Assembly (NCBI GenBank): GCA_031406095.1
Contig: JANOGR010000225.1
Coordinates: 1 to 46,048, forward strand
Direction of reading: 5' to 3'
Length of the DNA: 46,048 nucleotides
Source of the DNA: Ignavibacteriales bacterium
GTDB taxonomy: Bacteria; Bacteroidota; Ignavibacteria; UBA10030
The translations under genes and the position numbers were made by a program. This document shows positions 1 to 46,048 of this stretch, in pieces. Positions within the stretch are counted from its first letter, which is position 1. Every line of letters starts with the position of its first letter. The notes below the pieces were generated by a model, which had not been told where the DNA came from, ran no database searches, and worked only from the letters and a program-made list of their open reading frames with translations.

Positions 1-95
1 TTTAAATTTAATGCCTAGTTTGTATCTTCGATTGTCATAAGTTTGTATGTGAATAAAATTCATATAAATCCAACCAATGAAGGTGCACAAGAATC

Positions 96-311
96 TCAGG
101 TAGTCCATTGAGGTTGTGCGGAATTATTATCCTGCACATTCGTGCTTTTGCCGATCCTGATGTAATTGACGTCGCCCCTAATCACGGTGTTAAACCAAAC
201 GCTGCTGTCTTCACCAATTTCGACATCGCCGATGATTCTCGCACCTTCAGCAACGAACACCGACTGATGGATCTTGGGCGACTTTGATCCAAAGGGGATG
301 ATCGTGCTCAA
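96..311 (-). pseudogene. Gamma-carbonic anhydrase family (hexapeptide-repeat) protein, 3'-truncated
   Basis: PKIHQSVFVAEGARIIGDVEIGEDSSVWFNTVIRGDVNYIRIGKSTNVQDN is a typical gamma-CA/YrdA N-terminus. Likely TTG start at 311 overlaps the upstream TGA. Similarity stops after VQDN (~pos 126) and a stop follows 9 codons later in AT-rich sequence. Confidence 0.75.
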
Positions 312-1150
312 TCTCTTTCGACAAACTTGGGAGGGCGCCAGCCTTCTCTCTTCCAACTTTTCAGTTCCACCTTAATACTGCCCAGAATCACATTCATTCG
401 GGCAACGATTGGAATCCGGGCGTCATCATTACTGAACTGGCCGCTGAAACCGCCCGTAAGACCAAATACGCCCACATAGTCGGCCTTCCCGTCAAATTCA
501 ACCACTTCGACCGGATAGTCCACCGCACCGATTTCGACGTCCGTGACCGAATTCATGAAATTGATAAACGTGTTCACTTTTTTGCCTTCGATGAAGGTGG
601 GCACGTTCAACTGTTTTTTTTGCCGCACATGCTTTCGAGCATAGAAAAACACCGTAAACCCATCCTGACATTTTTCACCGACCGCGACCGTGTCAAGCGA
701 TTCAACCTGCAGCTCGTTATTCGGGAGTTTCTTCCCCTTGTCAAAAACCAGCCGGCTGCTGTCATACTGAAATGTAATTCTTCGGAATTTCGTTTCCTTC
801 GCCGTGCTATCTTCGCCAATCCAGGAATAGGAATACAGGTCCCCGTCCATTTCACTCGTAAATCGAATATGCAGGTCGACAAGCCAGGAAAGACTCGGGT
901 TGGAATCGATGATAGCCCGTGTTTTGAAAACCTCCCGCCCGTTTCGTTGCTCCTTTCCCACAAGGAGGATACGGATTGTCCCGACATTAAAGACAGAATA
1001 GCTGACGTTGTACTCGAGTTCTTCTCCTACCTGCAGCAAGGGATCGGGAACCAGAACAGAATCGCGTGAGATGTGCTTTGTGATGGAGGGCGGTATTGAT
1101 CCTGGGGCTGCAAACCAGGTCGTCAAAAACACAAGTAAGAATGGAATCAC
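308..1150 (-). CDS. DUF3108-like exported protein
   Basis: 280-aa ORF with an N-terminal hydrophobic signal, a GEELEYNVSY motif and a C-terminal SNDDARIPIVARMNVILGSIKVEL typical of DUF3108 proteins. Confidence 0.65.
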   Translation of the reverse strand: MIPFLLVFLTTWFAAPGSIPPSITKHISRDSVLVPDPLLQVGEELEYNVSYSVFNVGTIRILLVGKEQRNGREVFKTRAIIDSNPSLSWLVDLHIRFTSEMDGDLYSYSWIGEDSTAKETKFRRITFQYDSSRLVFDKGKKLPNNELQVESLDTVAVGEKCQDGFTVFFYARKHVRQKKQLNVPTFIEGKKVNTFINFMNSVTDVEIGAVDYPVEVVEFDGKADYVGVFGLTGGFSGQFSNDDARIPIVARMNVILGSIKVELKSWKREGWRPPKFVERD

Positions 1151-1176
1151 AAGCAGTGAATGGACTTGAGGTGTCC

Positions 1177-2811
1177 TCAGTTCAGCTTTGCAATTTTTTC
1201 AGCCTCGGGGAAGAGCGTCAAAGCCTTCTGAAATTGAACATCTGTTTCCAGGAGAACCAGAACCCTGCCTTCGGACCCAAAAAGCGCACGCGCTATCTCG
1301 GATTTTAGCCTGCCCCTGATCAACGGAAGATCTTTGTCGAATTCCTCTTGCTTGATAGCAACACCTTTGGAAGAGACGAACTCTCGAAAGCCCTTCATCA
1401 TTTCATCAGGAAGTTGATATTTCTGACTAAATTTCACGAGTGCATTCCCGTATTCCTGCCGCAACTTCAGGCCGGGACCCTCCATGTAGGTTTTGGTGTA
1501 GTCGAAAAACAGATTTCTTCGAAAGATGGTCAAGGTCAGGTCGGATATGGTCGACGCCTTAACAACATAGTCGGGTGTAATTCCTCCACCGCCCCGGACG
1601 GCGCGTCCTGCATGCGTCTTGAACACCGGTGCGAGCGAATCAGCTCCGTTTTTGCTGTCCATCTTGTGCTCGATATTTTCTCCTTCTTCCTCAGAACGCT
1701 CAAATGCTTCTCTTTGGTATTTTTCCTTATCCTTGCCCTCGTATGAGCGCTGGATCAAACGCCCGCTCGGGGTGTAGTAGCGTGCGATGGTCAGCCGAAA
1801 TGCTGAACCGTCGGCAAGTTTCCATTGTCTCTGCACCAAGCCTTTTCCAAAGCTCGGCTCCCCCACGATCAAACCGCGATCCCAGTCCTGAATTGCCCCC
1901 GCGACGATCTCGCTCGCACTGGCCGATGAATTACTGATCAAGACAATGAGGGGGATTTTTTCGTACTCTTCGCCGGTCTTGGCTGAATAGGATTCTTCGA
2001 AATCCGGCCGCCGAGCTTTGGTGTACACAATAGTTTTCGGCTTCTCCTTTGTGCCTCCGTCGAGAAACAGGTCGGACATTCTCACGGCCTCCTCGAGGTA
2101 TCCTCCCGGGTTTCCCCTCAAATCAAGAATGAGTCTCTTCATCCCTTCGCCGCGGAGCTTCTGGAGAGCACGTACCATCTCCGTACCCGTCTGCTCATTG
2201 AATCTGTTGACGAACAGATATCCGACCTCCTTGTTAATCATCAAGGCAGCCTCGACGCTGTACAGCGGAATCTCGTCGCGTATGATTTCAAAATCGATGA
2301 TTTCTTTTACGCCGGGCCTCACAATCGCAACTTTCACTTTTGTTCCTTTCGGACCCCGGAGCGTTCTCACGACCTTCGCGTCATCGAATCCGATGGCTGA
2401 GCTATCGTTGATCTTAACAATACGGTCATTCGAGAGAATTCCCAGCCGGGCCGACGGCCCACCGCCTACCGGCTCAAGAACTGTGATGGTGTCATTCAGT
2501 ACCCTGAATGAAATCCCAATACCCTCGAACTTCCCTCTAAAGTCTTCCGTGACTTTTTCGAACGCCTTCGGGGGAATGTAGACGGAATGGGGGTCGAGCG
2601 TGTTCAGCATACCCGTGATGGCGGATTCGGTCAGTTTTTGTGTGTCGACGTCATCTACGTAGTATTTTTCCGTAAAGCTCAGTACATCCTGGAACTTCTT
2701 GAGCTGCTCATAAATGTTGTCCGCGGAAATGAGCTTGTTGATCTCCATTCCCGTAAACAGACTCAGCGTTACGAAAGCCGCAACCGACCATCCTGAGAAT
2801 TGTTTCTTCAT
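1177..2811 (-). CDS. S41 family carboxy-terminal processing protease (PDZ + peptidase)
   Basis: LDPHS, FEGIGI, LDLRGNPGG, SASASEIVAGAIQD, FGKGLVQ and YYTPSGR motifs. ATG at 2811 (MKKQFSG, followed by a TM/signal) is preferred over the ORF-track start at 2853. Confidence 0.93.
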   Translation of the reverse strand: MKKQFSGWSVAAFVTLSLFTGMEINKLISADNIYEQLKKFQDVLSFTEKYYVDDVDTQKLTESAITGMLNTLDPHSVYIPPKAFEKVTEDFRGKFEGIGISFRVLNDTITVLEPVGGGPSARLGILSNDRIVKINDSSAIGFDDAKVVRTLRGPKGTKVKVAIVRPGVKEIIDFEIIRDEIPLYSVEAALMINKEVGYLFVNRFNEQTGTEMVRALQKLRGEGMKRLILDLRGNPGGYLEEAVRMSDLFLDGGTKEKPKTIVYTKARRPDFEESYSAKTGEEYEKIPLIVLISNSSASASEIVAGAIQDWDRGLIVGEPSFGKGLVQRQWKLADGSAFRLTIARYYTPSGRLIQRSYEGKDKEKYQREAFERSEEEGENIEHKMDSKNGADSLAPVFKTHAGRAVRGGGGITPDYVVKASTISDLTLTIFRRNLFFDYTKTYMEGPGLKLRQEYGNALVKFSQKYQLPDEMMKGFREFVSSKGVAIKQEEFDKDLPLIRGRLKSEIARALFGSEGRVLVLLETDVQFQKALTLFPEAEKIAKLN

Positions 2812-2912
2812 GAAATCCCTTTCAATCCAGCCAGAATTCTGTTCCCGCTCCACTCGAAGATAAAGACGTCAAAACACTCGTCCGTGTTACAGCCTCTCGA
2901 CCGATTCGCCAT

Positions 2913-2940
2913 AAAGTACGAGAAATCGAGCTAAAAACAA
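2913..2940 (-). promoter_or_regulatory. Putative sigma70-type promoter for the S41 protease operon
   Basis: Minus strand TTGTTT-16 nt-TACTTT in the intergenic gap. The same pattern recurs at other gaps in this window. Confidence 0.45.
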
Positions 2941-2945
2941 AGAAA

Positions 2946-5516
2946 CTAGAATGTGAGCTTCACTCCTATGCGAATTCGCCTCGGTTCATAATAAGCATTG
3001 GGGTCCTCCAGCTCACCCCCGATGCGGCCGTTCGAATCCACCCACCGGACATTCTTCTTGTTCAACAGGTTGCTGACATGCGCATACACGGTGAAAACAG
3101 TGCCATGAAGCTCGCCGAACCTGAAGTCCTTTGACAGCTTGATGTTCAACAAAGTCACATCAAACATCCTTGCATTATTGGGGACGAAAACATGCGTCGT
3201 ATCCAGCGGATTGTAACCATCCCTTGTCGGAAAGTACGTGTAGGGACGGGCGGAATTGTAGAGTAAAATCATGTTCGCCTGAATGTCGCCGACGAGCCGG
3301 AAGTCCGCATCAGCTTTGACAGTGTGTCGTTGGTCCCATGAAAGCGGAAAGGCTACCGGGGGCAATGGAAATCCCCATTGAGAGTAATTGATGGTCTGAT
3401 TCACAGATTCGCTGATTCCTTCGGTTGTCATGTACGAATAGGAAATGCTTCCTGCAATACGTTCATCGTGCTCCCGACTCAAAACAAACTCAAGTCCGGT
3501 TGCCGAGGCTTCAGCGTTGTTGACGTAAGAGGCAAAACCGTAGTCGCCGGCAAACTTGCTGTCGAATGGAACGAGCGTCTTGGTATCGATCTGTTTCGTG
3601 AATTTTTTTCGGAAGTAGGTGGCCGAAAACACCACATTCTCGTTGACACCATGCTTGAATCCCATTTCCCATGCAATCGAGCGTTCAGGTTCGAGGTCGG
3701 GATTGCCGGCGAGGACATTCTTAACCCCTTGACGCAGTTGCACGGGGTTGATCCCGGAATACAGATAGTCAAACAAGGGATACTGAAAATACTGGCCGAA
3801 ATTGGCAAAGAAAAAGCTTCGAGGGCCAACGGGCGCCGCAAACGAAATCCGGCCGCTTAACTGCTGCTTGAGAGTAGCTTTCGTCGTTTTGGTGGATACA
3901 AGATCGAACTCATTTGGGTTTGTTGGAATGGAATCGATAACCGGACGTTCTGCGGTCGGGTCGAGAAAATCCCAACGGAGCCCTACACTGAAATTCGACC
4001 CATCACGAACGAGCTCAACTTTGTCCTGAATATAGACGCTTCCTGAACGAGGTCGGTAGGCATACGTGTTGCTATAATTCAGGAGCGGGGCACCGGCGAT
4101 CGGTTTGCCAAAATACGTTGTTTGCGGCTCGTATTTGATGAGGTCGGAGAGGATATGATACTGGTTCAATTCCGCACCAATCTTGAAAATGTGATTTCGA
4201 AAGATCTCCGACGTAAGATCGCCTTTGGCCGTGTAGATTGTCTGGCGCGTATTCGCCCACCAGTTGCGGGTTCCACCTATGATATATCGCAGAAAGAAAT
4301 CATATTCGTAAGGCTGCAGCGAGAGAGCGTCTTTCGTATCGCCTATCCGTGTCTTCAATTGAAAAGCGCTGACGGTCATGGTGAAGAAAGTGTTATCACT
4401 AAGGGCGCTGGACAACGTTGTGCCAACCCGGTATGAATTGCGCGACCTTGTCGGGAGTCCTGTAAGGTTGAACCTCCAGCTAAACTCATAATCGCTCCAC
4501 GAGCTTACACTGTATATGCCCTGGGTCGTCAGCCTCGTTGTTGGGGAGAACACATAATCCAGTTTTGCAAAACCGCTCACCTCATGACTGATGGGCGAAA
4601 GGAAAAAATGCCGGAAGTCTTCCCACCAGCGGGTGTCCGACGTCAAAACATTGTTTGCCGAGAAGAAGTAGACTTCCCCGGGGACGACAGGACCGCTTGC
4701 GGTCAACTCAAGCTCCGCTGCCCTGTTTTGTTGTCTGTTCCACCCCTCGGGCAACCAGCTGTCACGTTCGTATCTCACAGAAAACTCTTGGCGGTCGTTT
4801 CCAGACTTTGTGATCAAGTTGATGACGCCTGACATGGCGTTCCCGTATTCTGCCTCGAATCCTCCCGTGTGAATCGACATGCTGGTGATGGAACTCTTTG
4901 GAATACTCGTCCCCAAGCCGCCTCCGATCACGTCCTGGATTGGGAGGCCGTCAACGAGATAGACCACTTCATTTGTCTTCCCGCCGCGAACATTTCCTTC
5001 CAGTGTTGTTCCGGGCTGGAGTAACAGGACTTCCTGAAATCTCCCGATGGGAAGCTTTTCAAGCTTGACTTCACCGACGCTGAACGCCGTTGCTGCCTGG
5101 TCCGTCTGAATAAGCGGCTTTTCGGCCCGGACTTCCACAGCCTCTACTTCAATCGCGGATTGCTCCAATTCAACGTCAAGTCGCGTACGTAAATCAGGCA
5201 AGATTGTGACTTTCTTCATGACAACAGGTTTATACCCGATAAGACTAAAGCGGACGTCGTACACCCCTGCCCGCACGTTGCCGACCCGATATTCCCCCGC
5301 AGTGTCTGTCACGGCACCCAGACCCGTTCCAATCAATATAACGTTGACTCCAATAAGCGTTTCCTGAGTCTGTTTGTCGATCACTCGTCCTTCTACGATG
5401 CCCGTGGTGCCTCGCATACCGATTGAAATGAACGAGTAAATTACGAAGAGCAAACAGGTCGCCAAATGGTTCCGAAGCTTCGTTGCACAGAGCTTATGGA
5501 TCCGACATCGGTTCAT
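2946..5516 (-). CDS. TonB-dependent outer-membrane receptor with N-terminal carboxypeptidase-regulatory-like domain
   Basis: GRVIDKQTQETLIGVNV, plug motifs VRGG..NEVVYLVDG and GGFEAEYGNAMSGVINLITKSG, NPDLEPE, and C-terminal PRRIRIGVKLTF. ATG 5516 overlaps the upstream stop (ATGA). Confidence 0.9.
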   Translation of the reverse strand: MNRCRIHKLCATKLRNHLATCLLFVIYSFISIGMRGTTGIVEGRVIDKQTQETLIGVNVILIGTGLGAVTDTAGEYRVGNVRAGVYDVRFSLIGYKPVVMKKVTILPDLRTRLDVELEQSAIEVEAVEVRAEKPLIQTDQAATAFSVGEVKLEKLPIGRFQEVLLLQPGTTLEGNVRGGKTNEVVYLVDGLPIQDVIGGGLGTSIPKSSITSMSIHTGGFEAEYGNAMSGVINLITKSGNDRQEFSVRYERDSWLPEGWNRQQNRAAELELTASGPVVPGEVYFFSANNVLTSDTRWWEDFRHFFLSPISHEVSGFAKLDYVFSPTTRLTTQGIYSVSSWSDYEFSWRFNLTGLPTRSRNSYRVGTTLSSALSDNTFFTMTVSAFQLKTRIGDTKDALSLQPYEYDFFLRYIIGGTRNWWANTRQTIYTAKGDLTSEIFRNHIFKIGAELNQYHILSDLIKYEPQTTYFGKPIAGAPLLNYSNTYAYRPRSGSVYIQDKVELVRDGSNFSVGLRWDFLDPTAERPVIDSIPTNPNEFDLVSTKTTKATLKQQLSGRISFAAPVGPRSFFFANFGQYFQYPLFDYLYSGINPVQLRQGVKNVLAGNPDLEPERSIAWEMGFKHGVNENVVFSATYFRKKFTKQIDTKTLVPFDSKFAGDYGFASYVNNAEASATGLEFVLSREHDERIAGSISYSYMTTEGISESVNQTINYSQWGFPLPPVAFPLSWDQRHTVKADADFRLVGDIQANMILLYNSARPYTYFPTRDGYNPLDTTHVFVPNNARMFDVTLLNIKLSKDFRFGELHGTVFTVYAHVSNLLNKKNVRWVDSNGRIGGELEDPNAYYEPRRIRIGVKLTF

Positions 5517-6127
5517 TTTGGACACTCAAGAATTGGCGGGCAGAAATTCGGGAGGACGAATACATTTACATGGCAGAAAACAAACCCGCTCATAGTAGCG
5601 GTGATCGCAGGGATGCGGTCGAACACAAGCATTTCGCTGTGAATACTGAAGACTTCGGGCAGTGCGATCGTCCTCCCGCTACATGTAGCGTCCGGGAAAT
5701 AGCGAAAGAATGAATTCCGAAGGTCCACGCCGTTGTCTGCCATAAAATCCCAACTCACACGAAACTGAACCGAATCTCCCGGGTCAATCGTCAATATTTT
5801 CGAGGCAGAATTATAATTCCTGGCATAGGCCAGGTTTGCATCGGACAAACTGAATGACCTTCGGTATGATGAATTTCTCAGGGGTATGATTTCGAACTGA
5901 CCGTTAAACACGGCTTTTCCCTGAAGAGTCTCGTCGAACGAATTCTTGATCGTTACGTTGAGCGAAAGCGAGTTCGTGGTGACGTTTAAACTGTATATGC
6001 CGTATACTTTCGCCGTAAAGACGGTGGAAGGGTCGTTGTAAGGCGGCAGCTCGGGTTCACAAGCACCAAAAGCAATCCAAAAACCGGCCGTCGATATGAG
6101 AACGAATGTTCTCGAGAACCGGTGCAA
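5513..6127 (-). CDS. Hypothetical lipoprotein
   Basis: 204-aa ORF tightly packed between lysS and the TBDR. Signal peptide with a lipobox-like FGAC. Confidence 0.65.
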   Translation of the reverse strand: MHRFSRTFVLISTAGFWIAFGACEPELPPYNDPSTVFTAKVYGIYSLNVTTNSLSLNVTIKNSFDETLQGKAVFNGQFEIIPLRNSSYRRSFSLSDANLAYARNYNSASKILTIDPGDSVQFRVSWDFMADNGVDLRNSFFRYFPDATCSGRTIALPEVFSIHSEMLVFDRIPAITATMSGFVFCHVNVFVLPNFCPPILECPK

Positions 6128-6128
6128 A

Positions 6129-7664
6129 TCACTTCTCCGGCTTCATCTGCGGGAACAGAATCACATCCCGTATGGAATCCTGACCGGTCAGGAGCATCGT
6201 AAGCCGATCGACACCGATTCCGAGGCCAGCCGTTGGCGGCATTCCATACTCGAGTGCCCGTAGAAAATCCTCGTCCAGGATTTGAGCTTCCTCGTTTCCG
6301 AGAGCTCGCAGCTTCATTTGCTCTTCAAATCGAGCGCGTTGTTCGAGCGGATCATTCAACTCCGAGAAAGCATTGCAAATCTCCTGGCCATGCACAAAGC
6401 CCTCAAAGCGCTCAACGAGACCCGCTTCTGTCCGATGTTTCTTTGCCAGGGGAGACATTTCCTGCGGATGGTCCGTAATAAAAGTCGGCTGAACAATCCT
6501 CGGCTGGACCTTCTCTCCGAAGATCGTATCGACAATCTCGCCAGGTCCAGAACCCTTTTCAAGTTCAACGCCGATTTCCTTTGCGGTCTTACGAAGTTCG
6601 GATTCGGATTGTCCGCGCAAGTTTTTTCCTGTGAATTCCTGTATGGCCTGGAACATCGAGAGGCGCTTCCACGGAGGCATCAAATTGATTTCGGTCCCCC
6701 CGACGTTGACACTTGCCTTACCATTGACTGCGACGGCTATTTCAGAAATGAGCTGCTCGACCAGCTCCATCATCCATTGATAGTCCTTGAATGCGACGTA
6801 CAGTTCCATCATTGTGAACTCCGGGTTATGGGACCGATCCATCCCTTCATTCCGGAAATCCTTTGAAATTTCATACACGCCGTCAAGGCCTCCGACAATC
6901 AGCCGTTTGAGATACAGTTCATCCGCGATCCTCAGATAAAGATCCATATCGTGGGCGTTATGGTGCGTTTTAAACGGCCGCGCAAACGCGCCACCGTATA
7001 TCGGCTGGAGGGCCGGAGTTTCCACCTCAAGATAATTCCTTGCGTCAAGAAATTTTCTCATTGTGGTGACGATTTTTGCTCTTTTCACAAACACTTCACG
7101 CACATGCGCATTCGCAATCAGGTCGACATATCTTTGACGATAACGCAATTCCTTGTCCGAGAACGGGTCGAAAATCACTTTGTCGCCTTTTTCATCAATC
7201 TTTTCCTTCACGACCGGAAGAGGACGCAACGATTTCGCCAGGAGAATAAACTGTTGCGCATGAACGGACACTTCACCCATTTTCGTCCTGAAGACAAACC
7301 CCTTTACTCCAATAATATCCCCTATGTCTATCAGTCGGAAGGCCTCATACATCGCGCCAAGGTCGTCCTTCTTCAAATAGATCTGTATTTTTCCTTGTGG
7401 ATCCTGGATATGGCAGAAGGATGCCTTTCCCATTTTTCGGATTGAAGTAATCCTGCCGGCCACGGAAACGTTCGCTGGAGGAGCATTCTCCTGAAAAGAC
7501 CCGATAACTTCTTGCGAGAGATGCGTTCTATCATATTCATACGGATAAGGATTGATCCCCAACTTCCGCAGCTGGTCCAGTTCTTCCCTTCGACGAAGCA
7601 TCAGCACGTTCAAATCGTCGTGTTCGTGCTGGATCGGTGGGATGTTGTTTTCTTTTTGACCCAT
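6129..7664 (-). CDS. lysS: Lysine--tRNA ligase (class II)
   Basis: [62 protein letters not shown] and RDVILFP motifs. ATG at 7664 lies just after the malQ stop. Confidence 0.97.
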
Positions 7665-7669
7665 GTCGT

Positions 7670-9160
7670 TCAGTTCCGGCTGTTGGCCATTGTCAGGGAG
7701 TGCAACTTCGCCGAATGCTCTTCGATGAAAAAATCCCACGTGAACCGCCATTCCCAATTACCCGTCGATGTGCCGGGGTAATTCATCCTAGCTTCATTTC
7801 CCAGTCCCAAAACGTCCTGAATCGGAAAAATCGACGTGTCAGCTTTCGACTCGCTTGCGATTCGGATCATATCCCATTGAATGCTGGTCCCATCGCTTTT
7901 GGCGTATTCGAGAACGAATTTCTTCATCTTCGAATCGATTCTCCGGAACCAACCGACCGTCGTATCGTTGTCATGAGTTCCCGTATATACCATGCAACGC
8001 GTCTGATGGTTGTGCGGTAGGTTTGGGTGGTCGAGTCCGTCATCAAACGCAAATTGAAGTACCTTCATACCCGGCAATTCCAGTTTCTCGCGCAGCGCAG
8101 TCACATCGGGCGTGATAATTCCCAGGTCTTCGACGACAATCGGAAGACTGCCAAATGAATCGAGTATCTTCTCAAATAGGTCTTCGCCCGGGGATTTCAC
8201 CCACTGCCCTCGTTCTGCGGTCCTCTCATTTGCTGGCACCTCCCAATAAGCGAGGAACCCACGGAAGTGATCGATGCGGACTATATCAAACAGAGAAAAC
8301 GAATGTCGAAGGCGCTCTTTCCACCAGCGATATCCGGATTGCTTCATCACATCCCATCGGTAAAGCGGATTCCCCCACCGCTGCCCGGTTGGACTGAAGT
8401 AGTCAGGCGGCACACCAGCGACAACAGTCGGATAGCCGTGTTCGTCAAGAAAAAACATGTTGGGGTTCGACCATACGTCAACACTGTTATGTGCCACGAA
8501 AATCGGGATGTCGCCAATAATCTGAACTCCTTTGCCGTTCGCATAGGACTTCAGGCTCATCCACTGTCTGAAAAAAGACCATTGGACAAACTTGTGAAAT
8601 TGAATCTGCTCCCGAAGATCGGCTTCGACCTTTTTCAGAGCCGTTCGGTCCCGCTTGACGATGTCCGAGTTCCAATTGCACCAGAGAGCTCCTGCGTGTT
8701 CATCGTACAGCGCCATAAACAGAGCAAAATCGTTCAGCCAGGAAGAATGGGATTCACAGAATCGCTCATACTCCGTTTTATCTGCGATGAGTCCGTGATC
8801 CCAAAAATTGTGGGCGGCCTTTTTGAGCCTGGGGATTCTGAAGCTTGAAGCTGCCGCGTAATCAACTTTGTGCGGATGAAATGCTGGCGGGGACTCTATG
8901 TCCTTCTTCCCAAGCCAACCCCGCTCCACAATCTCATGGAGGTCAACAAACAGCGGACTGCCGGCGAATGCAGAGGGACTCATATACGGCGAATTCCCCA
9001 TGCCGGTGGGGCCCAACGGGAGCATTTGCCAAAGAGACTGCTTCGCAGCGACGAGCCAGTCCACAAACCGGAATGCATCCTGGCCAAAATCCCCGCATCC
9101 ATTCGGCCCCGGGAGTGAGGTTGGGTGAAGCAAAATTCCACTGCTGCGTTTGAATTTCAT
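7670..9160 (-). CDS. malQ: 4-alpha-glucanotransferase (amylomaltase, GH77)
   Basis: [52 protein letters not shown] and YTGTHDNDT motifs. Confidence 0.96.
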
Positions 9161-9930
9161 CCGATTTTCGTTTTTCCCTCCGACAGGCCCCTCAGATGCC
9201 TCACTTCACTGTTGTTGAGAAAACGCCATTTCCCTCTCGCCACGCCCACGTGGCCTATTCCGCCGAAGGAAATCCTGTCAAGTTGTTTGACAACATACCC
9301 CAGCGCTTCACACATTCGTCTGATTTCCCTGTTTTTTCCCTCATGGATTGAGATAACCACCTGCTGTCTTCCCGAGGTTTTCACGACCTCGACGCTCTTG
9401 GGGCGAGCGAGACCGTCTGCCAAGCGTACTCCCTTGTGGCGCAGCAAACCCAAATGCTCGGTGGAAATCTTCTTATCAAGAGAAACACGGTATTCCTTGT
9501 CGATCTCGTATTTGGGATGTGTAAGCCGGTTTGCAAATGCGCCATCGTTCGTGAGGATGAGCACGCCCGTCGAATTCCGGTCCAGCCGCCCAACAGGAAA
9601 AACTCTCTGCCTGACACGGACATAGTCTATGACCGTCGTTCTGCCTTTCTCATCACTTAAAGTCGTTATGCAATCCCTGGGTTTGTTCAACAGGATATAG
9701 ACATTCTTTTGTGCCAGAGCAACCGATTTTCCGTTGATGGTTACTCGATCACTCGCAGGCTTCACCTGAAAGCCAAGTTCCTTCACTGTGCGGCCGTTCA
9801 CGGAAACAACCCCGGTGAGGATCAGTTCATCATTCTTGCGCCTTGAACCAATCCCGGCCATTGCGAGAAACTTGTTCAGCCGAAGAGTTTCTTGATGAAC
9901 GTCTGGATCTTTTGTTTCCAGCTGTGCCAC
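9157..9930 (-). CDS. rluB: RsuA-family pseudouridine synthase (S4 + catalytic domain), RluB position
   Basis: LRLNKFLAMAGIGSRR, LLNKP, FPVGRLD and EGKNREIRRM motifs. It sits directly downstream of scpB, the conserved scpA-scpB-rluB order. Confidence 0.88.
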   Translation of the reverse strand: MAQLETKDPDVHQETLRLNKFLAMAGIGSRRKNDELILTGVVSVNGRTVKELGFQVKPASDRVTINGKSVALAQKNVYILLNKPRDCITTLSDEKGRTTVIDYVRVRQRVFPVGRLDRNSTGVLILTNDGAFANRLTHPKYEIDKEYRVSLDKKISTEHLGLLRHKGVRLADGLARPKSVEVVKTSGRQQVVISIHEGKNREIRRMCEALGYVVKQLDRISFGGIGHVGVARGKWRFLNNSEVRHLRGLSEGKTKIG

Positions 9931-11120
9931 GCTGATTTGGGTTGGACCCCCGGTTGAGAAACAGCGGGGGTGGGTTGTTGAATCGTTGGCTCGGCGGGCG
10001 CTGCGTTGAACGGAACCATTAGCTCTGAATACTCCTCATCCGGTTCCCGACGTGCCTGCAGAGTTTTACTCTTGAGACCCTCCTCAGGGATCGATTCGGC
10101 CTTCTCCAAGGGAGGCTCTGCAACCTGTTCGGGCTCGGATTTGTCGGCATTGTCATGGGGACTTATCAACGCTGGAGGTTCGACCTCGAGAGGTTGCAAG
10201 TCAACGGAATCCGTGTTCTCGGTTTTTATGTCTTCAGAAGGTTCGATGTGCAGCGTGACGTCCGATGGAACCGGTGCGGTTTCGACCCGATTGTTATCGG
10301 CAAAATCGAGCTTTTCCTGGTCCGCATGTTTTACTTCATCCTGTTCTTGCGAGCCCGCCGTTTTTATTTCTCGTTGCTTCTTTCGTTCGACGATTTTCAC
10401 TTCGCCGTCCAGATCCGGCTTCCGTTTTGGAATGTGGGGTAATCTCGATTTGAAATCTTCTTCTTCTTTTTTTATCTCGAGGGCACCCGCTTGAGCCTCA
10501 AGCATGCGGCGCTCGGTTTCAAACTGGCTTTCGCCCAGTATTTCTTCTATTTCCCTGGGCCGTGGAAGGTCTGTAATTTCATTCAGGCCGAAATGCTTGA
10601 GGAATTCCCGGGTCGTGCCGTACAACAGCGGGCGACCGGGAGTCGGCGCTCTTCCCACAATCGTGACGAGGTCTTTTTCAAGCAAGGTTGCAAGGACATA
10701 ATCACAGTTCACACCACGAATGGCTTCTATCTCCGGTCGTCCAATCGGCTGCTTGTATGCGATGATGGCCAACGTTTCAGTACTCGATTGGGAGAGCTTT
10801 CGCCTCGCTTGTTCTTTGTAGAGTTTTCCAAGCCACTCTGCATACTGGGCGAGCGTCGCAAACTGAAATCCGCCGGCAATTTGCAGAATCCTGTACGGCT
10901 TGTCCTGCTGCTGAAACTCCGCATTCAATTCTGCAACAATTCCGCGAACCTCATCAGCATTGATGGAACGCGTTTCGCCTTCGCCGCCCTGTTCGTAGAT
11001 GCCTTTAATTTGCTTCACCGTCAGAGGCTCTTGCGCAGCAAAGATGAGTGCTTCCACAAGATTCTTCATTGTGGAAGGGACTCTGAGAACCGCTGTCTCT
11101 TGCGTCTGGGTTTCCTGCAT
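9876..11120 (-). CDS. scpB: SMC-ScpAB complex subunit ScpB with long acidic C-terminal extension
   Basis: VEALIFAA, IAGGFQ, LSQSSTETLAIIAYKQPI.R.EIEAIRGV and PGRPLLYGTTREFLKHFGL motifs, followed by ~200 extra acidic/Pro-rich residues. Confidence 0.93.
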   Translation of the reverse strand: MQETQTQETAVLRVPSTMKNLVEALIFAAQEPLTVKQIKGIYEQGGEGETRSINADEVRGIVAELNAEFQQQDKPYRILQIAGGFQFATLAQYAEWLGKLYKEQARRKLSQSSTETLAIIAYKQPIGRPEIEAIRGVNCDYVLATLLEKDLVTIVGRAPTPGRPLLYGTTREFLKHFGLNEITDLPRPREIEEILGESQFETERRMLEAQAGALEIKKEEEDFKSRLPHIPKRKPDLDGEVKIVERKKQREIKTAGSQEQDEVKHADQEKLDFADNNRVETAPVPSDVTLHIEPSEDIKTENTDSVDLQPLEVEPPALISPHDNADKSEPEQVAEPPLEKAESIPEEGLKSKTLQARREPDEEYSELMVPFNAAPAEPTIQQPTPAVSQPGVQPKSAWHSWKQKIQTFIKKLFG

Positions 11121-11836
11121 TAGTTGAGACTCCGCATGATTGAAACTTCACCAAACGGTTCAGCCTGGCGAAGGATGAGTTTCTTTGCACGGATGAGTTC
11201 CAGCAAGGCGATAAACGTCACCACCACATAGATTTTTTCGGTCATGCTCTTTACAAGCTCAAAAAAAGTCGCTTCCGACCGCCGGGAGAAGAACTCTGTG
11301 AGATATGCGATCTGTTCATCGATCGTGACATTGAGTTTGAAAATTTCATGGACGAACTTCTTCGGCATTCTGTCGACGGCAAATTTGAACGACGCGATCA
11401 AGTCGAAAAGAGTTACGTCCTTCATGATGTCTTCAGCAGTCTCTTCCACCGAAATGTGTTCATCAGCGGCCCGGTATCCTCTTGAGAATATTTGTCGCCG
11501 CTCGTCTTCGCGGCGGGACATTTCCATAGCAACTTCTTTAAAACGCTTGTATTCGACAAGACGTTTGATGAGGTTTGCCCGCGGATCCTCTTCTTCTGCC
11601 TCATCAGGTTCGGGCGGCAGGAGCATTTTCACTTTGATCTGCATTAACTCCGCGGCCACCACCATGAATTCGCCCGCAACTTCGAGGTCCAACTCTTGCA
11701 TGTAATGCAGGTACTCCATAAACTCTTTCGTGATCCTCGCGATGGGAATGTTGTAGATGTCCAGTTCATCGCGCTTGATGAAGAACAGCAGAAGATCCAT
11801 CGGACCTTCAAAATTATGAAGTTTGACGCTATACAT
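11120..11836 (-). CDS. scpA: Segregation/condensation protein ScpA (kleisin)
   Basis: FEGPMDLLL, ELDIYNIPIARIT, DPRANLIKRLVEYKRFKE and VVTFIALLEL motifs. Confidence 0.95.
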   Translation of the reverse strand: MYSVKLHNFEGPMDLLLFFIKRDELDIYNIPIARITKEFMEYLHYMQELDLEVAGEFMVVAAELMQIKVKMLLPPEPDEAEEEDPRANLIKRLVEYKRFKEVAMEMSRREDERRQIFSRGYRAADEHISVEETAEDIMKDVTLFDLIASFKFAVDRMPKKFVHEIFKLNVTIDEQIAYLTEFFSRRSEATFFELVKSMTEKIYVVVTFIALLELIRAKKLILRQAEPFGEVSIMRSLN

Positions 11837-11862
11837 GGGAGGCGAACCTCTTCACTGATCTA

Positions 11863-12846
11863 TCAACCAATCCGCATCGCTGCATGGACTTCCCCCATCG
11901 TTTGCTGGGCAACGGTTCTCGCTTTCAATTCACCCTCTTCAAGGATGTGGTTGATCTCTTCGGGATGTGTTTCAAAGTGGAATCTTTTCTCCCTGAGCGG
12001 GGCAAGAGCTTCAGCAACGTGGTTTGCACAATTCAACTTGCAATCGACACAGCCGAGTTGTCCACTCTCGCATCCTTTGCGAATCTCCGGAACCTCGGCG
12101 GAGTTAAACTTCGTGTGATACGAAAAAACAAGGCAGATATCGGGCCGCCCGGGGTCACCTTTTCGGATTTTTTGCGAGTCCGTCACAGCCGTCTTCAGTT
12201 TTTTACTGATCGTCTCCGGGTTGTCTGATAACAAGATCGTATTCCCAACCGATTTGCTCATGCGCTTTCCGTCAAGCCCGGGAAGCCTGCCAAACTTCGT
12301 GATTCTCCCCTCCGGCTCGGGGAAGACCTTCTTATACTGCGCGTTGAAACGCCTTGCAATTTCCCTCGTAATTTCGATATGCGGCAACTGGTCTTCTCCC
12401 ACTGGGACGACTTCCCCTTTATACAGCAGTATATCTGCCGCCTGCAAGACGGGGTAGCCGAGATGTCCGTAGCTGATGTTCTCCATTTCCAAATCGCGAA
12501 CCTGTTCTTTGAGTGTGGGATTCCGCTCCAACCGGGCGGTCGTCACCAGCATAGAAAATATCAAATGAAGCTCCGAATGCTCCTTAATCTGTGATTGGCG
12601 AAACATGGGGCTCAGCTTTGGGTCTATGCCTGCCGCCAGCCAATCCATGAGCATGTCAATTGAATTCCGATGAATCTCCTCCGTGTCCGGGTTTGTCGTG
12701 AGAGCATGGTAGTCTGCGATCAAGTGATAATTTTGATACTCATGTTGCAGGCTTACCCAGTTTTCAAGTGCCCCCACAAGATGGCCTAAATGAAGCTTCC
12801 CAGTCGGCCTCATGCCACTGAGAATGGCTTTTTTTCTTTGGCTCAA
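11863..12846 (-). CDS. trpS: Tryptophan--tRNA ligase
   Basis: SGMRPTGKLHLGH, YPVLQAADIL, VPVGEDQ and RMSKS (KMSKS-like) motifs. Confidence 0.97.
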   Translation of the reverse strand: MSQRKKAILSGMRPTGKLHLGHLVGALENWVSLQHEYQNYHLIADYHALTTNPDTEEIHRNSIDMLMDWLAAGIDPKLSPMFRQSQIKEHSELHLIFSMLVTTARLERNPTLKEQVRDLEMENISYGHLGYPVLQAADILLYKGEVVPVGEDQLPHIEITREIARRFNAQYKKVFPEPEGRITKFGRLPGLDGKRMSKSVGNTILLSDNPETISKKLKTAVTDSQKIRKGDPGRPDICLVFSYHTKFNSAEVPEIRKGCESGQLGCVDCKLNCANHVAEALAPLREKRFHFETHPEEINHILEEGELKARTVAQQTMGEVHAAMRIG

Positions 12847-12882
12847 CGAGGAACGAAGAACTCCTTCCTTACGCCCAACAGA

Positions 12883-13386
12883 CTAGTTCATGAACAGATA
12901 AGGCTTCCAATGTTCATCCACACTGCCAACGAAGTGTCGGATAAACATCACATGATTCGGCCGTATTGGCTTCCGCTGCAGGGATATATGAGCTTCACCG
13001 GGCGTACGATCGCCCTTCCTGTTGTTGCAATCGATGCACGCGCACACGAGGTTTTCCCACGTGTCAAGGCCGCCACGGGCTCGAGGCGTGATGTGGTCCA
13101 CTGTGAGCGAAACATCGGATTTGCCGCAATACTGGCACCGATGGCTATCGCGACGCAGGATATTCTTACGAGAAAGGACGATTTTCTTGTATGGAACACG
13201 GACGTAGACAGAGAGGCGGACGATGCTTGGAAACGGCATCGTTATGGAGACGGAGTGGAGAGATCTTCCTTCACTGGCGGCGATCAATTCAGCTTTGCCA
13301 AGATACAAGAGAACAACTGCTTTCTTCACATTGCAAACACTCAGGGGCTCGTAGTTGTGGTTCAGCACGAGCACCTTTCGATTCAT
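12883..13386 (-). CDS. HNH endonuclease (McrA-like, Zn-binding)
   Basis: VLVLNHNYEPL, RKNILRRD..RCQYCG, LTVDHITPRARGG.DTWENLVCACIDCNNRKG. Confidence 0.92.
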   Translation of the reverse strand: MNRKVLVLNHNYEPLSVCNVKKAVVLLYLGKAELIAASEGRSLHSVSITMPFPSIVRLSVYVRVPYKKIVLSRKNILRRDSHRCQYCGKSDVSLTVDHITPRARGGLDTWENLVCACIDCNNRKGDRTPGEAHISLQRKPIRPNHVMFIRHFVGSVDEHWKPYLFMN

Positions 13387-13502
13387 TTTCCCGTTGGTGT
13401 GAACGGTTTCGTAGTGAGTACTGAAGACGACAACACCTCCTCACAGTTTTAGAGCGTTTGGCTCAATTGTTTCTTGAAGGTTGAATGCCTTTCCTCTTTA
13501 AA

Positions 13503-13531
13503 AATATAGGAGAATTCATAGAAAAAGTCAA
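13503..13531 (-). promoter_or_regulatory. Near-consensus sigma70 promoter upstream of HNH-trpS-scpAB operon
   Basis: Minus strand TTGACT-17 nt-TATATT. Confidence 0.7.
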
Positions 13532-13638
13532 GGTTTCTGCCGCAAATCACTCTGTCCAGCATTCCTTTTGACGGAATGGCGATGTGTATTCTGTCTCTAC
13601 AAAGTGGAATACGCTCAGAACTGTTCTGGGTTATCGCA

Positions 13639-14829
13639 TCAGTCGGTATTTTGATCCCGCCCGCCCTTGTATCTTTCCTTAATCTCTTCCACCGAATCAC
13701 CTCCGAACTTTTCCAGGAATGCATTGGCAAGTACCGGGGCGATCACCGCTTCGCCAATCACGGAACAAGCCGGAACAGCGCAGACATCCGACCTTTCATA
13801 GCGGGCGTCGACTTGTTTCATGGTCTTCAAATCCACAGATTTCAACGGATGCGCAAGCGTAGAGATCGGTTTCATCGCTGCATGAAGGACGAGCATCTCT
13901 CCGTTCGTGACGCCACCCTCCAATCCTCCCGCCCTGTTTGTCTTGCGGCCAATCATTCCTTTCGACACGGTAAATGCATCATGAACCAGGGATCCATGCT
14001 GCCCGGCGTTCGCAAACCCGTTCCCGATTTCAACTCCCTTCACCGCGTGAATTGACATCAACGCCTGAGCCAGTTGACCGTCGAGTTTTCGGTCATAGTG
14101 GACGTAGCTCCCGAGCCCGATCGGGAGGCCGGTGCCGAGCACTTCAAACACACCCCCGAGGGTGTCGCCCATTTTTTTTGCCTTGCGAATCTCCGTCACT
14201 GCTCTTTGTTCGGGCTTTTTATCCAGCATCCGGACTTGTGATTTGTCTGCTTCCTCTGTCACCTTGTACGCTCCACACGATGCCTTTAAATATTTTGCGA
14301 TGAGTGTATTCACTCGGGAGCTATCTCTCAAAGCGGCTTGTCCGATGCTCAACACATGGCTTCCGATAAACATGCCAAATTGCTCGAGGAATTTCCTCGC
14401 CACGGTGCAACACGCCACCCGCATAGCAGTTTCCCGCGCACTGGCACGCTCGATCGCATTGCGGACATCATCATAGCGGTATTTCATATACCCCACAAAA
14501 TCCCCATGACCAGGCCTTGGAACGGTAATTTTCTCGACACCTTTGCCGTCAGATTCCACGGCCATTCTTTCCAACCAATTGTGGGAATCCTTGTTCCGAA
14601 TCACCAGGGCTATTGGCGAACCCAACGTCAGTCCGAAACGTACGCCGGACAGAATTTCCACACGGTCTGATTCCAGCCTCATCCTCCCCCCTCTCCCGTA
14701 CCCTTGCTGGCGTCTTTTGAGCTGGTGGTTGATATACTCTGCAGTCAACGATAGTCCAGCCGGAATGCCTTCAACGATTCCAACGAGCGCTTTTCCGTGC
14801 GATTCTCCTGCCGTATAGTAACGGATCAC
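13639..14829 (-). CDS. aroC: Chorismate synthase
   Basis: YTAGESHG, RRQQGYGRGGRM, PRPGHGD, ERASARETA, NRAGGLEGG and ERSDVCAVP motifs. GTG start at 14829 follows a purine-rich RBS. Confidence 0.97.
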   Translation of the reverse strand: MIRYYTAGESHGKALVGIVEGIPAGLSLTAEYINHQLKRRQQGYGRGGRMRLESDRVEILSGVRFGLTLGSPIALVIRNKDSHNWLERMAVESDGKGVEKITVPRPGHGDFVGYMKYRYDDVRNAIERASARETAMRVACCTVARKFLEQFGMFIGSHVLSIGQAALRDSSRVNTLIAKYLKASCGAYKVTEEADKSQVRMLDKKPEQRAVTEIRKAKKMGDTLGGVFEVLGTGLPIGLGSYVHYDRKLDGQLAQALMSIHAVKGVEIGNGFANAGQHGSLVHDAFTVSKGMIGRKTNRAGGLEGGVTNGEMLVLHAAMKPISTLAHPLKSVDLKTMKQVDARYERSDVCAVPACSVIGEAVIAPVLANAFLEKFGGDSVEEIKERYKGGRDQNTD

Positions 14830-14856
14830 ATCGGTCCCTTTCTTCGTTCCGAGAGT

Positions 14857-14966
14857 CAATTAGTTCTCACTGAAAAAGTAGCTTTTCTTGTAGGTCGGAT
14901 CGCTGATCCGACCAAACTTGAGGACGGGACAGCGTCCCGTCCTACATTTTCAGCGAGAGTCAATTA
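14857..14966. mobile_element. MITE-like element with imperfect terminal inverted repeats enclosing a GTAG-type REP doublet
   Basis: 14857-14881 and the reverse complement of 14942-14966 match at 19/25 nt. Two inverted GTAG-tagged hairpins lie inside. A 13-nt direct repeat CGAGAGTCAATTA occurs at 14850 and 14954. Confidence 0.55.
14890..14945. repeat. Inverted pair of GTAG-family REP palindromes (REPIN-like)
   Basis: GTA-GGTCGGATC-GCT-GATCCGACC (14890-14913, +) and GTA-GGACGGGAC-GCT-GTCCCGTCC (14945-14922, -). Both have the same tag, a 9-bp stem and a GCT loop, with compensatory changes. Confidence 0.8.
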
Positions 14967-15001
14967 ACGCAAAAATCGCTGCAGTTTCAATGATTCCCCC
15001 G

Positions 15002-15038
15002 AAAACACAAAGGGCGCCCGATCACTCGAGCGCCCTTC
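15002..15038 (-). terminator. Rho-independent terminator after degP
   Basis: Minus strand AAGGGCGC...GCGCCCTT hairpin followed by TGTGTTTT, 25 nt after the stop codon. Confidence 0.7.
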
Positions 15039-15063
15039 ACTTTGAACTGAGGAAACAATGGTG

Positions 15064-16596
15064 TCACTTTGGCATTTCAATAGCCACGTAGCGTGACCTC
15101 TTGTCTTCTCCCCTCACCCGCAGCATGACGGCATCTCCCGGTTTCAACCTTTTGATTTCGGATTCGAACTCAGTCGGCGAAGAGACAGGCTTGTCGCCAA
15201 CAGCCATAATCAGGTCTCCTTTTTGAAGCCCTCGTTCCTGGGCAGCGCTCATCGCGTCCACATCCTCCACGACCACACCGTTCTCTGCGTCGTATTTTTT
15301 CTTCGATTTGCCGTCTAATGCGCGCACCACAATGCCAAGCTCAGCCACATCGATACGTTTCGAGCCAGTGTTCTCGCGAACTTCGGGCTCACTCTTTTTT
15401 GTGTCCCTGGCCGCAATGGTCTCTTCATCGTCATCCTGCGGTTTTAATGTTACTTTTTTGTCGATGGTTCTCTTGTTCCTCCAGATTTTCAACGCAACGG
15501 TCTCACCCGGGTAGTGTGATGCGACGATCGTTTGCAGTTGGTTAGGAGTATTCACTTCCTTTCCGTCCACTGAAAGGATGATGTCTCCAGGCTCGAGGCC
15601 GGCATCCTCACCGGCACTGCCTGAATTGACATCCCGCACAAACACCCCACGCGCCCTATCCAACCCGGCAGCCTTTGCGGTTACTGCATCGGCCGCTTCG
15701 ATTCTTACGCCAATGTAACCTCGCCTCACCTTACCATACTTGATAATGTCATTCGCAACTTTTTTGGCCAGGTTGCTTGGAATGGCAAAACTGTACCCCT
15801 GGTATCGAGCGTTCGTCGTGGCAATTGCAGTGTTAATCCCGATGACCTCGCCCGAGATGTTGACAAGCGCTCCGCCGCTGTTACCGGGGTTCACCGCAGC
15901 GTCTGTTTGAATGAAGTTCTCAATGGCGTATCCCGTTCCGCGATCGTCGATAATGCGCATGTTGCCACGACCCAGCGCGCTCACGATACCCTGTGTAACT
16001 GTTGAGTTCAACCCGAGCGGATTTCCAATAGCGAAGACGATGTGCCCTACTTCCAGCTCGTCGGAGTTGCCTATCGATGCCACGGGGAGATTGTCTTCTT
16101 CGATCTTCACAACGGCAAGGTCTGTAAATCGGTCAGTTCCAACAAGCTTTGCTTTGAACCGGCGAGTGTCCGAAAGTCTTACCTCGATTCCGTTTGTTGT
16201 CGCGTTTTCCACGACATGGTTGTTCGTCAGAATATATCCGCTGGATGAAAGAATCACGCCTGAGCCGGCGCCCATTTCGGGCCCTCGTTTCGGCATGTTC
16301 CTAAGGTCCGGGAAAAAATGGAAGAAACGTTGCGATTCGTCGGAGTCCGATTGTGATTTTGATTCAACCTGGATGTAGACCACAGTCGGAGTCACCGTTT
16401 TCGAAATGTCATGAAACGCTTCGTTCAAGGCGACCAGGGATGGACTCGCTTTCACCGGAGCGGGTCCCCCTCCTAATTTGACCTCTTCGCCCGCAAATGA
16501 AGGGCTCACACCCTTAAAGCTGGAGACGAGGACAACTCCGAACACAATTCCAAGCCCAATGAGCAACACTGCCGTGACAACTGAACGTACTGACAT
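15064..16596 (-). CDS. degP: Do/DegP (HtrA) family serine protease with two PDZ domains
   Basis: GAGSGVI, LTNNHVV, TDLAVVK, IQTDAAVNPGNSGGAL and two PDZ domains. ATG at 16596 is 7 nt after AAGGAGG. Confidence 0.92.
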   Translation of the reverse strand: MSVRSVVTAVLLIGLGIVFGVVLVSSFKGVSPSFAGEEVKLGGGPAPVKASPSLVALNEAFHDISKTVTPTVVYIQVESKSQSDSDESQRFFHFFPDLRNMPKRGPEMGAGSGVILSSSGYILTNNHVVENATTNGIEVRLSDTRRFKAKLVGTDRFTDLAVVKIEEDNLPVASIGNSDELEVGHIVFAIGNPLGLNSTVTQGIVSALGRGNMRIIDDRGTGYAIENFIQTDAAVNPGNSGGALVNISGEVIGINTAIATTNARYQGYSFAIPSNLAKKVANDIIKYGKVRRGYIGVRIEAADAVTAKAAGLDRARGVFVRDVNSGSAGEDAGLEPGDIILSVDGKEVNTPNQLQTIVASHYPGETVALKIWRNKRTIDKKVTLKPQDDDEETIAARDTKKSEPEVRENTGSKRIDVAELGIVVRALDGKSKKKYDAENGVVVEDVDAMSAAQERGLQKGDLIMAVGDKPVSSPTEFESEIKRLKPGDAVMLRVRGEDKRSRYVAIEMPK

Positions 16597-16608
16597 ACGC
16601 AAACCTCC

Positions 16609-17430
16609 TTATATTGACTCGTGGTTAATTATGCTTTCAAAGACTCTGATGCTTTTCAGCGGTTTCAAACCTTCAAAATGTTGACGGATGTACAAACGCA
16701 AAGTTTCACTCATTTCGTTCCCCACGGAAAGAGAATAACCGATCGCGGGAATTTCTCCCAGTGGAAGGTCAAGGAACTTTTGCAGCACGACAAACGTCTC
16801 AACCCTGGCTTTGTGGCTTTCCTCTGTTCGTCGTTTCACATTCACAAAACGTGAGGCCGCTCTTTCTTGTTCACAACAAGATGGACAAAGAACTGACCCG
16901 GTTTCTGTCTGAAGTTGAGCAAGCGCCTCCGGGTTAATTTCGCCGAGATGTTTCGAGCAAAGGGCACACCGGTCGAATGCAGGCCTAAACCCGAAAAGCG
17001 CCAGGAGCCGCAGCTCAAAAGCCAACAGAATCGACTCCGTTTTTCCTTCCGTCATTTCCAGCACCTCTAAACACTCGACTATCACTGAGTACAACCGCGC
17101 ATTTTCCTCCTCGTCATGCATGACCTTGTCAACAAGTTCGAGAGACGTCATCGCGACTGCCATCCTGTCGAGGTCGGAATGAACCCTTTTGTATAAAGAA
17201 AGGATTTCCGACTGCGTCACCAGTTGAAGGTCCCTGTTTTCCTTCCTGTATATCACGAGTTCCACCCGGGTCATTGGCTCAAGCGAAGCTCCAAATTTGC
17301 TTTTAGTGTCACGGGCGCCTTTCGCCACTGCTTTCAATTTACCATATCGACGCGTATAGAAAGTGACGATTTTGCTGGAATCGCGAAACTTCATGGATTT
17401 CAGCACAATCGCCTCTGTTTTGGTAATCAT
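16609..17430 (-). CDS. recO: DNA repair protein RecO
   Basis: TEAIVLK, SKIVTFYTRRYGKLKAVAKGAR, and a C4 zinc finger (CALC...CPSC). Confidence 0.93.
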   Translation of the reverse strand: MITKTEAIVLKSMKFRDSSKIVTFYTRRYGKLKAVAKGARDTKSKFGASLEPMTRVELVIYRKENRDLQLVTQSEILSLYKRVHSDLDRMAVAMTSLELVDKVMHDEEENARLYSVIVECLEVLEMTEGKTESILLAFELRLLALFGFRPAFDRCALCSKHLGEINPEALAQLQTETGSVLCPSCCEQERAASRFVNVKRRTEESHKARVETFVVLQKFLDLPLGEIPAIGYSLSVGNEMSETLRLYIRQHFEGLKPLKSIRVFESIINHESI

Positions 17431-18488
17431 CTCTTACTCAATTCGTGCTTCATGTGAGCCGTCTCGCCCGTCAAAGTATCCACGAAAGGCGGCATGGCAA
17501 CCCCCTTCTCGGTTATGATTGCTGTGATGAGCGAACCGGGTGTAACATCAAAAGCGGGGGAATACACCTTCACGTTTTCCGGGGCAACACGTTTTCCGCC
17601 GAATCGAACTACTTCTTCTTCGGCTCTTTGTTCGATGGGAATCATCTTGCCGTTAGGCGTCTCAAAATCGACCGAGGAGGTAGGGGCGGCAACATAAAAA
17701 GGGATTGAGTGGTGATGAGCCAGCACTGCAATGTTGTACGTTCCAACCTTATTGGCGGTGTCGCCATTCTGCGCAATTCTGTCGGCACCGACAACGGCAA
17801 CATTGATCATGCCGCGCTGCATCAAAAACGCCGCTGTGTTGTCCGTGATCAGCGTGCATGGAATTCCGAGTTTATGAAGCTCCCACGCGGTGAGCCGGGC
17901 ACCCTGGAGAAGCGGGCGGGTTTCGTCGACATAAACATTTTTGAGTCGTGATTGCTTCCAGGCCCTCAGGATGATGCTCTGCGCCGTGCCGGATCCGCCT
18001 GTGGCAAGAAACCCCGTGTTGCAATGCGTCAACACAGAAGCCGCATTGGGAAGTAGCGGCTCGCCAAGCTCTCCAATCCGCGTGCACATAGCCTCATCTT
18101 CTTGATGTATTCGCCGTGCTTCAGCAAGCAACGCAGACTGCAGTCGTTCGACTGGCTCATCCTTCAACGCCTCCATGACGCGACGCTGACGACTGAGAGC
18201 CCAAAACAGGTTGATTGCTGTCGGCCGGGTTGCGGCAAGTGACGTGAAAGCCTTGTGAAGAATGGTGAGTTCGCTTTTTCCGTTTTGACCCGACAGGCGT
18301 TGCGCTGCGAGCGCCACACCGTAGGCGGCCGCTATACCGATGAGCGGTGCGCCTCGAATCGCAAGGCTCTTGATCGCTGAGGCCACCAACATCGGGTCAT
18401 CGGTCTCGACATACGCCTCTTCGACAGGCAACTTCGTCTGGTCCATGAAGCGAAGTTTGCCGTTTCTCCATTCGACCGGCTTGACCAT
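17427..18488 (-). CDS. mtnA: S-methyl-5-thioribose-1-phosphate isomerase (eIF2B-like family)
   Basis: DQTKLP, IRGAPLIG, TRPTAINL, LTHCNTG, ETRPLLQGARLTAWEL, VGADRI, NKVGTY and PAFDVTP motifs. Confidence 0.92.
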   Translation of the reverse strand: MVKPVEWRNGKLRFMDQTKLPVEEAYVETDDPMLVASAIKSLAIRGAPLIGIAAAYGVALAAQRLSGQNGKSELTILHKAFTSLAATRPTAINLFWALSRQRRVMEALKDEPVERLQSALLAEARRIHQEDEAMCTRIGELGEPLLPNAASVLTHCNTGFLATGGSGTAQSIILRAWKQSRLKNVYVDETRPLLQGARLTAWELHKLGIPCTLITDNTAAFLMQRGMINVAVVGADRIAQNGDTANKVGTYNIAVLAHHHSIPFYVAAPTSSVDFETPNGKMIPIEQRAEEEVVRFGGKRVAPENVKVYSPAFDVTPGSLITAIITEKGVAMPPFVDTLTGETAHMKHELSKR

Positions 18489-18490
18489 GA

Positions 18491-19405
18491 TTACCGTTCA
18501 TCAAAGCGGGACAATTCCATGAAGGACCGATATCGATCCTGAATTCTCAGATGACTCAAATCCTTAATACCTTCGGCACTGAACTTCTCAACACAAAACG
18601 AAGCGAGCGTGCTTCCATAGATGACCGCACGTTTCAAATTGTCAGCCGAAATGTCGTCCGTTTTCGCAAGCCATCCTGCAAAACCGCCTGCGAAGACATC
18701 CCCGGCACCGGTCGGATCATAAATGTTTTCGAGCGGATAAGCGGGAGCCGAAAAAATCGTTTCCTCCGTCACGAGCAAAGCGCCGTGCTCACCTTTCTTG
18801 ATGATCACGACCCGAGGACCGAGTTTGATGATGCGCTTGGCCGCTTTGATGAGGTTCGGTTCCTGGGTCAGCAAACGCGCTTCGGACTCGTTGACAACGA
18901 GAACGTCCATCGCTTTCAAGATCTCAGTGAGTTCTTTCGGCTTCGTTTCAATCCAATAATTCATCGTATCACCGACGACCAGTCGAGGTTTCTGGATCTG
19001 CTCAACAACCTGTCGCTGCAAAACAGGGTCAATATTGCCGAGGCACACATATGCCGATTTAGTGTAACTTACGGGAATGACCGGGTTGAATTTCTCAAAA
19101 ACATTCAACTCAGTGAACAAGGTATCCCTCGTATTGAGGTCGTAGTGATATCGGCCTCCCCATCGAAACGTCTTTCCTTCCTGGACCACCTGCAATCCTT
19201 CAAGGTCGATATTACGCTCCTCGAGAAACTCAATATGCTTTTTCGGGAAATCGCCTCCCACCACTCCGACCAGCCGAATTGGAGCCGTGAAGTAACTTGC
19301 CGCAATTGCAATGTAGACGGCCGAACCTCCGAGAGCCTCTTTCGCCTTCCCAAATGGCGTCTCGACTGAATCGAGTGCAACAGATCCGACAACGAGCAAA
19401 CTCAA
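18491..19405 (-). CDS. PfkB/ribokinase family sugar or nucleoside kinase
   Basis: LLVVGSVALD, LGGSA, VNESEA, IKKGEHGA and DPTGAGD motifs. TTG start at 19405 overlaps the NUDIX stop. Confidence 0.92.
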   Translation of the reverse strand: MSLLVVGSVALDSVETPFGKAKEALGGSAVYIAIAASYFTAPIRLVGVVGGDFPKKHIEFLEERNIDLEGLQVVQEGKTFRWGGRYHYDLNTRDTLFTELNVFEKFNPVIPVSYTKSAYVCLGNIDPVLQRQVVEQIQKPRLVVGDTMNYWIETKPKELTEILKAMDVLVVNESEARLLTQEPNLIKAAKRIIKLGPRVVIIKKGEHGALLVTEETIFSAPAYPLENIYDPTGAGDVFAGGFAGWLAKTDDISADNLKRAVIYGSTLASFCVEKFSAEGIKDLSHLRIQDRYRSFMELSRFDER

Positions 19406-19893
19406 GGCCTGTCCTTTCTTGTTTTCAGAATTCTCAACTCGGTGAGTTTCCCCGCTTCCTTCCTGCCGACAATGTAGTCGCGCACAATCCGAAGCCCTTT
19501 TTTCTGGCCCGGCCAAACCAACTTCGCATGTGCGGACTTGAATCCGATCCAGCGATATGTTTCATGCTCTCTCGAAAGAGCGACTCTGGATGTCTTTGGA
19601 AATTCGGCAGCAAAGAATATGGTGTGATGCAGAGTGTCCTTGTCAGTAACATAAAAAGAATTAACATGTGGAACAATCCAGAACCTGCCCGGGGCTACAC
19701 CAGTTTCTTCCTTCACCTCGCGTAACGCGGCATCGACAGCCTTCTCTCCTGCGTCCATGAAACCTGTCACAATCTGCCAAATCCCCGGATAGATCTTGTC
19801 TTTCTTAGACCGTTTGAGAATTAAGTACTGGGGTTTTCCCACCACGCGTCTGAACACACATATCTCGACGATTCGACATGCAATGCGGGGCAT
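19402..19893 (-). CDS. NUDIX hydrolase (NudB-like)
   Basis: WQIVTGFMDAGEKAVDAALREVKEETG Nudix box and LSREHETYRW. Confidence 0.88.
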   Translation of the reverse strand: MPRIACRIVEICVFRRVVGKPQYLILKRSKKDKIYPGIWQIVTGFMDAGEKAVDAALREVKEETGVAPGRFWIVPHVNSFYVTDKDTLHHTIFFAAEFPKTSRVALSREHETYRWIGFKSAHAKLVWPGQKKGLRIVRDYIVGRKEAGKLTELRILKTRKDRP

Positions 19894-19897
19894 TCGT

Positions 19898-20683
19898 TCA
19901 ATCGTGCGAACTATTCTGCACGCGGGATCCCCGGGTCACGCGTTTCCTTTTCATCATCTCGTTCAGAAGCTCGACTTCATCAGCTGACAATTCACGTACC
20001 TGTCCCGACTTCATCGTTCCGAGCTTAAAAGGGCCTACAGAAATTCGAACAAGATGAAGTACTGAAAATCCCAGCTCTTCCAGCATTTTTCGAACCTGAC
20101 GATTCTTACCTTCGGCGATGGAAATCCTGATTTTCGTTTTACTCAACATGGTCACTTCAGCGGGCTTCGTTCGATAGACATTGCCGCTCAATATGATTTC
20201 CACTCCCTCGCGGAGCTTCTGCAAGTCAGAAGGTGTTATTGGTTTCTCAATAGTGGCATCGTAGGTTTTGTGAATCTCATGTTCGGGGTTTGAGAGGAAA
20301 TCGGCCGCCTGATTGTCATTCGTCAGCAAAAGCAATCCGCTGCTGTTTTTGTCGAGTCTGCCGACTGGAATGAGGCCGGTTCCTTTAGAACCCAGCACAT
20401 CGTAGATGGTTTCTCTTCCTTTTTCGTCCGATGTAGTTGTGATAACATTCACGGGCTTGTGGAAAATGAGGTAATGCTTCCCCCGGGGCTTGGATTCTCT
20501 GCCGCTGACAAGGATCTTATCCTCTTTCATGTTGACCCACCGATGCGGGTTCTGCTCGATCTTTCCGTTGACACTAACCTTTCCATCCGCGATGTCCAGA
20601 AGCGCTCTCGATCGAGAAGTTAGGCCCAGTTTGGACAAAGCGCGGGGGAGTGAAACTCGATGAGCCGAATGGGAAGTTTTCAT
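19898..20683 (-). CDS. Second RsuA-family pseudouridine synthase
   Basis: S4-like N-terminus, FHKP, PVGRLDKNSSGLLLLTND and EGKNRQVRKM motifs. Confidence 0.9.
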   Translation of the reverse strand: MKTSHSAHRVSLPRALSKLGLTSRSRALLDIADGKVSVNGKIEQNPHRWVNMKEDKILVSGRESKPRGKHYLIFHKPVNVITTTSDEKGRETIYDVLGSKGTGLIPVGRLDKNSSGLLLLTNDNQAADFLSNPEHEIHKTYDATIEKPITPSDLQKLREGVEIILSGNVYRTKPAEVTMLSKTKIRISIAEGKNRQVRKMLEELGFSVLHLVRISVGPFKLGTMKSGQVRELSADEVELLNEMMKRKRVTRGSRVQNSSHD

Positions 20684-20686
20684 TGT

Positions 20687-21322
20687 CTATTCGACGGGAG
20701 CGCTCTTGGCCGGGAACAGTCTCGGCTTGATAAAGTGCCAGAGAATCGGGGTAATCGAGATGAACACGACAAGAATGATCACCTTGTCGATATCTTTATC
20801 AAGGTTCGGAATGGCATTACCGAGCAGGTATCCCAGCATCGTCAAACTGAGAACCCATAAAATTCCACCAAAAACGTTGAAACTGGCGAACCTCAAGTAA
20901 CCCATTCCGGCAACTCCCGCAATGGTCGGTGCAAAAGTTCTGAGAATCGGGATGAACCGCGCGAGCACGATCGTTTTTCCACCGTGTTTATCATAAAACC
21001 CTTGCGTCTTCACGAGGTATCGCTGTTTGAAAAAACGAGAATCAGGCCTGTCGAACAAAGCCTTTCCTGCACGCTTGCCGATTTGAAATCCGACGGCGTC
21101 GCCGACGATGGCGCTTATACTCAGGAGCACATTGAGAAAAACAATGTCGAAATCTCCCCGCGCCGCAAAGACTCCGGCAGTAACCAGAAGCGAATCACCG
21201 GGGAGGAAAAAACCAGCCAACAACCCTGTTTCCGCGAAAACGACGAGAGCCATGATCACATACCCGGCCCGAACGAGGTTTTCTGCTGAAATCTGTTGCA
21301 GGATGTCCTGGATCCAGTCCAT
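20687..21322 (-). CDS. DedA/VTT family membrane protein
   Basis: FAETGLLAGFFLPGDSLL, FYDKHGGKTIVLARFIPILRTFAP. Probable ATG at 21322. Confidence 0.93.
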   Translation of the reverse strand: MDWIQDILQQISAENLVRAGYVIMALVVFAETGLLAGFFLPGDSLLVTAGVFAARGDFDIVFLNVLLSISAIVGDAVGFQIGKRAGKALFDRPDSRFFKQRYLVKTQGFYDKHGGKTIVLARFIPILRTFAPTIAGVAGMGYLRFASFNVFGGILWVLSLTMLGYLLGNAIPNLDKDIDKVIILVVFISITPILWHFIKPRLFPAKSAPVE

Positions 21323-21370
21323 AAGTTGTAAATATACCTGAAAAACGAGTGAGTTCAAAAAGGGATGAGG

Positions 21371-22309
21371 TCAGAGACCGGCGAGACCCGGGATTCCCTG
21401 AACGCTTTTTGCGGCTTTCACGGCTCTTCGAATGGAATCCGCAGTCAACCGGGCCGCAACTTCAGCGACCATGTCAACATCCGCACGCACAGAGCCCCAG
21501 GAAAGGGCAAAGGTCACGTCGCCGTCATACGAAGTGTGAACAGGCTGGACTGCCCTGGCCATCCCATCATGCATGCGCTGGCAGATTCTGTGAAGATCTA
21601 CTTTGGAGAGGTCGGCATTTGTCGCAGCAACAACGAGTGTTGTATTCGTACGTTCCAAAACTTTTCCCCGCGCAAAAACCCGATGCGGGTCTGAATCGCC
21701 GTAGAACTTGCCGTCGATCGACCTCGATCCTGCCAGAACTCTCCCGCTTTCTCCAATAATATCGCCTACGGAGTTAACGACCGCTGCCACACCAACGACA
21801 AGGTCATCGATGGATTGTGAGGCCGATCCAAATCCCCCCTTCATCCAAAATTCCATCCCTTTCCATTTCCCGATCGTGGTTCCTGTGCCCGCACCAATAT
21901 TTCCCTCTGACAAGATCCCGCTTTTGGCGTTTTTGCACGCTTCGTAACCTGATTCCGCATCCGGTCGAACCGAACTTTTGCCCACATTCAGGTCAAAGAC
22001 AACAGCCGCAGGCACGATTGGCACCTTTACCCAGGGAGTTTCATAACCGATATTGTGATCCGCGAGATACCGCATTACTCCATCTGCGGCAGCAAGCCCG
22101 AATGCGCTTCCCCCCGTGAGGAGAATGGCATGTACCTCTTGCATGGTCTTGTCGGGGGCAAGTAAAGCAAGTTCCCTGCTTCCCGGAGAAGCGCCCCGCA
22201 CTTCGCAACTCGCTCTCGTTTTGGGCGGACAAAGAACGACTGTGCAACCAGTCAACGCCGCGGCGTCAGTGTAGTGACCAACTTTAAACCCGGGGACAGA
22301 TGTTAACAT
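21371..22309 (-). CDS. P1/S58 (DmpA-like) peptidase family protein
   Basis: VPGFKVGH, TGCTVV, VRGASPGSRE, GGSAFGL, GAGTG, NTTL and HTSYDGD motifs. Confidence 0.9.
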   Translation of the reverse strand: MLTSVPGFKVGHYTDAAALTGCTVVLCPPKTRASCEVRGASPGSRELALLAPDKTMQEVHAILLTGGSAFGLAAADGVMRYLADHNIGYETPWVKVPIVPAAVVFDLNVGKSSVRPDAESGYEACKNAKSGILSEGNIGAGTGTTIGKWKGMEFWMKGGFGSASQSIDDLVVGVAAVVNSVGDIIGESGRVLAGSRSIDGKFYGDSDPHRVFARGKVLERTNTTLVVAATNADLSKVDLHRICQRMHDGMARAVQPVHTSYDGDVTFALSWGSVRADVDMVAEVAARLTADSIRRAVKAAKSVQGIPGLAGL

Positions 22310-23109
22310 TTACTAGTGCCTTTTATGACGCCTTGCATTTTCAGGTGAGCCAGGATAATGCCGCAAGTAACCCCGACATTCAATGACTCAGCTTGGCCAA
22401 ATTTCGGGATTTTCACAATCAGGTCGGCTGTTTTGTGCACTTCCTTACTGACACCATGGGCCTCACTCCCAAAGATAAGGCAAATCTTCCTTGCTGGGTC
22501 GATCTTTGTATATTCAGACGGGGCATCTCCTGCGGTTGCTATGATCGCAAAACTCTGTTTCTTGAGTTGGGGTAGAACATCGGAAAAGTCTACGTCTTCG
22601 ACCACCTGCACGTGGAAAAGTGACCCTGTAGATGAACGAACGACTTTCTCGTTGTGCAACTCTACGCATCCCCGGCTAAGAAGAAGTGCGTCAACACCGA
22701 ACCAATCGCAACATCGGACGATCGACCCTAGATTTCCAGGGTCTGCTATGCTATCCCCCATGATGATAAGACGTTTCTTTCCGCCGAGTATATCGTCGAT
22801 TGTGAATTTCTTCTTTCTCGCTACGGCTACAATCCCCTGCGAGTGCACAGTTTCACTTATCTGATTCAGTTCTTTTTCCGTGATTTCCCTTACTGGTATC
22901 TTCAGTTCCCGCAACCTGTCCAATACATCCTCATGAGCGTTCTCTTCTACATGGTTCTGCAGAACGACGGCAAGGTCGATCTTGTAAGACGAGTGCAAGG
23001 CATCATGGACTGAACGCCACCCTTCGACAATGAACTTGTCTTCGGTTTCACGAAACTTCTTTTGCGACAACGACCGTATCAATGTCAATTCTGATTTAGA
23101 CGCGTGCAT
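22303..23109 (-). CDS. TrmH/SpoU family RNA methyltransferase
   Basis: FIVEG, DPGNLGSIVR, FGSEAHG and ESLNV SPOUT motifs. Probable ATG at 23109. Confidence 0.92.
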   Translation of the reverse strand: MHASKSELTLIRSLSQKKFRETEDKFIVEGWRSVHDALHSSYKIDLAVVLQNHVEENAHEDVLDRLRELKIPVREITEKELNQISETVHSQGIVAVARKKKFTIDDILGGKKRLIIMGDSIADPGNLGSIVRCCDWFGVDALLLSRGCVELHNEKVVRSSTGSLFHVQVVEDVDFSDVLPQLKKQSFAIIATAGDAPSEYTKIDPARKICLIFGSEAHGVSKEVHKTADLIVKIPKFGQAESLNVGVTCGIILAHLKMQGVIKGTSKC

Positions 23110-23190
23110 GGGGCAATATAAAGAAAAAGATGGTAGAAAACGAAAAAGCCATCCGGAGGATGGCTGCTCACTCAAACGATATATGCAACT

Positions 23191-25026
23191 CTATTTCACC
23201 AGTATCATTTTCTTCGTGCTGATGAAATCCTTCCTGTCGGTTCCCATGACGGGGTGAGCCTCCAGCTTCACAAGATACACGCCACTCGGTAAATTCTCCG
23301 CTCGAAACATGGATTCGTAAATTCCAGATTCCTTCTCTTCGGAAACAAGTACCTGCACCTGCTCTCCCAGCATATTCCACACAGTGAGTTTTACGTAACT
23401 TCTTTCCGGAATCCCGAAACGAATAGCAGTCGTTGGATTAAACGGGTTAGGAAAATTGTGTTCCAAAGAAAACATGCGGGGTGCAGCGACGCCAATCTCC
23501 TTTGGTAGTACCGCTGGAGAAGTCCGGAATGAAGAAGATGTTGGCGTGGCCAGTTGAACCCATCCGTCGGAAACGGAAATCATGAACGAATAGACCGACC
23601 CCGCTTGTAATCTCGTCCGCAGGTTCAACGCGAGCGTCGTATCCCGAATACCCGTCACCGTCGTATCAAGCGATTCTCCTTTTATGCGAAGGCCGTATCG
23701 AAGAGTATCGTCCGAATCCTCGTCGTGTGACTTTGTCCAACCAAAAATGATCGGCCTTGATGAGTTGATGGCAACCGTGTCCATTTCAGCCGGCTGGACG
23801 AGTAGTGGCAGAGAAGGCATATGGTTTACATTTACCACCTGGATATTCGTGGACATCACCGTTCGGAGTGAATCGTCGCTGATGGCTATTTCTAGCGTGT
23901 GGTAACCCGACTGCCTGAAGGTAGGTCTCCATTGAAGAAAGCCACTTGTTGAAACAGTGGCACCCACCCGCCCGGTCACCAATTGGAATTTCACAGTATC
24001 GCCGTCGGGATCCTTCCCTGCATAGCGGAGTCGCAATTCCTGGCCCTCTTCAATCGCCGTGTCCAGAAGAGCAGCCGTGAACCGGGGAGCGCGATTGACA
24101 TTCACAACGGAGATTCGGAATGCGGCTCTGACTCCTGCATGGTCTTTATCTAACACGGAAACCATCAGCTGATGCGTTCCGGCCTGGTCATAACCCGGAG
24201 TCCACTCCAACCGCCCGCGTAACGAATCAAGAGCTACGCCGTCGGGAAGTCGATTTGATGAAAAATGCACCGGATCGTCATCCGGGTCATCGCCCGAGAG
24301 GCCATACGTCAACGTTTGAGCTTCCAGAATCGTGGTGTCATGCGGAAGAGTTTTGAAATACGCAGGCCGGTTCGTGTTTTTGACAGCGAGCAGTATTGTT
24401 CTGGATGCATCAGAATTGTGTCCGTCGCCGATGGCAAAAATAACTTCGTATTCACCAGCCTGATCGTATGTTGGAGTCCAAGAAAACAGTCCGTTGATGC
24501 GATCGATCCCCGAACCGGAGGGCGCTCTGGCAATTCGATACAAAACAGTATCGCCATCGAGGTCATAGGCACTCATGCGATAGCGAAGACTCTGACCTTC
24601 CGCTATGGTCGTATCCGGAAGTACTCTGCGCCATTGGGGAATGTGATTCCTGAAAATGTCGGCCTTGACCGTTGGCGCTTGCGCAGGCAATTCCGCACCG
24701 CGAAAAAGCACCCCCGGGTTCAGTCTTGCGAGGAAAGAATCCCGGGACGAGATGACGACGCGAAAAAGAACCCTCTCTTCATCTTCGAACCCATCGCCAT
24801 CGGTCAGTCGAACGCCAAACTTGCCGTTGGAGGGATCATACAGGGAAATCGACTTCGCGATGGAGGAGTCTGAGCGGAGGACACGTATGATGGTCGTTGA
24901 CGGGATGGAGCCTCCTTCGAGACGGAGGTTTCCGTCGACGACCATTCTTTTGTTTTGACCAAAGGAGAAAGAGGAAACGAAGAGAAAAGCAAGCCACAGC
25001 CTTCGAAGGCCTTGGGATCCAAACAT
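23191..25026 (-). CDS. Secreted protein with tandem putative Ig/cadherin-like domains and T9SS-type C-terminal domain
   Basis: Signal peptide, three ~90-aa repeats with DxDG/DD and W[TR]P..xQ[AS]G motifs, and C-terminal HNFPNPFNPTT...SGVY...KKMILVK. The start position is uncertain. Confidence 0.85.
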   Translation of the reverse strand: MFGSQGLRRLWLAFLFVSSFSFGQNKRMVVDGNLRLEGGSIPSTTIIRVLRSDSSIAKSISLYDPSNGKFGVRLTDGDGFEDEERVLFRVVISSRDSFLARLNPGVLFRGAELPAQAPTVKADIFRNHIPQWRRVLPDTTIAEGQSLRYRMSAYDLDGDTVLYRIARAPSGSGIDRINGLFSWTPTYDQAGEYEVIFAIGDGHNSDASRTILLAVKNTNRPAYFKTLPHDTTILEAQTLTYGLSGDDPDDDPVHFSSNRLPDGVALDSLRGRLEWTPGYDQAGTHQLMVSVLDKDHAGVRAAFRISVVNVNRAPRFTAALLDTAIEEGQELRLRYAGKDPDGDTVKFQLVTGRVGATVSTSGFLQWRPTFRQSGYHTLEIAISDDSLRTVMSTNIQVVNVNHMPSLPLLVQPAEMDTVAINSSRPIIFGWTKSHDEDSDDTLRYGLRIKGESLDTTVTGIRDTTLALNLRTRLQAGSVYSFMISVSDGWVQLATPTSSSFRTSPAVLPKEIGVAAPRMFSLEHNFPNPFNPTTAIRFGIPERSYVKLTVWNMLGEQVQVLVSEEKESGIYESMFRAENLPSGVYLVKLEAHPVMGTDRKDFISTKKMILVK

Positions 25027-25236
25027 CCCATGACCCCGAAGCCGATGGACAATTGCCTTCGTGCATGAACCCTGCAGCGGAGAATGTTTCAAAAAACGGA
25101 GCAACCTAAGCTCCTCTCAGGCTCTAACAATTAATCGATACGCTGAACCCTCATTGATTTGGTACTATTAACGCATTTGTGCGTTCAAAATCAAGCTGCT
25201 CCCCAGTCATTCGGAAAAAAACGGTCGAATCGTGCG

Positions 25237-26883
25237 TCATTCATTGCGATGCTCTCCCCACGATTTTCGGAAAACATCTGAAATTTCTCCCACTGTGGCA
25301 TATTGTTCCACCGCAGCCAGTATGTGTGGAACGGTGTTACCAGAGCCCTTGGCCTGCTTTTCAAGTTCACTCAGCGTTTTGAGAACCATTCCCGTGTTTC
25401 TCCTCCGTTTTGTGGCTGCAAGCCGCTCGACCTGCTTGGTTCTCGTATTCTGGTCTACCTCAAGAAGCTGAACTTCCTTTTCCGCATGCTCGGTAAATTC
25501 ATTGACCCCAACGATGATCTTCTCCTTCTTTTCAATGGCCTGCTGGTATCGGTATGAACTTTCAGCGATTTCCTTCTGGAAAAAATTCAGCTCAATCGCC
25601 TTCAATGCTCCACCCATCATCTCGATTTTTTCCAGGTATTCCATGACGCGTTCTTCGATGCCGTCCGTGAGCTTCTCCACGAAATACGAACCTCCCAGAG
25701 GGTCCACGGTGTCGGCCACACCGGACTCGTACGCCAGGACTTGCTGGGTTCGAAGCGCCAACCTCGCGGCCTCTTCCGTAGGCAGCGACAGTGCTTCATC
25801 CCGGGAATTTGTGTGCAGGGATTGGCATCCCCCGAGAACAGCAGCCAATGCCTGTGTTGTCACCCGCACAACGTTGTTATCCACTTGCTGGGCAGTGAGA
25901 GTGGCGCCCCCTGTTTGCGCGTGGAATCTCAGTTTCATGGTTTCGGGCCGCTGTGCGTGAAAACGGGTCTTCATGATTTGCGCCCAGATTCTGCGGGCTG
26001 CGCGAAATTTTGCTATTTCTTCAAAAAAGTTATTGTGCGCATTGAAAAAAAACGAAATCTGATTTCCAAATTCGTCAACGTTGAGACCTCTTTTCTGCAC
26101 CTCCTCAATGTATGCGATTGCATTGGCAAGGGAAAAAGCCAGTTCCTGAACGGCAGTTGCCCCCGCCTCACGAATATGATACCCGCTGATGGAGATCGCG
26201 CTCCATTTGGGGATTTCCTTCGCACACCATTCAATCAGGTCGGTCACCAGGCGCATGGACGGTCCGGGCGGGTATATGTATGTTCCTCTGGCAATGTATT
26301 CCTTTAGGATGTCGTTCTGGACAGTCCCCGATATTCTTTTCAGGTCCGCACCTTGTTTCCTGGCAAGGGCCACATACATGCACAAAAGGATGGCCGCTGT
26401 CGAGTTGATCGTCATCGAAGTAGTAACGTCCTGCACGCGGATGCTGTCAAACAGAACCTCCATGTCTGCCAGAGAATCGATGGCAACGCCCACCTTGCCG
26501 ACTTCGCCTTCTGCCATCACATGGTCGGAATCGTACCCCATCTGGGTTGGGAGGTCGAAAGCCACGGACAAGCCGGTTGTCCCATGACTGATAAGATACT
26601 TGTAACGCTCGTTGGACTTCTCCGCCGTTCCAAAACCGGCATACTGCCTCATCGTCCACAACTTGTTTCGATACATGGTCGGATAAATCCCTCGCGTGAA
26701 CGGGAATTCTCCAGGAAAACCAAGCTTGTCTTCATACTTCACATCACCGGGTACATACAGTCGTTCAATCTCAACCCCGGAATCTGTGGCGAAAACCTGC
26801 TTTCGTTCCGGCGCCTTCTGTAGCGACGGCTGAAGGGTCTTTGCTTCCCATTGACGGAGAGGATCTGGCGTTGGAGGATTCAT
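25237..26883 (-). CDS. Methylmalonyl-CoA mutase, substrate-binding (N-terminal) subunit of split-type enzyme
   Basis: [46 protein letters not shown] and [11 protein letters not shown] motifs. No B12-binding DxHxxG domain is present. Confidence 0.93.
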
Positions 26884-26933
26884 GTTCTTACAAAAGTTGT
26901 GAAGAAGTCTATATCAGCGGATTTCTTGAGGGC

Positions 26934-26962
26934 AAGGTACAGAAGAAGGAGAGGAGAATCAA
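26934..26962 (-). promoter_or_regulatory. Putative sigma70-type promoter for methylmalonyl-CoA mutase gene
   Basis: Minus strand TTGATT-17 nt-TACCTT. Confidence 0.5.
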
Positions 26963-26966
26963 TCAT

Positions 26967-29351
26967 TCAGTTGCGCCACTGAACTCTCTCCCATTCTCTT
27001 CCATTCGACTGAAATACGATGGCTCCTTCCTCATCCGTCCGGGCGACGTCAATCCCGTCCTGCTTCATTCTCCCGAGAACTTCAGGAGAGGGATGCCTGA
27101 ACTTGTTATTCAGTCCGACGGAAACCAGGGCTGCGCGGGGCCTCACGGTGCGAAGAAACAGGTCGGAAGAGCTTGTGTTGCTCCCATGGTGGCCGGCCTT
27201 CACGACCTGACTTCGAAGAAAACTTCCGTATCGTTTTGCAACTTTCGTTTCCGCTTCCGTTTCAGCGTCGCCGGTAAAAAGCATCGAGGTGTTTCCGTAT
27301 TCCAATTTGAAGACAACGGAACTGTTGTTTTCATTAGATGCAACATTTTCGCTTCCGATCGGGTGGACAACATAGATCCTGACGTCCTCATCCATTGTCA
27401 GAACCTTTCCCATTCCGGTTTGAAAGCGGATGGTCCCTCTTTCAGATGCGACTTTCATGTAGTTGAAATACACGCCTGTGTCCGGAGGCGCCAGGCCTTC
27501 AATGATCTGGCCGACGTCCACATTCAGAAACACGGACTGCAGTCCTCCAAAATGATCCATGTGCGGATGCGAAATGAGAACCGCGTCCAGGGACGTTAAG
27601 CCGCTGCGCTTCAAGAAGCGGGTGACGATTTTCTCTCCAGCATCATAATGCCAGATTTTCGGTCCCGCATCCACAAGGAGAGTTTTGCCATTAGGAAATT
27701 CCACGAAAATCGCGTCACCCTGACCAACGTCCAACATGGTTACGGTAAGCTTGGGAAACGCCCTAGCCGTGATCTTGTCAAAAGTCAGCACATTTGCCAA
27801 TATCAAGAATGCGATCGCCATTTTTTTCACAAACGACGGGTTCGAGATATTGAAGACGACGAGCACGCCAATGTAATAGAGGGAAGCGGTCGAAAGAGAC
27901 ACGTGATTCGTTTCCACGTAGGCAAACGGCACTTGAGACGCGACCTTAACAAAACCAAGGAGGAACGAAACGAATACAGTGTTCAAGGCTGCGTAGCTTG
28001 ATGCAACAAAATCGCTCACGAATGAAAACGACATCGTCGCAATACCGAGCAGCGTATTGAGTCCGGAAAGAGGAACAACGATCAGATTCGCAAGTATGGA
28101 AACCACGGACACCCGGCCGAAGTAATACGCTGTGAAAGGCAACGTCCCTATTTGGGCAGCAAGAGAGACTGCGAAAAGCTTGAGCACATAGTCTATCCCT
28201 TTGATTTCTTCAAGCCAATCGGGAATGCGTTTGATAAAAGCTGCAAACAACGGGTAGAAATAGACAATTGACAGGACTGCCGCGAATGACAGCTGAAAAC
28301 CGACATCGAACAAATAGTTGGAATCCCAGAGGAGCAATATGCCGGCAGCGACCGCCAGAGAATTGTACACATCGGTCTTACGTTCGAGCGCCATACCGAC
28401 GAGAATTACCACTGCCATAATTGTGGCTCGAATCACCGAGGGGCTCAACCCCGTAATGATCATGTAACCAAACAACGCTGCGATCACCGCAAGCGTTGTC
28501 GCCGTCTTCGGAAACCGAAAGAGACCGAGGATAGAGTAAAAAGCCAAAGCCACGACCGCCACGTTCGAGCCTGAAACGGCAAGAATGTGAATTGTCCCCG
28601 TGTCCATAAAGGACTGCTTCATCTCCAATGAAATATCTTCCCGATGGCCGAGCACTACTCCTTTGATGAAACTCGAATGTTCTCTTTCGTGATGCCGGTC
28701 GAGCGCTCCATACAGCGCTTTTTGCAAGCGGCCAACCAGGCCATGAAACGTGGAAGCGCCGGACTCATTGACTTTCAAAGAATCGGAATCTTTCAGAATC
28801 ACGACTCCATGGATATTGTTGAGCCGAAGGTAACGGCCGTAATCGAATTCACCCGGATTCCGGGTCATGGGCATTCGCTGGAGAGCCCCCTGCAATCTCA
28901 CCGAAGCGCCCGGCACAACTCCCTCAAGGGATTTCAAGTATTTCCGGGCTATAACAAGATACCTTCGGTCTGTTTCAGAGGTCACTCCCTGCCGGACAAG
29001 TTTTTCCGAACTCAAAGTAAAGCGATAGGCATTCTCCTGCCTCACCAGATCCCCATCCACAGACCCTTCGATGACAATTGGCTCCTCAAGCCCGGCGGCT
29101 TCAACAATTCTCGCATGTGACCGATCTTGATGATACGACTGAAGGAGGAAACCCAGAGAAACGACGCACAGGTGAAGGCCTGCATTGGCGAGGAAAGGCC
29201 GTTTCAGCATGATGCCAGCCAGCGAAGCCGCCAAAAAAACCATACAAACCAAGAGTGCCGATGATTCGCCGAGAGATATTTCACGGGCGAGGAGGATTCC
29301 CGCGACCAGCAGTAAAATGAACCGAAGCGCAGGCCTGCTTTTGAACATCAT
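26967..29351 (-). CDS. comEC: DNA internalization competence protein ComEC/Rec2
   Basis: NPGEFDY, HILAVSG, SPSVIRA and GFQLSF competence-domain motifs, plus a metallo-beta-lactamase domain (DVGQGD, SHPHMDH, GHHGS). ATG at 29351 overlaps the upstream stop. Confidence 0.93.
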   Translation of the reverse strand: MMFKSRPALRFILLLVAGILLAREISLGESSALLVCMVFLAASLAGIMLKRPFLANAGLHLCVVSLGFLLQSYHQDRSHARIVEAAGLEEPIVIEGSVDGDLVRQENAYRFTLSSEKLVRQGVTSETDRRYLVIARKYLKSLEGVVPGASVRLQGALQRMPMTRNPGEFDYGRYLRLNNIHGVVILKDSDSLKVNESGASTFHGLVGRLQKALYGALDRHHEREHSSFIKGVVLGHREDISLEMKQSFMDTGTIHILAVSGSNVAVVALAFYSILGLFRFPKTATTLAVIAALFGYMIITGLSPSVIRATIMAVVILVGMALERKTDVYNSLAVAAGILLLWDSNYLFDVGFQLSFAAVLSIVYFYPLFAAFIKRIPDWLEEIKGIDYVLKLFAVSLAAQIGTLPFTAYYFGRVSVVSILANLIVVPLSGLNTLLGIATMSFSFVSDFVASSYAALNTVFVSFLLGFVKVASQVPFAYVETNHVSLSTASLYYIGVLVVFNISNPSFVKKMAIAFLILANVLTFDKITARAFPKLTVTMLDVGQGDAIFVEFPNGKTLLVDAGPKIWHYDAGEKIVTRFLKRSGLTSLDAVLISHPHMDHFGGLQSVFLNVDVGQIIEGLAPPDTGVYFNYMKVASERGTIRFQTGMGKVLTMDEDVRIYVVHPIGSENVASNENNSSVVFKLEYGNTSMLFTGDAETEAETKVAKRYGSFLRSQVVKAGHHGSNTSSSDLFLRTVRPRAALVSVGLNNKFRHPSPEVLGRMKQDGIDVARTDEEGAIVFQSNGREWERVQWRN

Positions 29352-30259
29352 GATTGACGGAACAAAGAGAGAATTCCCGGGGTGATGTGAGTCAGGTTTC
29401 TTACGGACGACAGGAATTCTTGATGCCGTTCGCCCACTACAATACACGGGACCTGATTTCGCGTGTGCGATTTTGTTGAGAGGTCTTCGATGTTCCCATG
29501 GTCGCTGATCAGGATCAAAAGAGAGCGCTTCGAGTCGAAGTCCTCCAAAAACCCACCGAGGAATTCATCAAATTTGTGAAGCGTCTCCACTGCAAAATCC
29601 ATCTTCTGGCTATGTCCTGCGTGGTCTGTGAGCCAGTACTCAAAAAGTGTAAAATCATGCTGCGAGGCAATAGTCCAGAGGTGCTTTCCTGCCACAGCGG
29701 CAGAGATGGGCGGGATGTCGGAGCATCCGAGCTCCGGCCAGCGCTCTCGTGTCAGCTCAGCGGACACGGCGCCATTTCTTCGGAGGTCATCGGCCGTGAA
29801 AAGCGGGACTCCAGCCATCTTGCACGACAATGTCGTCACCGTAAGCCGGCGAGTCCCTGAATTGGTATAGTCAAAGAAGCGTTGCGGAAACGCGTTCGCG
29901 AACACGACAGATTTCCCCAGTTGCATGATTTGTCGGAAGATGTTTTGACTCTTGATGACTTCCCGAAGAGCCGTAGGAGGAAACGGGCCAAAGTGTTTTC
30001 CAAATCGTTTTGCAGCGTTGACACCGGTAAAAATTGCGGTCTGGCCTGTGCCGCTTTGGGGAAGGCCCGGTACTCCCAATGTTGCGTTCACGGGTTTGCA
30101 CTCGGCCTGCGTCGTCGAAATACTTCTTTGCCGCAGGTGAGGGATCCGACCTCCCAGAAGATTCTTCAGGGTCGGCAGCGGGGCTTGAAAGAAAGGGTTT
30201 GTTGCAGGGTCATTCCTGCCGATTCCCACTCCGTCCAGGAAAATAAGAATGACACGCAA
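29348..30259 (-). CDS. Alkaline-phosphatase-superfamily metalloenzyme (phosphoglycerate mutase-like)
   Basis: IFLDGVG, LPQSGTGQT, TDHAGH, SDHGN and HTRN metal-binding motifs. Confidence 0.82.
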   Translation of the reverse strand: MRVILIFLDGVGIGRNDPATNPFFQAPLPTLKNLLGGRIPHLRQRSISTTQAECKPVNATLGVPGLPQSGTGQTAIFTGVNAAKRFGKHFGPFPPTALREVIKSQNIFRQIMQLGKSVVFANAFPQRFFDYTNSGTRRLTVTTLSCKMAGVPLFTADDLRRNGAVSAELTRERWPELGCSDIPPISAAVAGKHLWTIASQHDFTLFEYWLTDHAGHSQKMDFAVETLHKFDEFLGGFLEDFDSKRSLLILISDHGNIEDLSTKSHTRNQVPCIVVGERHQEFLSSVRNLTHITPGILSLFRQS

Positions 30260-30292
30260 AGAAGGAAACTTCTCGTTCAGTGAAGGTTTTTT

Positions 30293-30757
30293 TCAGTGGA
30301 CAGGTACATCAGGCTTGCTCTCCAGCATCACAGTCACTGGGCCGTCATTCACCAGCTCAACATCCATCATCGCTCCAAACACGCCTGTTTCCACCTTGCC
30401 GACTCCCATCTGTTCGGTGAGGTTTCGAGTGAAACTCTCGTACAAAGCTCTGGCGAGTTCCTGCGGAGCCGCCTCAATGTAGCTGGGCCGGTTGCCCTTT
30501 TTCGTATCGCCATAGAGGGTAAACTGAGATACCACCATGGCGGATCCGCCGCCCTCCCGGACTGAAAGGTTCATTTTTTTCTCGTCATCGTGGAAAATTC
30601 TCAGGGCAGCGCAGCGTTCGGCCAGGTATACTGCGTCGCGCTCCGAGTCATTGCGGCCGACCCCGAGTAAAATGAGCATTCCCGGACCGATGAAACTGTG
30701 CACTTTGTTGTCGATGCTCACTGAACAACGCCGAACCCGCTGGACTAAAGTACGCAC
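30293..30757 (-). CDS. dtd: D-aminoacyl-tRNA deacylase
   Basis: VQRV, LRIF, VSQFTL, KGNRPSY, FGAMM and NDGPVT motifs. GTG start at 30757. Confidence 0.95.
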   Translation of the reverse strand: MRTLVQRVRRCSVSIDNKVHSFIGPGMLILLGVGRNDSERDAVYLAERCAALRIFHDDEKKMNLSVREGGGSAMVVSQFTLYGDTKKGNRPSYIEAAPQELARALYESFTRNLTEQMGVGKVETGVFGAMMDVELVNDGPVTVMLESKPDVPVH

Positions 30758-30770
30758 GCGATCCAGGAAA

Positions 30771-31688
30771 CTAATTTGATACCACAGGATTCCTGGATTT
30801 CGCTCTGCATAGGCCATTCACAACACGGTTTGTTCCCTGGAGATCTTGCGTAACAGATACTCCAGAGAAATGACCGGCTTCCATGAGACGACGCACCTCG
30901 GGAGCCTGACCGAAACCCACTTCTACATACACACCGCCTTCGTCCACCAGAAGGTAGGGAGCCAACTCCACGAGACGCCGGTAGAATTCAAAGCCATCCT
31001 TCGAATCTGCCGTCGCATTTCTGGGCTCGTAATCCCGAACCTCAGGCCGCAAGCCCTCCCATTCATCAGGGGGGACATACGGCGGATTGCTCACGAGAAC
31101 GTCAAACCGCCGCAACAAAAGCTGATCTACTGGCTCATTGACGTCAATCTCTCGAAGTGTTACTCTCGAAGCGACTCCGTGAGCTGTGATGTTTATTTCG
31201 GCTACCTCCAGGGCAGCGCTGCTGTTATCGATGGTTGTAATCAAAGCATTCTTGATGTACTTGGCCAGGGCAATCGCGATATTTCCGCTCCCTGTTCCAA
31301 TTTCTATGATGTTAATTTTGCTCCCTTCATCAAGCTCATGACATCCGAAGACAACCTGCTCCACAAGGCTCTCTGTTTCAGGCCTCGGGATGAGCACACG
31401 GGAATCGACCTTGAGCTCGAGCCCCATGAAATTCGTCGAACCGATGATGTATTGAACAGGCTCATGCTTTAAGCGTCTGTCCAACAGCATGCGGAACTCA
31501 TCCACCTCACGCTTGGTCAGCGGCTTGTCGAAGCCGGTATAAAGGTGAATTCTCTTACAGCTGAGCGAATGGGAGAGCAAAAGCTCAACATTGAGTCTCG
31601 CCTCATCAAAACCTTTTTTCTGCAATTGATCGATCGCGGAAGTCATAAGCTCGCGGACCTTCCACGGGGAGAGCTGTTCGCTCGGCAT
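30771..31688 (-). CDS. prmC: Release factor glutamine methyltransferase (HemK)
   Basis: EPVQYIIG, VLIPRPETE, EIGTGSGNIA and VSNPPY motifs. Confidence 0.95.
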   Translation of the reverse strand: MPSEQLSPWKVRELMTSAIDQLQKKGFDEARLNVELLLSHSLSCKRIHLYTGFDKPLTKREVDEFRMLLDRRLKHEPVQYIIGSTNFMGLELKVDSRVLIPRPETESLVEQVVFGCHELDEGSKINIIEIGTGSGNIAIALAKYIKNALITTIDNSSAALEVAEINITAHGVASRVTLREIDVNEPVDQLLLRRFDVLVSNPPYVPPDEWEGLRPEVRDYEPRNATADSKDGFEFYRRLVELAPYLLVDEGGVYVEVGFGQAPEVRRLMEAGHFSGVSVTQDLQGTNRVVNGLCRAKSRNPVVSN

Positions 31689-31694
31689 GGGACG

Positions 31695-32180
31695 CTAACG
31701 GGTTTTTTTCAGGGAACGCCGGAGAATCCGGTTTCCACGGGTCGTGCGAGGATGTGCTTTTCTCTTAGAGAGTTTTGGAGAAGGCGCGTGAGTTTTTGCG
31801 TCGGGCCCACTCCTGGGTAGGGTCTTTGTTGGAATGAAACTCTCAATCATCATGTCTTCTTCGAGGTCCATCGGAAGTTGAACACGTTTCAATTTGACAC
31901 GATCTTCCCCAAAAAAGCCCAGTTTTTCCAGCTCCAATTCATCCAGGTCTTCTGTGTCTGGAAGGAATTCTGCCTGCTCGGAGATACTCTGAGCTGAGGG
32001 AAGAAACTCGAAGCGGCTGTCCGCCTCAAGCATTGTGGAAAAATCGGCAACCGTCGGTATGTCAAAACCCTGGCTGCGTGATTGCTCTATCACTTCCTGC
32101 CAAACTGTTCTGACGGGAACCACGACTTCTTTGTGGGCGGCGACGATTCGCTCTGCTTCAGAAAGGCAACGTTCGTACAT
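31695..32180 (-). CDS. Hypothetical protein (acidic core, basic C-terminal tail)
   Basis: ORF fills the gap between the MFS gene and prmC. Probable ATG at 32180. No family recognised. Confidence 0.6.
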   Translation of the reverse strand: MYERCLSEAERIVAAHKEVVVPVRTVWQEVIEQSRSQGFDIPTVADFSTMLEADSRFEFLPSAQSISEQAEFLPDTEDLDELELEKLGFFGEDRVKLKRVQLPMDLEEDMMIESFIPTKTLPRSGPDAKTHAPSPKLSKRKAHPRTTRGNRILRRSLKKTR

Positions 32181-32223
32181 GGTGAGTGCTGTGCAAGATT
32201 CGTTGGACGTGAAAAATGTAAAA

Positions 32224-33471
32224 CTATTTGGAGGAAAGCGCAAGTTTGGAGCGACGCGGGTCGGGTGTCAAAACGAGAACAATAATTCCTATCACCCCAA
32301 ACACCAACCCTCCTCCGAAGACCACCTCGTAGCCGAATTCATCAGCAACCCAGCCGCCCAGGAAACTGAAGCAGTACCACGGAGCCAGCCAGGCATTCAT
32401 GAGACCGATATACATCGGGCGGTCGTTCTCGGGCGCACAATCTACGGCAAAGTTATACCGCGTAATAAGTTCGAGGCTCAGGTTCACACCAACCATGAAG
32501 AATACGACGAAGTAGTACCACACGTTGTTGCTAGCAAGCGCGACTATTGAAGCCCCGCAGGTCGCTCCTGCACAAACAAGGAGAGTAAACCGATGCCCGT
32601 AACGGTCCGCAAGATAGCCGAGCGCAACACCGCTGAAAATCTGAGTGAAGACGATCGTTGACGTAAACCAACCGACGTACGATTCCCCCAGCGAATACCT
32701 GGTCATAGCAGCAATCAGGAAAAAACCAAACGGCATTAACCCGATGGTGAGCAAAGCCGCAGAAATCAGGAACCGGCGAAAAACAGCGTCGTTCTCCAGG
32801 ATTGCTTTAATCCTCTCGTATAACTTCGATAACGGCATGGCTTCTCGTACAGGCGACGGTTCGACTTCCTCAACCCTATTGAGAATAACAAGAGAAAGGC
32901 TTTGGAGGATAAACATAAGAAGAATGATTGCGGCGTAATTGAGCGGAAAGACCACCGTGCCGATGACATACGTGAGGACCGCGCTGTTGACTAACCCGAG
33001 GATCGATCCCGACGCCGTGCGCAGGCCCATAAGCTTCCCACGGTCGGAGTCCGTCGTGGTTTTAACGACCAAATCAAACCACGCGGGAGCTGAGATGGCA
33101 GCTGCGACTTGACTGAGCGAGAAAAGGACAAACAAACCGAACAAAGCGAGAGTTTGCATGGAGGCGCCAAACATACCAATGACGACGCCAAGAAAAAGAA
33201 CCAACATGCGCTGAACCATCCCCCACCGCACGACGAAAGGCTTCCTGAATGGCATGGTGGTTGCATAGTGCGCAGCAAAAACCTGCGGAAGAAAATAAAC
33301 AAGGTAGACCATGACCGGAAATGCTCCAACGGCGAGGGAGCCTCCCCCCAGATTCCTGATCAGGGCTGGGAAAAAAACAGGAGCATACAGTATGGGGTTC
33401 GTACTGAGGTACAGAGCTCCCTCAAGAAGGTTGTATCGGAAGTTCTTTTTGAGAATGGCGTTCGTATCCAT
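32224..33471 (-). CDS. MFS transporter
   Basis: About 12 hydrophobic segments, a GYLADRYGHR motif-A-like loop and GGWVADEFG. Confidence 0.87.
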   Translation of the reverse strand: MDTNAILKKNFRYNLLEGALYLSTNPILYAPVFFPALIRNLGGGSLAVGAFPVMVYLVYFLPQVFAAHYATTMPFRKPFVVRWGMVQRMLVLFLGVVIGMFGASMQTLALFGLFVLFSLSQVAAAISAPAWFDLVVKTTTDSDRGKLMGLRTASGSILGLVNSAVLTYVIGTVVFPLNYAAIILLMFILQSLSLVILNRVEEVEPSPVREAMPLSKLYERIKAILENDAVFRRFLISAALLTIGLMPFGFFLIAAMTRYSLGESYVGWFTSTIVFTQIFSGVALGYLADRYGHRFTLLVCAGATCGASIVALASNNVWYYFVVFFMVGVNLSLELITRYNFAVDCAPENDRPMYIGLMNAWLAPWYCFSFLGGWVADEFGYEVVFGGGLVFGVIGIIVLVLTPDPRRSKLALSSK

Positions 33472-33541
33472 GGAGTGGCTCAGGAACAAAAAAAGGTCAC
33501 CAGTGGCGACCTTTCTTGTATACGAAAGAACTTGAGCATTG

Positions 33542-33949
33542 CTATTTTTTCTTCATTTTGTCTGCGAACAGCTGAGCGACGTTTTCAATGTCATAGCCCA
33601 CCTTGGGCAGGTACACCCCGCCGTACTTCTCGACCATGGCTTTGAGAGTGTCGTACGCGTCTGCGCTGCAGAAAAACACGGGTGTTGCCCTGTTCGGTCC
33701 CTCTTTTTTTGCCAACTGAAGGAGTGCAATGCCGGGCAAGTGTCCCTTGAGATTGGTGTCTTTGAAATCGTTATCGAGAATAATCAACTGAAACTGCTCG
33801 GCTTTGATTTTCTGCCAAGTCTCAACGCTTGTCGCCGTTTCAACGATGGCGATCTCGTCTTCCAGTATGGCGGTCGCAACTTCGAGGGCAAACCCGTGGG
33901 ACTTCCGTTGCCCTTCGTCGTCGTCGGCGACCAGAACCTTATATGGCAT
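33542..33949 (-). CDS. Single-domain response regulator (receiver)
   Basis: KVLVADDD, LIILD (phospho-acceptor), PGIALL, FFCSA and YLPK motifs, with no output domain. Confidence 0.85.
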   Translation of the reverse strand: MPYKVLVADDDEGQRKSHGFALEVATAILEDEIAIVETATSVETWQKIKAEQFQLIILDNDFKDTNLKGHLPGIALLQLAKKEGPNRATPVFFCSADAYDTLKAMVEKYGGVYLPKVGYDIENVAQLFADKMKKK

Positions 33950-34002
33950 CTCGATTGTGTTCCTTGAGCTAACTTCTACTCATTGCTACTCTTGGCGATG
34001 CA

Positions 34003-34031
34003 AAACTACGAAGAATTAAAAGTAAAAACAA
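34003..34031 (-). promoter_or_regulatory. Putative sigma70-type promoter for the receiver-domain gene
   Basis: Minus strand TTGTTT-17 nt-TAGTTT(TG) in an AT-rich gap. Confidence 0.5.
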
Positions 34032-34044
34032 GAAAACAGTATCT

Positions 34045-35802
34045 CTACCGTTGTCCGGCCTTTCGGTACACTGTCTCCCCTCCCACCACCGTCATCTCAA
34101 CACTGATCCCGGGCAAGTCCTTCGCTGGAACTTTCATCACATCGTCTGAGAAAACGACAAAATCCGCAAGTCGACCTTTTTCGAGTGAGCCTTTCAGCCC
34201 TTCCGCGAATTCGGCAAAGCCTGCCCATCGTGTGAAGCTCTTCACAGCTTCTTCCCGAGTCATTTTCTCATTTCCGTACCAGCCATCGTTGAACAACGTG
34301 GAGTCCGCAAGTCCATCCGGGGAGAGTTGGAACTGCGCTTTGACTTGCTCAGCCGACAACGGGCTGCCCTGTCGATCCCTTCGAGTGACGGCCGCGTAAA
34401 TTCCCAACAACGGGTTGGGGTCTTCCACGGGGAAATCCGACCCGCCTGGAATAACAACCCCGGTCTCCAGCAACGACCGCCATGCATATGCTCCACGAAC
34501 CCGACGCGCACCCAGACGCGCCTCGGCCCAGTACATGTCCGATGTGCAATGTGTAGGCTGCATACTGGGGAGAACACCAAGCTGTTTGAAGCGCGGGATG
34601 TCGCCTTGTTCAAGGACTTGAGCATGCTCGACACGCAACCGGTGATCAGGCACCGAATGACGCTTCAGTGCAGCCTCATACACGTTTAAGACAATATTGT
34701 TCCCGCGGTCGCCGATCGCATGAGTGCAAACCTGGAAACCATGCGTCAGCGCATCCTCCACTGCCTTTGTCAACTCTTCGTCGGAAGACATTGTCAACCC
34801 TCTGTTCCCGGGGTCGTCGCTATAGGGTTCGATGAGCGCCGCTCCCCTCGACCCTAAGGCACCGTCGATATAGAGCTTGAGAGCGCGAACGGTGAGCCTG
34901 TTGTCTCCGTATCCGAGAAGGGGACCTGACTTCAAAAACGCATCCCATGTTTCGCCAACGCCGCCTATGGCAGCGTAAATTCTGACCGGTAATTTTCGTT
35001 CGTCAATTGCCTTCTTATAGAGCTCAATCTCCCGCATCTCGACGCCCATGTCCTGGACAGAGGTAATTCCATAACTCAGGCATTCCTTGACAGCAAGGTC
35101 AAGAGCCTCTCTTGATTCCGCGTCGGAAAGTGGCGGCAGGTGTTTCGCTACCAGATCCATCGCCGCATCAATGAAAACGCCCGTTGCGTTTCCCGATGCG
35201 TCCCTCACTATTTTGCCGCCCGGAGGATCTTTCATTTCTTTCGCGATGCCGGCCATCTTCAATGCTTTTGCATTCACCCAACATGCATGGCCGTCGACGC
35301 GTGTCAAAAACACTGGGTTTTGGGGAGTTACTCCATCAAGCATGCGATGCGACGGGAATTTCCTGGATTTCCATAGATTCTGGTCCCATCCTCTTCCGCG
35401 AATCCACTGGTCTTTTTGAACCTTTGCAACACGGGCTTTGACTCTCTCCGCCACCTCCTGCTCGCTTGCAGCCCCGCCGAGGTCCACGGTCATGCGCGCT
35501 ACGCCAAGTGAAAGGAAATGAGCATGCGCGTCGATGAATCCGGGCAAAACTGACTTCCCTTGAAGGTCGATTGTGGTTTTTGCTGTGAACCTCCGCGTCA
35601 TCGAACCCGTCGACCCCACCCCGGCGATCTTACCATGGTCCACTGCGATGGCTTCGGCAACGCTGAGATTATCATCCATCGTATAAACCTTGCCGTTCAC
35701 AAAAATTGTTTCTACCTCAACGGGGAAAAAGAAATACCATGCGACCGCAATCAGCACAATTGATATACAAAAAATGAACAGTATTCGCACTTTCTTCGTC
35801 AT
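34045..35802 (-). CDS. YtcJ-like metal-dependent amidohydrolase with N-terminal membrane anchor/signal
   Basis: PGFIDAHAH, RVDGHA, DGALGSRGA, HAIGD, RVEHAQ, GSDFPVE and G.LADFVV motifs. Confidence 0.92.
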   Translation of the reverse strand: MTKKVRILFIFCISIVLIAVAWYFFFPVEVETIFVNGKVYTMDDNLSVAEAIAVDHGKIAGVGSTGSMTRRFTAKTTIDLQGKSVLPGFIDAHAHFLSLGVARMTVDLGGAASEQEVAERVKARVAKVQKDQWIRGRGWDQNLWKSRKFPSHRMLDGVTPQNPVFLTRVDGHACWVNAKALKMAGIAKEMKDPPGGKIVRDASGNATGVFIDAAMDLVAKHLPPLSDAESREALDLAVKECLSYGITSVQDMGVEMREIELYKKAIDERKLPVRIYAAIGGVGETWDAFLKSGPLLGYGDNRLTVRALKLYIDGALGSRGAALIEPYSDDPGNRGLTMSSDEELTKAVEDALTHGFQVCTHAIGDRGNNIVLNVYEAALKRHSVPDHRLRVEHAQVLEQGDIPRFKQLGVLPSMQPTHCTSDMYWAEARLGARRVRGAYAWRSLLETGVVIPGGSDFPVEDPNPLLGIYAAVTRRDRQGSPLSAEQVKAQFQLSPDGLADSTLFNDGWYGNEKMTREEAVKSFTRWAGFAEFAEGLKGSLEKGRLADFVVFSDDVMKVPAKDLPGISVEMTVVGGETVYRKAGQR

Positions 35803-35805
35803 AGC

Positions 35806-37578
35806 TCAGTTCACTAATTCCTTAAATCCCCTTTTCGATAAATTCCAGTAGATCACCCCACTGGCCGCCAAACCAACCAGGATAAAGATCAATCCTTCAG
35901 TATGCATTCCTAAGATGAGCTTTCCAACGCCAAAGAGCATCGAGTACACGAGAACGATCCCGGCAATCCAATTGAACAGGAGTCCGATGAACCCTGAATC
36001 GCCTTTCGTTTCAGGCACGAGATGTTCGATCGCCCGCCATCCAATTCCACCCGGATGGACGCGTCGATAGAATTTTATAAGGGTTTCAGTGTTTGTCGGC
36101 TTCGTCAGGAATGTCACTGTAAGCCACGCAATGGTGGTAGTAGGCACAAGATAAAAGAGTGTGTCGGGGAATTGAAGATTCCAGCCGTGATGGTGGTTGC
36201 CGAAAGTAATAATGGCGTAGACAATCATGGGCGTCACCATCGCCGTGATCTCGCTCCATGCATTGATTCGATGCCAGAACCACCTCAGGATAAGCACAAG
36301 TCCCAGGCCCGCTCCCGCCTCGATGATAAAACCCCAGGCGGCCGAGATTGTAGACAAGATCAGGGTAACACCGACTGACAAAGCCATTATGACAATAGTT
36401 GCTACGCGAGACACAAAAATAAGATTCTTCTCGTCTGCATTGGGCCTCATAAAGCGCTTGTAGAAATCATTGATAACGTAGGATGTTCCCCAGTTCAGCT
36501 GGGTTGAAATCGTCGACATGTAAGCGGCAAAAAACGAAGCCACCAGCATTCCCTTCAATCCCACAGGCAGGAAATCGCGCATGGCATAGACATAGCCAAG
36601 TCGTTTTTCATCGGGACCGAGTTCCGGATACAGTATGAGCGTGGCCAAACCGACGAGAATCCACGGCCAGGGACGCACACAATAATGTGCGATCGTAAAC
36701 CAAAGTGTTGCAAACAATGAATGTTTTTCATCTTTGGCAGACATCATGCGCTGGGCAATGTATCCTCCTCCGCCCGGCTCTGCACCCGGATACCACGCCG
36801 CCCACCACTGAATGCCGACGTAAGCCAAAAATGCGCTCACACTCAGTGCAAAAGCACCGCCGAGGCTTTGCGGCGAGGCTTCGCCAATCGTCGGGACAAA
36901 TTGCATGGTCCATGACGGCAGCTTGCTCGTGAGCCCTTCTATTCCTCCAATCTGTGGCAGGGAGAGCACGACAAACGCCAGCACGGTTGTTCCAAGCATG
37001 GCAAGAACGAACTGAAAAGCGTCGGTGACGGCAACTCCCCAGAGCCCGGACATGGCCGAATAGACCGCTGTTATGACAAGTGCAAGAGCGACATAGAACA
37101 TCACCTGGCCTTGCGGAATGTCAAACATTCCTTCGAGGATCGAACCCATCGCAAGGTTCACCCAGCCCATGATGATGCAATTGATGAAAACGCCAAGATA
37201 GATCGCACGGAAACCCCTCAGAAATGCAGCAGGTTTTCCGGAGTAACGGAGCTCTACGAATTCCACGTCCGTCATGATGCCGGCTCTTCTCCACAACCTC
37301 GCAAAAAAGAAGACGGTCAGCATGCCGCCAAACACGAAATTCCACCAGAGCCAGTTGCCGGCGATTCCATTTTTTGCCACAAGTTCCGTAACGGCCAGCG
37401 GAGTGTCGGCGGCAAACGTCGTCGCGACCATCGAAGTACCGGCAAGCCACCACGGTAAATTTCTGCCTGAAAGGAAAAACTCCTGTATGTTGCTTCCCGC
37501 CCTTTTTGTATAGTAGATTCCGATGGCGGCGCTGCCGATGAAATAGACTGCGATGATGACCCAATCAAGAGTATGCAT
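35806..37578 (-). CDS. Sodium:solute symporter (SSS) family protein
   Basis: FFLSGRNLPWW, SMVATTFAADT, GLWGVAVTD, YIAQRMMSAKDE and AAYMST motifs, with many TM helices. Confidence 0.93.
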   Translation of the reverse strand: MHTLDWVIIAVYFIGSAAIGIYYTKRAGSNIQEFFLSGRNLPWWLAGTSMVATTFAADTPLAVTELVAKNGIAGNWLWWNFVFGGMLTVFFFARLWRRAGIMTDVEFVELRYSGKPAAFLRGFRAIYLGVFINCIIMGWVNLAMGSILEGMFDIPQGQVMFYVALALVITAVYSAMSGLWGVAVTDAFQFVLAMLGTTVLAFVVLSLPQIGGIEGLTSKLPSWTMQFVPTIGEASPQSLGGAFALSVSAFLAYVGIQWWAAWYPGAEPGGGGYIAQRMMSAKDEKHSLFATLWFTIAHYCVRPWPWILVGLATLILYPELGPDEKRLGYVYAMRDFLPVGLKGMLVASFFAAYMSTISTQLNWGTSYVINDFYKRFMRPNADEKNLIFVSRVATIVIMALSVGVTLILSTISAAWGFIIEAGAGLGLVLILRWFWHRINAWSEITAMVTPMIVYAIITFGNHHHGWNLQFPDTLFYLVPTTTIAWLTVTFLTKPTNTETLIKFYRRVHPGGIGWRAIEHLVPETKGDSGFIGLLFNWIAGIVLVYSMLFGVGKLILGMHTEGLIFILVGLAASGVIYWNLSKRGFKELVN

Positions 37579-37718
37579 AATGTTGAGCTAGAAAGACTTC
37601 AGGATGAGTGACGAGAAGCTATGGAGAAAGTGTCGGGGCGATGAGAACGTGCCTAATGTAGTCTTTGACCCACCGAATTGCAACGGAAAACATTCCCAGC
37701 CTGGTGGATAACTTTTTG

Positions 37719-37747
37719 TTGCTCATTTCAGCAAGAATGCCTATTTT
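37719..37747 (+). promoter_or_regulatory. Putative sigma70-type promoter for the GH38-like gene
   Basis: TTGCTC-17 nt-TATTTT about 40 nt upstream of ATG 37788. Confidence 0.45.
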
Positions 37748-37787
37748 CTTCCACTCTTTTCTAAAAACCGCAAAAAATCTGGAAAAA

Positions 37788-40700
37788 ATGACAGTCGATT
37801 TGTTGGATCAAATTCTCCCGCACGTCAAGGACGCGATCTATCCCGAGCGGCGCCCACTGCCAATCTGGAAATTCAAAGACGGAGACGTTCCGGCTGCCCA
37901 GAGTTCTTCCTTACGCTACACGGCCTGGCCGTCAACTCAAATTCCCCACCAATGGACCGGCGATAACAAGACGATTTGGTTCCGTCAGGAGGTGACCATT
38001 CCTCCAGACTTCATTGGCAAACCCCTCGCAGTTTTGCTGGATATACCGGAAGCGCTGCTTTTCGTTGACGGCAAGTTATTCCAGGGCCTCGATGAGCATC
38101 ACAGAGAATCGTTTCTGACCGAAAAAGGCAGGTCGAATCAGAGCTTCCTGTTCGCCATCCGGGCTTCCAGCGGGAGAAAACGCGGGATCAACTCCTTCAG
38201 CAACGCAGAACTTGTCGTCATCAATCGGACCGCGAGGGCATTGTATAACGGGTTAACAACGTTGCGGGAACTCGATAAGCTTGCAAGTCACGGGTCGCAG
38301 GAATCGAAAGACGTCCGTGAGTTGATTCGCCGAACACTCATTTTTCTGAAATACTTCAAGCCGGAAGGCGAGGAATACCCGAACGCCATCGGACGCGCAC
38401 ATAAATTCCTGACAACGTCAGTCGAGAGCGAGTTCAAAACCACGATTCCAGGCATGGTGCATCTTATCGCACAGTCGCGTTTGAATCCAGCCTGGCTTTG
38501 GACTATTCAAGAAACAAAACACAAGGCCGCAGCAACGTTCAGCAATGCGCTTCGTGTCCTGGAAGAATTCCCGGGGAGTACTTTTACACAAGGCCAGGCG
38601 TTTCTCTACGAGTTAGCGGGCCGTTCGTATCCTGACGTTCTCCGTCAGGTCAAGCTCAGGGTAGCCGAAGGACGATGGGAACCGGCGGGTTCCATGTGGG
38701 TTGAGCCCGACTGCAATATCCCTGGCGGAGAATCACTCATCAGGAACATCCTTCTGGGAAAAAAATATTTCAGAGCCGAGTTTGGCGTTGATTCGAGCGT
38801 TGCCTGGCTGCCGGATTCCCCCGGGTTCGCGTCAAACCTTCCACAGATCCTTCGCAGGTCCGGCTTTTCCTTCTTTTTCACGTCAAAGCCGCTCAAGAAC
38901 GACACAACGAAATTCCCACACAACTCTTTTTGGTGGGAAGGCCTCGATGGAACAAGGATTCTCAGCCACGTCCCGCCCGTCGGGGCCGAAGGGCAGTTGG
39001 AGCCCAAAGACATCAAGAAAACGTGGGATGATTTCACTCAGAAAGATGAAACTCCCATGGCCGCACAGACTTTCGGTTTTGGCAATGGGGGTGGCGGAAT
39101 TTCAGCAGACCAAATTGAAACCGGTAAAGTGATTGAAACAATTTCCGGGTTACCAACTTCAAAGATATCGAACGCAAGAGATTTTTTCACCGCTCTGGAA
39201 CTGCAGGCGAAAGCTTTGCCCGTTTGGGCCAAGGAACTGTATGTTGAGAAGAACAGGGGCACGTATTCGACTCAAGCCTGGATAAAACATGAGAATCGCA
39301 GGTGCGAGGGCCTCCTCTATCAGAGTGAGCTGTATGCATCTCTTGCCGCCATCATGGGAAAGTCGCCGCAGGTTCGCCGATACCCCGTGAAAGAACTCGA
39401 GAGAGCATGGAGTCTGTTGATTCAGAATCAAAGCAAGGAGATCGTCTCCGGCACATCCATCTCCGATGTGTACAAGGACTCACGGAACGATTTCGCTGAG
39501 ATTCACACCCTTGGCGACAAAATTATTGACCGGTCTCTCAGCGCGTTTGTGGAGCCTTCAAGGAAAACCAAGGATCTTTCCTTCACGGCGTTCAATGCTC
39601 TCGGACATGAAAGAAATGAATACATCGAAGTGTCGTTTGAATCTTCGGAAAAGCTTTTCATGGTTAGAGACAATGAGGGAAACGTTGTCGAGAATCAGTT
39701 TCTTGACCGCTCGCGCGGCACTGTGACCTTGCTTTGTTACCTTCGGAGCATTCAGCCATTTTCCTCGAAATCATTTGTCGTAACTCCCATTCCAGGAAAA
39801 GCCGAGGCTCCGGAGCCATGGAAAACTTCGAATAGGATCATTGAATCCCCTTTCTACAGGATTCGACTGGATAAGAAGGGCGGCATCAGCTCCATCTATG
39901 ACAGACAATTGCGGCGCGAACTTGTGGAGCGCGGCAAACGGGCAAACCTCCTGCAGACCTTCAAAGATGTTCCCGAACAGGCAGACGTGTGGGAACTTGA
40001 ACCGGGGTTCGACCGGCATAAGCTGGACTCATTCGTCCTGAGATCCTTCAAATTCGCCGAAACCGGGCCGCTTCGGGCACGTATCCGATTCGAATACCGG
40101 TCTGAGCGAGGCTCATCGATTATCCAGGACATGATGCTCTATCACCAGGAGAAGCGTATCGATTTCGCCACCCGGGTCAGCTGGCGGGAACAACGAACTT
40201 TGCTCAAAGCTGTTTTTCCACTGAACATCAAGTCACACGTCGCGACGTTCGAGACTCAGTTTGGCGTTATCGCTCGAACAACAAGACCGAGAGAAGACAT
40301 CGATAAGGCGAAGTTTGAAGTGCCGGTTCAACAGTGGTTCGACTTTTCAGAACCGAAACTCGGCGTGAGCATTCTGAACGACGGCAAGTACGGATGCGAT
40401 GCGCTGCACAACGTGTTGCGGCTTACGCTCATACGGTCTCCTCTCTACCCTCACCCAAACGAGCCATGGAGACTGAACGACGACAAATGCACCGACCAGG
40501 GAGAGCATAAGTTCACCTATTCGCTCTACCCGCATGCCAGTGACTGGAAAAAAGGCCGGACGATCCAGCAGGCACGGTCGCTGAACATACCCCTGAAGCT
40601 CGTTGCACACTCCGTCGGAACGATGCGCTCAGTCCCTCTCATGCTGTCCAAATCCAATGTCATTGTCAGTTGCCTGAAGAAGGCTGAGGATTTGGACGAC

Positions 40701-40898
40701 TTTGTCCTTCGGCTGTACGAGTCGTTCGGCGAGTCAACAGATTGTGCTGTCAAATTCGGATTCACGGTAAAATCGGCCGTTGAATGCGATTTGATGGAAA
40801 ATCACTTGAAGGAAATGAAGGTTTCCAAGGGAAAACTGGCGCTGAGGTTCAAACCGTTCGAGATCAAAACGTTGAAGTTGGTGTTCAGGAAGAAATGA
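37788..40898 (+). CDS. Glycoside hydrolase family 38 (alpha-mannosidase)-like protein with degenerate active site
   Basis: AWLW, GRWEPAGSMWVEPDCNIPGGESLIR, WLPD, FWWEGLDGTRIL, ELY.E..RGTY, LNDGKYG, RLTLIRSP, DQGEH.FTY and LRLYE motifs. Metal-binding and acid/base residues are substituted (see findings). ATG 37788 preferred. Confidence 0.9.
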   Translation: MTVDLLDQILPHVKDAIYPERRPLPIWKFKDGDVPAAQSSSLRYTAWPSTQIPHQWTGDNKTIWFRQEVTIPPDFIGKPLAVLLDIPEALLFVDGKLFQGLDEHHRESFLTEKGRSNQSFLFAIRASSGRKRGINSFSNAELVVINRTARALYNGLTTLRELDKLASHGSQESKDVRELIRRTLIFLKYFKPEGEEYPNAIGRAHKFLTTSVESEFKTTIPGMVHLIAQSRLNPAWLWTIQETKHKAAATFSNALRVLEEFPGSTFTQGQAFLYELAGRSYPDVLRQVKLRVAEGRWEPAGSMWVEPDCNIPGGESLIRNILLGKKYFRAEFGVDSSVAWLPDSPGFASNLPQILRRSGFSFFFTSKPLKNDTTKFPHNSFWWEGLDGTRILSHVPPVGAEGQLEPKDIKKTWDDFTQKDETPMAAQTFGFGNGGGGISADQIETGKVIETISGLPTSKISNARDFFTALELQAKALPVWAKELYVEKNRGTYSTQAWIKHENRRCEGLLYQSELYASLAAIMGKSPQVRRYPVKELERAWSLLIQNQSKEIVSGTSISDVYKDSRNDFAEIHTLGDKIIDRSLSAFVEPSRKTKDLSFTAFNALGHERNEYIEVSFESSEKLFMVRDNEGNVVENQFLDRSRGTVTLLCYLRSIQPFSSKSFVVTPIPGKAEAPEPWKTSNRIIESPFYRIRLDKKGGISSIYDRQLRRELVERGKRANLLQTFKDVPEQADVWELEPGFDRHKLDSFVLRSFKFAETGPLRARIRFEYRSERGSSIIQDMMLYHQEKRIDFATRVSWREQRTLLKAVFPLNIKSHVATFETQFGVIARTTRPREDIDKAKFEVPVQQWFDFSEPKLGVSILNDGKYGCDALHNVLRLTLIRSPLYPHPNEPWRLNDDKCTDQGEHKFTYSLYPHASDWKKGRTIQQARSLNIPLKLVAHSVGTMRSVPLMLSKSNVIVSCLKKAEDLDDFVLRLYESFGESTDCAVKFGFTVKSAVECDLMENHLKEMKVSKGKLALRFKPFEIKTLKLVFRKK

Positions 40899-40991
40899 AG
40901 GAGGGATTTGGCATTCCCGCGGAGGAGGAAATTCCTGTGCGAACTTCGCTATTAAGTGAGCAAAATTTCTTATGAAAACAAACCGCAAAAA

Positions 40992-41027
40992 CTCCTCCCC
41001 TTTTAGGGGAGGATGAAAGGTGGGGTC
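40992..41027 (-). repeat. Hairpin repeat (left arm) flanking DUF559 gene
   Basis: Minus strand GACCCCACC-TTTCA-TCCTCCCCT-AAA-AGGGGAGGA: a tail plus a 9-bp stem. Confidence 0.75.
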
Positions 41028-41031
41028 TACT

Positions 41032-41430
41032 TCAAGACCCACCTTTGTCCCGAATCCTAGCGCGCACTTGTTCGAGAATATCATCTGCAAGAGCGTCGGT
41101 TTGCTCCATCACTTCCGAGTTCGAATATCTTAAGACTTTGATACCCTGTTGTTCTAAATCTGAGTCACGTTCCTCATCATTCCGAGTCCCCTCATCGTTA
41201 TAGTGTCCAGCTCCATCTACTTCAACGTTGAGTTTAGCTTCGTGGCAATAGAAATCCAGAACGTGCCTGCCGATTGGAAACTGTCTTCGGAATTTCACTC
41301 CAAGCTGATTGTCGCGAAGACATGACCACAGTTTCTTTTCTGCATCTGTCATTCCTCGTCGCAAAGTACGAGCAACCGAAACTAAACGGCTTGAATATTT
41401 CGGGAAGTGTCTTTGCAAAAGCGACCTCAC
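41032..41430 (-). CDS. DUF559 / Vsr-like endonuclease domain protein
   Basis: ARTLRRGMTDAEKKLW..LR, KFRRQFPIG, DFYC, VEVDG..H and RD..L...GIKVLR motifs. The exact start is uncertain. Confidence 0.9.
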   Translation of the reverse strand: MRSLLQRHFPKYSSRLVSVARTLRRGMTDAEKKLWSCLRDNQLGVKFRRQFPIGRHVLDFYCHEAKLNVEVDGAGHYNDEGTRNDEERDSDLEQQGIKVLRYSNSEVMEQTDALADDILEQVRARIRDKGGS

Positions 41431-41493
41431 CCTGCCTACCGAACGGAAAGCGTTCGTCCGGCAGGCAGGCTACCCTCTCCTAAGAGGAGAGGA
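41423..41493 (+). repeat. Hairpin repeat (right arm) flanking DUF559 gene, interrupted by a nested CCTGCC...GGCAGG palindrome
   Basis: GACCTCAC-[CCTGCCTACC-GAACGGAAAGCGTTCGTCC-GGCAGGCAGG]-CTAC-CCTCTCCT-AAG-AGGAGAGG-A, inverted relative to the left arm. Confidence 0.72.
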
Positions 41494-41560
41494 AAAGTTT
41501 AAAGTAGAATTCGAATTTTCGCCAGCCCGTCGGCGGTGTGGGATTTCGGGAGTAATAACT

Positions 41561-42856
41561 TCACTTCAACAGCATCATCCGCTTTACGCTGCTGAAGCTT
41601 GATTCCCTCGACTCACCTGTCACTGCGATGCGATAGAAATAAGCCCCTGTGCTGAGGTTCCTCCCATCCAGTTTCGCCTCGTAAAACCCCGGACCCTGTT
41701 CTGCTTCAACGAGTGTCGCCACTTCTTGGCCCAGCAGGCTGTACACCTTCAGTGAAACACGGTATAAGCTAGAACTTCCCGGTATCGAGTAGCGGACCAT
41801 GGTCTCCGGGTTGAATGGGTTGGGATAGTTCTGATAAACAATAAACTCTGACGGTCCTGATTGAAGCAATTCTGCCACTTTCGTTGCGCTTTGTTGTAAG
41901 AACCATGCTGTTGCTGTCGGATCGCTCTTGAAAAAATTTAGCAGCAGGTCCGCAACCTTTTGGCGGCCGCTTGTTGATGGATGTGTCCCGTCGCTCTGTA
42001 AATCGCTGCACTGCCAGGTCAGCCCATCAATTCGTGGTGTCGTCCCATCGGCCCATAGATAAGGACCCCACGCGAGCCAGGGTGCCTGAGGATTGGAACC
42101 TGTTGCTGCCAGGGTAGAATCACCGTTGATTTGTTTTTCTATGAGCCACTTCACGGCAAATCCGGATTCATATGCATAGGGCTCAGGATTCAACGTTGTC
42201 GACGCGTATCCCGCATAGATTCTGCTGGAATAGTACGCGATCTTGATGTTCGGATACTTGGCTTTCAGGTTTCGCGCGATTGACTCATAGTTGGCTTGCA
42301 GCATTTGGGCATGAACCGGAAATGCCTGAGTTGGACCGGCGTTAGCTCCTTTCACCCAAGCTGCCTGAACCTGTTGACCCGTTACTCCTGCAGCCGCGAG
42401 TCGCTGGTCAAAAACAGTCCAGAAATTGGCATTCGGGTCTGAAATGACCGAAGCCGTTTGTCCGCCCTGAGCCCCGTCGACTATAACAAGCTGTGGATTC
42501 TTTGAGGGGTCGGCATTTGCAATCGAAACGAATGTCGAGAATTCCTGAGTGGTATTCGACATCCCGATCGAAACCAGAACAATCTTCCCGTTCGTAAGAT
42601 CCTCAACGCCGCTGGAGTTTAATGGCTTGATTTGCTGGACGAGTGCACGGCCAATGGAGTCATGAGTCGCGGGACGCTGATTCTGTCCGTTTGGGTAAAG
42701 TCCGCCGGCGTAATTTTTGTATAAACCCGTCCCAAGTTCGGTGAGCGGCTTAAACCCCACCGATGGTATCGAACAGTTTTGCCGCGCAACAAGTGTATCG
42801 TATTGCAGGAAGGCAACAATTGTAAAAAAGATGAATGTGACTTTTCTCCGCCTCAT
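41561..42856 (-). CDS. Secreted SGNH-hydrolase-like protein with T9SS-type C-terminal domain
   Basis: Signal peptide, VSIGMSN / GAQGG / DGTHP resembling SGNH blocks I, II and V, and C-terminal QNYPNPFNPET...TGAYFY...KRMMLLK. Confidence 0.75.
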   Translation of the reverse strand: MRRRKVTFIFFTIVAFLQYDTLVARQNCSIPSVGFKPLTELGTGLYKNYAGGLYPNGQNQRPATHDSIGRALVQQIKPLNSSGVEDLTNGKIVLVSIGMSNTTQEFSTFVSIANADPSKNPQLVIVDGAQGGQTASVISDPNANFWTVFDQRLAAAGVTGQQVQAAWVKGANAGPTQAFPVHAQMLQANYESIARNLKAKYPNIKIAYYSSRIYAGYASTTLNPEPYAYESGFAVKWLIEKQINGDSTLAATGSNPQAPWLAWGPYLWADGTTPRIDGLTWQCSDLQSDGTHPSTSGRQKVADLLLNFFKSDPTATAWFLQQSATKVAELLQSGPSEFIVYQNYPNPFNPETMVRYSIPGSSSLYRVSLKVYSLLGQEVATLVEAEQGPGFYEAKLDGRNLSTGAYFYRIAVTGESRESSFSSVKRMMLLK

Positions 42857-42878
42857 TGTTTATCCATTTCTCATGGTG

Positions 42879-42908
42879 AAGATACGAAAGGAGTTGATCA
42901 AGAAACAA
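42879..42908 (-). promoter_or_regulatory. Putative sigma70-type promoter for the T9SS-cargo gene
   Basis: Minus strand TTGTTT-18 nt-TATCTT about 22 nt upstream of the ATG. Confidence 0.45.
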
Positions 42909-42947
42909 TCGCTACTGGATGGTAATGCGGAAGTTGTGCTGCAGATC

Positions 42948-42986
42948 AAACTTGTCCAGCGAAATGACATTTCGCTGGACAAGTTT
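42948..42986. repeat. Perfect 39-nt palindrome (REP-like; possible terminator of GH31 gene)
   Basis: AAACTTGTCCAGCGAAATG-A-CATTTCGCTGGACAAGTTT: 19-bp perfect arms, 18 nt after the GH31 stop. Confidence 0.8.
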
Positions 42987-43004
42987 ACTGGCTACCACCC
43001 AGAA

Positions 43005-45773
43005 CTAATGATGTACGGCCACCTTCTGCTCTTTGAAAGCATCTTCAAACGAAATCCAAACCGATTTGGCCGTTGCATCAAAACGCCAGCCAGTACCTTT
43101 GCCATCGGATGTACGTGGAACTAACTTGCCGTTCATGGTGATGGAGGAGGGCTGCTTCTGAGCATCGTTCACCTTCAGCAAGAGCGTTCTCTTCGACGGC
43201 CTGTAGTTTCCTTGTGGGCTTGAAAGGACAATCTCGGTTGATTTATCCGAGCTTTTGAGGAAGACGGTACGCTGCGAGTATTCTCCCTGTGCATAGCCCA
43301 GGCTTTTCCCATCATCCTCATAAACAACACTCGTTGCTTCAATCGCTGGATAGATCTCGAACGTCAACGGCTCTGTTGTTGTCTGGTCTGAATACTGCAA
43401 GCCCTGCTGCGTGGCAATTATGGCTCCTCCTTTTGCAAAAAGAGGAATGCGGTCAATCGGAGCATCCGCTGTGATCCATTTAGGACCAACGAGTTTTTCT
43501 CCCGTCCAGTAGTTGTACCACTCGCCTTTAGGCAGGTAAACTCCTTTTGTCGTTTTTCCGGGTTCAAGCACGGGAGCCACAAGCAGGGCATCGCCAAACA
43601 TGAACTGCCTGTCTGTCCAGTAAGCCGTTTCATCATCGGGAAAATCGAAAAACATCGGCCGCATAATGGGAATCCCAGTAGTGGAAGCGAGATAAAACTG
43701 CGTGTACACGTAGGGGAGGAGTTTATACCGCAGCTCGATGGATTTCTTGTTGATCGCCTCGAATTTCGGTCCGTACGACCACGGCTCCTGGTCTGCACTG
43801 CCGATTTCTGTGTGCGTCCGCATCAAAGGCATAAAGGCGCCAAGCTGCAGCCACCTCGCATACAGCTCCCCGCTCGGGCTCCCCACAAACCCTCCGATAT
43901 CCGTGCCAACAAACGGCTGACCCGAGATGCTCAGGTTCAAGCACATTGGCACAGCCATTTCCAGATGCTCCCAGCTGCTGATATTGTCGCCCGTCCATGC
44001 CGAAGCGTACCTGTTTCCTCCGGCATAATTTGCCCGCGTCAACACGAAGGGGCGCTCGTTTGGCCGGAGTCTCGACACGCCTTCGAACGTCCCGCGCGCC
44101 ATTTGCATGCCATACACGTTGTGATTCTTGCGATGGTCGGTTTTCCGTCCCTCGTCGTCGTGCATCACGTTCAAATCGAACGTCTTCATCGGCACATCGA
44201 ACACAGCCGGCTCGTTCATGTCGTTCCAGAACCCTTTCACACCGTCATCCAGAAGTCCTTTGTAGAGCGTTCCCCACCAGTCGCGGGCTTCTGTTTTTGT
44301 GAAATCCGGAAACACGCAATCGCCTGGCCAGACTTTCCCCACGTAGTTCCGTCCATCGGGCCATTTTACGAAATGATCTCCCTTCACGCCTTCGTCGTAC
44401 ACCCAGTAGCCCGGCTCGTTCTTTATTCCAGGGTCGATGATCACCACGACTTTGAATCCATCTTTCGACAGGTCATCGATCATTTTCTTCGGATTCGGAA
44501 AGCGCGTCTTGTCCCACGTGAAGCACCGATACTCATCCATATAATGGATATCCAGATAAATGACGTCGCATGGGATTTGTTTCTTTCTAAACGTTTTGGC
44601 AATCTCGCGTACGCGGGATTCCGGATAGTAGCTGTAACGACACTGCTGGTAAGCGACAGCCCATTTGGGCGGCAGCGGCATTTTCCCCACAAGCTCCGAG
44701 AATTGCCTGAGCACCGCTTTGGGCTCGGGGCCATACATGAAATAATAGTTCAATTCCCCGTCAACAGCTCCAAACGAGTATTGTTCCTGGTGCTCCTTCC
44801 CCATGTTAAACGTCGAGTAGTACGTGTTGTCGAAAAAGATTCCGTAGGTCTTACCTTTGCGTGTGCCGTAGAAAAACGGAATCGTTTGGTACAGCGGATC
44901 TGTATCGGCTCTGTAAGCGGGTATATCCGTGTTCCACATGGACATCGTTTTCCATTTTCGGTTCAAAGATCCAGCCTTCTCGCCGAAGCCAAAGTACTGC
45001 TCGTCGAGGGGCATCGTTTTCCAAACACCGACTTGATTTCCCGACCATGCCATACCTTTTCCGGGTTCATCCTGGTTCACGAGGTTCCCTTGTGCATCAT
45101 AGAACGAGAGCCTGCATGGGTTTTTCGTCACACGTAGTGTGAGTTTTGAGGTTTTCAGCACAACCTCGCTGCTCCCGTCATCGACTGTGAAGGTTCGTGG
45201 TCCAAGATCGGCTTTTACAACCGCCCACGACCTGTCTTCAGCGAATTGGCCATCCTGATCCATTCGAACGCGTAACACCGATTGATCCAAAACTGTAATC
45301 CGGACTTTTGCAGGCGGTGCGGAAAGAATAATGCCATCACCTGTTTTCTCCACGGCTGACACATTGCCGATCGATGTCCATTGAGCAGAAACAGGAATCC
45401 AGACAAAAACACTGATAGCAAGAGTAAGGAAACACTGCATTAAATAGGGATTGTCATTCCGTCGGATTTTAAGACGCCAGCCCGCCTTCGGTCTGGCGGG
45501 GAATCCAGAACGGGTTTGATATGAGCGTCTAGCCCAAGTCGGCGCGAGTGACGATAGGATTCGGGTTCTGGACTCCCGCCTGCCTGTCCGGTAGGCAGGC
45601 TTACAATCCGCGGGAGTGACAAGTTTTTTCTTGTTTGTCATTCCCGTCAGCCTGCCGAACAGGCAGTCTAAAAATCCGCGGGCCCGACTAAGTCCGCCGT
45701 AAGCGGACGTCGTCGGGCGGGCATGACAAGGTGTTTTTTGGGTACTTTGCATCGCTTCATTGAAGGGTTTCAT
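43005..45773 (-). CDS. Glycoside hydrolase family 31 alpha-glucosidase; 5' end carries an in-frame repeat insertion (alternative start at 45440)
   Basis: YFGFGEK, DPLYQTIPF, IYLDIHYM, GFWNDMNEP (nucleophile), WTGDN (acid/base), DIGGF and QEPW motifs. The signal h/c-region is LTLAISVFVWIPVSA|Q. Confidence 0.93.
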   Translation of the reverse strand: MKPFNEAMQSTQKTPCHARPTTSAYGGLSRARGFLDCLFGRLTGMTNKKKLVTPADCKPAYRTGRRESRTRILSSLAPTWARRSYQTRSGFPARPKAGWRLKIRRNDNPYLMQCFLTLAISVFVWIPVSAQWTSIGNVSAVEKTGDGIILSAPPAKVRITVLDQSVLRVRMDQDGQFAEDRSWAVVKADLGPRTFTVDDGSSEVVLKTSKLTLRVTKNPCRLSFYDAQGNLVNQDEPGKGMAWSGNQVGVWKTMPLDEQYFGFGEKAGSLNRKWKTMSMWNTDIPAYRADTDPLYQTIPFFYGTRKGKTYGIFFDNTYYSTFNMGKEHQEQYSFGAVDGELNYYFMYGPEPKAVLRQFSELVGKMPLPPKWAVAYQQCRYSYYPESRVREIAKTFRKKQIPCDVIYLDIHYMDEYRCFTWDKTRFPNPKKMIDDLSKDGFKVVVIIDPGIKNEPGYWVYDEGVKGDHFVKWPDGRNYVGKVWPGDCVFPDFTKTEARDWWGTLYKGLLDDGVKGFWNDMNEPAVFDVPMKTFDLNVMHDDEGRKTDHRKNHNVYGMQMARGTFEGVSRLRPNERPFVLTRANYAGGNRYASAWTGDNISSWEHLEMAVPMCLNLSISGQPFVGTDIGGFVGSPSGELYARWLQLGAFMPLMRTHTEIGSADQEPWSYGPKFEAINKKSIELRYKLLPYVYTQFYLASTTGIPIMRPMFFDFPDDETAYWTDRQFMFGDALLVAPVLEPGKTTKGVYLPKGEWYNYWTGEKLVGPKWITADAPIDRIPLFAKGGAIIATQQGLQYSDQTTTEPLTFEIYPAIEATSVVYEDDGKSLGYAQGEYSQRTVFLKSSDKSTEIVLSSPQGNYRPSKRTLLLKVNDAQKQPSSITMNGKLVPRTSDGKGTGWRFDATAKSVWISFEDAFKEQKVAVHH
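45429..45761. mobile_element. 333-nt composite non-autonomous repeat element (three TGTCA-type hairpin units with nested micro-palindromes)
   Basis: Units at 45452-45508, 45568-45621 and 45636-45728 share an 8-bp or longer stem and a 9-nt GGATT(T/G)T(A/T)A loop once nested inserts are removed. Excising the element joins MKPF to LTLAISVFVWIPVSAQ. Confidence 0.7.
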
Positions 45774-45780
45774 AGAACTC

Positions 45781-46047
45781 TCAATTTGTAGTTGTTATTA
45801 CAGTATAACCAAAGGCAGGGAGCGTCAATCCGATCGTATTTCCGGCAACCTGGAACTCTCGTGAGGAAAAGAACTCTTTGAGTTTCACATTCTTACGGGG
45901 TGGCAGTATGATTTCCGCCTGAACCGGTTTTGCGGACAAATTCAAAACCACGATGACTGTATCGGAAGCGGTTTGTCTGACAAATGAATATAACTTTGGA
46001 CCACCCGTGTTGCTTAAAGAGGCATACGTTCCCCACCGCAAAGCCTC
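45781..46047 (-). CDS. C-terminal part of an alpha-amylase (GH13)-like protein, truncated by window edge
   Basis: EALRWG...LYSFVR....TVIVVLNLS...LTLPAFGYTVI resembles the GH13 C-terminal beta domain. It lies next to GH31. Confidence 0.7.
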   Translation of the reverse strand, partial: EALRWGTYASLSNTGGPKLYSFVRQTASDTVIVVLNLSAKPVQAEIILPPRKNVKLKEFFSSREFQVAGNTIGLTLPAFGYTVITTTN

Positions 46048-46048
46048 G

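Follow-up and report, generated by a model that had tools for sequence, protein, structure and literature searches.

A GH38 alpha-mannosidase homolog resembling the Ams1/MAN2C1 type, with a dismantled active site, probably retained for a non-catalytic role in an Ignavibacteriales bacterium

The window, that is, the whole stretch of DNA that was analysed (46,048 nucleotides of contig JANOGR010000225.1, assembly GCA_031406095.1, from an Ignavibacteriales bacterium), contains a gene coding for a GH38 family protein, here P0001, together with the following neighbouring features:

34045..35802, minus strand: Amidohydro_3 family gene, second in the divergent unit; 12 of the 19 loci from relatives have it beside their GH38 ortholog
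35806..37578, minus strand: sodium:solute symporter (SSS) gene, the divergent neighbour; in relatives, 12 of the 19 loci have it adjoining the ortholog of the GH38 gene
37579..37787: 209-bp spacer separating the divergently transcribed SSS and GH38 genes, without a match in a sigma-70 scan
37788..40898, plus strand: coding sequence of P0001, a probable GH38 pseudo-mannosidase resembling the Ams1/MAN2C1 type, 1036 aa plus stop
40993..41013: GC-rich palindromic hairpin lying between the GH38 gene and the convergent DUF559 gene, called as terminator-like on the minus strand

The divergent arrangement with an SSS transporter and an amidohydrolase is as a preliminary description of this DNA had it. 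The promoter-like sequence that it mentioned was not recovered, as the sigma-70 consensus scan of 37579-37787 returned zero sites, other promoter types being outside the reach of the scan. An exact TAnnTTTG-type motif was not seen by eye in the divergent intergenic region. At the other end, the GH38 transcript may use the hairpin at 40993..41013. The GH38 gene is divergent from the SSS and/or Amidohydro_3 gene, followed by genes for a receiver protein, PrmC and Dtd, in 14 of the 19 loci from relatives, and this pattern covers intact and degenerate GH38 copies alike. By its position, the gene for P0001 is thus orthologous to intact GH38 genes throughout the bacterial family. A conserved downstream partner was not found, the downstream side of the GH38 gene varying between genomes. 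What looked like a split SSS gene in the sister species turned out to be a 100-N scaffold gap with duplicated flanks and not a frameshift.

Translation of the GH38 gene gives 1036 residues without an internal stop. The reading frame is open upstream as far as a TTG at 37665, and the ATG at 37788 agrees with the lengths of the homologs (1036-1041 aa) and with their conserved N-terminus. P0001 scored 221.9, 55.9, 179.8 and 74.2 bits against the Pfam models for the 38N, middle, 38C and C2 domains, above the curated cut-offs of 25, 31.1, 25 and 22 bits, and by all four models it is a GH38 protein in sequence and fold. The description of the gene as a full-length GH38 with an intact frame was therefore correct. 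The best match among solved structures was Schizosaccharomyces pombe Ams1 (PDB 7vqo/6lz1; E 2e-107), which could be aligned residue by residue. The best matches had E values from 2e-107 to 2e-76 with residues 137-1033 aligned, and the top eight were all Ams1-type or unnamed alpha-mannosidase chains of about 1060 aa. P0001 thus best matches the cytosolic class II-C enzymes, represented by Ams1 of S. pombe and S. cerevisiae and by human MAN2C1 (PDB 7vqo, 6lz1, 5jm0). It shares with them the order of the domains (38N barrel, middle helix bundle, 38C and C2 beta domains), a length of about 1040 aa, an extra N-terminal region and, by inspection, the absence of a signal peptide. Unlike Ams1, P0001 is bacterial and has no autophagy context. 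In the Ams1/MAN2C1 subtype the additional N-terminal part consists of a jelly-roll and a four-helix bundle. In P0001 about 220 residues precede the barrel, and the first 136 cannot be aligned with Ams1 by sequence. The jelly-roll model PF22907 was not detected in P0001, and an intact ortholog gave a faint match of 13.9 bits, under the cut-off. The MngB-type enzymes (mannosylglycerate hydrolase family, NF007331) form a separate GH38 subfamily.

According to PMC7609781, the Zn ligands of SpAms1 are H290, D292, D402 and H615, the nucleophile is D402, the acid/base is D493, and W295, Y460 and D616 bind the substrate. In the alignment, the Ams1 counterparts of five P0001 motifs are GHCHIDSCW, WLPDTFG, GKGDGGGG, ELYFELHRG and CQFHD. 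The five motifs of P0001, located by translation and alignment where the preliminary description had put them, are:

38472..38495, plus strand, aa 229-236: QSRLNPAW, facing (Q/H)xHxDxxW; Zn ligands His to R231 and Asp to N233; W236 retained
38805..38825, plus strand, aa 340-346: WLPDSPG; nucleophile and Zn-ligand Asp343 retained; F345 to P
39075..39098, plus strand, aa 430-437: GFGNGGGG; general acid/base Asp to N433
39234..39260, plus strand, aa 483-491: ELYVEKNRG; conserved His to N489; R490 retained
39426..39440, plus strand, aa 547-551: NQSKE, facing NQFHD; F to S549, Zn-ligand His to K550, substrate Asp to E551

Taken with the published roles of the Ams1 residues, the alignment indicates that R231, N233 and K550 replace three of the four Zn ligands. 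Of these ligands only D343, which matches the nucleophile D402 (WLPD), is kept, while N433 stands in the place of D493 and E551 in that of D616. Where Ams1, a Zn enzyme, has H290, D292, D402, H615 and D493, P0001 has R, N, D, K and N, in agreement with the claim that three Zn ligands and the acid/base are replaced. The reading of HxHxDxxW as degenerated to QSRLNPAW held for the two Zn ligands and not for the leading Q. This residue is not a loss, because Q is the commonest residue at that position in intact homologs (Q in 65, H in 30 and Y in 2 of 97). Column 345, in turn, is F in 96 of the 97. P0001 is therefore a clear homolog of active enzymes from which, by comparison of sequences, essential catalytic residues are gone. 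Canonical Zn binding and protonation of the glycosidic oxygen would both be prevented, so that P0001 should not hydrolyse alpha-mannosides, and we predict that it is without alpha-mannosidase activity.

The losses are concentrated on the active site, as had been proposed. In 161 reference columns, defined by conservation of 97% or more among 97 intact homologs, P0001 has lost six of seven key columns and 11 of the 154 others (Fisher p=3.7e-6), a test that is partly post hoc because two of the key columns (H489; F/D context) come from the list in the preliminary description and not from a published catalytic role. Key-residue loss is rare in the wider GH38 family, where 135 of 150 representatives of 50% clusters keep all seven residues.

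A member of the ortholog clade was present in 24 genomes, each representing a genus; 13 have all seven key residues, two have six and nine have five or fewer. No ortholog match contains an internal stop. The tree of the orthologs requires at least four state changes, and forcing all nine degenerate rows into one clade, a group named after inspection of the tree, cost 68.7 lnL (p-AU 0.0145). There have thus been four or more independent losses of the catalytic site within this bacterial family. Independent degenerate lineages carry RNDNNKE, RSGDHRN, NKDEYSG and SED--DH at the key positions. An ortholog 60% identical to P0001 (in genome G009) has lost the acid/base Asp and the substrate Asp. Recurrence of the loss across the bacterial family does not figure in the preliminary description.

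The divergence of the degenerate copies is not evenly spread. When the 38N barrel was compared with that of the 13 intact orthologs, intact rows gave identities of 0.56-0.65 and seven degenerate rows 0.43-0.53, while the orthologs in G005 and G002 gave 0.33 and 0.21, respectively. For the N-terminal domain, the corresponding values are 0.49-0.59 for intact and 0.51-0.54 for the seven degenerate rows, and identity of the 38C domain is much alike in the two groups. The extra divergence of the degenerate copies therefore lies in the barrel and the helix bundle, and the N-terminal domain and GH38C beta-domain are free of it. The columns that independent lineages have lost jointly are H231, D433, F549, H550, D551, F345, R249 and H489, and also G57 and D60 in the N-terminal domain; they make up a set, derived from the data, of residues coupled to catalysis in the Ams1/MAN2C1 subtype.

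The ortholog in the sister species (G001; this genome is G000) is 92% identical and has the same substitutions, except for D233N, an additional loss of a Zn ligand found in this genome alone. The two genes differ by 95 nonsynonymous and 169 synonymous changes, giving a dN/dS of 0.142 (bootstrap 95% 0.106-0.192), a value based on this one species pair and 264 substitutions. Ten neighbouring gene segments gave values of 0.03-0.31 for the same pair. Every domain of P0001 lies between 0.08 and 0.22, with the catalytic 38N domain at 0.146. P0001 is therefore under purifying selection along its whole length, like the neighbouring genes, and with no stop in 1036 codons and a dN/dS far under 1 it does not look like a pseudogene. 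The dS between the two species is 0.29, and the shared residue losses are older than their split. That the gene is retained and not decaying, as had been claimed, is borne out by these figures. The ortholog comparison suggested in the preliminary description likewise gave substitutions shared with the sister species under purifying selection and distant positional orthologs that are mostly intact. In every other pair the synonymous sites are saturated (pS 0.76-0.84), so that these pairs could be compared by pN only. A second degenerate pair, G021 and G013, had a pN of 0.224 with pS saturated at 0.83, and intact pairs had a pN of 0.21-0.23. The most diverged degenerate orthologs, in G005 and G002, had a pN of 0.47; these two look strongly relaxed, suggesting that retention may differ in strength among lineages.

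We consider it rather likely that P0001 is a dead GH38 protein kept for a non-catalytic role that depends on its architecture, for example as a scaffold or protein-binding platform. Its ancestor would have been a cytosolic alpha-mannosidase of the Ams1/MAN2C1 type (class II-C, tetrameric), eroded stepwise in the lineage of the genus. The acid/base Asp and the substrate Asp would have gone first, a state that appears to survive in G009, then the two His Zn ligands together with the His of the HRG motif, and last, in this genome only, the Asp Zn ligand. Arg231 and Lys550 now occupy the former places of the Zn histidines, and their own positive charge may fill the metal site. From the recurrent loss with the frame kept, together with the domain pattern, we infer a catalysis-independent second function for the orthogroup. 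This function would rely on the overall, probably oligomeric, architecture and would be what preserves the gene. It is the domain pattern, rather than a partner or a phenotype, that suggests a scaffold.

Several features are counted against a dead scaffold: Asp343, W236 and R490 are kept, and the new Arg and Lys could build a new binding site. It is conceivable, if rather unlikely, that P0001 has a neo-functionalised, metal-free pocket in which R231 and K550 bind the phosphate, carboxylate or sulfate group of an anionic sugar and Asp343 acts as a nucleophile or binding residue, the protein being a sensor, a receptor or an enzyme of altered chemistry. The low dN/dS of the catalytic domain would fit such a pocket, as would the fact that both lost His ligands became cationic, with H550R recurring independently in the degenerate lineage of G021, G013, P0104 and P0116. 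P0004, P0005 and P0003, the nearest relatives, have Glu or Asp in place of the Gly beside the lost acid/base (N-E, K-D), which could be a shifted carboxylate, but P0001 retains G434 and so has no such neighbour. Moreover, the replacements differ among lineages, which looks like relaxation and not like convergence on a new site, the nucleophile too is gone in two degenerate lineages (WLPG), and the barrel is the fastest-diverging domain in the degenerate copies. A glycan-binding sensor, one of the roles put forward in the preliminary description, is weakened in its mannose-binding form because F549 and D551, the substrate-binding positions, are lost in all eight degenerate groups examined.

That the gene is simply on its way out, a dispensable mannosidase recently inactivated whose frame is open for lack of time, seems very improbable. 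The root-to-tip distance in the tree exceeds that of intact sisters by a factor of about 1.4 (0.65 versus 0.43-0.48), the D233N change has been added in this genome, and some degenerate orthologs are very diverged, that of G002 being only 28% identical. However, even the upper bootstrap bound of dN/dS, 0.19, is in the range of functional neighbours, both species are free of stops although the losses predate their split, and degenerate orthologs in three other lineages have kept open frames of about 1040 aa through synonymous saturation. We also considered whether loss of the site tracks loss of mannoside catabolism, searching 25 genomes for GH92 (PF07971) and GH130 (PF04041). GH92 was present in G000, G001 and G009, all with a degenerate GH38, and in G003, G005, G006, G010 and G014, and the presence of GH130 showed no pattern with the state of the GH38 site across the 25 genomes. 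As neither family co-varies with the site, this idea is not supported.

Pseudoenzymes commonly occur as dead subunits alongside a live paralog, and P0001 could in principle be such a subunit, regulatory or structural, that joins an active GH38 paralog in a hetero-oligomer, as had also been proposed. Ams1-type GH38s are tetramers according to PMC7609781. The genome, however, with an estimated completeness of 100%, encodes just one other GH38, on contig 58, a MngB-like protein of 901 aa that is 26-27% identical over the core and has no match to the N-terminal 220 or so residues of P0001. Its motifs are intact (HSHWD, IPDQFG, NQDHD), and its score against NF007331, 566 bits, is below the equivalog cut-off of 1138, so that it is not assigned as MngB itself. 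An intact Ams1-type paralog was not found in this genome, and among the nine genomes with a degenerate ortholog only G007 showed a second Ams1-like copy in the homolog search. As the sole other GH38 is so distant, such a pairing is highly improbable. We give hardly any credence to a P0001 that is still an alpha-mannosidase with other residues rebuilding the metal site or the acid/base. In its favour, the nucleophile is retained and E551 and E487 are nearby carboxylates, but the acid/base is missing together with three of the Zn ligands, at positions that by definition are invariant in the 97 intact homologs and that form part of the set kept by most family representatives.

The reading of P0001 as a retained, catalytically dead protein has parallels in other families. 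GH18 chitinase-like lectins are glycosidase-derived pseudoenzymes. So is heparanase-2 (GH79; PMC12406646), and P0001 resembles these proteins in having a full glycosidase fold with replaced catalytic residues retained by selection. They are eukaryotic, secreted and ligand-binding, whereas P0001 is a bacterial, cytosolic GH38 in which the substrate-binding residues have eroded as well, and its loss of the site is recurrent within one orthogroup. A description of a GH38 pseudoenzyme was not found in our literature search. To our knowledge, a non-enzymatic role in the MAN2C1/Ams1 subtype has so far been reported solely for the human enzyme. MAN2C1 has been reported to control apoptosis independently of its activity and to bind PTEN (PMC7609781, citing Wang & Suzuki 2013 and He et al. 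2011), which makes it a member of the same GH38 subtype with a reported catalysis-independent role. MAN2C1 is, however, an active enzyme that moonlights, whereas the activity of P0001 is apparently gone, and homologous partners cannot be claimed.

We suggest, more tentatively and with some doubt, that the whole Ams1/MAN2C1-like orthogroup of this Ignavibacteria-like family is bifunctional, combining a cytosolic mannosidase with an oligomeric scaffold or binding platform, and that the second role is under the stronger selection. This would explain how catalysis was given up on four or more occasions while the gene stayed in place, and would be the bacterial equivalent of what has been reported for human MAN2C1, a role independent of activity. 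P0001 and its degenerate relatives are named 'alpha-mannosidase' in databases, so that an activity which is probably missing will be attributed to these uncultured bacteria when their metabolism is reconstructed. The repeated loss of catalysis with a 1040-aa protein kept, within one syntenic orthogroup, amounts to a natural experiment, one pointing to a function of MAN2C1/Ams1-type GH38s that has gone unrecognised and does not need catalysis. If the orthogroup is indeed bifunctional, the naturally dead copies would be ready-made separation-of-function alleles for finding this role.

The GH38 frame (37788-40898, +) comprises 1036 open codons and remains open upstream as far as a TTG at 37665. 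Because homologs of its product, P0001, are 1036-1041 aa long and share a conserved N-terminus (consensus MAxDLLxQILPHVK), translation probably begins at the ATG at 37788. A sigma-70 scan of the intergenic region (37579-37787) yielded no promoter call. All four GH38 Pfam domains exceeded their cut-offs, and the top matches among solved structures (E 2e-107 to 2e-76) were the cytosolic, tetrameric Ams1 of yeast (7vqo, 6lz1, 7dd9, 5jm0) and four unnamed alpha-mannosidase chains of about 1060 aa; structures of the MngB/Streptococcus and Golgi types ranked far lower. By inspection, no signal peptide was seen in P0001, so the protein should be cytosolic.

The preliminary description had claimed a full-length alpha-mannosidase deprived of its catalytic machinery. 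We aligned P0001 to Ams1 of S. pombe.

Active-site residues of S. pombe Ams1, with roles as given in PMC7609781, and their equivalents in P0001
H290, Zn ligand: R231
D292, Zn ligand: N233
D402, Zn ligand and nucleophile: D343, kept
H615, Zn ligand: K550
D493, acid/base: N433
W295, substrate binding: W236, kept
D616, substrate binding: E551
Y460, substrate binding: gap

P0001 thus has other residues at three of the four Zn-ligand positions, at the acid/base and at one substrate-binding Asp, which bears out the claim in its essentials. In one detail the description is corrected: Q229, the first residue of its motif, is not a loss, since intact homologs carry Q (65/97), H (30/97) or Y (2/97) at this position. 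These figures come from an alignment of P0001 with the best 120 of 1775 database homologs, in which 97 of the 121 sequences have all seven key residues and 13 have four or fewer. P0001 retains 144 of the 161 columns that are at least 97% conserved among the 97 intact homologs, losing 6/7 key columns versus 11/154 others (Fisher p=3.7e-6, in a test that is partly post hoc, two of the seven columns coming from the preliminary list and having no published role). Other family-invariant positions near the active-site motifs are changed too: F345 (P; F in 96/97 intact homologs), W370 (K; W in 93/97), F549 (S; F in 96/97) and H489 (N). P0001 belongs to GH38 by sequence and lacks the catalytic features of membership; it would be inactive on alpha-mannosides, with Arg231 and Lys550 possibly filling and stabilising the former metal site. 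That the pocket was instead remodelled for ligand binding, or became metal-independent, seems unlikely, and residual mannosidase activity is far less probable still.

A search of 41 related genomes gave a GH38 match in all 24 of the same family. Twenty-three of these form one ortholog clade with the protein of the window's own genome (G000), and the remaining one (G020, 77% complete) showed a paralog type only. Of the 19 contexts compared, 14 have the gene divergent from the unit that lies beside it in the window (SSS transporter and/or Amidohydro_3, small receiver protein, (MFS), hypothetical protein, PrmC, Dtd), so the genes are positional orthologs. The ortholog of the same-genus genome G001 is 92% identical to P0001 and shares its substitutions, except that D233 is still present; the losses are therefore older than the split of the two species. 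Their copies of the gene are separated by 95 nonsynonymous and 169 synonymous differences (dN 0.041, dS 0.286, dN/dS 0.142, bootstrap 95% 0.106-0.192), with every domain within 0.08-0.22 (catalytic 38N, 0.146). Neighbouring genes span 0.03-0.31, and the protein has therefore been under ordinary purifying selection since the split.

Several other features of the window were recorded:
12883-13386 (-): small HNH endonuclease gene amid housekeeping genes, flanked by a class I Trp/Tyr tRNA synthetase and chorismate synthase
33542-33949 (-): 135-aa single-domain receiver-like protein
40993-41013: palindromic hairpin common to the DUF559 gene and the GH38 3' end
41032-41430 (-): DUF559 gene (Vsr-like endonuclease fold), directly downstream of the GH38 gene
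41561-42856 (-): 431-aa protein with a weak T9SS C-terminal sorting domain, 81% identical in G009
43005-45773 (-): GH31 glycosidase, next after the 431-aa protein

The receiver-like protein is the best-conserved of the neighbourhood (99% identity to G001, dN/dS 0.03; 81-94% across the family). It scores 26.8 bits against Pfam Response_reg (cut-off 30.2), has no NCBIfam match and may be an atypical stand-alone receiver. Among 19 relatives' loci the DUF559 gene is matched in G001 alone, which suggests an insertion specific to the genus. Apart from the 431-aa protein and GH31, the downstream side is not conserved among relatives. The apparent split of the G001 SSS transporter gene (L036, about 8640-8790) is an assembly artefact, not a frameshift: the scaffold has a gap of 100 N there, and the flanks of the gap are duplicated.

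Key residues kept, for the 24 genomes represented in the ortholog clade
7/7: 13 genomes
6/7: 2 genomes (G011, G004)
5/7 or fewer: 9 genomes (G000, G001, G009; G018, G021, G013; G007; G005, G002)

On the ortholog tree (IQ-TREE, LG+G4, quick search) the nine degenerate genomes require at least four state changes. Constraining them to one clade cost 68.7 log-likelihood units (p-AU 0.0145, for a group defined after the tree was seen). The replacements are unlike between lineages (RNDNNKE, RSGDHRN, NKDEYSG, SED--DH). The loss is also stepwise: P0004 of G009, the next relative (60% identity), keeps the Zn ligands and nucleophile and has N as acid/base and E in place of D551. No stop occurs in any ortholog match of the genome search. 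For the degenerate sister pair G021/G013, pN is 0.224, equal to that of intact pairs (0.21-0.23), with pS at 0.83 and synonymous sites saturated; constraint is far looser in G005 and G002 (pN 0.47). Slow decay of the gene strikes us as a very improbable account.

Two observations concern single orthologs. The G004 copy (L023/L050, 8001-11111) differs at the nucleophile alone, WLPN for WLPD, which could reflect either a sequencing variant or a fifth inactivation of very recent date. In P0004 (L037, 8001-11108), P0005 and P0003 the Gly beside the lost acid/base is acidic (GYSNEGGG, GYPNEGGG, GYGKDGGG); possibly the carboxylate has shifted by one position, which, if true, would be an intermediate state ahead of full loss in the window's genus.

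In the wider family, sampled as 150 representatives of 50%-identity clusters, 135 have all seven key residues, five have six, six are fragments and four, though full-length, are strongly degenerate; three of these four are relatives of the degenerate ortholog lineages. Loss is rare here, so that its high frequency characterises the orthogroup and not the subtype at large.

Per-domain mean identity to the 13 intact orthologs (seven degenerate: all but G005 and G002)
38N barrel: intact 0.56-0.65; seven degenerate 0.43-0.53; G005 0.33; G002 0.21
N-terminal ~220 residues: intact 0.49-0.59; seven degenerate 0.51-0.54; G005 0.42; G002 0.37
38C: intact 0.47-0.59; seven degenerate 0.51-0.55; G005 0.45; G002 0.29

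In the degenerate copies only the catalytic domains are relaxed. The middle helix bundle follows the trend of the 38N barrel, and in G002 the N-terminal part is the best-kept domain. F549 and D551 are lost in all eight degenerate groups, and D433, H231, H550, D60, F345, G57, R249, R256, L400, G434, H489 and F825 in at least three; 112 of the 161 conserved columns are never lost. The active site and its shell have been freed from selection, which is retained on the remaining architecture.

An inactive subunit of a hetero-oligomer had also been proposed. This is unlikely because the only other GH38 protein of the genome (2.89 Mb, 393 contigs, estimated completeness 100%) is distant: a 901-aa protein on contig 58 with intact HSHWD, IPDQFG and NQDHD motifs, 26-27% identical over the core, with no match in the N-terminal region. 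Its nearest model is mannosylglycerate hydrolase (566 bits, under the equivalog cut-off). With no same-type active twin in the genome and a second Ams1-like copy in only one of the nine genomes with a degenerate ortholog (G007), we give a hetero-oligomer very little credence.

A conserved protein, orthologous to intact enzymes, has lost residues needed to bind Zn and to carry out acid/base catalysis, and the loss recurs. We consider it fairly probable that P0001 is a conserved pseudo-mannosidase whose function does not depend on catalysis, for example that of a scaffold or binding platform. This function would be borne by the N-terminal and beta domains, which are conserved, and may already have been present in active ancestors. 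GH18 chitinase-like lectins are glycosidase-derived pseudoenzymes, and P0001 may be likened to them and to heparanase-2, described as another in PMC12406646. Unlike these, P0001 is bacterial and apparently cytosolic, has its sugar-binding residues eroded as well, and is of a type that arose repeatedly in one syntenic orthogroup. According to the Ams1 paper, the N-terminal and beta domains build the Ams1 tetramer, and human MAN2C1 is credited with activity-independent roles (PMC7609781); the latter could be a same-subtype precedent for P0001. In the open literature searched, we found no account of a GH38 pseudoenzyme and nothing relevant on GH38 in Ignavibacteria.

Proteins of the P0001 type are recorded at source as plain 'alpha-mannosidase'. 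The two best P0001 matches in the representative library are degenerate (P0119, 0/7 key residues; P0122, 1/7), and intact orthologs of about 50% identity have no separate entry. Therefore, annotation inherited from 50%-cluster representatives may confuse dead with live enzymes.

Follow-up and report, generated by a model that had tools for sequence, protein, structure and literature searches.

An inverted pair of BoxC/PIT/TM-type triplex repeats bounds a DUF559 nuclease gene in an Ignavibacteriales genome: a candidate selfish cassette

Descriptions of BoxC/PIT/TM repeats go back to 1992 (PMC4666352, which cites Bergler 1992 and Hoyne 2000). Their published TMECO consensus reads CCCTCNCCC-N3-6-GGGNGAGGG-N3-GGGNGAGGG, with 9-nt stems and loops of 3-6 and 3 nt, and triplex formation of TMECO was examined by CD or NMR (PMC4666352). 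Holder et al. (2015) left the origin and means of spread of TM repeats unexplained and saw no mobility gene nearby; their account has neither integrase nor transposase beside TM sites and makes no mention of an endonuclease (PMC4666352). Instability has been reported around TMECO sites. In REP/REPIN-RAYT systems a small gene lies between inverted hairpin repeats, the repeats are also dispersed without the gene, single or as doublets, and distinct gene lineages within one genome each have their own repeat subtype; the DUF559 genes and repeats of the genome described here are alike in these respects. Vsr-like (EDxHD) homing endonucleases such as I-Bth0305I (PMC3239194; PMC2677866) have a catalytic fold related to that of the protein of this locus, and their genes are selfish and inserted into other genes. 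Vsr, DUF559 and DUF2726 form one superfamily cluster (PMC3424549), which takes in the protein considered here along with Vsr and VsrA. The VsrA protein of Caulobacter, which has a DUF559 domain, has a functional link to a cytosine methyltransferase (PMC12907096).

The window analysed here is a whole stretch of 46,048 nt from an Ignavibacteriales bacterium (GCA_031406095.1, JANOGR010000225.1). Its contig is labelled C197 and its source genome G000, with C376, C228, C311, C374 and C263 denoting other contigs of that genome, G001 a relative in the same genus and G009 a relative in another genus. An earlier sequence-only reading had pointed to a lone 132-aa DUF559 gene between convergent genes, and the list of open reading frames in the window places it at 41032..41430 on the minus strand, with a GTG start, between a GH38 gene (37665..40898, plus strand) and a gene for a T9SS-tail protein (41561..42856, minus strand), the Por_Secre_tail match of which scores 26.3 bits, slightly below the cut-off of 27. 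Homology with a paralogous copy on C376 delimits a cassette at 40989..41499 (minus strand), which consists of an outer flank, a T module, the DUF559 gene, a second hairpin, a C module and an outer flank. The gene is indeed flanked by two inverted hairpin-plus-tail copies, as that reading had it, and these are the only two in the window.

The C module (40993..41027, plus strand) is a class II triplex-type repeat that points toward the gene. It was identified as an inverted repeat and by a strict triplex-rule detector (7 triads, no mismatch), and is composed of a pyrimidine arm (40993-41001), a 3-nt loop, a purine arm (41005-41013), a 5-nt linker and the third strand GGTGGGGTC (41019-41027), the two arms being 100% complementary over 9 bp. 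The hairpin of the T module (41474-41492) and a conserved AAAGTT-like outer flank (41493-41499) occupy 41474..41499 on the minus strand; its arms, 41474-41481 and 41485-41492, are 100% complementary over 8 bp around a loop of 3 nt, and the outer flank is common to the six T modules read in G000. The GTG start codon of the gene lies within the T-module third strand, which reads GGTGAGGTC on the minus strand (41423..41431). Read on the strands opposite to those of their modules, the two tails are GACCCCACC at 41019-41027 (minus) and GACCTCACC at 41423-41431 (plus). An extra tail copy over the last codons, likewise seen in the earlier reading, lies at 41038-41046 and pairs with 41016-41024 of the C-module tail region (9 bp, 100%), giving a second hairpin at the 3' end of the gene (41016..41046) with the stop codon (41032-41034) in its loop. 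This hairpin is present in the minimum-free-energy DNA fold and has an equivalent sequence in the C376 copy. The C hairpin, read on the minus strand with the T-run that follows, scores terminator-like and probably doubles as the terminator of the gene.

The tail 9-mer is not rare by itself (3 observed in the window against 0.66 expected). For the hairpin pattern, which the window has twice, 100 shuffles give an expected count of 0.00, and single-stranded DNA folding of both ends gives z-scores of -4.1 to -5.1, with none of 200 shuffles folding equally well. The T and C stems differ at one position, and the other arm carries the compensating change, in keeping with the sequence-only reading; the difference also covaries in the third strand, so that a single differing triad is changed in all three segments, that is, in both arms and the third strand. 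The tail repeats the purine arm in mirror order, as befits a triplex third strand. Among asymmetric 7-nt cores, the third strand matches the mirror orientation in 10 cases, the direct orientation in 2 and neither in 4, and sliding 7-mers give 157 mirror-only against 56 direct-only matches; comparison of whole arms (108 mirror against 67 direct of 242) is weakly discriminating, because most stems are nearly mirror-symmetric.

The window elements thus described were at the places the sequence-only reading gave for them; it missed their membership in the published BoxC/PIT/TM triplex family. The modules share the segment order of these class II (purine-motif) repeats, in which pyrimidine arm, loop and purine arm are followed by a short loop and a third strand of G, T and A; in the predicted triplex this strand would run antiparallel to the purine arm and form G.GC and A/T.AT triads with the stem. 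The core is nearly that of the published consensus and agrees with it over 7 nt in each segment; single repeats and inverted pairs both occur, mostly between genes. The second loop has the 3 nt of the consensus in T modules, as GTA, and 5 nt in C. Unlike the published repeats, the window modules have stems of 8-9 nt with A/T ends, and they form the ends of a DUF559 gene, whereas the published work reports no associated mobility gene. Pairing of a type A with a type B module, reported for E. coli module pairs, does not extend to the modules flanking DUF559 genes, 19 heterotypic and 20 homotypic pairs among 39 being what chance would give. A search of 40000-42500 against Rfam gave no match at E <=5.

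The right-hand motif was recognised earlier as a hairpin and tail, which it is, but what was taken for a long spacer between them is a nested foreign palindrome rather than plain spacer. It lies at 41431..41469, between the T-module hairpin and its tail, has 15-nt arms that are 87% complementary and belongs to a different repeat family. This 39-nt palindrome is missing from the C376 cassette. Its 12-mer CCTGCCTGCCGG has 21 matches in the genome, and a second copy lies in the window at 45588-45600; in metagenome contigs the palindrome appears in several other contexts, with loose ends at 41431 and 41470/41471. In the T copies of C376, C228, C311 and C374 the tail begins 3 nt after the hairpin. 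The T module passes the strict detector in five other genomic copies, and the window copy passes with the nested 39 nt set aside.

The DUF559 domain occurs very widely and, to our knowledge, has no settled function. The window protein belongs to the family by its match to Pfam PF04480 (E 1.3e-33, 115.6 bits against a cut-off of 20.6); it also matches the NCBIfam DUF559 model PRK09767 (E 2.5e-21), but its 76 bits fall below the equivalog cut-off of 218. The solved DUF559 member, PDB 3hrl, is matched in sequence (E 3.2e-16) and is the best fold match to the structure model (pLDDT 83.6; E 2.2e-8, TM 0.89). The second-best fold is 3r3p, the catalytic domain of the homing endonuclease I-Bth0305I (E 2.1e-4, TM 0.79), and Vsr ranks below both (E 0.14-0.18). 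Residues D59, E70, D72, H76 and D85 are present and are invariant in sets of 32 and of 81 relatives, which were retrieved partly via one of the conserved-residue motifs and are biased to that extent. Comparison with the paralog gives a dN/dS ratio of 0.23 and comparison with the ortholog one of 0.10, and by these ratios the gene is under purifying selection. Together these data describe a predicted Vsr-like PD-(D/E)xK nuclease. Unlike the genes of homing endonucleases, the cassette lies outside any intron or intein and has inverted repeat ends of its own, and cleavage of empty sites is putative; the protein, at only 132 aa, lacks the extra DNA-binding region of I-Bth0305I.

The enrichment of repeats in the flanks of DUF559 genes, which would be expected of a nuclease-repeat system, is strong, and modules concentrate at the ends of DUF559 genes across phyla. 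Strict modules are over-represented in G000, with 18 against 0, 0 and 0 in three mononucleotide shuffles, and 5 of these are no more than 200 bp away from one of the four DUF559 loci. At 80 DUF559 loci from many phyla, which share peptide words with the query (e.g. DFYCHEAK), the 31,391 bp close to the gene contain 146 modules (4.65 per kb) and the 616,487 bp farther out contain 58 (0.094 per kb), so that module density within 200 bp of the gene is about 49 times that further away. Outside long open frames, distant sequence has 0.154 modules per kb and the local enrichment becomes about 30-fold, in a coarse control in which open frames of at least 100 aa were masked and 32 kb remained. At least one module is present at 62 of the 80 loci and modules are present on both sides at 39; the 18 loci with none include all 9 with Pedobacter in their titles. 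Another 17 loci, picked by the Pfam model, have a module in 11 cases and many different stems, with 19 modules in 6,600 bp against 6 in 38,286 bp. The nearest modules at 37 loci have no fixed orientation, being (+,-) in 19, (-,+) in 9, (-,-) in 6 and (+,+) in 3, and are inverted in 28.

Repeat and gene also co-occur in the genomes of 41 relatives, as the copy-number comparison suggested by the earlier reading would have it: 22 have both, 4 the repeat only, 5 the gene only and 10 neither (odds ratio 11, Fisher p 0.0017, Spearman 0.62, over relatives that are not independent samples). The reversed pattern, run as a control, had no match in any of the 41 genomes. One of the 4 repeat-positive relatives without DUF559, of 26, has 8 modules, and the pattern has no match in 5 of the 27 DUF559-positive relatives. 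In E. coli K-12 the published TMECO #9 (1,351,204-1,351,239) lies 168 bp past the 3' end of ycjD, annotated as DUF559; of the 23 TMECOs it is the only one near that gene. We found no paper linking DUF559 to BoxC/PIT/TM repeats, although the supplementary lists of genes beside TM sites in Holder et al. may name ycjD.

Gene and ends together form a unit that is found again at unrelated sites. C197:40989-41437 matches the C376 copy at 86% and 41470-41499 at 93%, and the two copies align no farther than the outer flank of the T hairpin on one side and a short way past the C hairpin on the other, similarity being lost outside. The C376 arrangement is T module, gene, C module, spacer and T module, at a site that measures 609 bp in G000 against an unrelated 219 bp in G001. 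The same C/T-ended unit is found on contig C48 of G009, where the gene has 71% nucleotide identity and the end modules 92% (39 nt) and 96% (26 nt); this site is occupied in G009, and the orthologous site on C263 of G000 is empty, with the two flanking genes abutting. In G030 a related cassette lies in frame within a 1027-aa glycosidase, the gene halves of which abut within 3-36 nt in 11 relatives. The relatives inserted in frame show no intein or intron features; the window gene is intergenic. By comparison with transposons that have terminal inverted repeats, inverted ends are present, no target duplication is evident at the junctions read, and there is no transposase.

The empty site that had been looked for between the GH38 and T9SS genes was not found in clean form: G009 has RAYT-like and OMP genes there, and other relatives have no GH38/T9SS synteny within the stretches read. 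A single 452-nt skip was considered as an empty allele and rejected, being seen in one contig with a 31-nt side, at the 88% threshold and with other flanks. Of the findings that the sequence-only reading had named as counting against itself and that were open to testing, none was made.

For 40989-41499 as a whole, a small selfish cassette made of a DUF559 gene and inverted BoxC/PIT/TM-type ends is in our judgement the explanation with a somewhat better than even claim. In this lineage the element is old and nearly quiescent: synonymous divergence is 0.32 for the pair of paralogs and 0.34 for the window gene and its sister-species ortholog, which occupies the same GH38 site, and the genome has only 18 modules. 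The earlier proposal of a nuclease-repeat mobile system stands as regards the recurring unit and the enrichment; that the nuclease recognises, cuts or spreads its repeats is a step we infer, at somewhat less than even odds. The putative nuclease would recognise the module, folded or duplex, and nick or cut it there or close by; repair by recombination with a copy that carries the cassette, the modules serving as homology, might then place the gene or the modules in new sites, along a homing-like route that would require no transposase.

A different partnership, resembling that of RAYT, would have DUF559 retained by the host, usually in few copies, and dispersing the short repeats only, as with REPINs; action in cis would pile repeats up beside a gene that itself rarely moves. 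The GH38-site copy has descended vertically within the genus, as this account would have it, and the purifying selection on the gene fits as well. Repeats far outnumber genes in several relatives (68 against 6, 43 against 4). Modules away from DUF559 in G000 are scattered gene-less singles or pairs of the same two subtypes, and the gene-less pairs have their tails outward, opposite to the cassette, and are therefore not simple internal deletions of it. We nevertheless regard this account as unlikely, given the gene with both ends at unrelated sites in G000 and G009 and the precise in-frame insertions within genes that are uninterrupted in 11 relatives. The window system departs from REP/REPIN-RAYT in other ways: its enzyme has a PD-(D/E)xK Vsr-like fold, whereas RAYT is of the HUH Y1 type; its repeat has a third-strand segment; the DUF559 gene and its ends themselves appear at new sites and inside genes; and the RAYT-like genes of G000 carry no triplex-type modules, none of the 6 loci having one within 200 bp. 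Since gene-less copies do exist and none of the 6 RAYT-like genes has a module beside it, "non-HUH REP-like", the label given to the element earlier, is a fair one.

An ordinary role for DUF559 in Vsr-type repair or housekeeping, beside triplex repeats that landed there independently or act just as its terminator or regulatory hairpins, is more doubtful still. The link of Caulobacter VsrA to a cytosine methyltransferase (PMC12907096), the terminator-like C hairpin with its T-run and the existence of DUF559 genes without repeats all accord with such a role. The window protein, however, has no match to Vsr PF03852 at E <=0.001, only PF04480 and a sub-threshold PF18741 being listed, and Vsr stands lower in the fold ranking. 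C5-cytosine methyltransferase PF00145 has 0 matches in G000 (completeness 100%) and is found in 7 of the 41 relatives, or 7 of the 27 that are DUF559-positive. The 30- to 49-fold local enrichment, on both sides and inverted at 28 of 37 loci, is not what unrelated repeats would produce, and in G009 conservation is higher in the end modules than in the gene between them.

The modules might also serve as sites for an unlinked recombinase, integron-cassette-like or Xer-like, with DUF559 as the usual cargo, and the C376 layout does resemble a cassette bounded by repeated sites. We consider this very improbable: module pairs in G000 enclose DUF559 or nothing, with no other cargo seen, the RAYT-like genes of that genome are without modules, and Holder et al. 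had neither integrase nor transposase near TM sites (PMC4666352). Convergent gene ends commonly carry hairpins, but a chance placement of two unrelated GC-rich terminator hairpins around a small gene is scarcely credible against 2 patterns with 0.00 expected in the window, 18 modules with 0 in genome shuffles, and the same ends on the paralog and in other genera.

Returning to the selfish cassette, the pairing of DUF559 with the repeats recurs in many bacteria, which makes DUF559 a candidate enzyme for repeat spread. In its widest and more speculative form, which we put forward as a possibility rather than an expectation, DUF559 proteins, E. coli YcjD included, would be the missing partner enzymes of BoxC/PIT/TM repeats: Vsr-fold nucleases that read triplex-hairpin DNA and spread the repeats and their own gene by nicking and recombinational copying, across phyla and even in frame into housekeeping and restriction genes. 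If so, these repeats would gain a candidate enzyme and DUF559 a role, in a nuclease-plus-repeat selfish system that does without an HUH transposase. Such a system would constitute a class of mobile elements free of transposases, integrases, introns and inteins, its protein might read a non-B DNA structure, and odd in-frame insertions in restriction and housekeeping genes would be explained.

Plasmids and phages were considered as vehicles and set aside, relatives being rare in both record sets (40 of 72,556 plasmid and 2 of 50,697 phage records); of the three plasmid loci read, two have flanking modules and one has shorter G5-type modules that the detector missed. No RNA dataset is listed among the metagenome sources matching the locus (4 runs, 3 studies). 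A 39-nt skip seen in the metagenomes corresponds to the C376-type copy, and contigs from runs of two of the studies bridge the cassette junctions at the window locus.

The data support a selfish unit in which a DUF559 nuclease gene is combined with triplex-type repeats in inverted orientation, and of which the gene-less repeats are dispersed relatives. In the window the gene is a 132-aa ORF (41032..41430, minus strand; Pfam DUF559, E 1.3e-33; solved DUF559 protein 3hrl, E 3.2e-16). Its convergent neighbours are a GH38 alpha-mannosidase gene (37665..40898, plus strand) on one side and a gene with a T9SS sorting tail (41561..42856, minus strand) on the other. The two hairpins described around it in the sequence-only reading are exact at both positions: 40993-41001 pairs with 41005-41013 (9 bp, 3-nt loop) on the left, and 41474-41481 with 41485-41492 (8 bp, 3-nt loop) on the right. 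The hairpin pattern occurs in only two places in the 46-kb window, against 0.00 expected from 100 shuffles. The extra tail copy (41038-41046) does pair with 41016-41024, as had been claimed, and the second hairpin so formed holds the stop codon in its loop. As single-stranded DNA, both ends of the cassette (the gene with its repeats) fold far better than shuffled sequences (z -4.1 to -5.1). An Rfam search of the cassette region returned no match.

Each repeat is a module with the order pyrimidine arm, loop, purine arm, short linker and tail. The T module has the purine arm AGGAGAGG followed by the tail GGTGAGGT; the C module has AGGGGAGG(A) followed by GGTGGGGT. The C/T difference that had been noticed between the stems is real and co-varies in all three module segments. 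With the tails antiparallel to the purine arm, every tail base fits the purine-motif rule for triplexes (G on G-C, A or T on A-T). Judged by sequence, the architecture is that of the class II intrastrand-triplex repeats BoxC, PIT elements or TM, for which the E. coli consensus is CCCTCNCCC-N3-6-GGGNGAGGG-N3-GGGNGAGGG (Holder et al. 2015, PMC4666352). What had been taken for a long right-hand spacer turned out to be a nested 39-nt palindrome of another repeat family (41431-41469), not present in the paralogous cassette on contig C376. A 12-mer of this palindrome has 21 matches in the genome, with a second window copy at 45588-45600. This second small palindromic family (core GCCTGCCTGCCGG ... 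CCGGCAGGCAGGC) has one window copy nested in the T module and another, at 45578-45600, upstream of a GH31 gene.

The genome (2.89 Mb, 393 contigs) contains four DUF559 loci. The C376 copy encodes a protein 87% identical to that of the window, and the two align only between the outer flank of the T hairpin and a point just beyond the C hairpin, which defines the unit as 40989-41499. Beyond the C module, C376 has a spacer and then a second T module. The two paralogs show a dN/dS of 0.23 (dS 0.32). A same-genus genome, G001, carries a cassette at the same GH38 site (68/74 residues identical, dN/dS 0.10, dS 0.34), from which we infer that the GH38-site copy is old and vertically inherited. At the G001 locus (L006, 250-335), ~55 additional nt between copies of a short direct repeat (GAGGAG) lie immediately outside the C hairpin, and one tail change in the G001 cassette breaks a triad. 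The other two DUF559 lineages of the window's genome (C244:100-270 and C213:2700-2960) share 44% and 38-46% identity with the protein of the window and have module subtypes of their own.

A strict detector, requiring 7 perfect stem pairs and 7 perfect triads, found 18 modules in the genome against none in three shuffles. The four DUF559 loci have five of the 18 modules within 200 bp, and the six RAYT-like matches of the genome have none at that distance. The remaining modules are gene-less, stand singly (C311, C374) or in pairs (C228, C390), and comprise the T and C subtypes plus a third, which also flanks the broken DUF559 gene on C213. That gene is interrupted by a stop, yet its module subtype has five gene-less copies.

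Occupied and unoccupied sites were compared among relatives. On G009:C48, from another genus, the same C/T-ended cassette lies between two genes that abut on C263 of the window's genome, where by reading of the sequence stop and start are 4 nt apart; in the G009 copy, the gene has 71% nucleotide identity and the end modules 92% and 96%. Within the same order, G030 has a related cassette placed in frame inside a 1027-aa glycosidase, where it replaces nothing but a loop; in 11 relatives the two glycosidase halves abut within 3-36 nt. In this gene (L134, G030:C29, 1003-4086, minus strand) the cassette of ~147 aa takes up residues ~257-403, and its ends have tails outward, opposite to the window's layout. 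In G015, the R subunit of a type I restriction system contains another in-frame cassette, and the neighbouring M-subunit gene (L133, 7384-8985, minus strand) has a lone in-frame module. The R-subunit gene (L133, G015:C78, 286-4098, minus strand; 1270 aa) also bears a separate in-frame module. The C376 site measures 609 bp in the window's genome against an unrelated 219 bp in G001; the 219 bp contain a palindrome similar to the nested one. At the window's own GH38/T9SS locus, no clean empty site was found in the relatives compared, and the cassette junctions are spanned by metagenome contigs that come from runs of two studies, with no empty allele seen among them. The orthologous interval of G009 holds a RAYT-like gene and an OMP gene instead of DUF559 (L123, G009:C50:32600-34800; RAYT-like at 344-907, plus strand, and OMP beta-barrel at 1096-1824, minus strand). 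The former matches NCBIfam REP_Tyr_transpos at E 8e-18, though its 64.7 bits fall short of the cut-off of 80. Small selfish genes seem to be drawn to this slot.

The association extends across many phyla. Among the best 80 of 248 relatives' loci in species-representative genomes (Chloroflexota, Betaproteobacteria, Bacteroidota, Verrucomicrobiota, candidate phyla and others), the 31,391 bp that lie no more than 200 bp from the DUF559 gene contain 146 strict modules (4.65 per kb), against 58 in 616,487 bp beyond (0.094 per kb; 0.154 per kb outside long open frames). At least one module accompanies 62/80 loci, and 39/80 have modules on both sides; 18/80 have none, among them all nine Pedobacter-titled loci. 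Where the nearest module on each side could be compared (n=37), 28 pairs are inverted, 19 with tails towards the gene, as in the window, and 9 with tails outward. Since the 80 loci have peptide words in common with the query, the count was repeated on 17 loci that the Pfam model selected in three relatives. A module is present at 11 of the 17, and the counts are 19 modules in 6,600 bp versus 6 in 38,286 bp. The stems at these loci differ considerably, and in each case the tail mirrors the stem it belongs to. When the 7-nt core is asymmetric, the tail obeys the mirror rule in 10 cases, the direct-repeat rule in 2 and neither in 4; sliding 7-mers, which are non-independent windows, give 157 mirror-only against 56 direct-only. 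Across a set of 41 relatives, the module pattern and PF04480 co-occur (2x2 counts 22/4/5/10; odds ratio 11, Fisher p 0.0017, Spearman 0.62), kin among them being non-independent. A Deinococcus plasmid carries a DUF559 gene with perfect inverted modules between paaD and paaZ. In E. coli K-12, ycjD is annotated as DUF559, and the published TMECO #9 is located 168 bp beyond its 3' end. The ycjD stop is overlapped by an imperfect pyrimidine/purine hairpin, and ~45 nt between ycjD and TMECO #9 repeat the ycjD 3' end (L132, NC_000913.3, 11205-11480 of the locus), as if left over from a second DUF559 gene.

The window's protein has the conserved D, E, D, H and D residues. Its structure model (pLDDT 83.6) finds 3hrl as the best fold match, followed by the catalytic domain of the homing endonuclease I-Bth0305I (E 2.1e-4, TM 0.79); Vsr fold matches are weaker (E 0.14-0.18). 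The nuclease would cut the modules and the unit would spread by homing-like copying, as suggested by this fold relation, by the tight cargo-specific association and by ends more conserved than the gene. Weighing against cutting and homing are the age and low copy number in the window's genome, the occurrence of genes without repeats and repeats without genes, the variable module orientation, the layout of gene-less pairs, unlike that of the cassette, and a plausible terminator role of the C hairpin. A Vsr-type repair role, as proposed for Caulobacter VsrA (PMC12907096), is weakened here because the 132-aa ORF has no match to Pfam Vsr, no C5-cytosine methyltransferase gene was found in the window's genome, and few relatives have one (7/27 DUF559-positive relatives). 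Triplex repeats and the DUF559 family are each already known; our literature search found no paper linking them, and Holder et al. (PMC4666352) report that no mobility genes were found near TM sites.

At C374:2318-2500 of the window's genome, a lone T module lies between a diverged ~60-nt duplicate of the downstream gene's 5' end and the real start of that gene, which we take to be UvrA-like. The upstream duplicate forms a short ORF ending in the module's tail, an arrangement that may reflect past recombination with a foreign allele. On C228, ~28-nt direct repeats (49-76 and 340-368) surround a ~290-bp segment with a gene-less C/T module pair.

What the first reader, a model, noticed from the sequence alone, without database searches (positions are those of the whole stretch)
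45429..45773. 333-nt repeat element inserted in frame into the signal peptide of a GH31 gene
Seen: the ORF starts 7 nt after the upstream stop with ATG AAA CCC TTC, runs through 111 stop-free codons of palindromic repeat DNA, and resumes ...TTC CTT ACT CTT GCT. Deleting 45429-45761 (one TTC copy on each side) gives MKPFLTLAISVFVWIPVSA|QW, a textbook Sec signal peptide. The element's end also supplies an alternative ATG (45440, MQCFLTL...) that lacks the basic n-region. Known: Rickettsia palindromic elements insert in frame into proteins. Inference: a selfish repeat tolerated inside a coding region, either translated as a long basic N-extension removed with the signal peptide, or rescuing the gene with its own start codon.
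Basis: partly seen in the sequence, partly recalled or inferred. Interest (0 to 1): 0.8.

Follow-up and report, generated by a model that had tools for sequence, protein, structure and literature searches.

The report
Repeat array translated inside signal peptide
A roughly 310-base block of a selfish palindromic repeat sits in frame between the original start codon and the export signal of a sugar-cleaving enzyme gene in an uncultured sediment bacterium, and it shows that a cleavable leader can tolerate such an insertion.

Summary
The GH31 gene lies on the minus strand (43005-45773). Its ATG at 45773 comes 7 nt after the stop of a GH13 amylase gene. A stop-free run of 111 codons follows, then a second ATG (45440) and a 19-residue hydrophobic core ending VSA|QW.

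- **Repeat:** positions 45441-45741 belong to a dispersed palindromic family with about 102 sites in this 2.9-Mb Ignavibacteriaceae MAG.
- **Empty sites:** three relatives lack the repeat and start 25-residue leaders right after the amylase gene. One begins MKTPF, so the MKPF ATG is the ancestral start.
- **Assembly:** contigs from two studies tile the occupied allele.
- **Sister species:** it has the same repeat/gene junction but AGA where the window has ATG. Its frame stays open into the repeat, so it must start upstream.
- **Chance:** of 54 frames over the nine arrays of 250 nt or more, only this one is open.
- **Second case:** an independent one exists in this genome. A lipoprotein gene on contig C230 has its leader split in frame by 81 repeat-derived codons, and the site is empty in the sister.

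Best reading (about 0.6): the array is translated as a long basic N-extension that signal peptidase removes. Restart at 45440 (about 0.25) is not excluded. In-frame palindromic repeats are already known (RPE, ERIC), so interest is moderate.

The parts
45781..46048 (-). 3' end of the upstream GH13 alpha-amylase gene (stop TGA 45783-45781). The contig ends at 46048.
   Evidence: Pfam Malt_amylase_C 5e-12. The full-length ortholog in L071 has the Alpha-amylase domain 6e-39.
45771..45773 (-). Ancestral start codon ATG (MKPF), 7 nt after the amylase stop.
   Evidence: Empty-site relatives start 13 nt after the same stop. One begins MKTPF. The public annotation calls this 922-aa ORF.
45742..45770 (-). 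Non-repeat 5' coding remnant (codons 2-11, KPFNEAMQST). It contains an in-frame ATG at 45752 and an ATGCA pentamer that recurs at 45440-45436.
   Evidence: No family coverage. Sequence.
45635..45741 (.). Repeat module nearest the start codon. Inverted termini are at 45635-45646 and 45718-45729. The core hairpins are unique, and a T-rich tail follows on the + strand.
   Evidence: Inverted pairs I3 and I6. End motif and tail shared with other copies.
45451..45634 (.). Compound repeat module plus an A-rich linker (read NKKK in the gene frame). It is the part most similar to other copies (up to 87% identity over 124 nt).
   Evidence: Inverted pairs I1, I2 and I5.
45441..45450 (.). Junction tail after the terminal ...TGACAA (TCCCTATTTA on the gene strand). 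It is shared with the sister species' junction but is not conserved across the family.
45438..45440 (-). Internal in-frame ATG (MQCF). It is a possible alternative start, is specific to this genome, and reads AGA in the sister.
45384..45437 (-). Hydrophobic core and cleavage region of the signal peptide (QCFLTLAISVFVWIPVSA), with predicted cleavage before QW.
   Evidence: Highest hydropathy of the first 160 residues (KD13 2.5). A|QW or a close variant follows a short leader in 11 of 12 more distant orthologous loci; the twelfth is cut by its contig end.
43005..45383 (-). Mature GH31 alpha-glucosidase, including the stop codon.
   Evidence: Pfam domains. 90% identity to the sister ortholog over 808 aa.

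Best explanation
An array of a genome-wide palindromic, MITE/REP-like repeat was inserted into the 5' end of the GH31 gene. The array is about 300-312 nt and has two or three modules. It lies between the ancestral start codon with its first few codons and the hydrophobic core of the Sec signal peptide.

Only an insertion that keeps the frame and has no stop leaves the gene working. That is why this array is open although such arrays almost never are.

The ribosome starts at the old ATG (45773), which lies close behind the amylase gene of the same operon, or possibly at an in-frame ATG inside the array. It reads the reverse complement of the repeat as a basic peptide of about 110 residues with no hydrophobic stretch (net charge +19). 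This peptide stays on the cytoplasmic side. The unchanged hydrophobic core still engages the export machinery, and signal peptidase I cuts at VSA|QW. The mature enzyme is therefore unaltered and the repeat-derived leader is discarded.

**Shown:** the insertion, its frame, empty sites in relatives, the assembly, a second independent case, and the lack of a junction start codon in the sister species.

**Inferred:** which ATG is used, that the protein is exported, and that the leader is cleaved.
For: 1. Empty-site alleles keep a start codon 13 nt after the amylase stop and a 25-residue leader (L071). P0002 begins MKTPF, against MKPF here. An X8 contig joins 45401 to 45790 with 77 other letters. 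I count 76 at the same place in L071.
2. The same-genus genome G001 is 90% identical over 808 aa. It has the same repeat/gene junction but AGA instead of ATG. It has no in-frame ATG, GTG or TTG before the hydrophobic core, and its frame is open through all visible repeat DNA. An intact gene there needs a start further upstream.
3. The open frame is rare. It is 1 of 54 frames over the nine arrays of 250 nt or more, and that one is this frame. For arrays of 150-250 nt, 5 of 102 frames are open. In this frame, family copies carry a stop at codon 80 in 10 of 22 copies and at codon 84 in 5 of 22. The GH31 copy has TGG and TCA there.
4. There is a second independent case on C230:8076-8837. A GTG start lies 1 nt after the moaA stop. 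Then come 81 codons, mostly repeat, read in the same element frame, and then IWNVVLLLALIGC, a lipoprotein leader. The site is empty in the sister (L076). It is also empty in 6 of the 8 other members of the 90% cluster; the other two begin later.
5. The extension has K8 R16 D3 E2 and a maximum KD13 of 0.88, so it adds no second membrane segment.
6. In both genes the sense strand carries the A-rich side of the linkers, so no hairpin-plus-U-run terminator faces the gene.
7. Contigs of two studies tile the occupied allele exactly.
Against: - No expression or protein data exist, and no RNA run was listed.
- The window has an ATG (45440) exactly at the junction. C230 has a TTG there. Restart would therefore also give a hydrophobic leader, though one without a basic n-region.
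- The sister contig stops 57 nt into the repeat, so its upstream start and full open frame are unseen.
- The RNA over the array folds very stably (-148.6 kcal/mol, z -8.45). The ribosome would have to melt it.
- Shine-Dalgarno signals are weak genome-wide (AGGA before 19% of 128 unambiguous starts against 6% of 1313 internal ATGs). They cannot tell the starts apart.
- The frame used is the most stop-poor frame of the family, so an open frame is unlikely by chance but not wildly so. I estimate a few per cent per array.
- A leader of about 130 residues is far longer than usual, and SignalP could not be run.
Confidence: 0.6

Rival explanations
1. Restart. The insertion cut the gene off from its old start. 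Translation now begins at the junction ATG (45440), giving a 19-residue leader without a basic n-region. The 111 upstream codons are an untranslated, or uselessly translated, relic that has not yet acquired a stop.
For: - An ATG lies exactly at the junction. An analogous TTG lies at the C230 junction.
- The sequence before 45440 is AU-rich, and the genome uses little Shine-Dalgarno.
- The stable hairpin array could hinder read-through.
Against: - The sister species lacks any start at or after the junction, yet keeps an intact gene and hydrophobic core.
- Under this model the frames over both arrays need not be open. Both are, although the background is 1 of 54 and 5 of 102 frames, counts that include these two.
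- In my census of arrays of 60 nt or more abutting a long ORF, no signal peptide was split by an array with stops.
- The leader would lack the K/R n-region. I counted one in 10 of the 11 more distant orthologs with a visible N-terminus, reading from the leader-proximal start; L033's proximal start has none.
Confidence: 0.25
2. Dual use or start inside the array. Initiation occurs at an in-frame ATG supplied by a repeat terminus (codon 45, MTNKKK, about 45641) or at several ATGs. Only part of the array is then translated.
For: - The terminus motif GGAATGACAA contains an ATG that is in frame at codon 45. 21 of 23 aligned family copies have Met there.
- The sister needs some upstream start, which could be of this kind.
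Against: - Nothing marks this ATG as a start.
- Codons 1-44 are also open.
- The old start, with its operon-like spacing, is intact.
Confidence: 0.1
3. Artefact or coincidence. Either the array is a misassembly at a repeat, or the repeats are simply intergenic and MKPF is a chance ORF.
For: - The genome is a 393-contig MAG, and 13 of 102 repeat sites lie within 150 nt of a contig end.
- No single listed contig spans the whole stretch.
Against: - In X2 the contig pieces 45223-45518, 45490-45578 and 45574-46048 overlap and match with 0-1 differences. X1 gives the same picture.
- In empty-site relatives the gene starts right after the amylase stop, and one begins MKTPF. The spacer is coding, not intergenic.
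Confidence: 0.04

Closest known systems
Rickettsia palindromic elements (RPE) inserted in frame into protein genes
   Same: - A dispersed palindromic repeat of about 100-150 nt per unit.
- It is inserted in frame and stop-free into intact genes.
- Orthologs without the insert exist.
- It is read as an extra peptide (passages of the review PMC10969869).
   Different: - The phylum is unrelated (Ignavibacteriaceae), and sequence relationship to RPE families was not tested.
- The insert is an array of modules of 104-111 codons, not one unit.
- It lies in a cleavable leader, so the mature protein is unchanged. RPEs are described as altering the gene product itself.
- Only 2 in-frame cases were found among about 50 arrays of 90 nt or more. 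In Rickettsia nearly half of the elements are reported to be in ORFs.
Enterobacterial ERIC-like repeat units (RU-1/2/3) fused to ORFs; RU-2 in the predicted signal peptide of Y. pestis YPO1552
   Same: [quoted passage not shown]
   Different: - There the repeat supplies residues 1-30 of a 41-residue predicted leader, including hydrophobic residues.
- Here the old start and the old hydrophobic core both survive. The repeat is wedged between them as a hydrophilic spacer of about 100 residues.
- Empty-site alleles are documented here.
Long signal sequences with N-terminal extensions (e.g. of autotransporters)
   Same: A Sec leader whose hydrophobic core and cleavage site are preceded by an extra N-terminal stretch (abstract of PMC2805444).
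   Different: - Those extensions are conserved domains of a few dozen residues (my recollection).
- Here the extension is about 110 residues and is recent repeat DNA. It is absent from close relatives and presumably has no function of its own.
MITEs and REP/BIME arrays of bacteria
   Same: - Short terminal inverted repeats, strong hairpins, and dozens of copies that are mostly intergenic.
- Units are joined head to tail by short linkers.
- The family is restricted to a lineage (9 of 61 family genomes).
   Different: - No parent IS with the same termini was sought systematically.
- Target duplications are unclear (ATGCA here, ATCT on C230).
- Only 1 of 10 Y1-transposase loci has a copy nearby.

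Membership tests
In-frame intragenic palindromic repeat (RPE-like phenomenon) | The element is a member of a dispersed repeat family with palindromic structure. | tested here: met
   61 matches in the genome and 102 sites after iteration. Inverted termini and internal hairpins. Fold z -8.45.
In-frame intragenic palindromic repeat (RPE-like phenomenon) | It is inserted within a gene, keeps the frame and has no stop. | tested here: met
   111 open codons between the ancestral ATG and the leader core. This is the only open frame of 54 over the nine arrays of 250 nt or more.
In-frame intragenic palindromic repeat (RPE-like phenomenon) | Orthologs lacking the insert show that the flanks are one gene. 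| tested here: met
   L071, P0002 and the X8 contig.
In-frame intragenic palindromic repeat (RPE-like phenomenon) | The repeat-encoded peptide is actually translated. | not testable with these tools
   No RNA holder was listed and there are no proteomic data. The only indirect support is the sister's lack of a junction start.
Rickettsia RPE families proper | Sequence similarity to an RPE family. | not tested
   No RPE sequences were at hand. The Rfam scan gave only a sub-threshold CRISPR-DR4 hit (20.7 bits against a cut-off of 35).
MITE | Terminal inverted repeats, small size and many copies. | tested here: met
MITE | Target-site duplication of fixed length. | tested here: inconclusive
   ATGCA flanks a 312-nt segment here and ATCT flanks the C230 array. 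The two differ in length and are short enough to be chance.
MITE | A parent IS or transposase with the same termini. | not tested
   Only Y1_Tnp was looked for.
REP/BIME with RAYT | Association of the repeats with a Y1 (RAYT) transposase gene. | tested here: inconclusive
   Y1_Tnp gave 11 matches at 10 loci. Only 1 locus has a family copy within 1.5 kb, and none has the terminus motif within 1 kb.
Sec (SPase I) signal peptide | A hydrophobic core followed by small residues at -3 and -1, at the position conserved in orthologs. | tested here: met
   The core ends VSA|QW with KD13 2.5. A short leader ends before QW, GW or DW in the 11 more distant orthologs whose N-terminus is visible.
Sec (SPase I) signal peptide | A short basic n-region directly after the initiator Met. 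| tested here: not met
   From ATG 45773 the n-region is about 111 residues. From ATG 45440 it has no K or R. No SignalP-type predictor was available.

The most novel reading that the evidence does not exclude
Cleavable export leaders are a recurrent safe harbour for this repeat family. The arrays are truly translated into basic leaders of 80-110 residues that still allow Sec export (GH31) and lipoprotein processing (C230). In the sister species the repeat-derived stretch has become indispensable coding sequence, because it carries the only route from a start codon to the signal peptide. Natural signal peptides of about 130 residues built from selfish DNA would then be functional. Repeat insertion would be a way for n-regions to grow and for new start codons to arise.
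Probability: 0.45. Interest if true: 0.6.

Novelty: new variant of a known kind. Interest (0 to 1): 0.5.

Why it matters
In-frame palindromic repeats have so far been discussed mainly for Rickettsia and a few enterobacterial and Coxiella genes.

- **New setting:** this is a previously undescribed repeat family in a free-living, uncultured Ignavibacteriaceae lineage, and it behaves the same way.
- **A simple rule of tolerance:** both in-frame cases lie between the start codon and the hydrophobic core of a cleavable leader. The mature protein is therefore untouched.
- **A natural experiment:** if the arrays are translated, they test how long and how charged an n-region can be before Sec or lipoprotein targeting fails.
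- **Annotation:** gene callers pick the long ORFs here, and signal-peptide predictors would probably miss them.
- **Population genetics:** occupied and empty alleles coexist in sediment populations.

It does not open a new class of mechanism.

Tried and rejected
- **Upstream half of the sister's locus:** G001 has no assembled amylase end or MKPF region. Its GH31 contig stops 57 nt into the repeat, preceded by 18 nt that I recognise from memory as a sequencing-adapter remnant.
- **Protein word searches:** searches with residues 1-140 of the 922-aa ORF and with the 111-residue extension against longer proteins returned nothing, not even the query's own record. They say nothing either way.
- **RNA evidence:** no RNA holder was listed. 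Expression stays untested.
- **Rfam:** nothing above threshold.
- **RAYT link:** not established.
- **Further in-frame cases:** none in 12 loci of G001. None in 25 arrays of 45 nt or more from 23 loci of four other genomes, G009, G054, G061 and G069.
- **Other open frames in G000:** they are a gyrB upstream region (C29), a lipoprotein 5' leader (C235) and an antisense-looking ORF (C154). I judged them by eye not to be insertions into genes.
- **Nucleotide alignment of the flanks to L071:** it could not fix the exact insertion boundaries, because the leader has diverged too far.
- **Shine-Dalgarno comparison of the candidate starts:** dropped because the genome uses the signal weakly.
- **Earlier findings of this scan:** none for this genome.
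- **Literature searches** (PMC Creative Commons papers plus bioRxiv only):
  - 'palindromic element' + 'in-frame' + 'signal peptide' + 'insertion': 4 papers, none on such a case judging by title and abstract.
  - 'Ignavibacteria' + repeat/palindromic/MITE: none of the 8 listed papers held 'Ignavibacteria'.
- **Supplements:** none were consulted.
Full report
**What is there.** The feature lies on the minus strand.
- A GH13-type amylase gene ends with TGA at 45783-45781 (Malt_amylase_C).
- Seven nt later, ATG 45773 opens a 922-codon ORF (43005-45773). Its body is a GH31 alpha-glucosidase (PF01055 2e-129 plus three flanking GH31 domains).
- Codons 1-111 read MKPFNEAMQST and then peptide encoded by repeat DNA.
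- Codon 112 is a second ATG (45440). The hydrophobic stretch QCFLTLAISVFVWIPVSA and then QW follow.

**The repeat.**
- Positions 45441-45741 match 61 other places in the window's own genome, G000 (2.89 Mb, 393 contigs).
- Three rounds of BLAST collected 102 sites totalling 11,220 nt. Thirteen of them lie within 150 nt of a contig end.
- Units are bounded by inverted termini, TTGTCATTCC(C)G and its complement. They contain GC-rich hairpins and are strung together by short linkers. The linkers are T-rich on one strand.
- The window's + strand has the T-rich orientation. The gene therefore reads the complement, with AAA/AAG Lys codons in the linkers.
- The 366-nt RNA over the region folds at -148.6 kcal/mol, z -8.45 against 100 shuffles.
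- Family similarity stops at about 45442 on one side and 45741 on the other. Positions 45742-45770 are not repeat.
- The bases after the terminal ...TGACAA differ between copies, so ATG 45440 is not an element feature.
- Rfam has no family for it. The only hit was a sub-threshold CRISPR-DR4 match.
- The family was found in 9 of 61 sampled genomes of the same family, in 5 of 33 genera, G000 included.
- The sister's record title names an uncultured Ignavibacteriaceae bacterium.

**Is the spacer really coding?** Three relatives have an empty site.
- **L071 (metagenome).** It has the same amylase gene upstream. Nucleotide identity is 90.7% and 87.2% in the two flanks. Its amylase stop is followed by 13 nt and ATG, with the leader MNTTLCNKIVLVSSAILFIWIPLAA before QWTSIGNV.
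- **P0002.** It belongs to the same 90% cluster (708 of 810 aligned positions identical, with one 29-residue gap). It starts MKTPFCKKVVLVSSAILFIWIPLAA.
- **An X8 contig.** A 1684-nt contig of run X8 joins window 45401 to 45790 with 77 other letters in place of 388. It has 6 differences in 302 nt on the GH31 side and 20 in 259 nt on the amylase side. By my count, L071 has 76 letters at that place.

So the ancestral gene began directly after the amylase gene with a 25-residue leader. MKPF matches MKTPF in position and sequence.

Eleven of 12 more distant orthologous loci (40-47% identity over the first 200 residues) also show a start codon 17-30 codons before QW, GW or DW. The twelfth is cut by its contig end.

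**Boundaries.**
- An excision between the ATGCA at 45752-45748 and the ATGCA at 45440-45436 (312 nt) leaves 26 codons. That is close to the relatives' 25.
- The leader has diverged too far for an alignment to decide.

**Assembly.**
- In run X2, contig pieces cover 45223-45518, 45490-45578 and 45574-46048 with 0-1 differences.
- In run X1, which comes from another study, pieces cover 45100-45475, 45490-45578, 45574-45621 and 45592-46048.
- Both junctions are bridged by pieces that reach well into unique sequence.
- One of these runs may be the source of the MAG. At least one is therefore independent.

**The sister species.**
- G001 is in the same genus and is 90% identical over 808 aa.
- It has the same junction (...GGAATGACAATCC, then T for C, then TATTTA). 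It reads AGA CAA TGT where the window reads ATG CAG TGT.
- The frame is open back to the contig end, and the visible repeat is read in the same register (KIRRNDNPYL).
- No in-frame ATG, GTG or TTG precedes the hydrophobic core. The next in-frame start would remove the leader.
- The gene is otherwise intact. Unless it has lost export, it must be translated from a start further upstream, through at least the last repeat module.
- The upstream part is not assembled in G001, which is 75% complete.
- The internal hairpin of its last module is of another subtype than the window's and resembles the C230 copy. The arrays have therefore been remodelled since the insertion, or the site was hit twice.

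**Is the open frame chance?**
- Over the 9 arrays of 250 nt or more, 1 of 54 frames is open, and it is this one.
- For arrays of 150-250 nt, 5 of 102 frames are open. For 90-150 nt, 28 of 144.
- Projecting the GH31 frame onto aligned family copies shows that it is the stop-poorest frame of the family.
- Even so, 10 of 22 copies have a stop at codon 80 (TGG here) and 5 of 22 at codon 84 (TCA here). There are 3 of 34 at codon 58 and 1 of 32 at codon 75.
- A chance open, in-register array is thus a matter of a few per cent.

**A second case.**
- The screen for open arrays found C230:8105-8317.
- There a GTG lies 1 nt after the TAA of a moaA gene (Radical_SAM plus Mob_synth_C).
- It opens VKRFFLSAI. 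Repeat-derived codons follow, in the same element register as in GH31 (KT-S/P-CHAR at one end, GGKIRR at the other). Then comes IWNVVLLLALIGC followed by EANQQ, a lipoprotein leader. In all, 81 residues precede IWNVV.
- The sister's ortholog (91% identity) has GTG AAA CGT TTT and a 15-residue leader, VKRFSIVLVVAILGC, with no repeat.
- Six of the 8 other members of the 90% cluster start the same way. The other two are called from later starts.
- More distant relatives also start at the equivalent GTG or ATG.
- A TTG sits at this junction too.
- The public annotation calls both long ORFs, 922 aa and 254 aa.
- My census covered arrays of 60 nt or more next to ORFs of 120 codons or more. Other arrays lie upstream of starts, for example 0, 36 and 72 nt before secreted-protein genes on C42, C271 and C235. 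I saw no leader split by an array that carries stops.

**Mechanism.**
- The extension is hydrophilic and basic (111 residues, K8 R16 D3 E2). Its highest 13-residue hydropathy is 0.88, against 2.5 for the core.
- Established knowledge of Sec targeting, recalled and not tested here, holds that recognition rests on the hydrophobic core. Positive charge ahead of the core is retained in the cytoplasm, and signal peptidase reads only the residues just before the cut.
- Long leaders with N-terminal extensions are known (abstract of PMC2805444).
- I therefore favour read-through from 45773, or from an in-array ATG such as codon 45, with removal of the whole leader at VSA|QW.
- Restart at 45440 is the main rival. 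It explains the window but not the sister, and it does not need the open frames.
- Shine-Dalgarno signals are weak in this genome, so they do not help.

**Comparison with what is known.**
- In-frame insertion of palindromic repeats is established for Rickettsia RPEs. It has also been noted for ERIC-like units, BOX and Coxiella MITEs (passages of PMC10969869).
- One ERIC-like unit was reported in silico to form the first 30 residues of a predicted 41-residue signal peptide (passages of PMC2759123).
- This case differs in several ways. The family and lineage are new, and the insert is a multi-module array of more than 100 codons. Both the old start and the old core are retained, and empty alleles are documented. 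The same genome holds two independent hits in leaders.
- I found no paper on such repeats in Ignavibacteria (listings only).

**Verdict.** The finding is real and well documented. It is a new variant of a known phenomenon, and the mechanism is plausible but untested.

Noticed in passing
G000 contig C230:8076-8837 (locus L075:1258-2019): A second in-frame repeat array splits the leader of a small lipoprotein gene downstream of moaA. 81 residues lie between the GTG start and the IWNVVLLLALIGC core. The site is empty in the sister genome and in most cluster members.
   Followed up: yes
L032:1-18 (G001 contig start): The first 18 nt look like a sequencing-adapter remnant (recognised from memory). 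Similar letters appear as loose ends in run X7. The contig breaks inside the repeat.
   Followed up: no
window 45100-45401 and 45790-46048, against a contig of run X8: The empty-site contig is about 98% identical on the GH31 side but about 92% on the amylase side. Identity also breaks at 45401, inside the leader core, not at the repeat edge. This suggests recombination or allele mosaicism around the leader.
   Followed up: partly
G000 contigs C42:1653-1797, C271:3128-3255, C235:288-385: Repeat arrays lie immediately upstream (0, 36 and 72 nt) of the likely start codons of other genes with secretory or lipoprotein leaders. Gene 5' ends seem to be a common landing place.
   Followed up: partly
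G000, 10 loci (e.g. C302:5537-5875, C307:108-449): There are eleven matches to the Y1 transposase family (IS200/IS605/RAYT type). Only the C302 locus has a repeat copy within 1.5 kb.
   Followed up: partly
P0002, against window GH31 residues 601-629 of the 811-aa form: The empty-site relative lacks 29 residues (from DDETAYWTDRQF to the run before TTKGVYLP) inside the GH31 body. This is either a real deletion or an assembly gap.
   Followed up: no
whole genome G000: Shine-Dalgarno-like motifs are weakly enriched before starts (AGGA 19% against 6% before internal ATGs), as in many Bacteroidota-group genomes.
   Followed up: partly
L105 (G069 contig C359:503-608): In another genus, a 106-nt repeat copy is open in frame between an upstream ORF and a gene beginning MKLDFRQRIKQGPILCDG. 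It is probably intergenic and open by chance.
   Followed up: no
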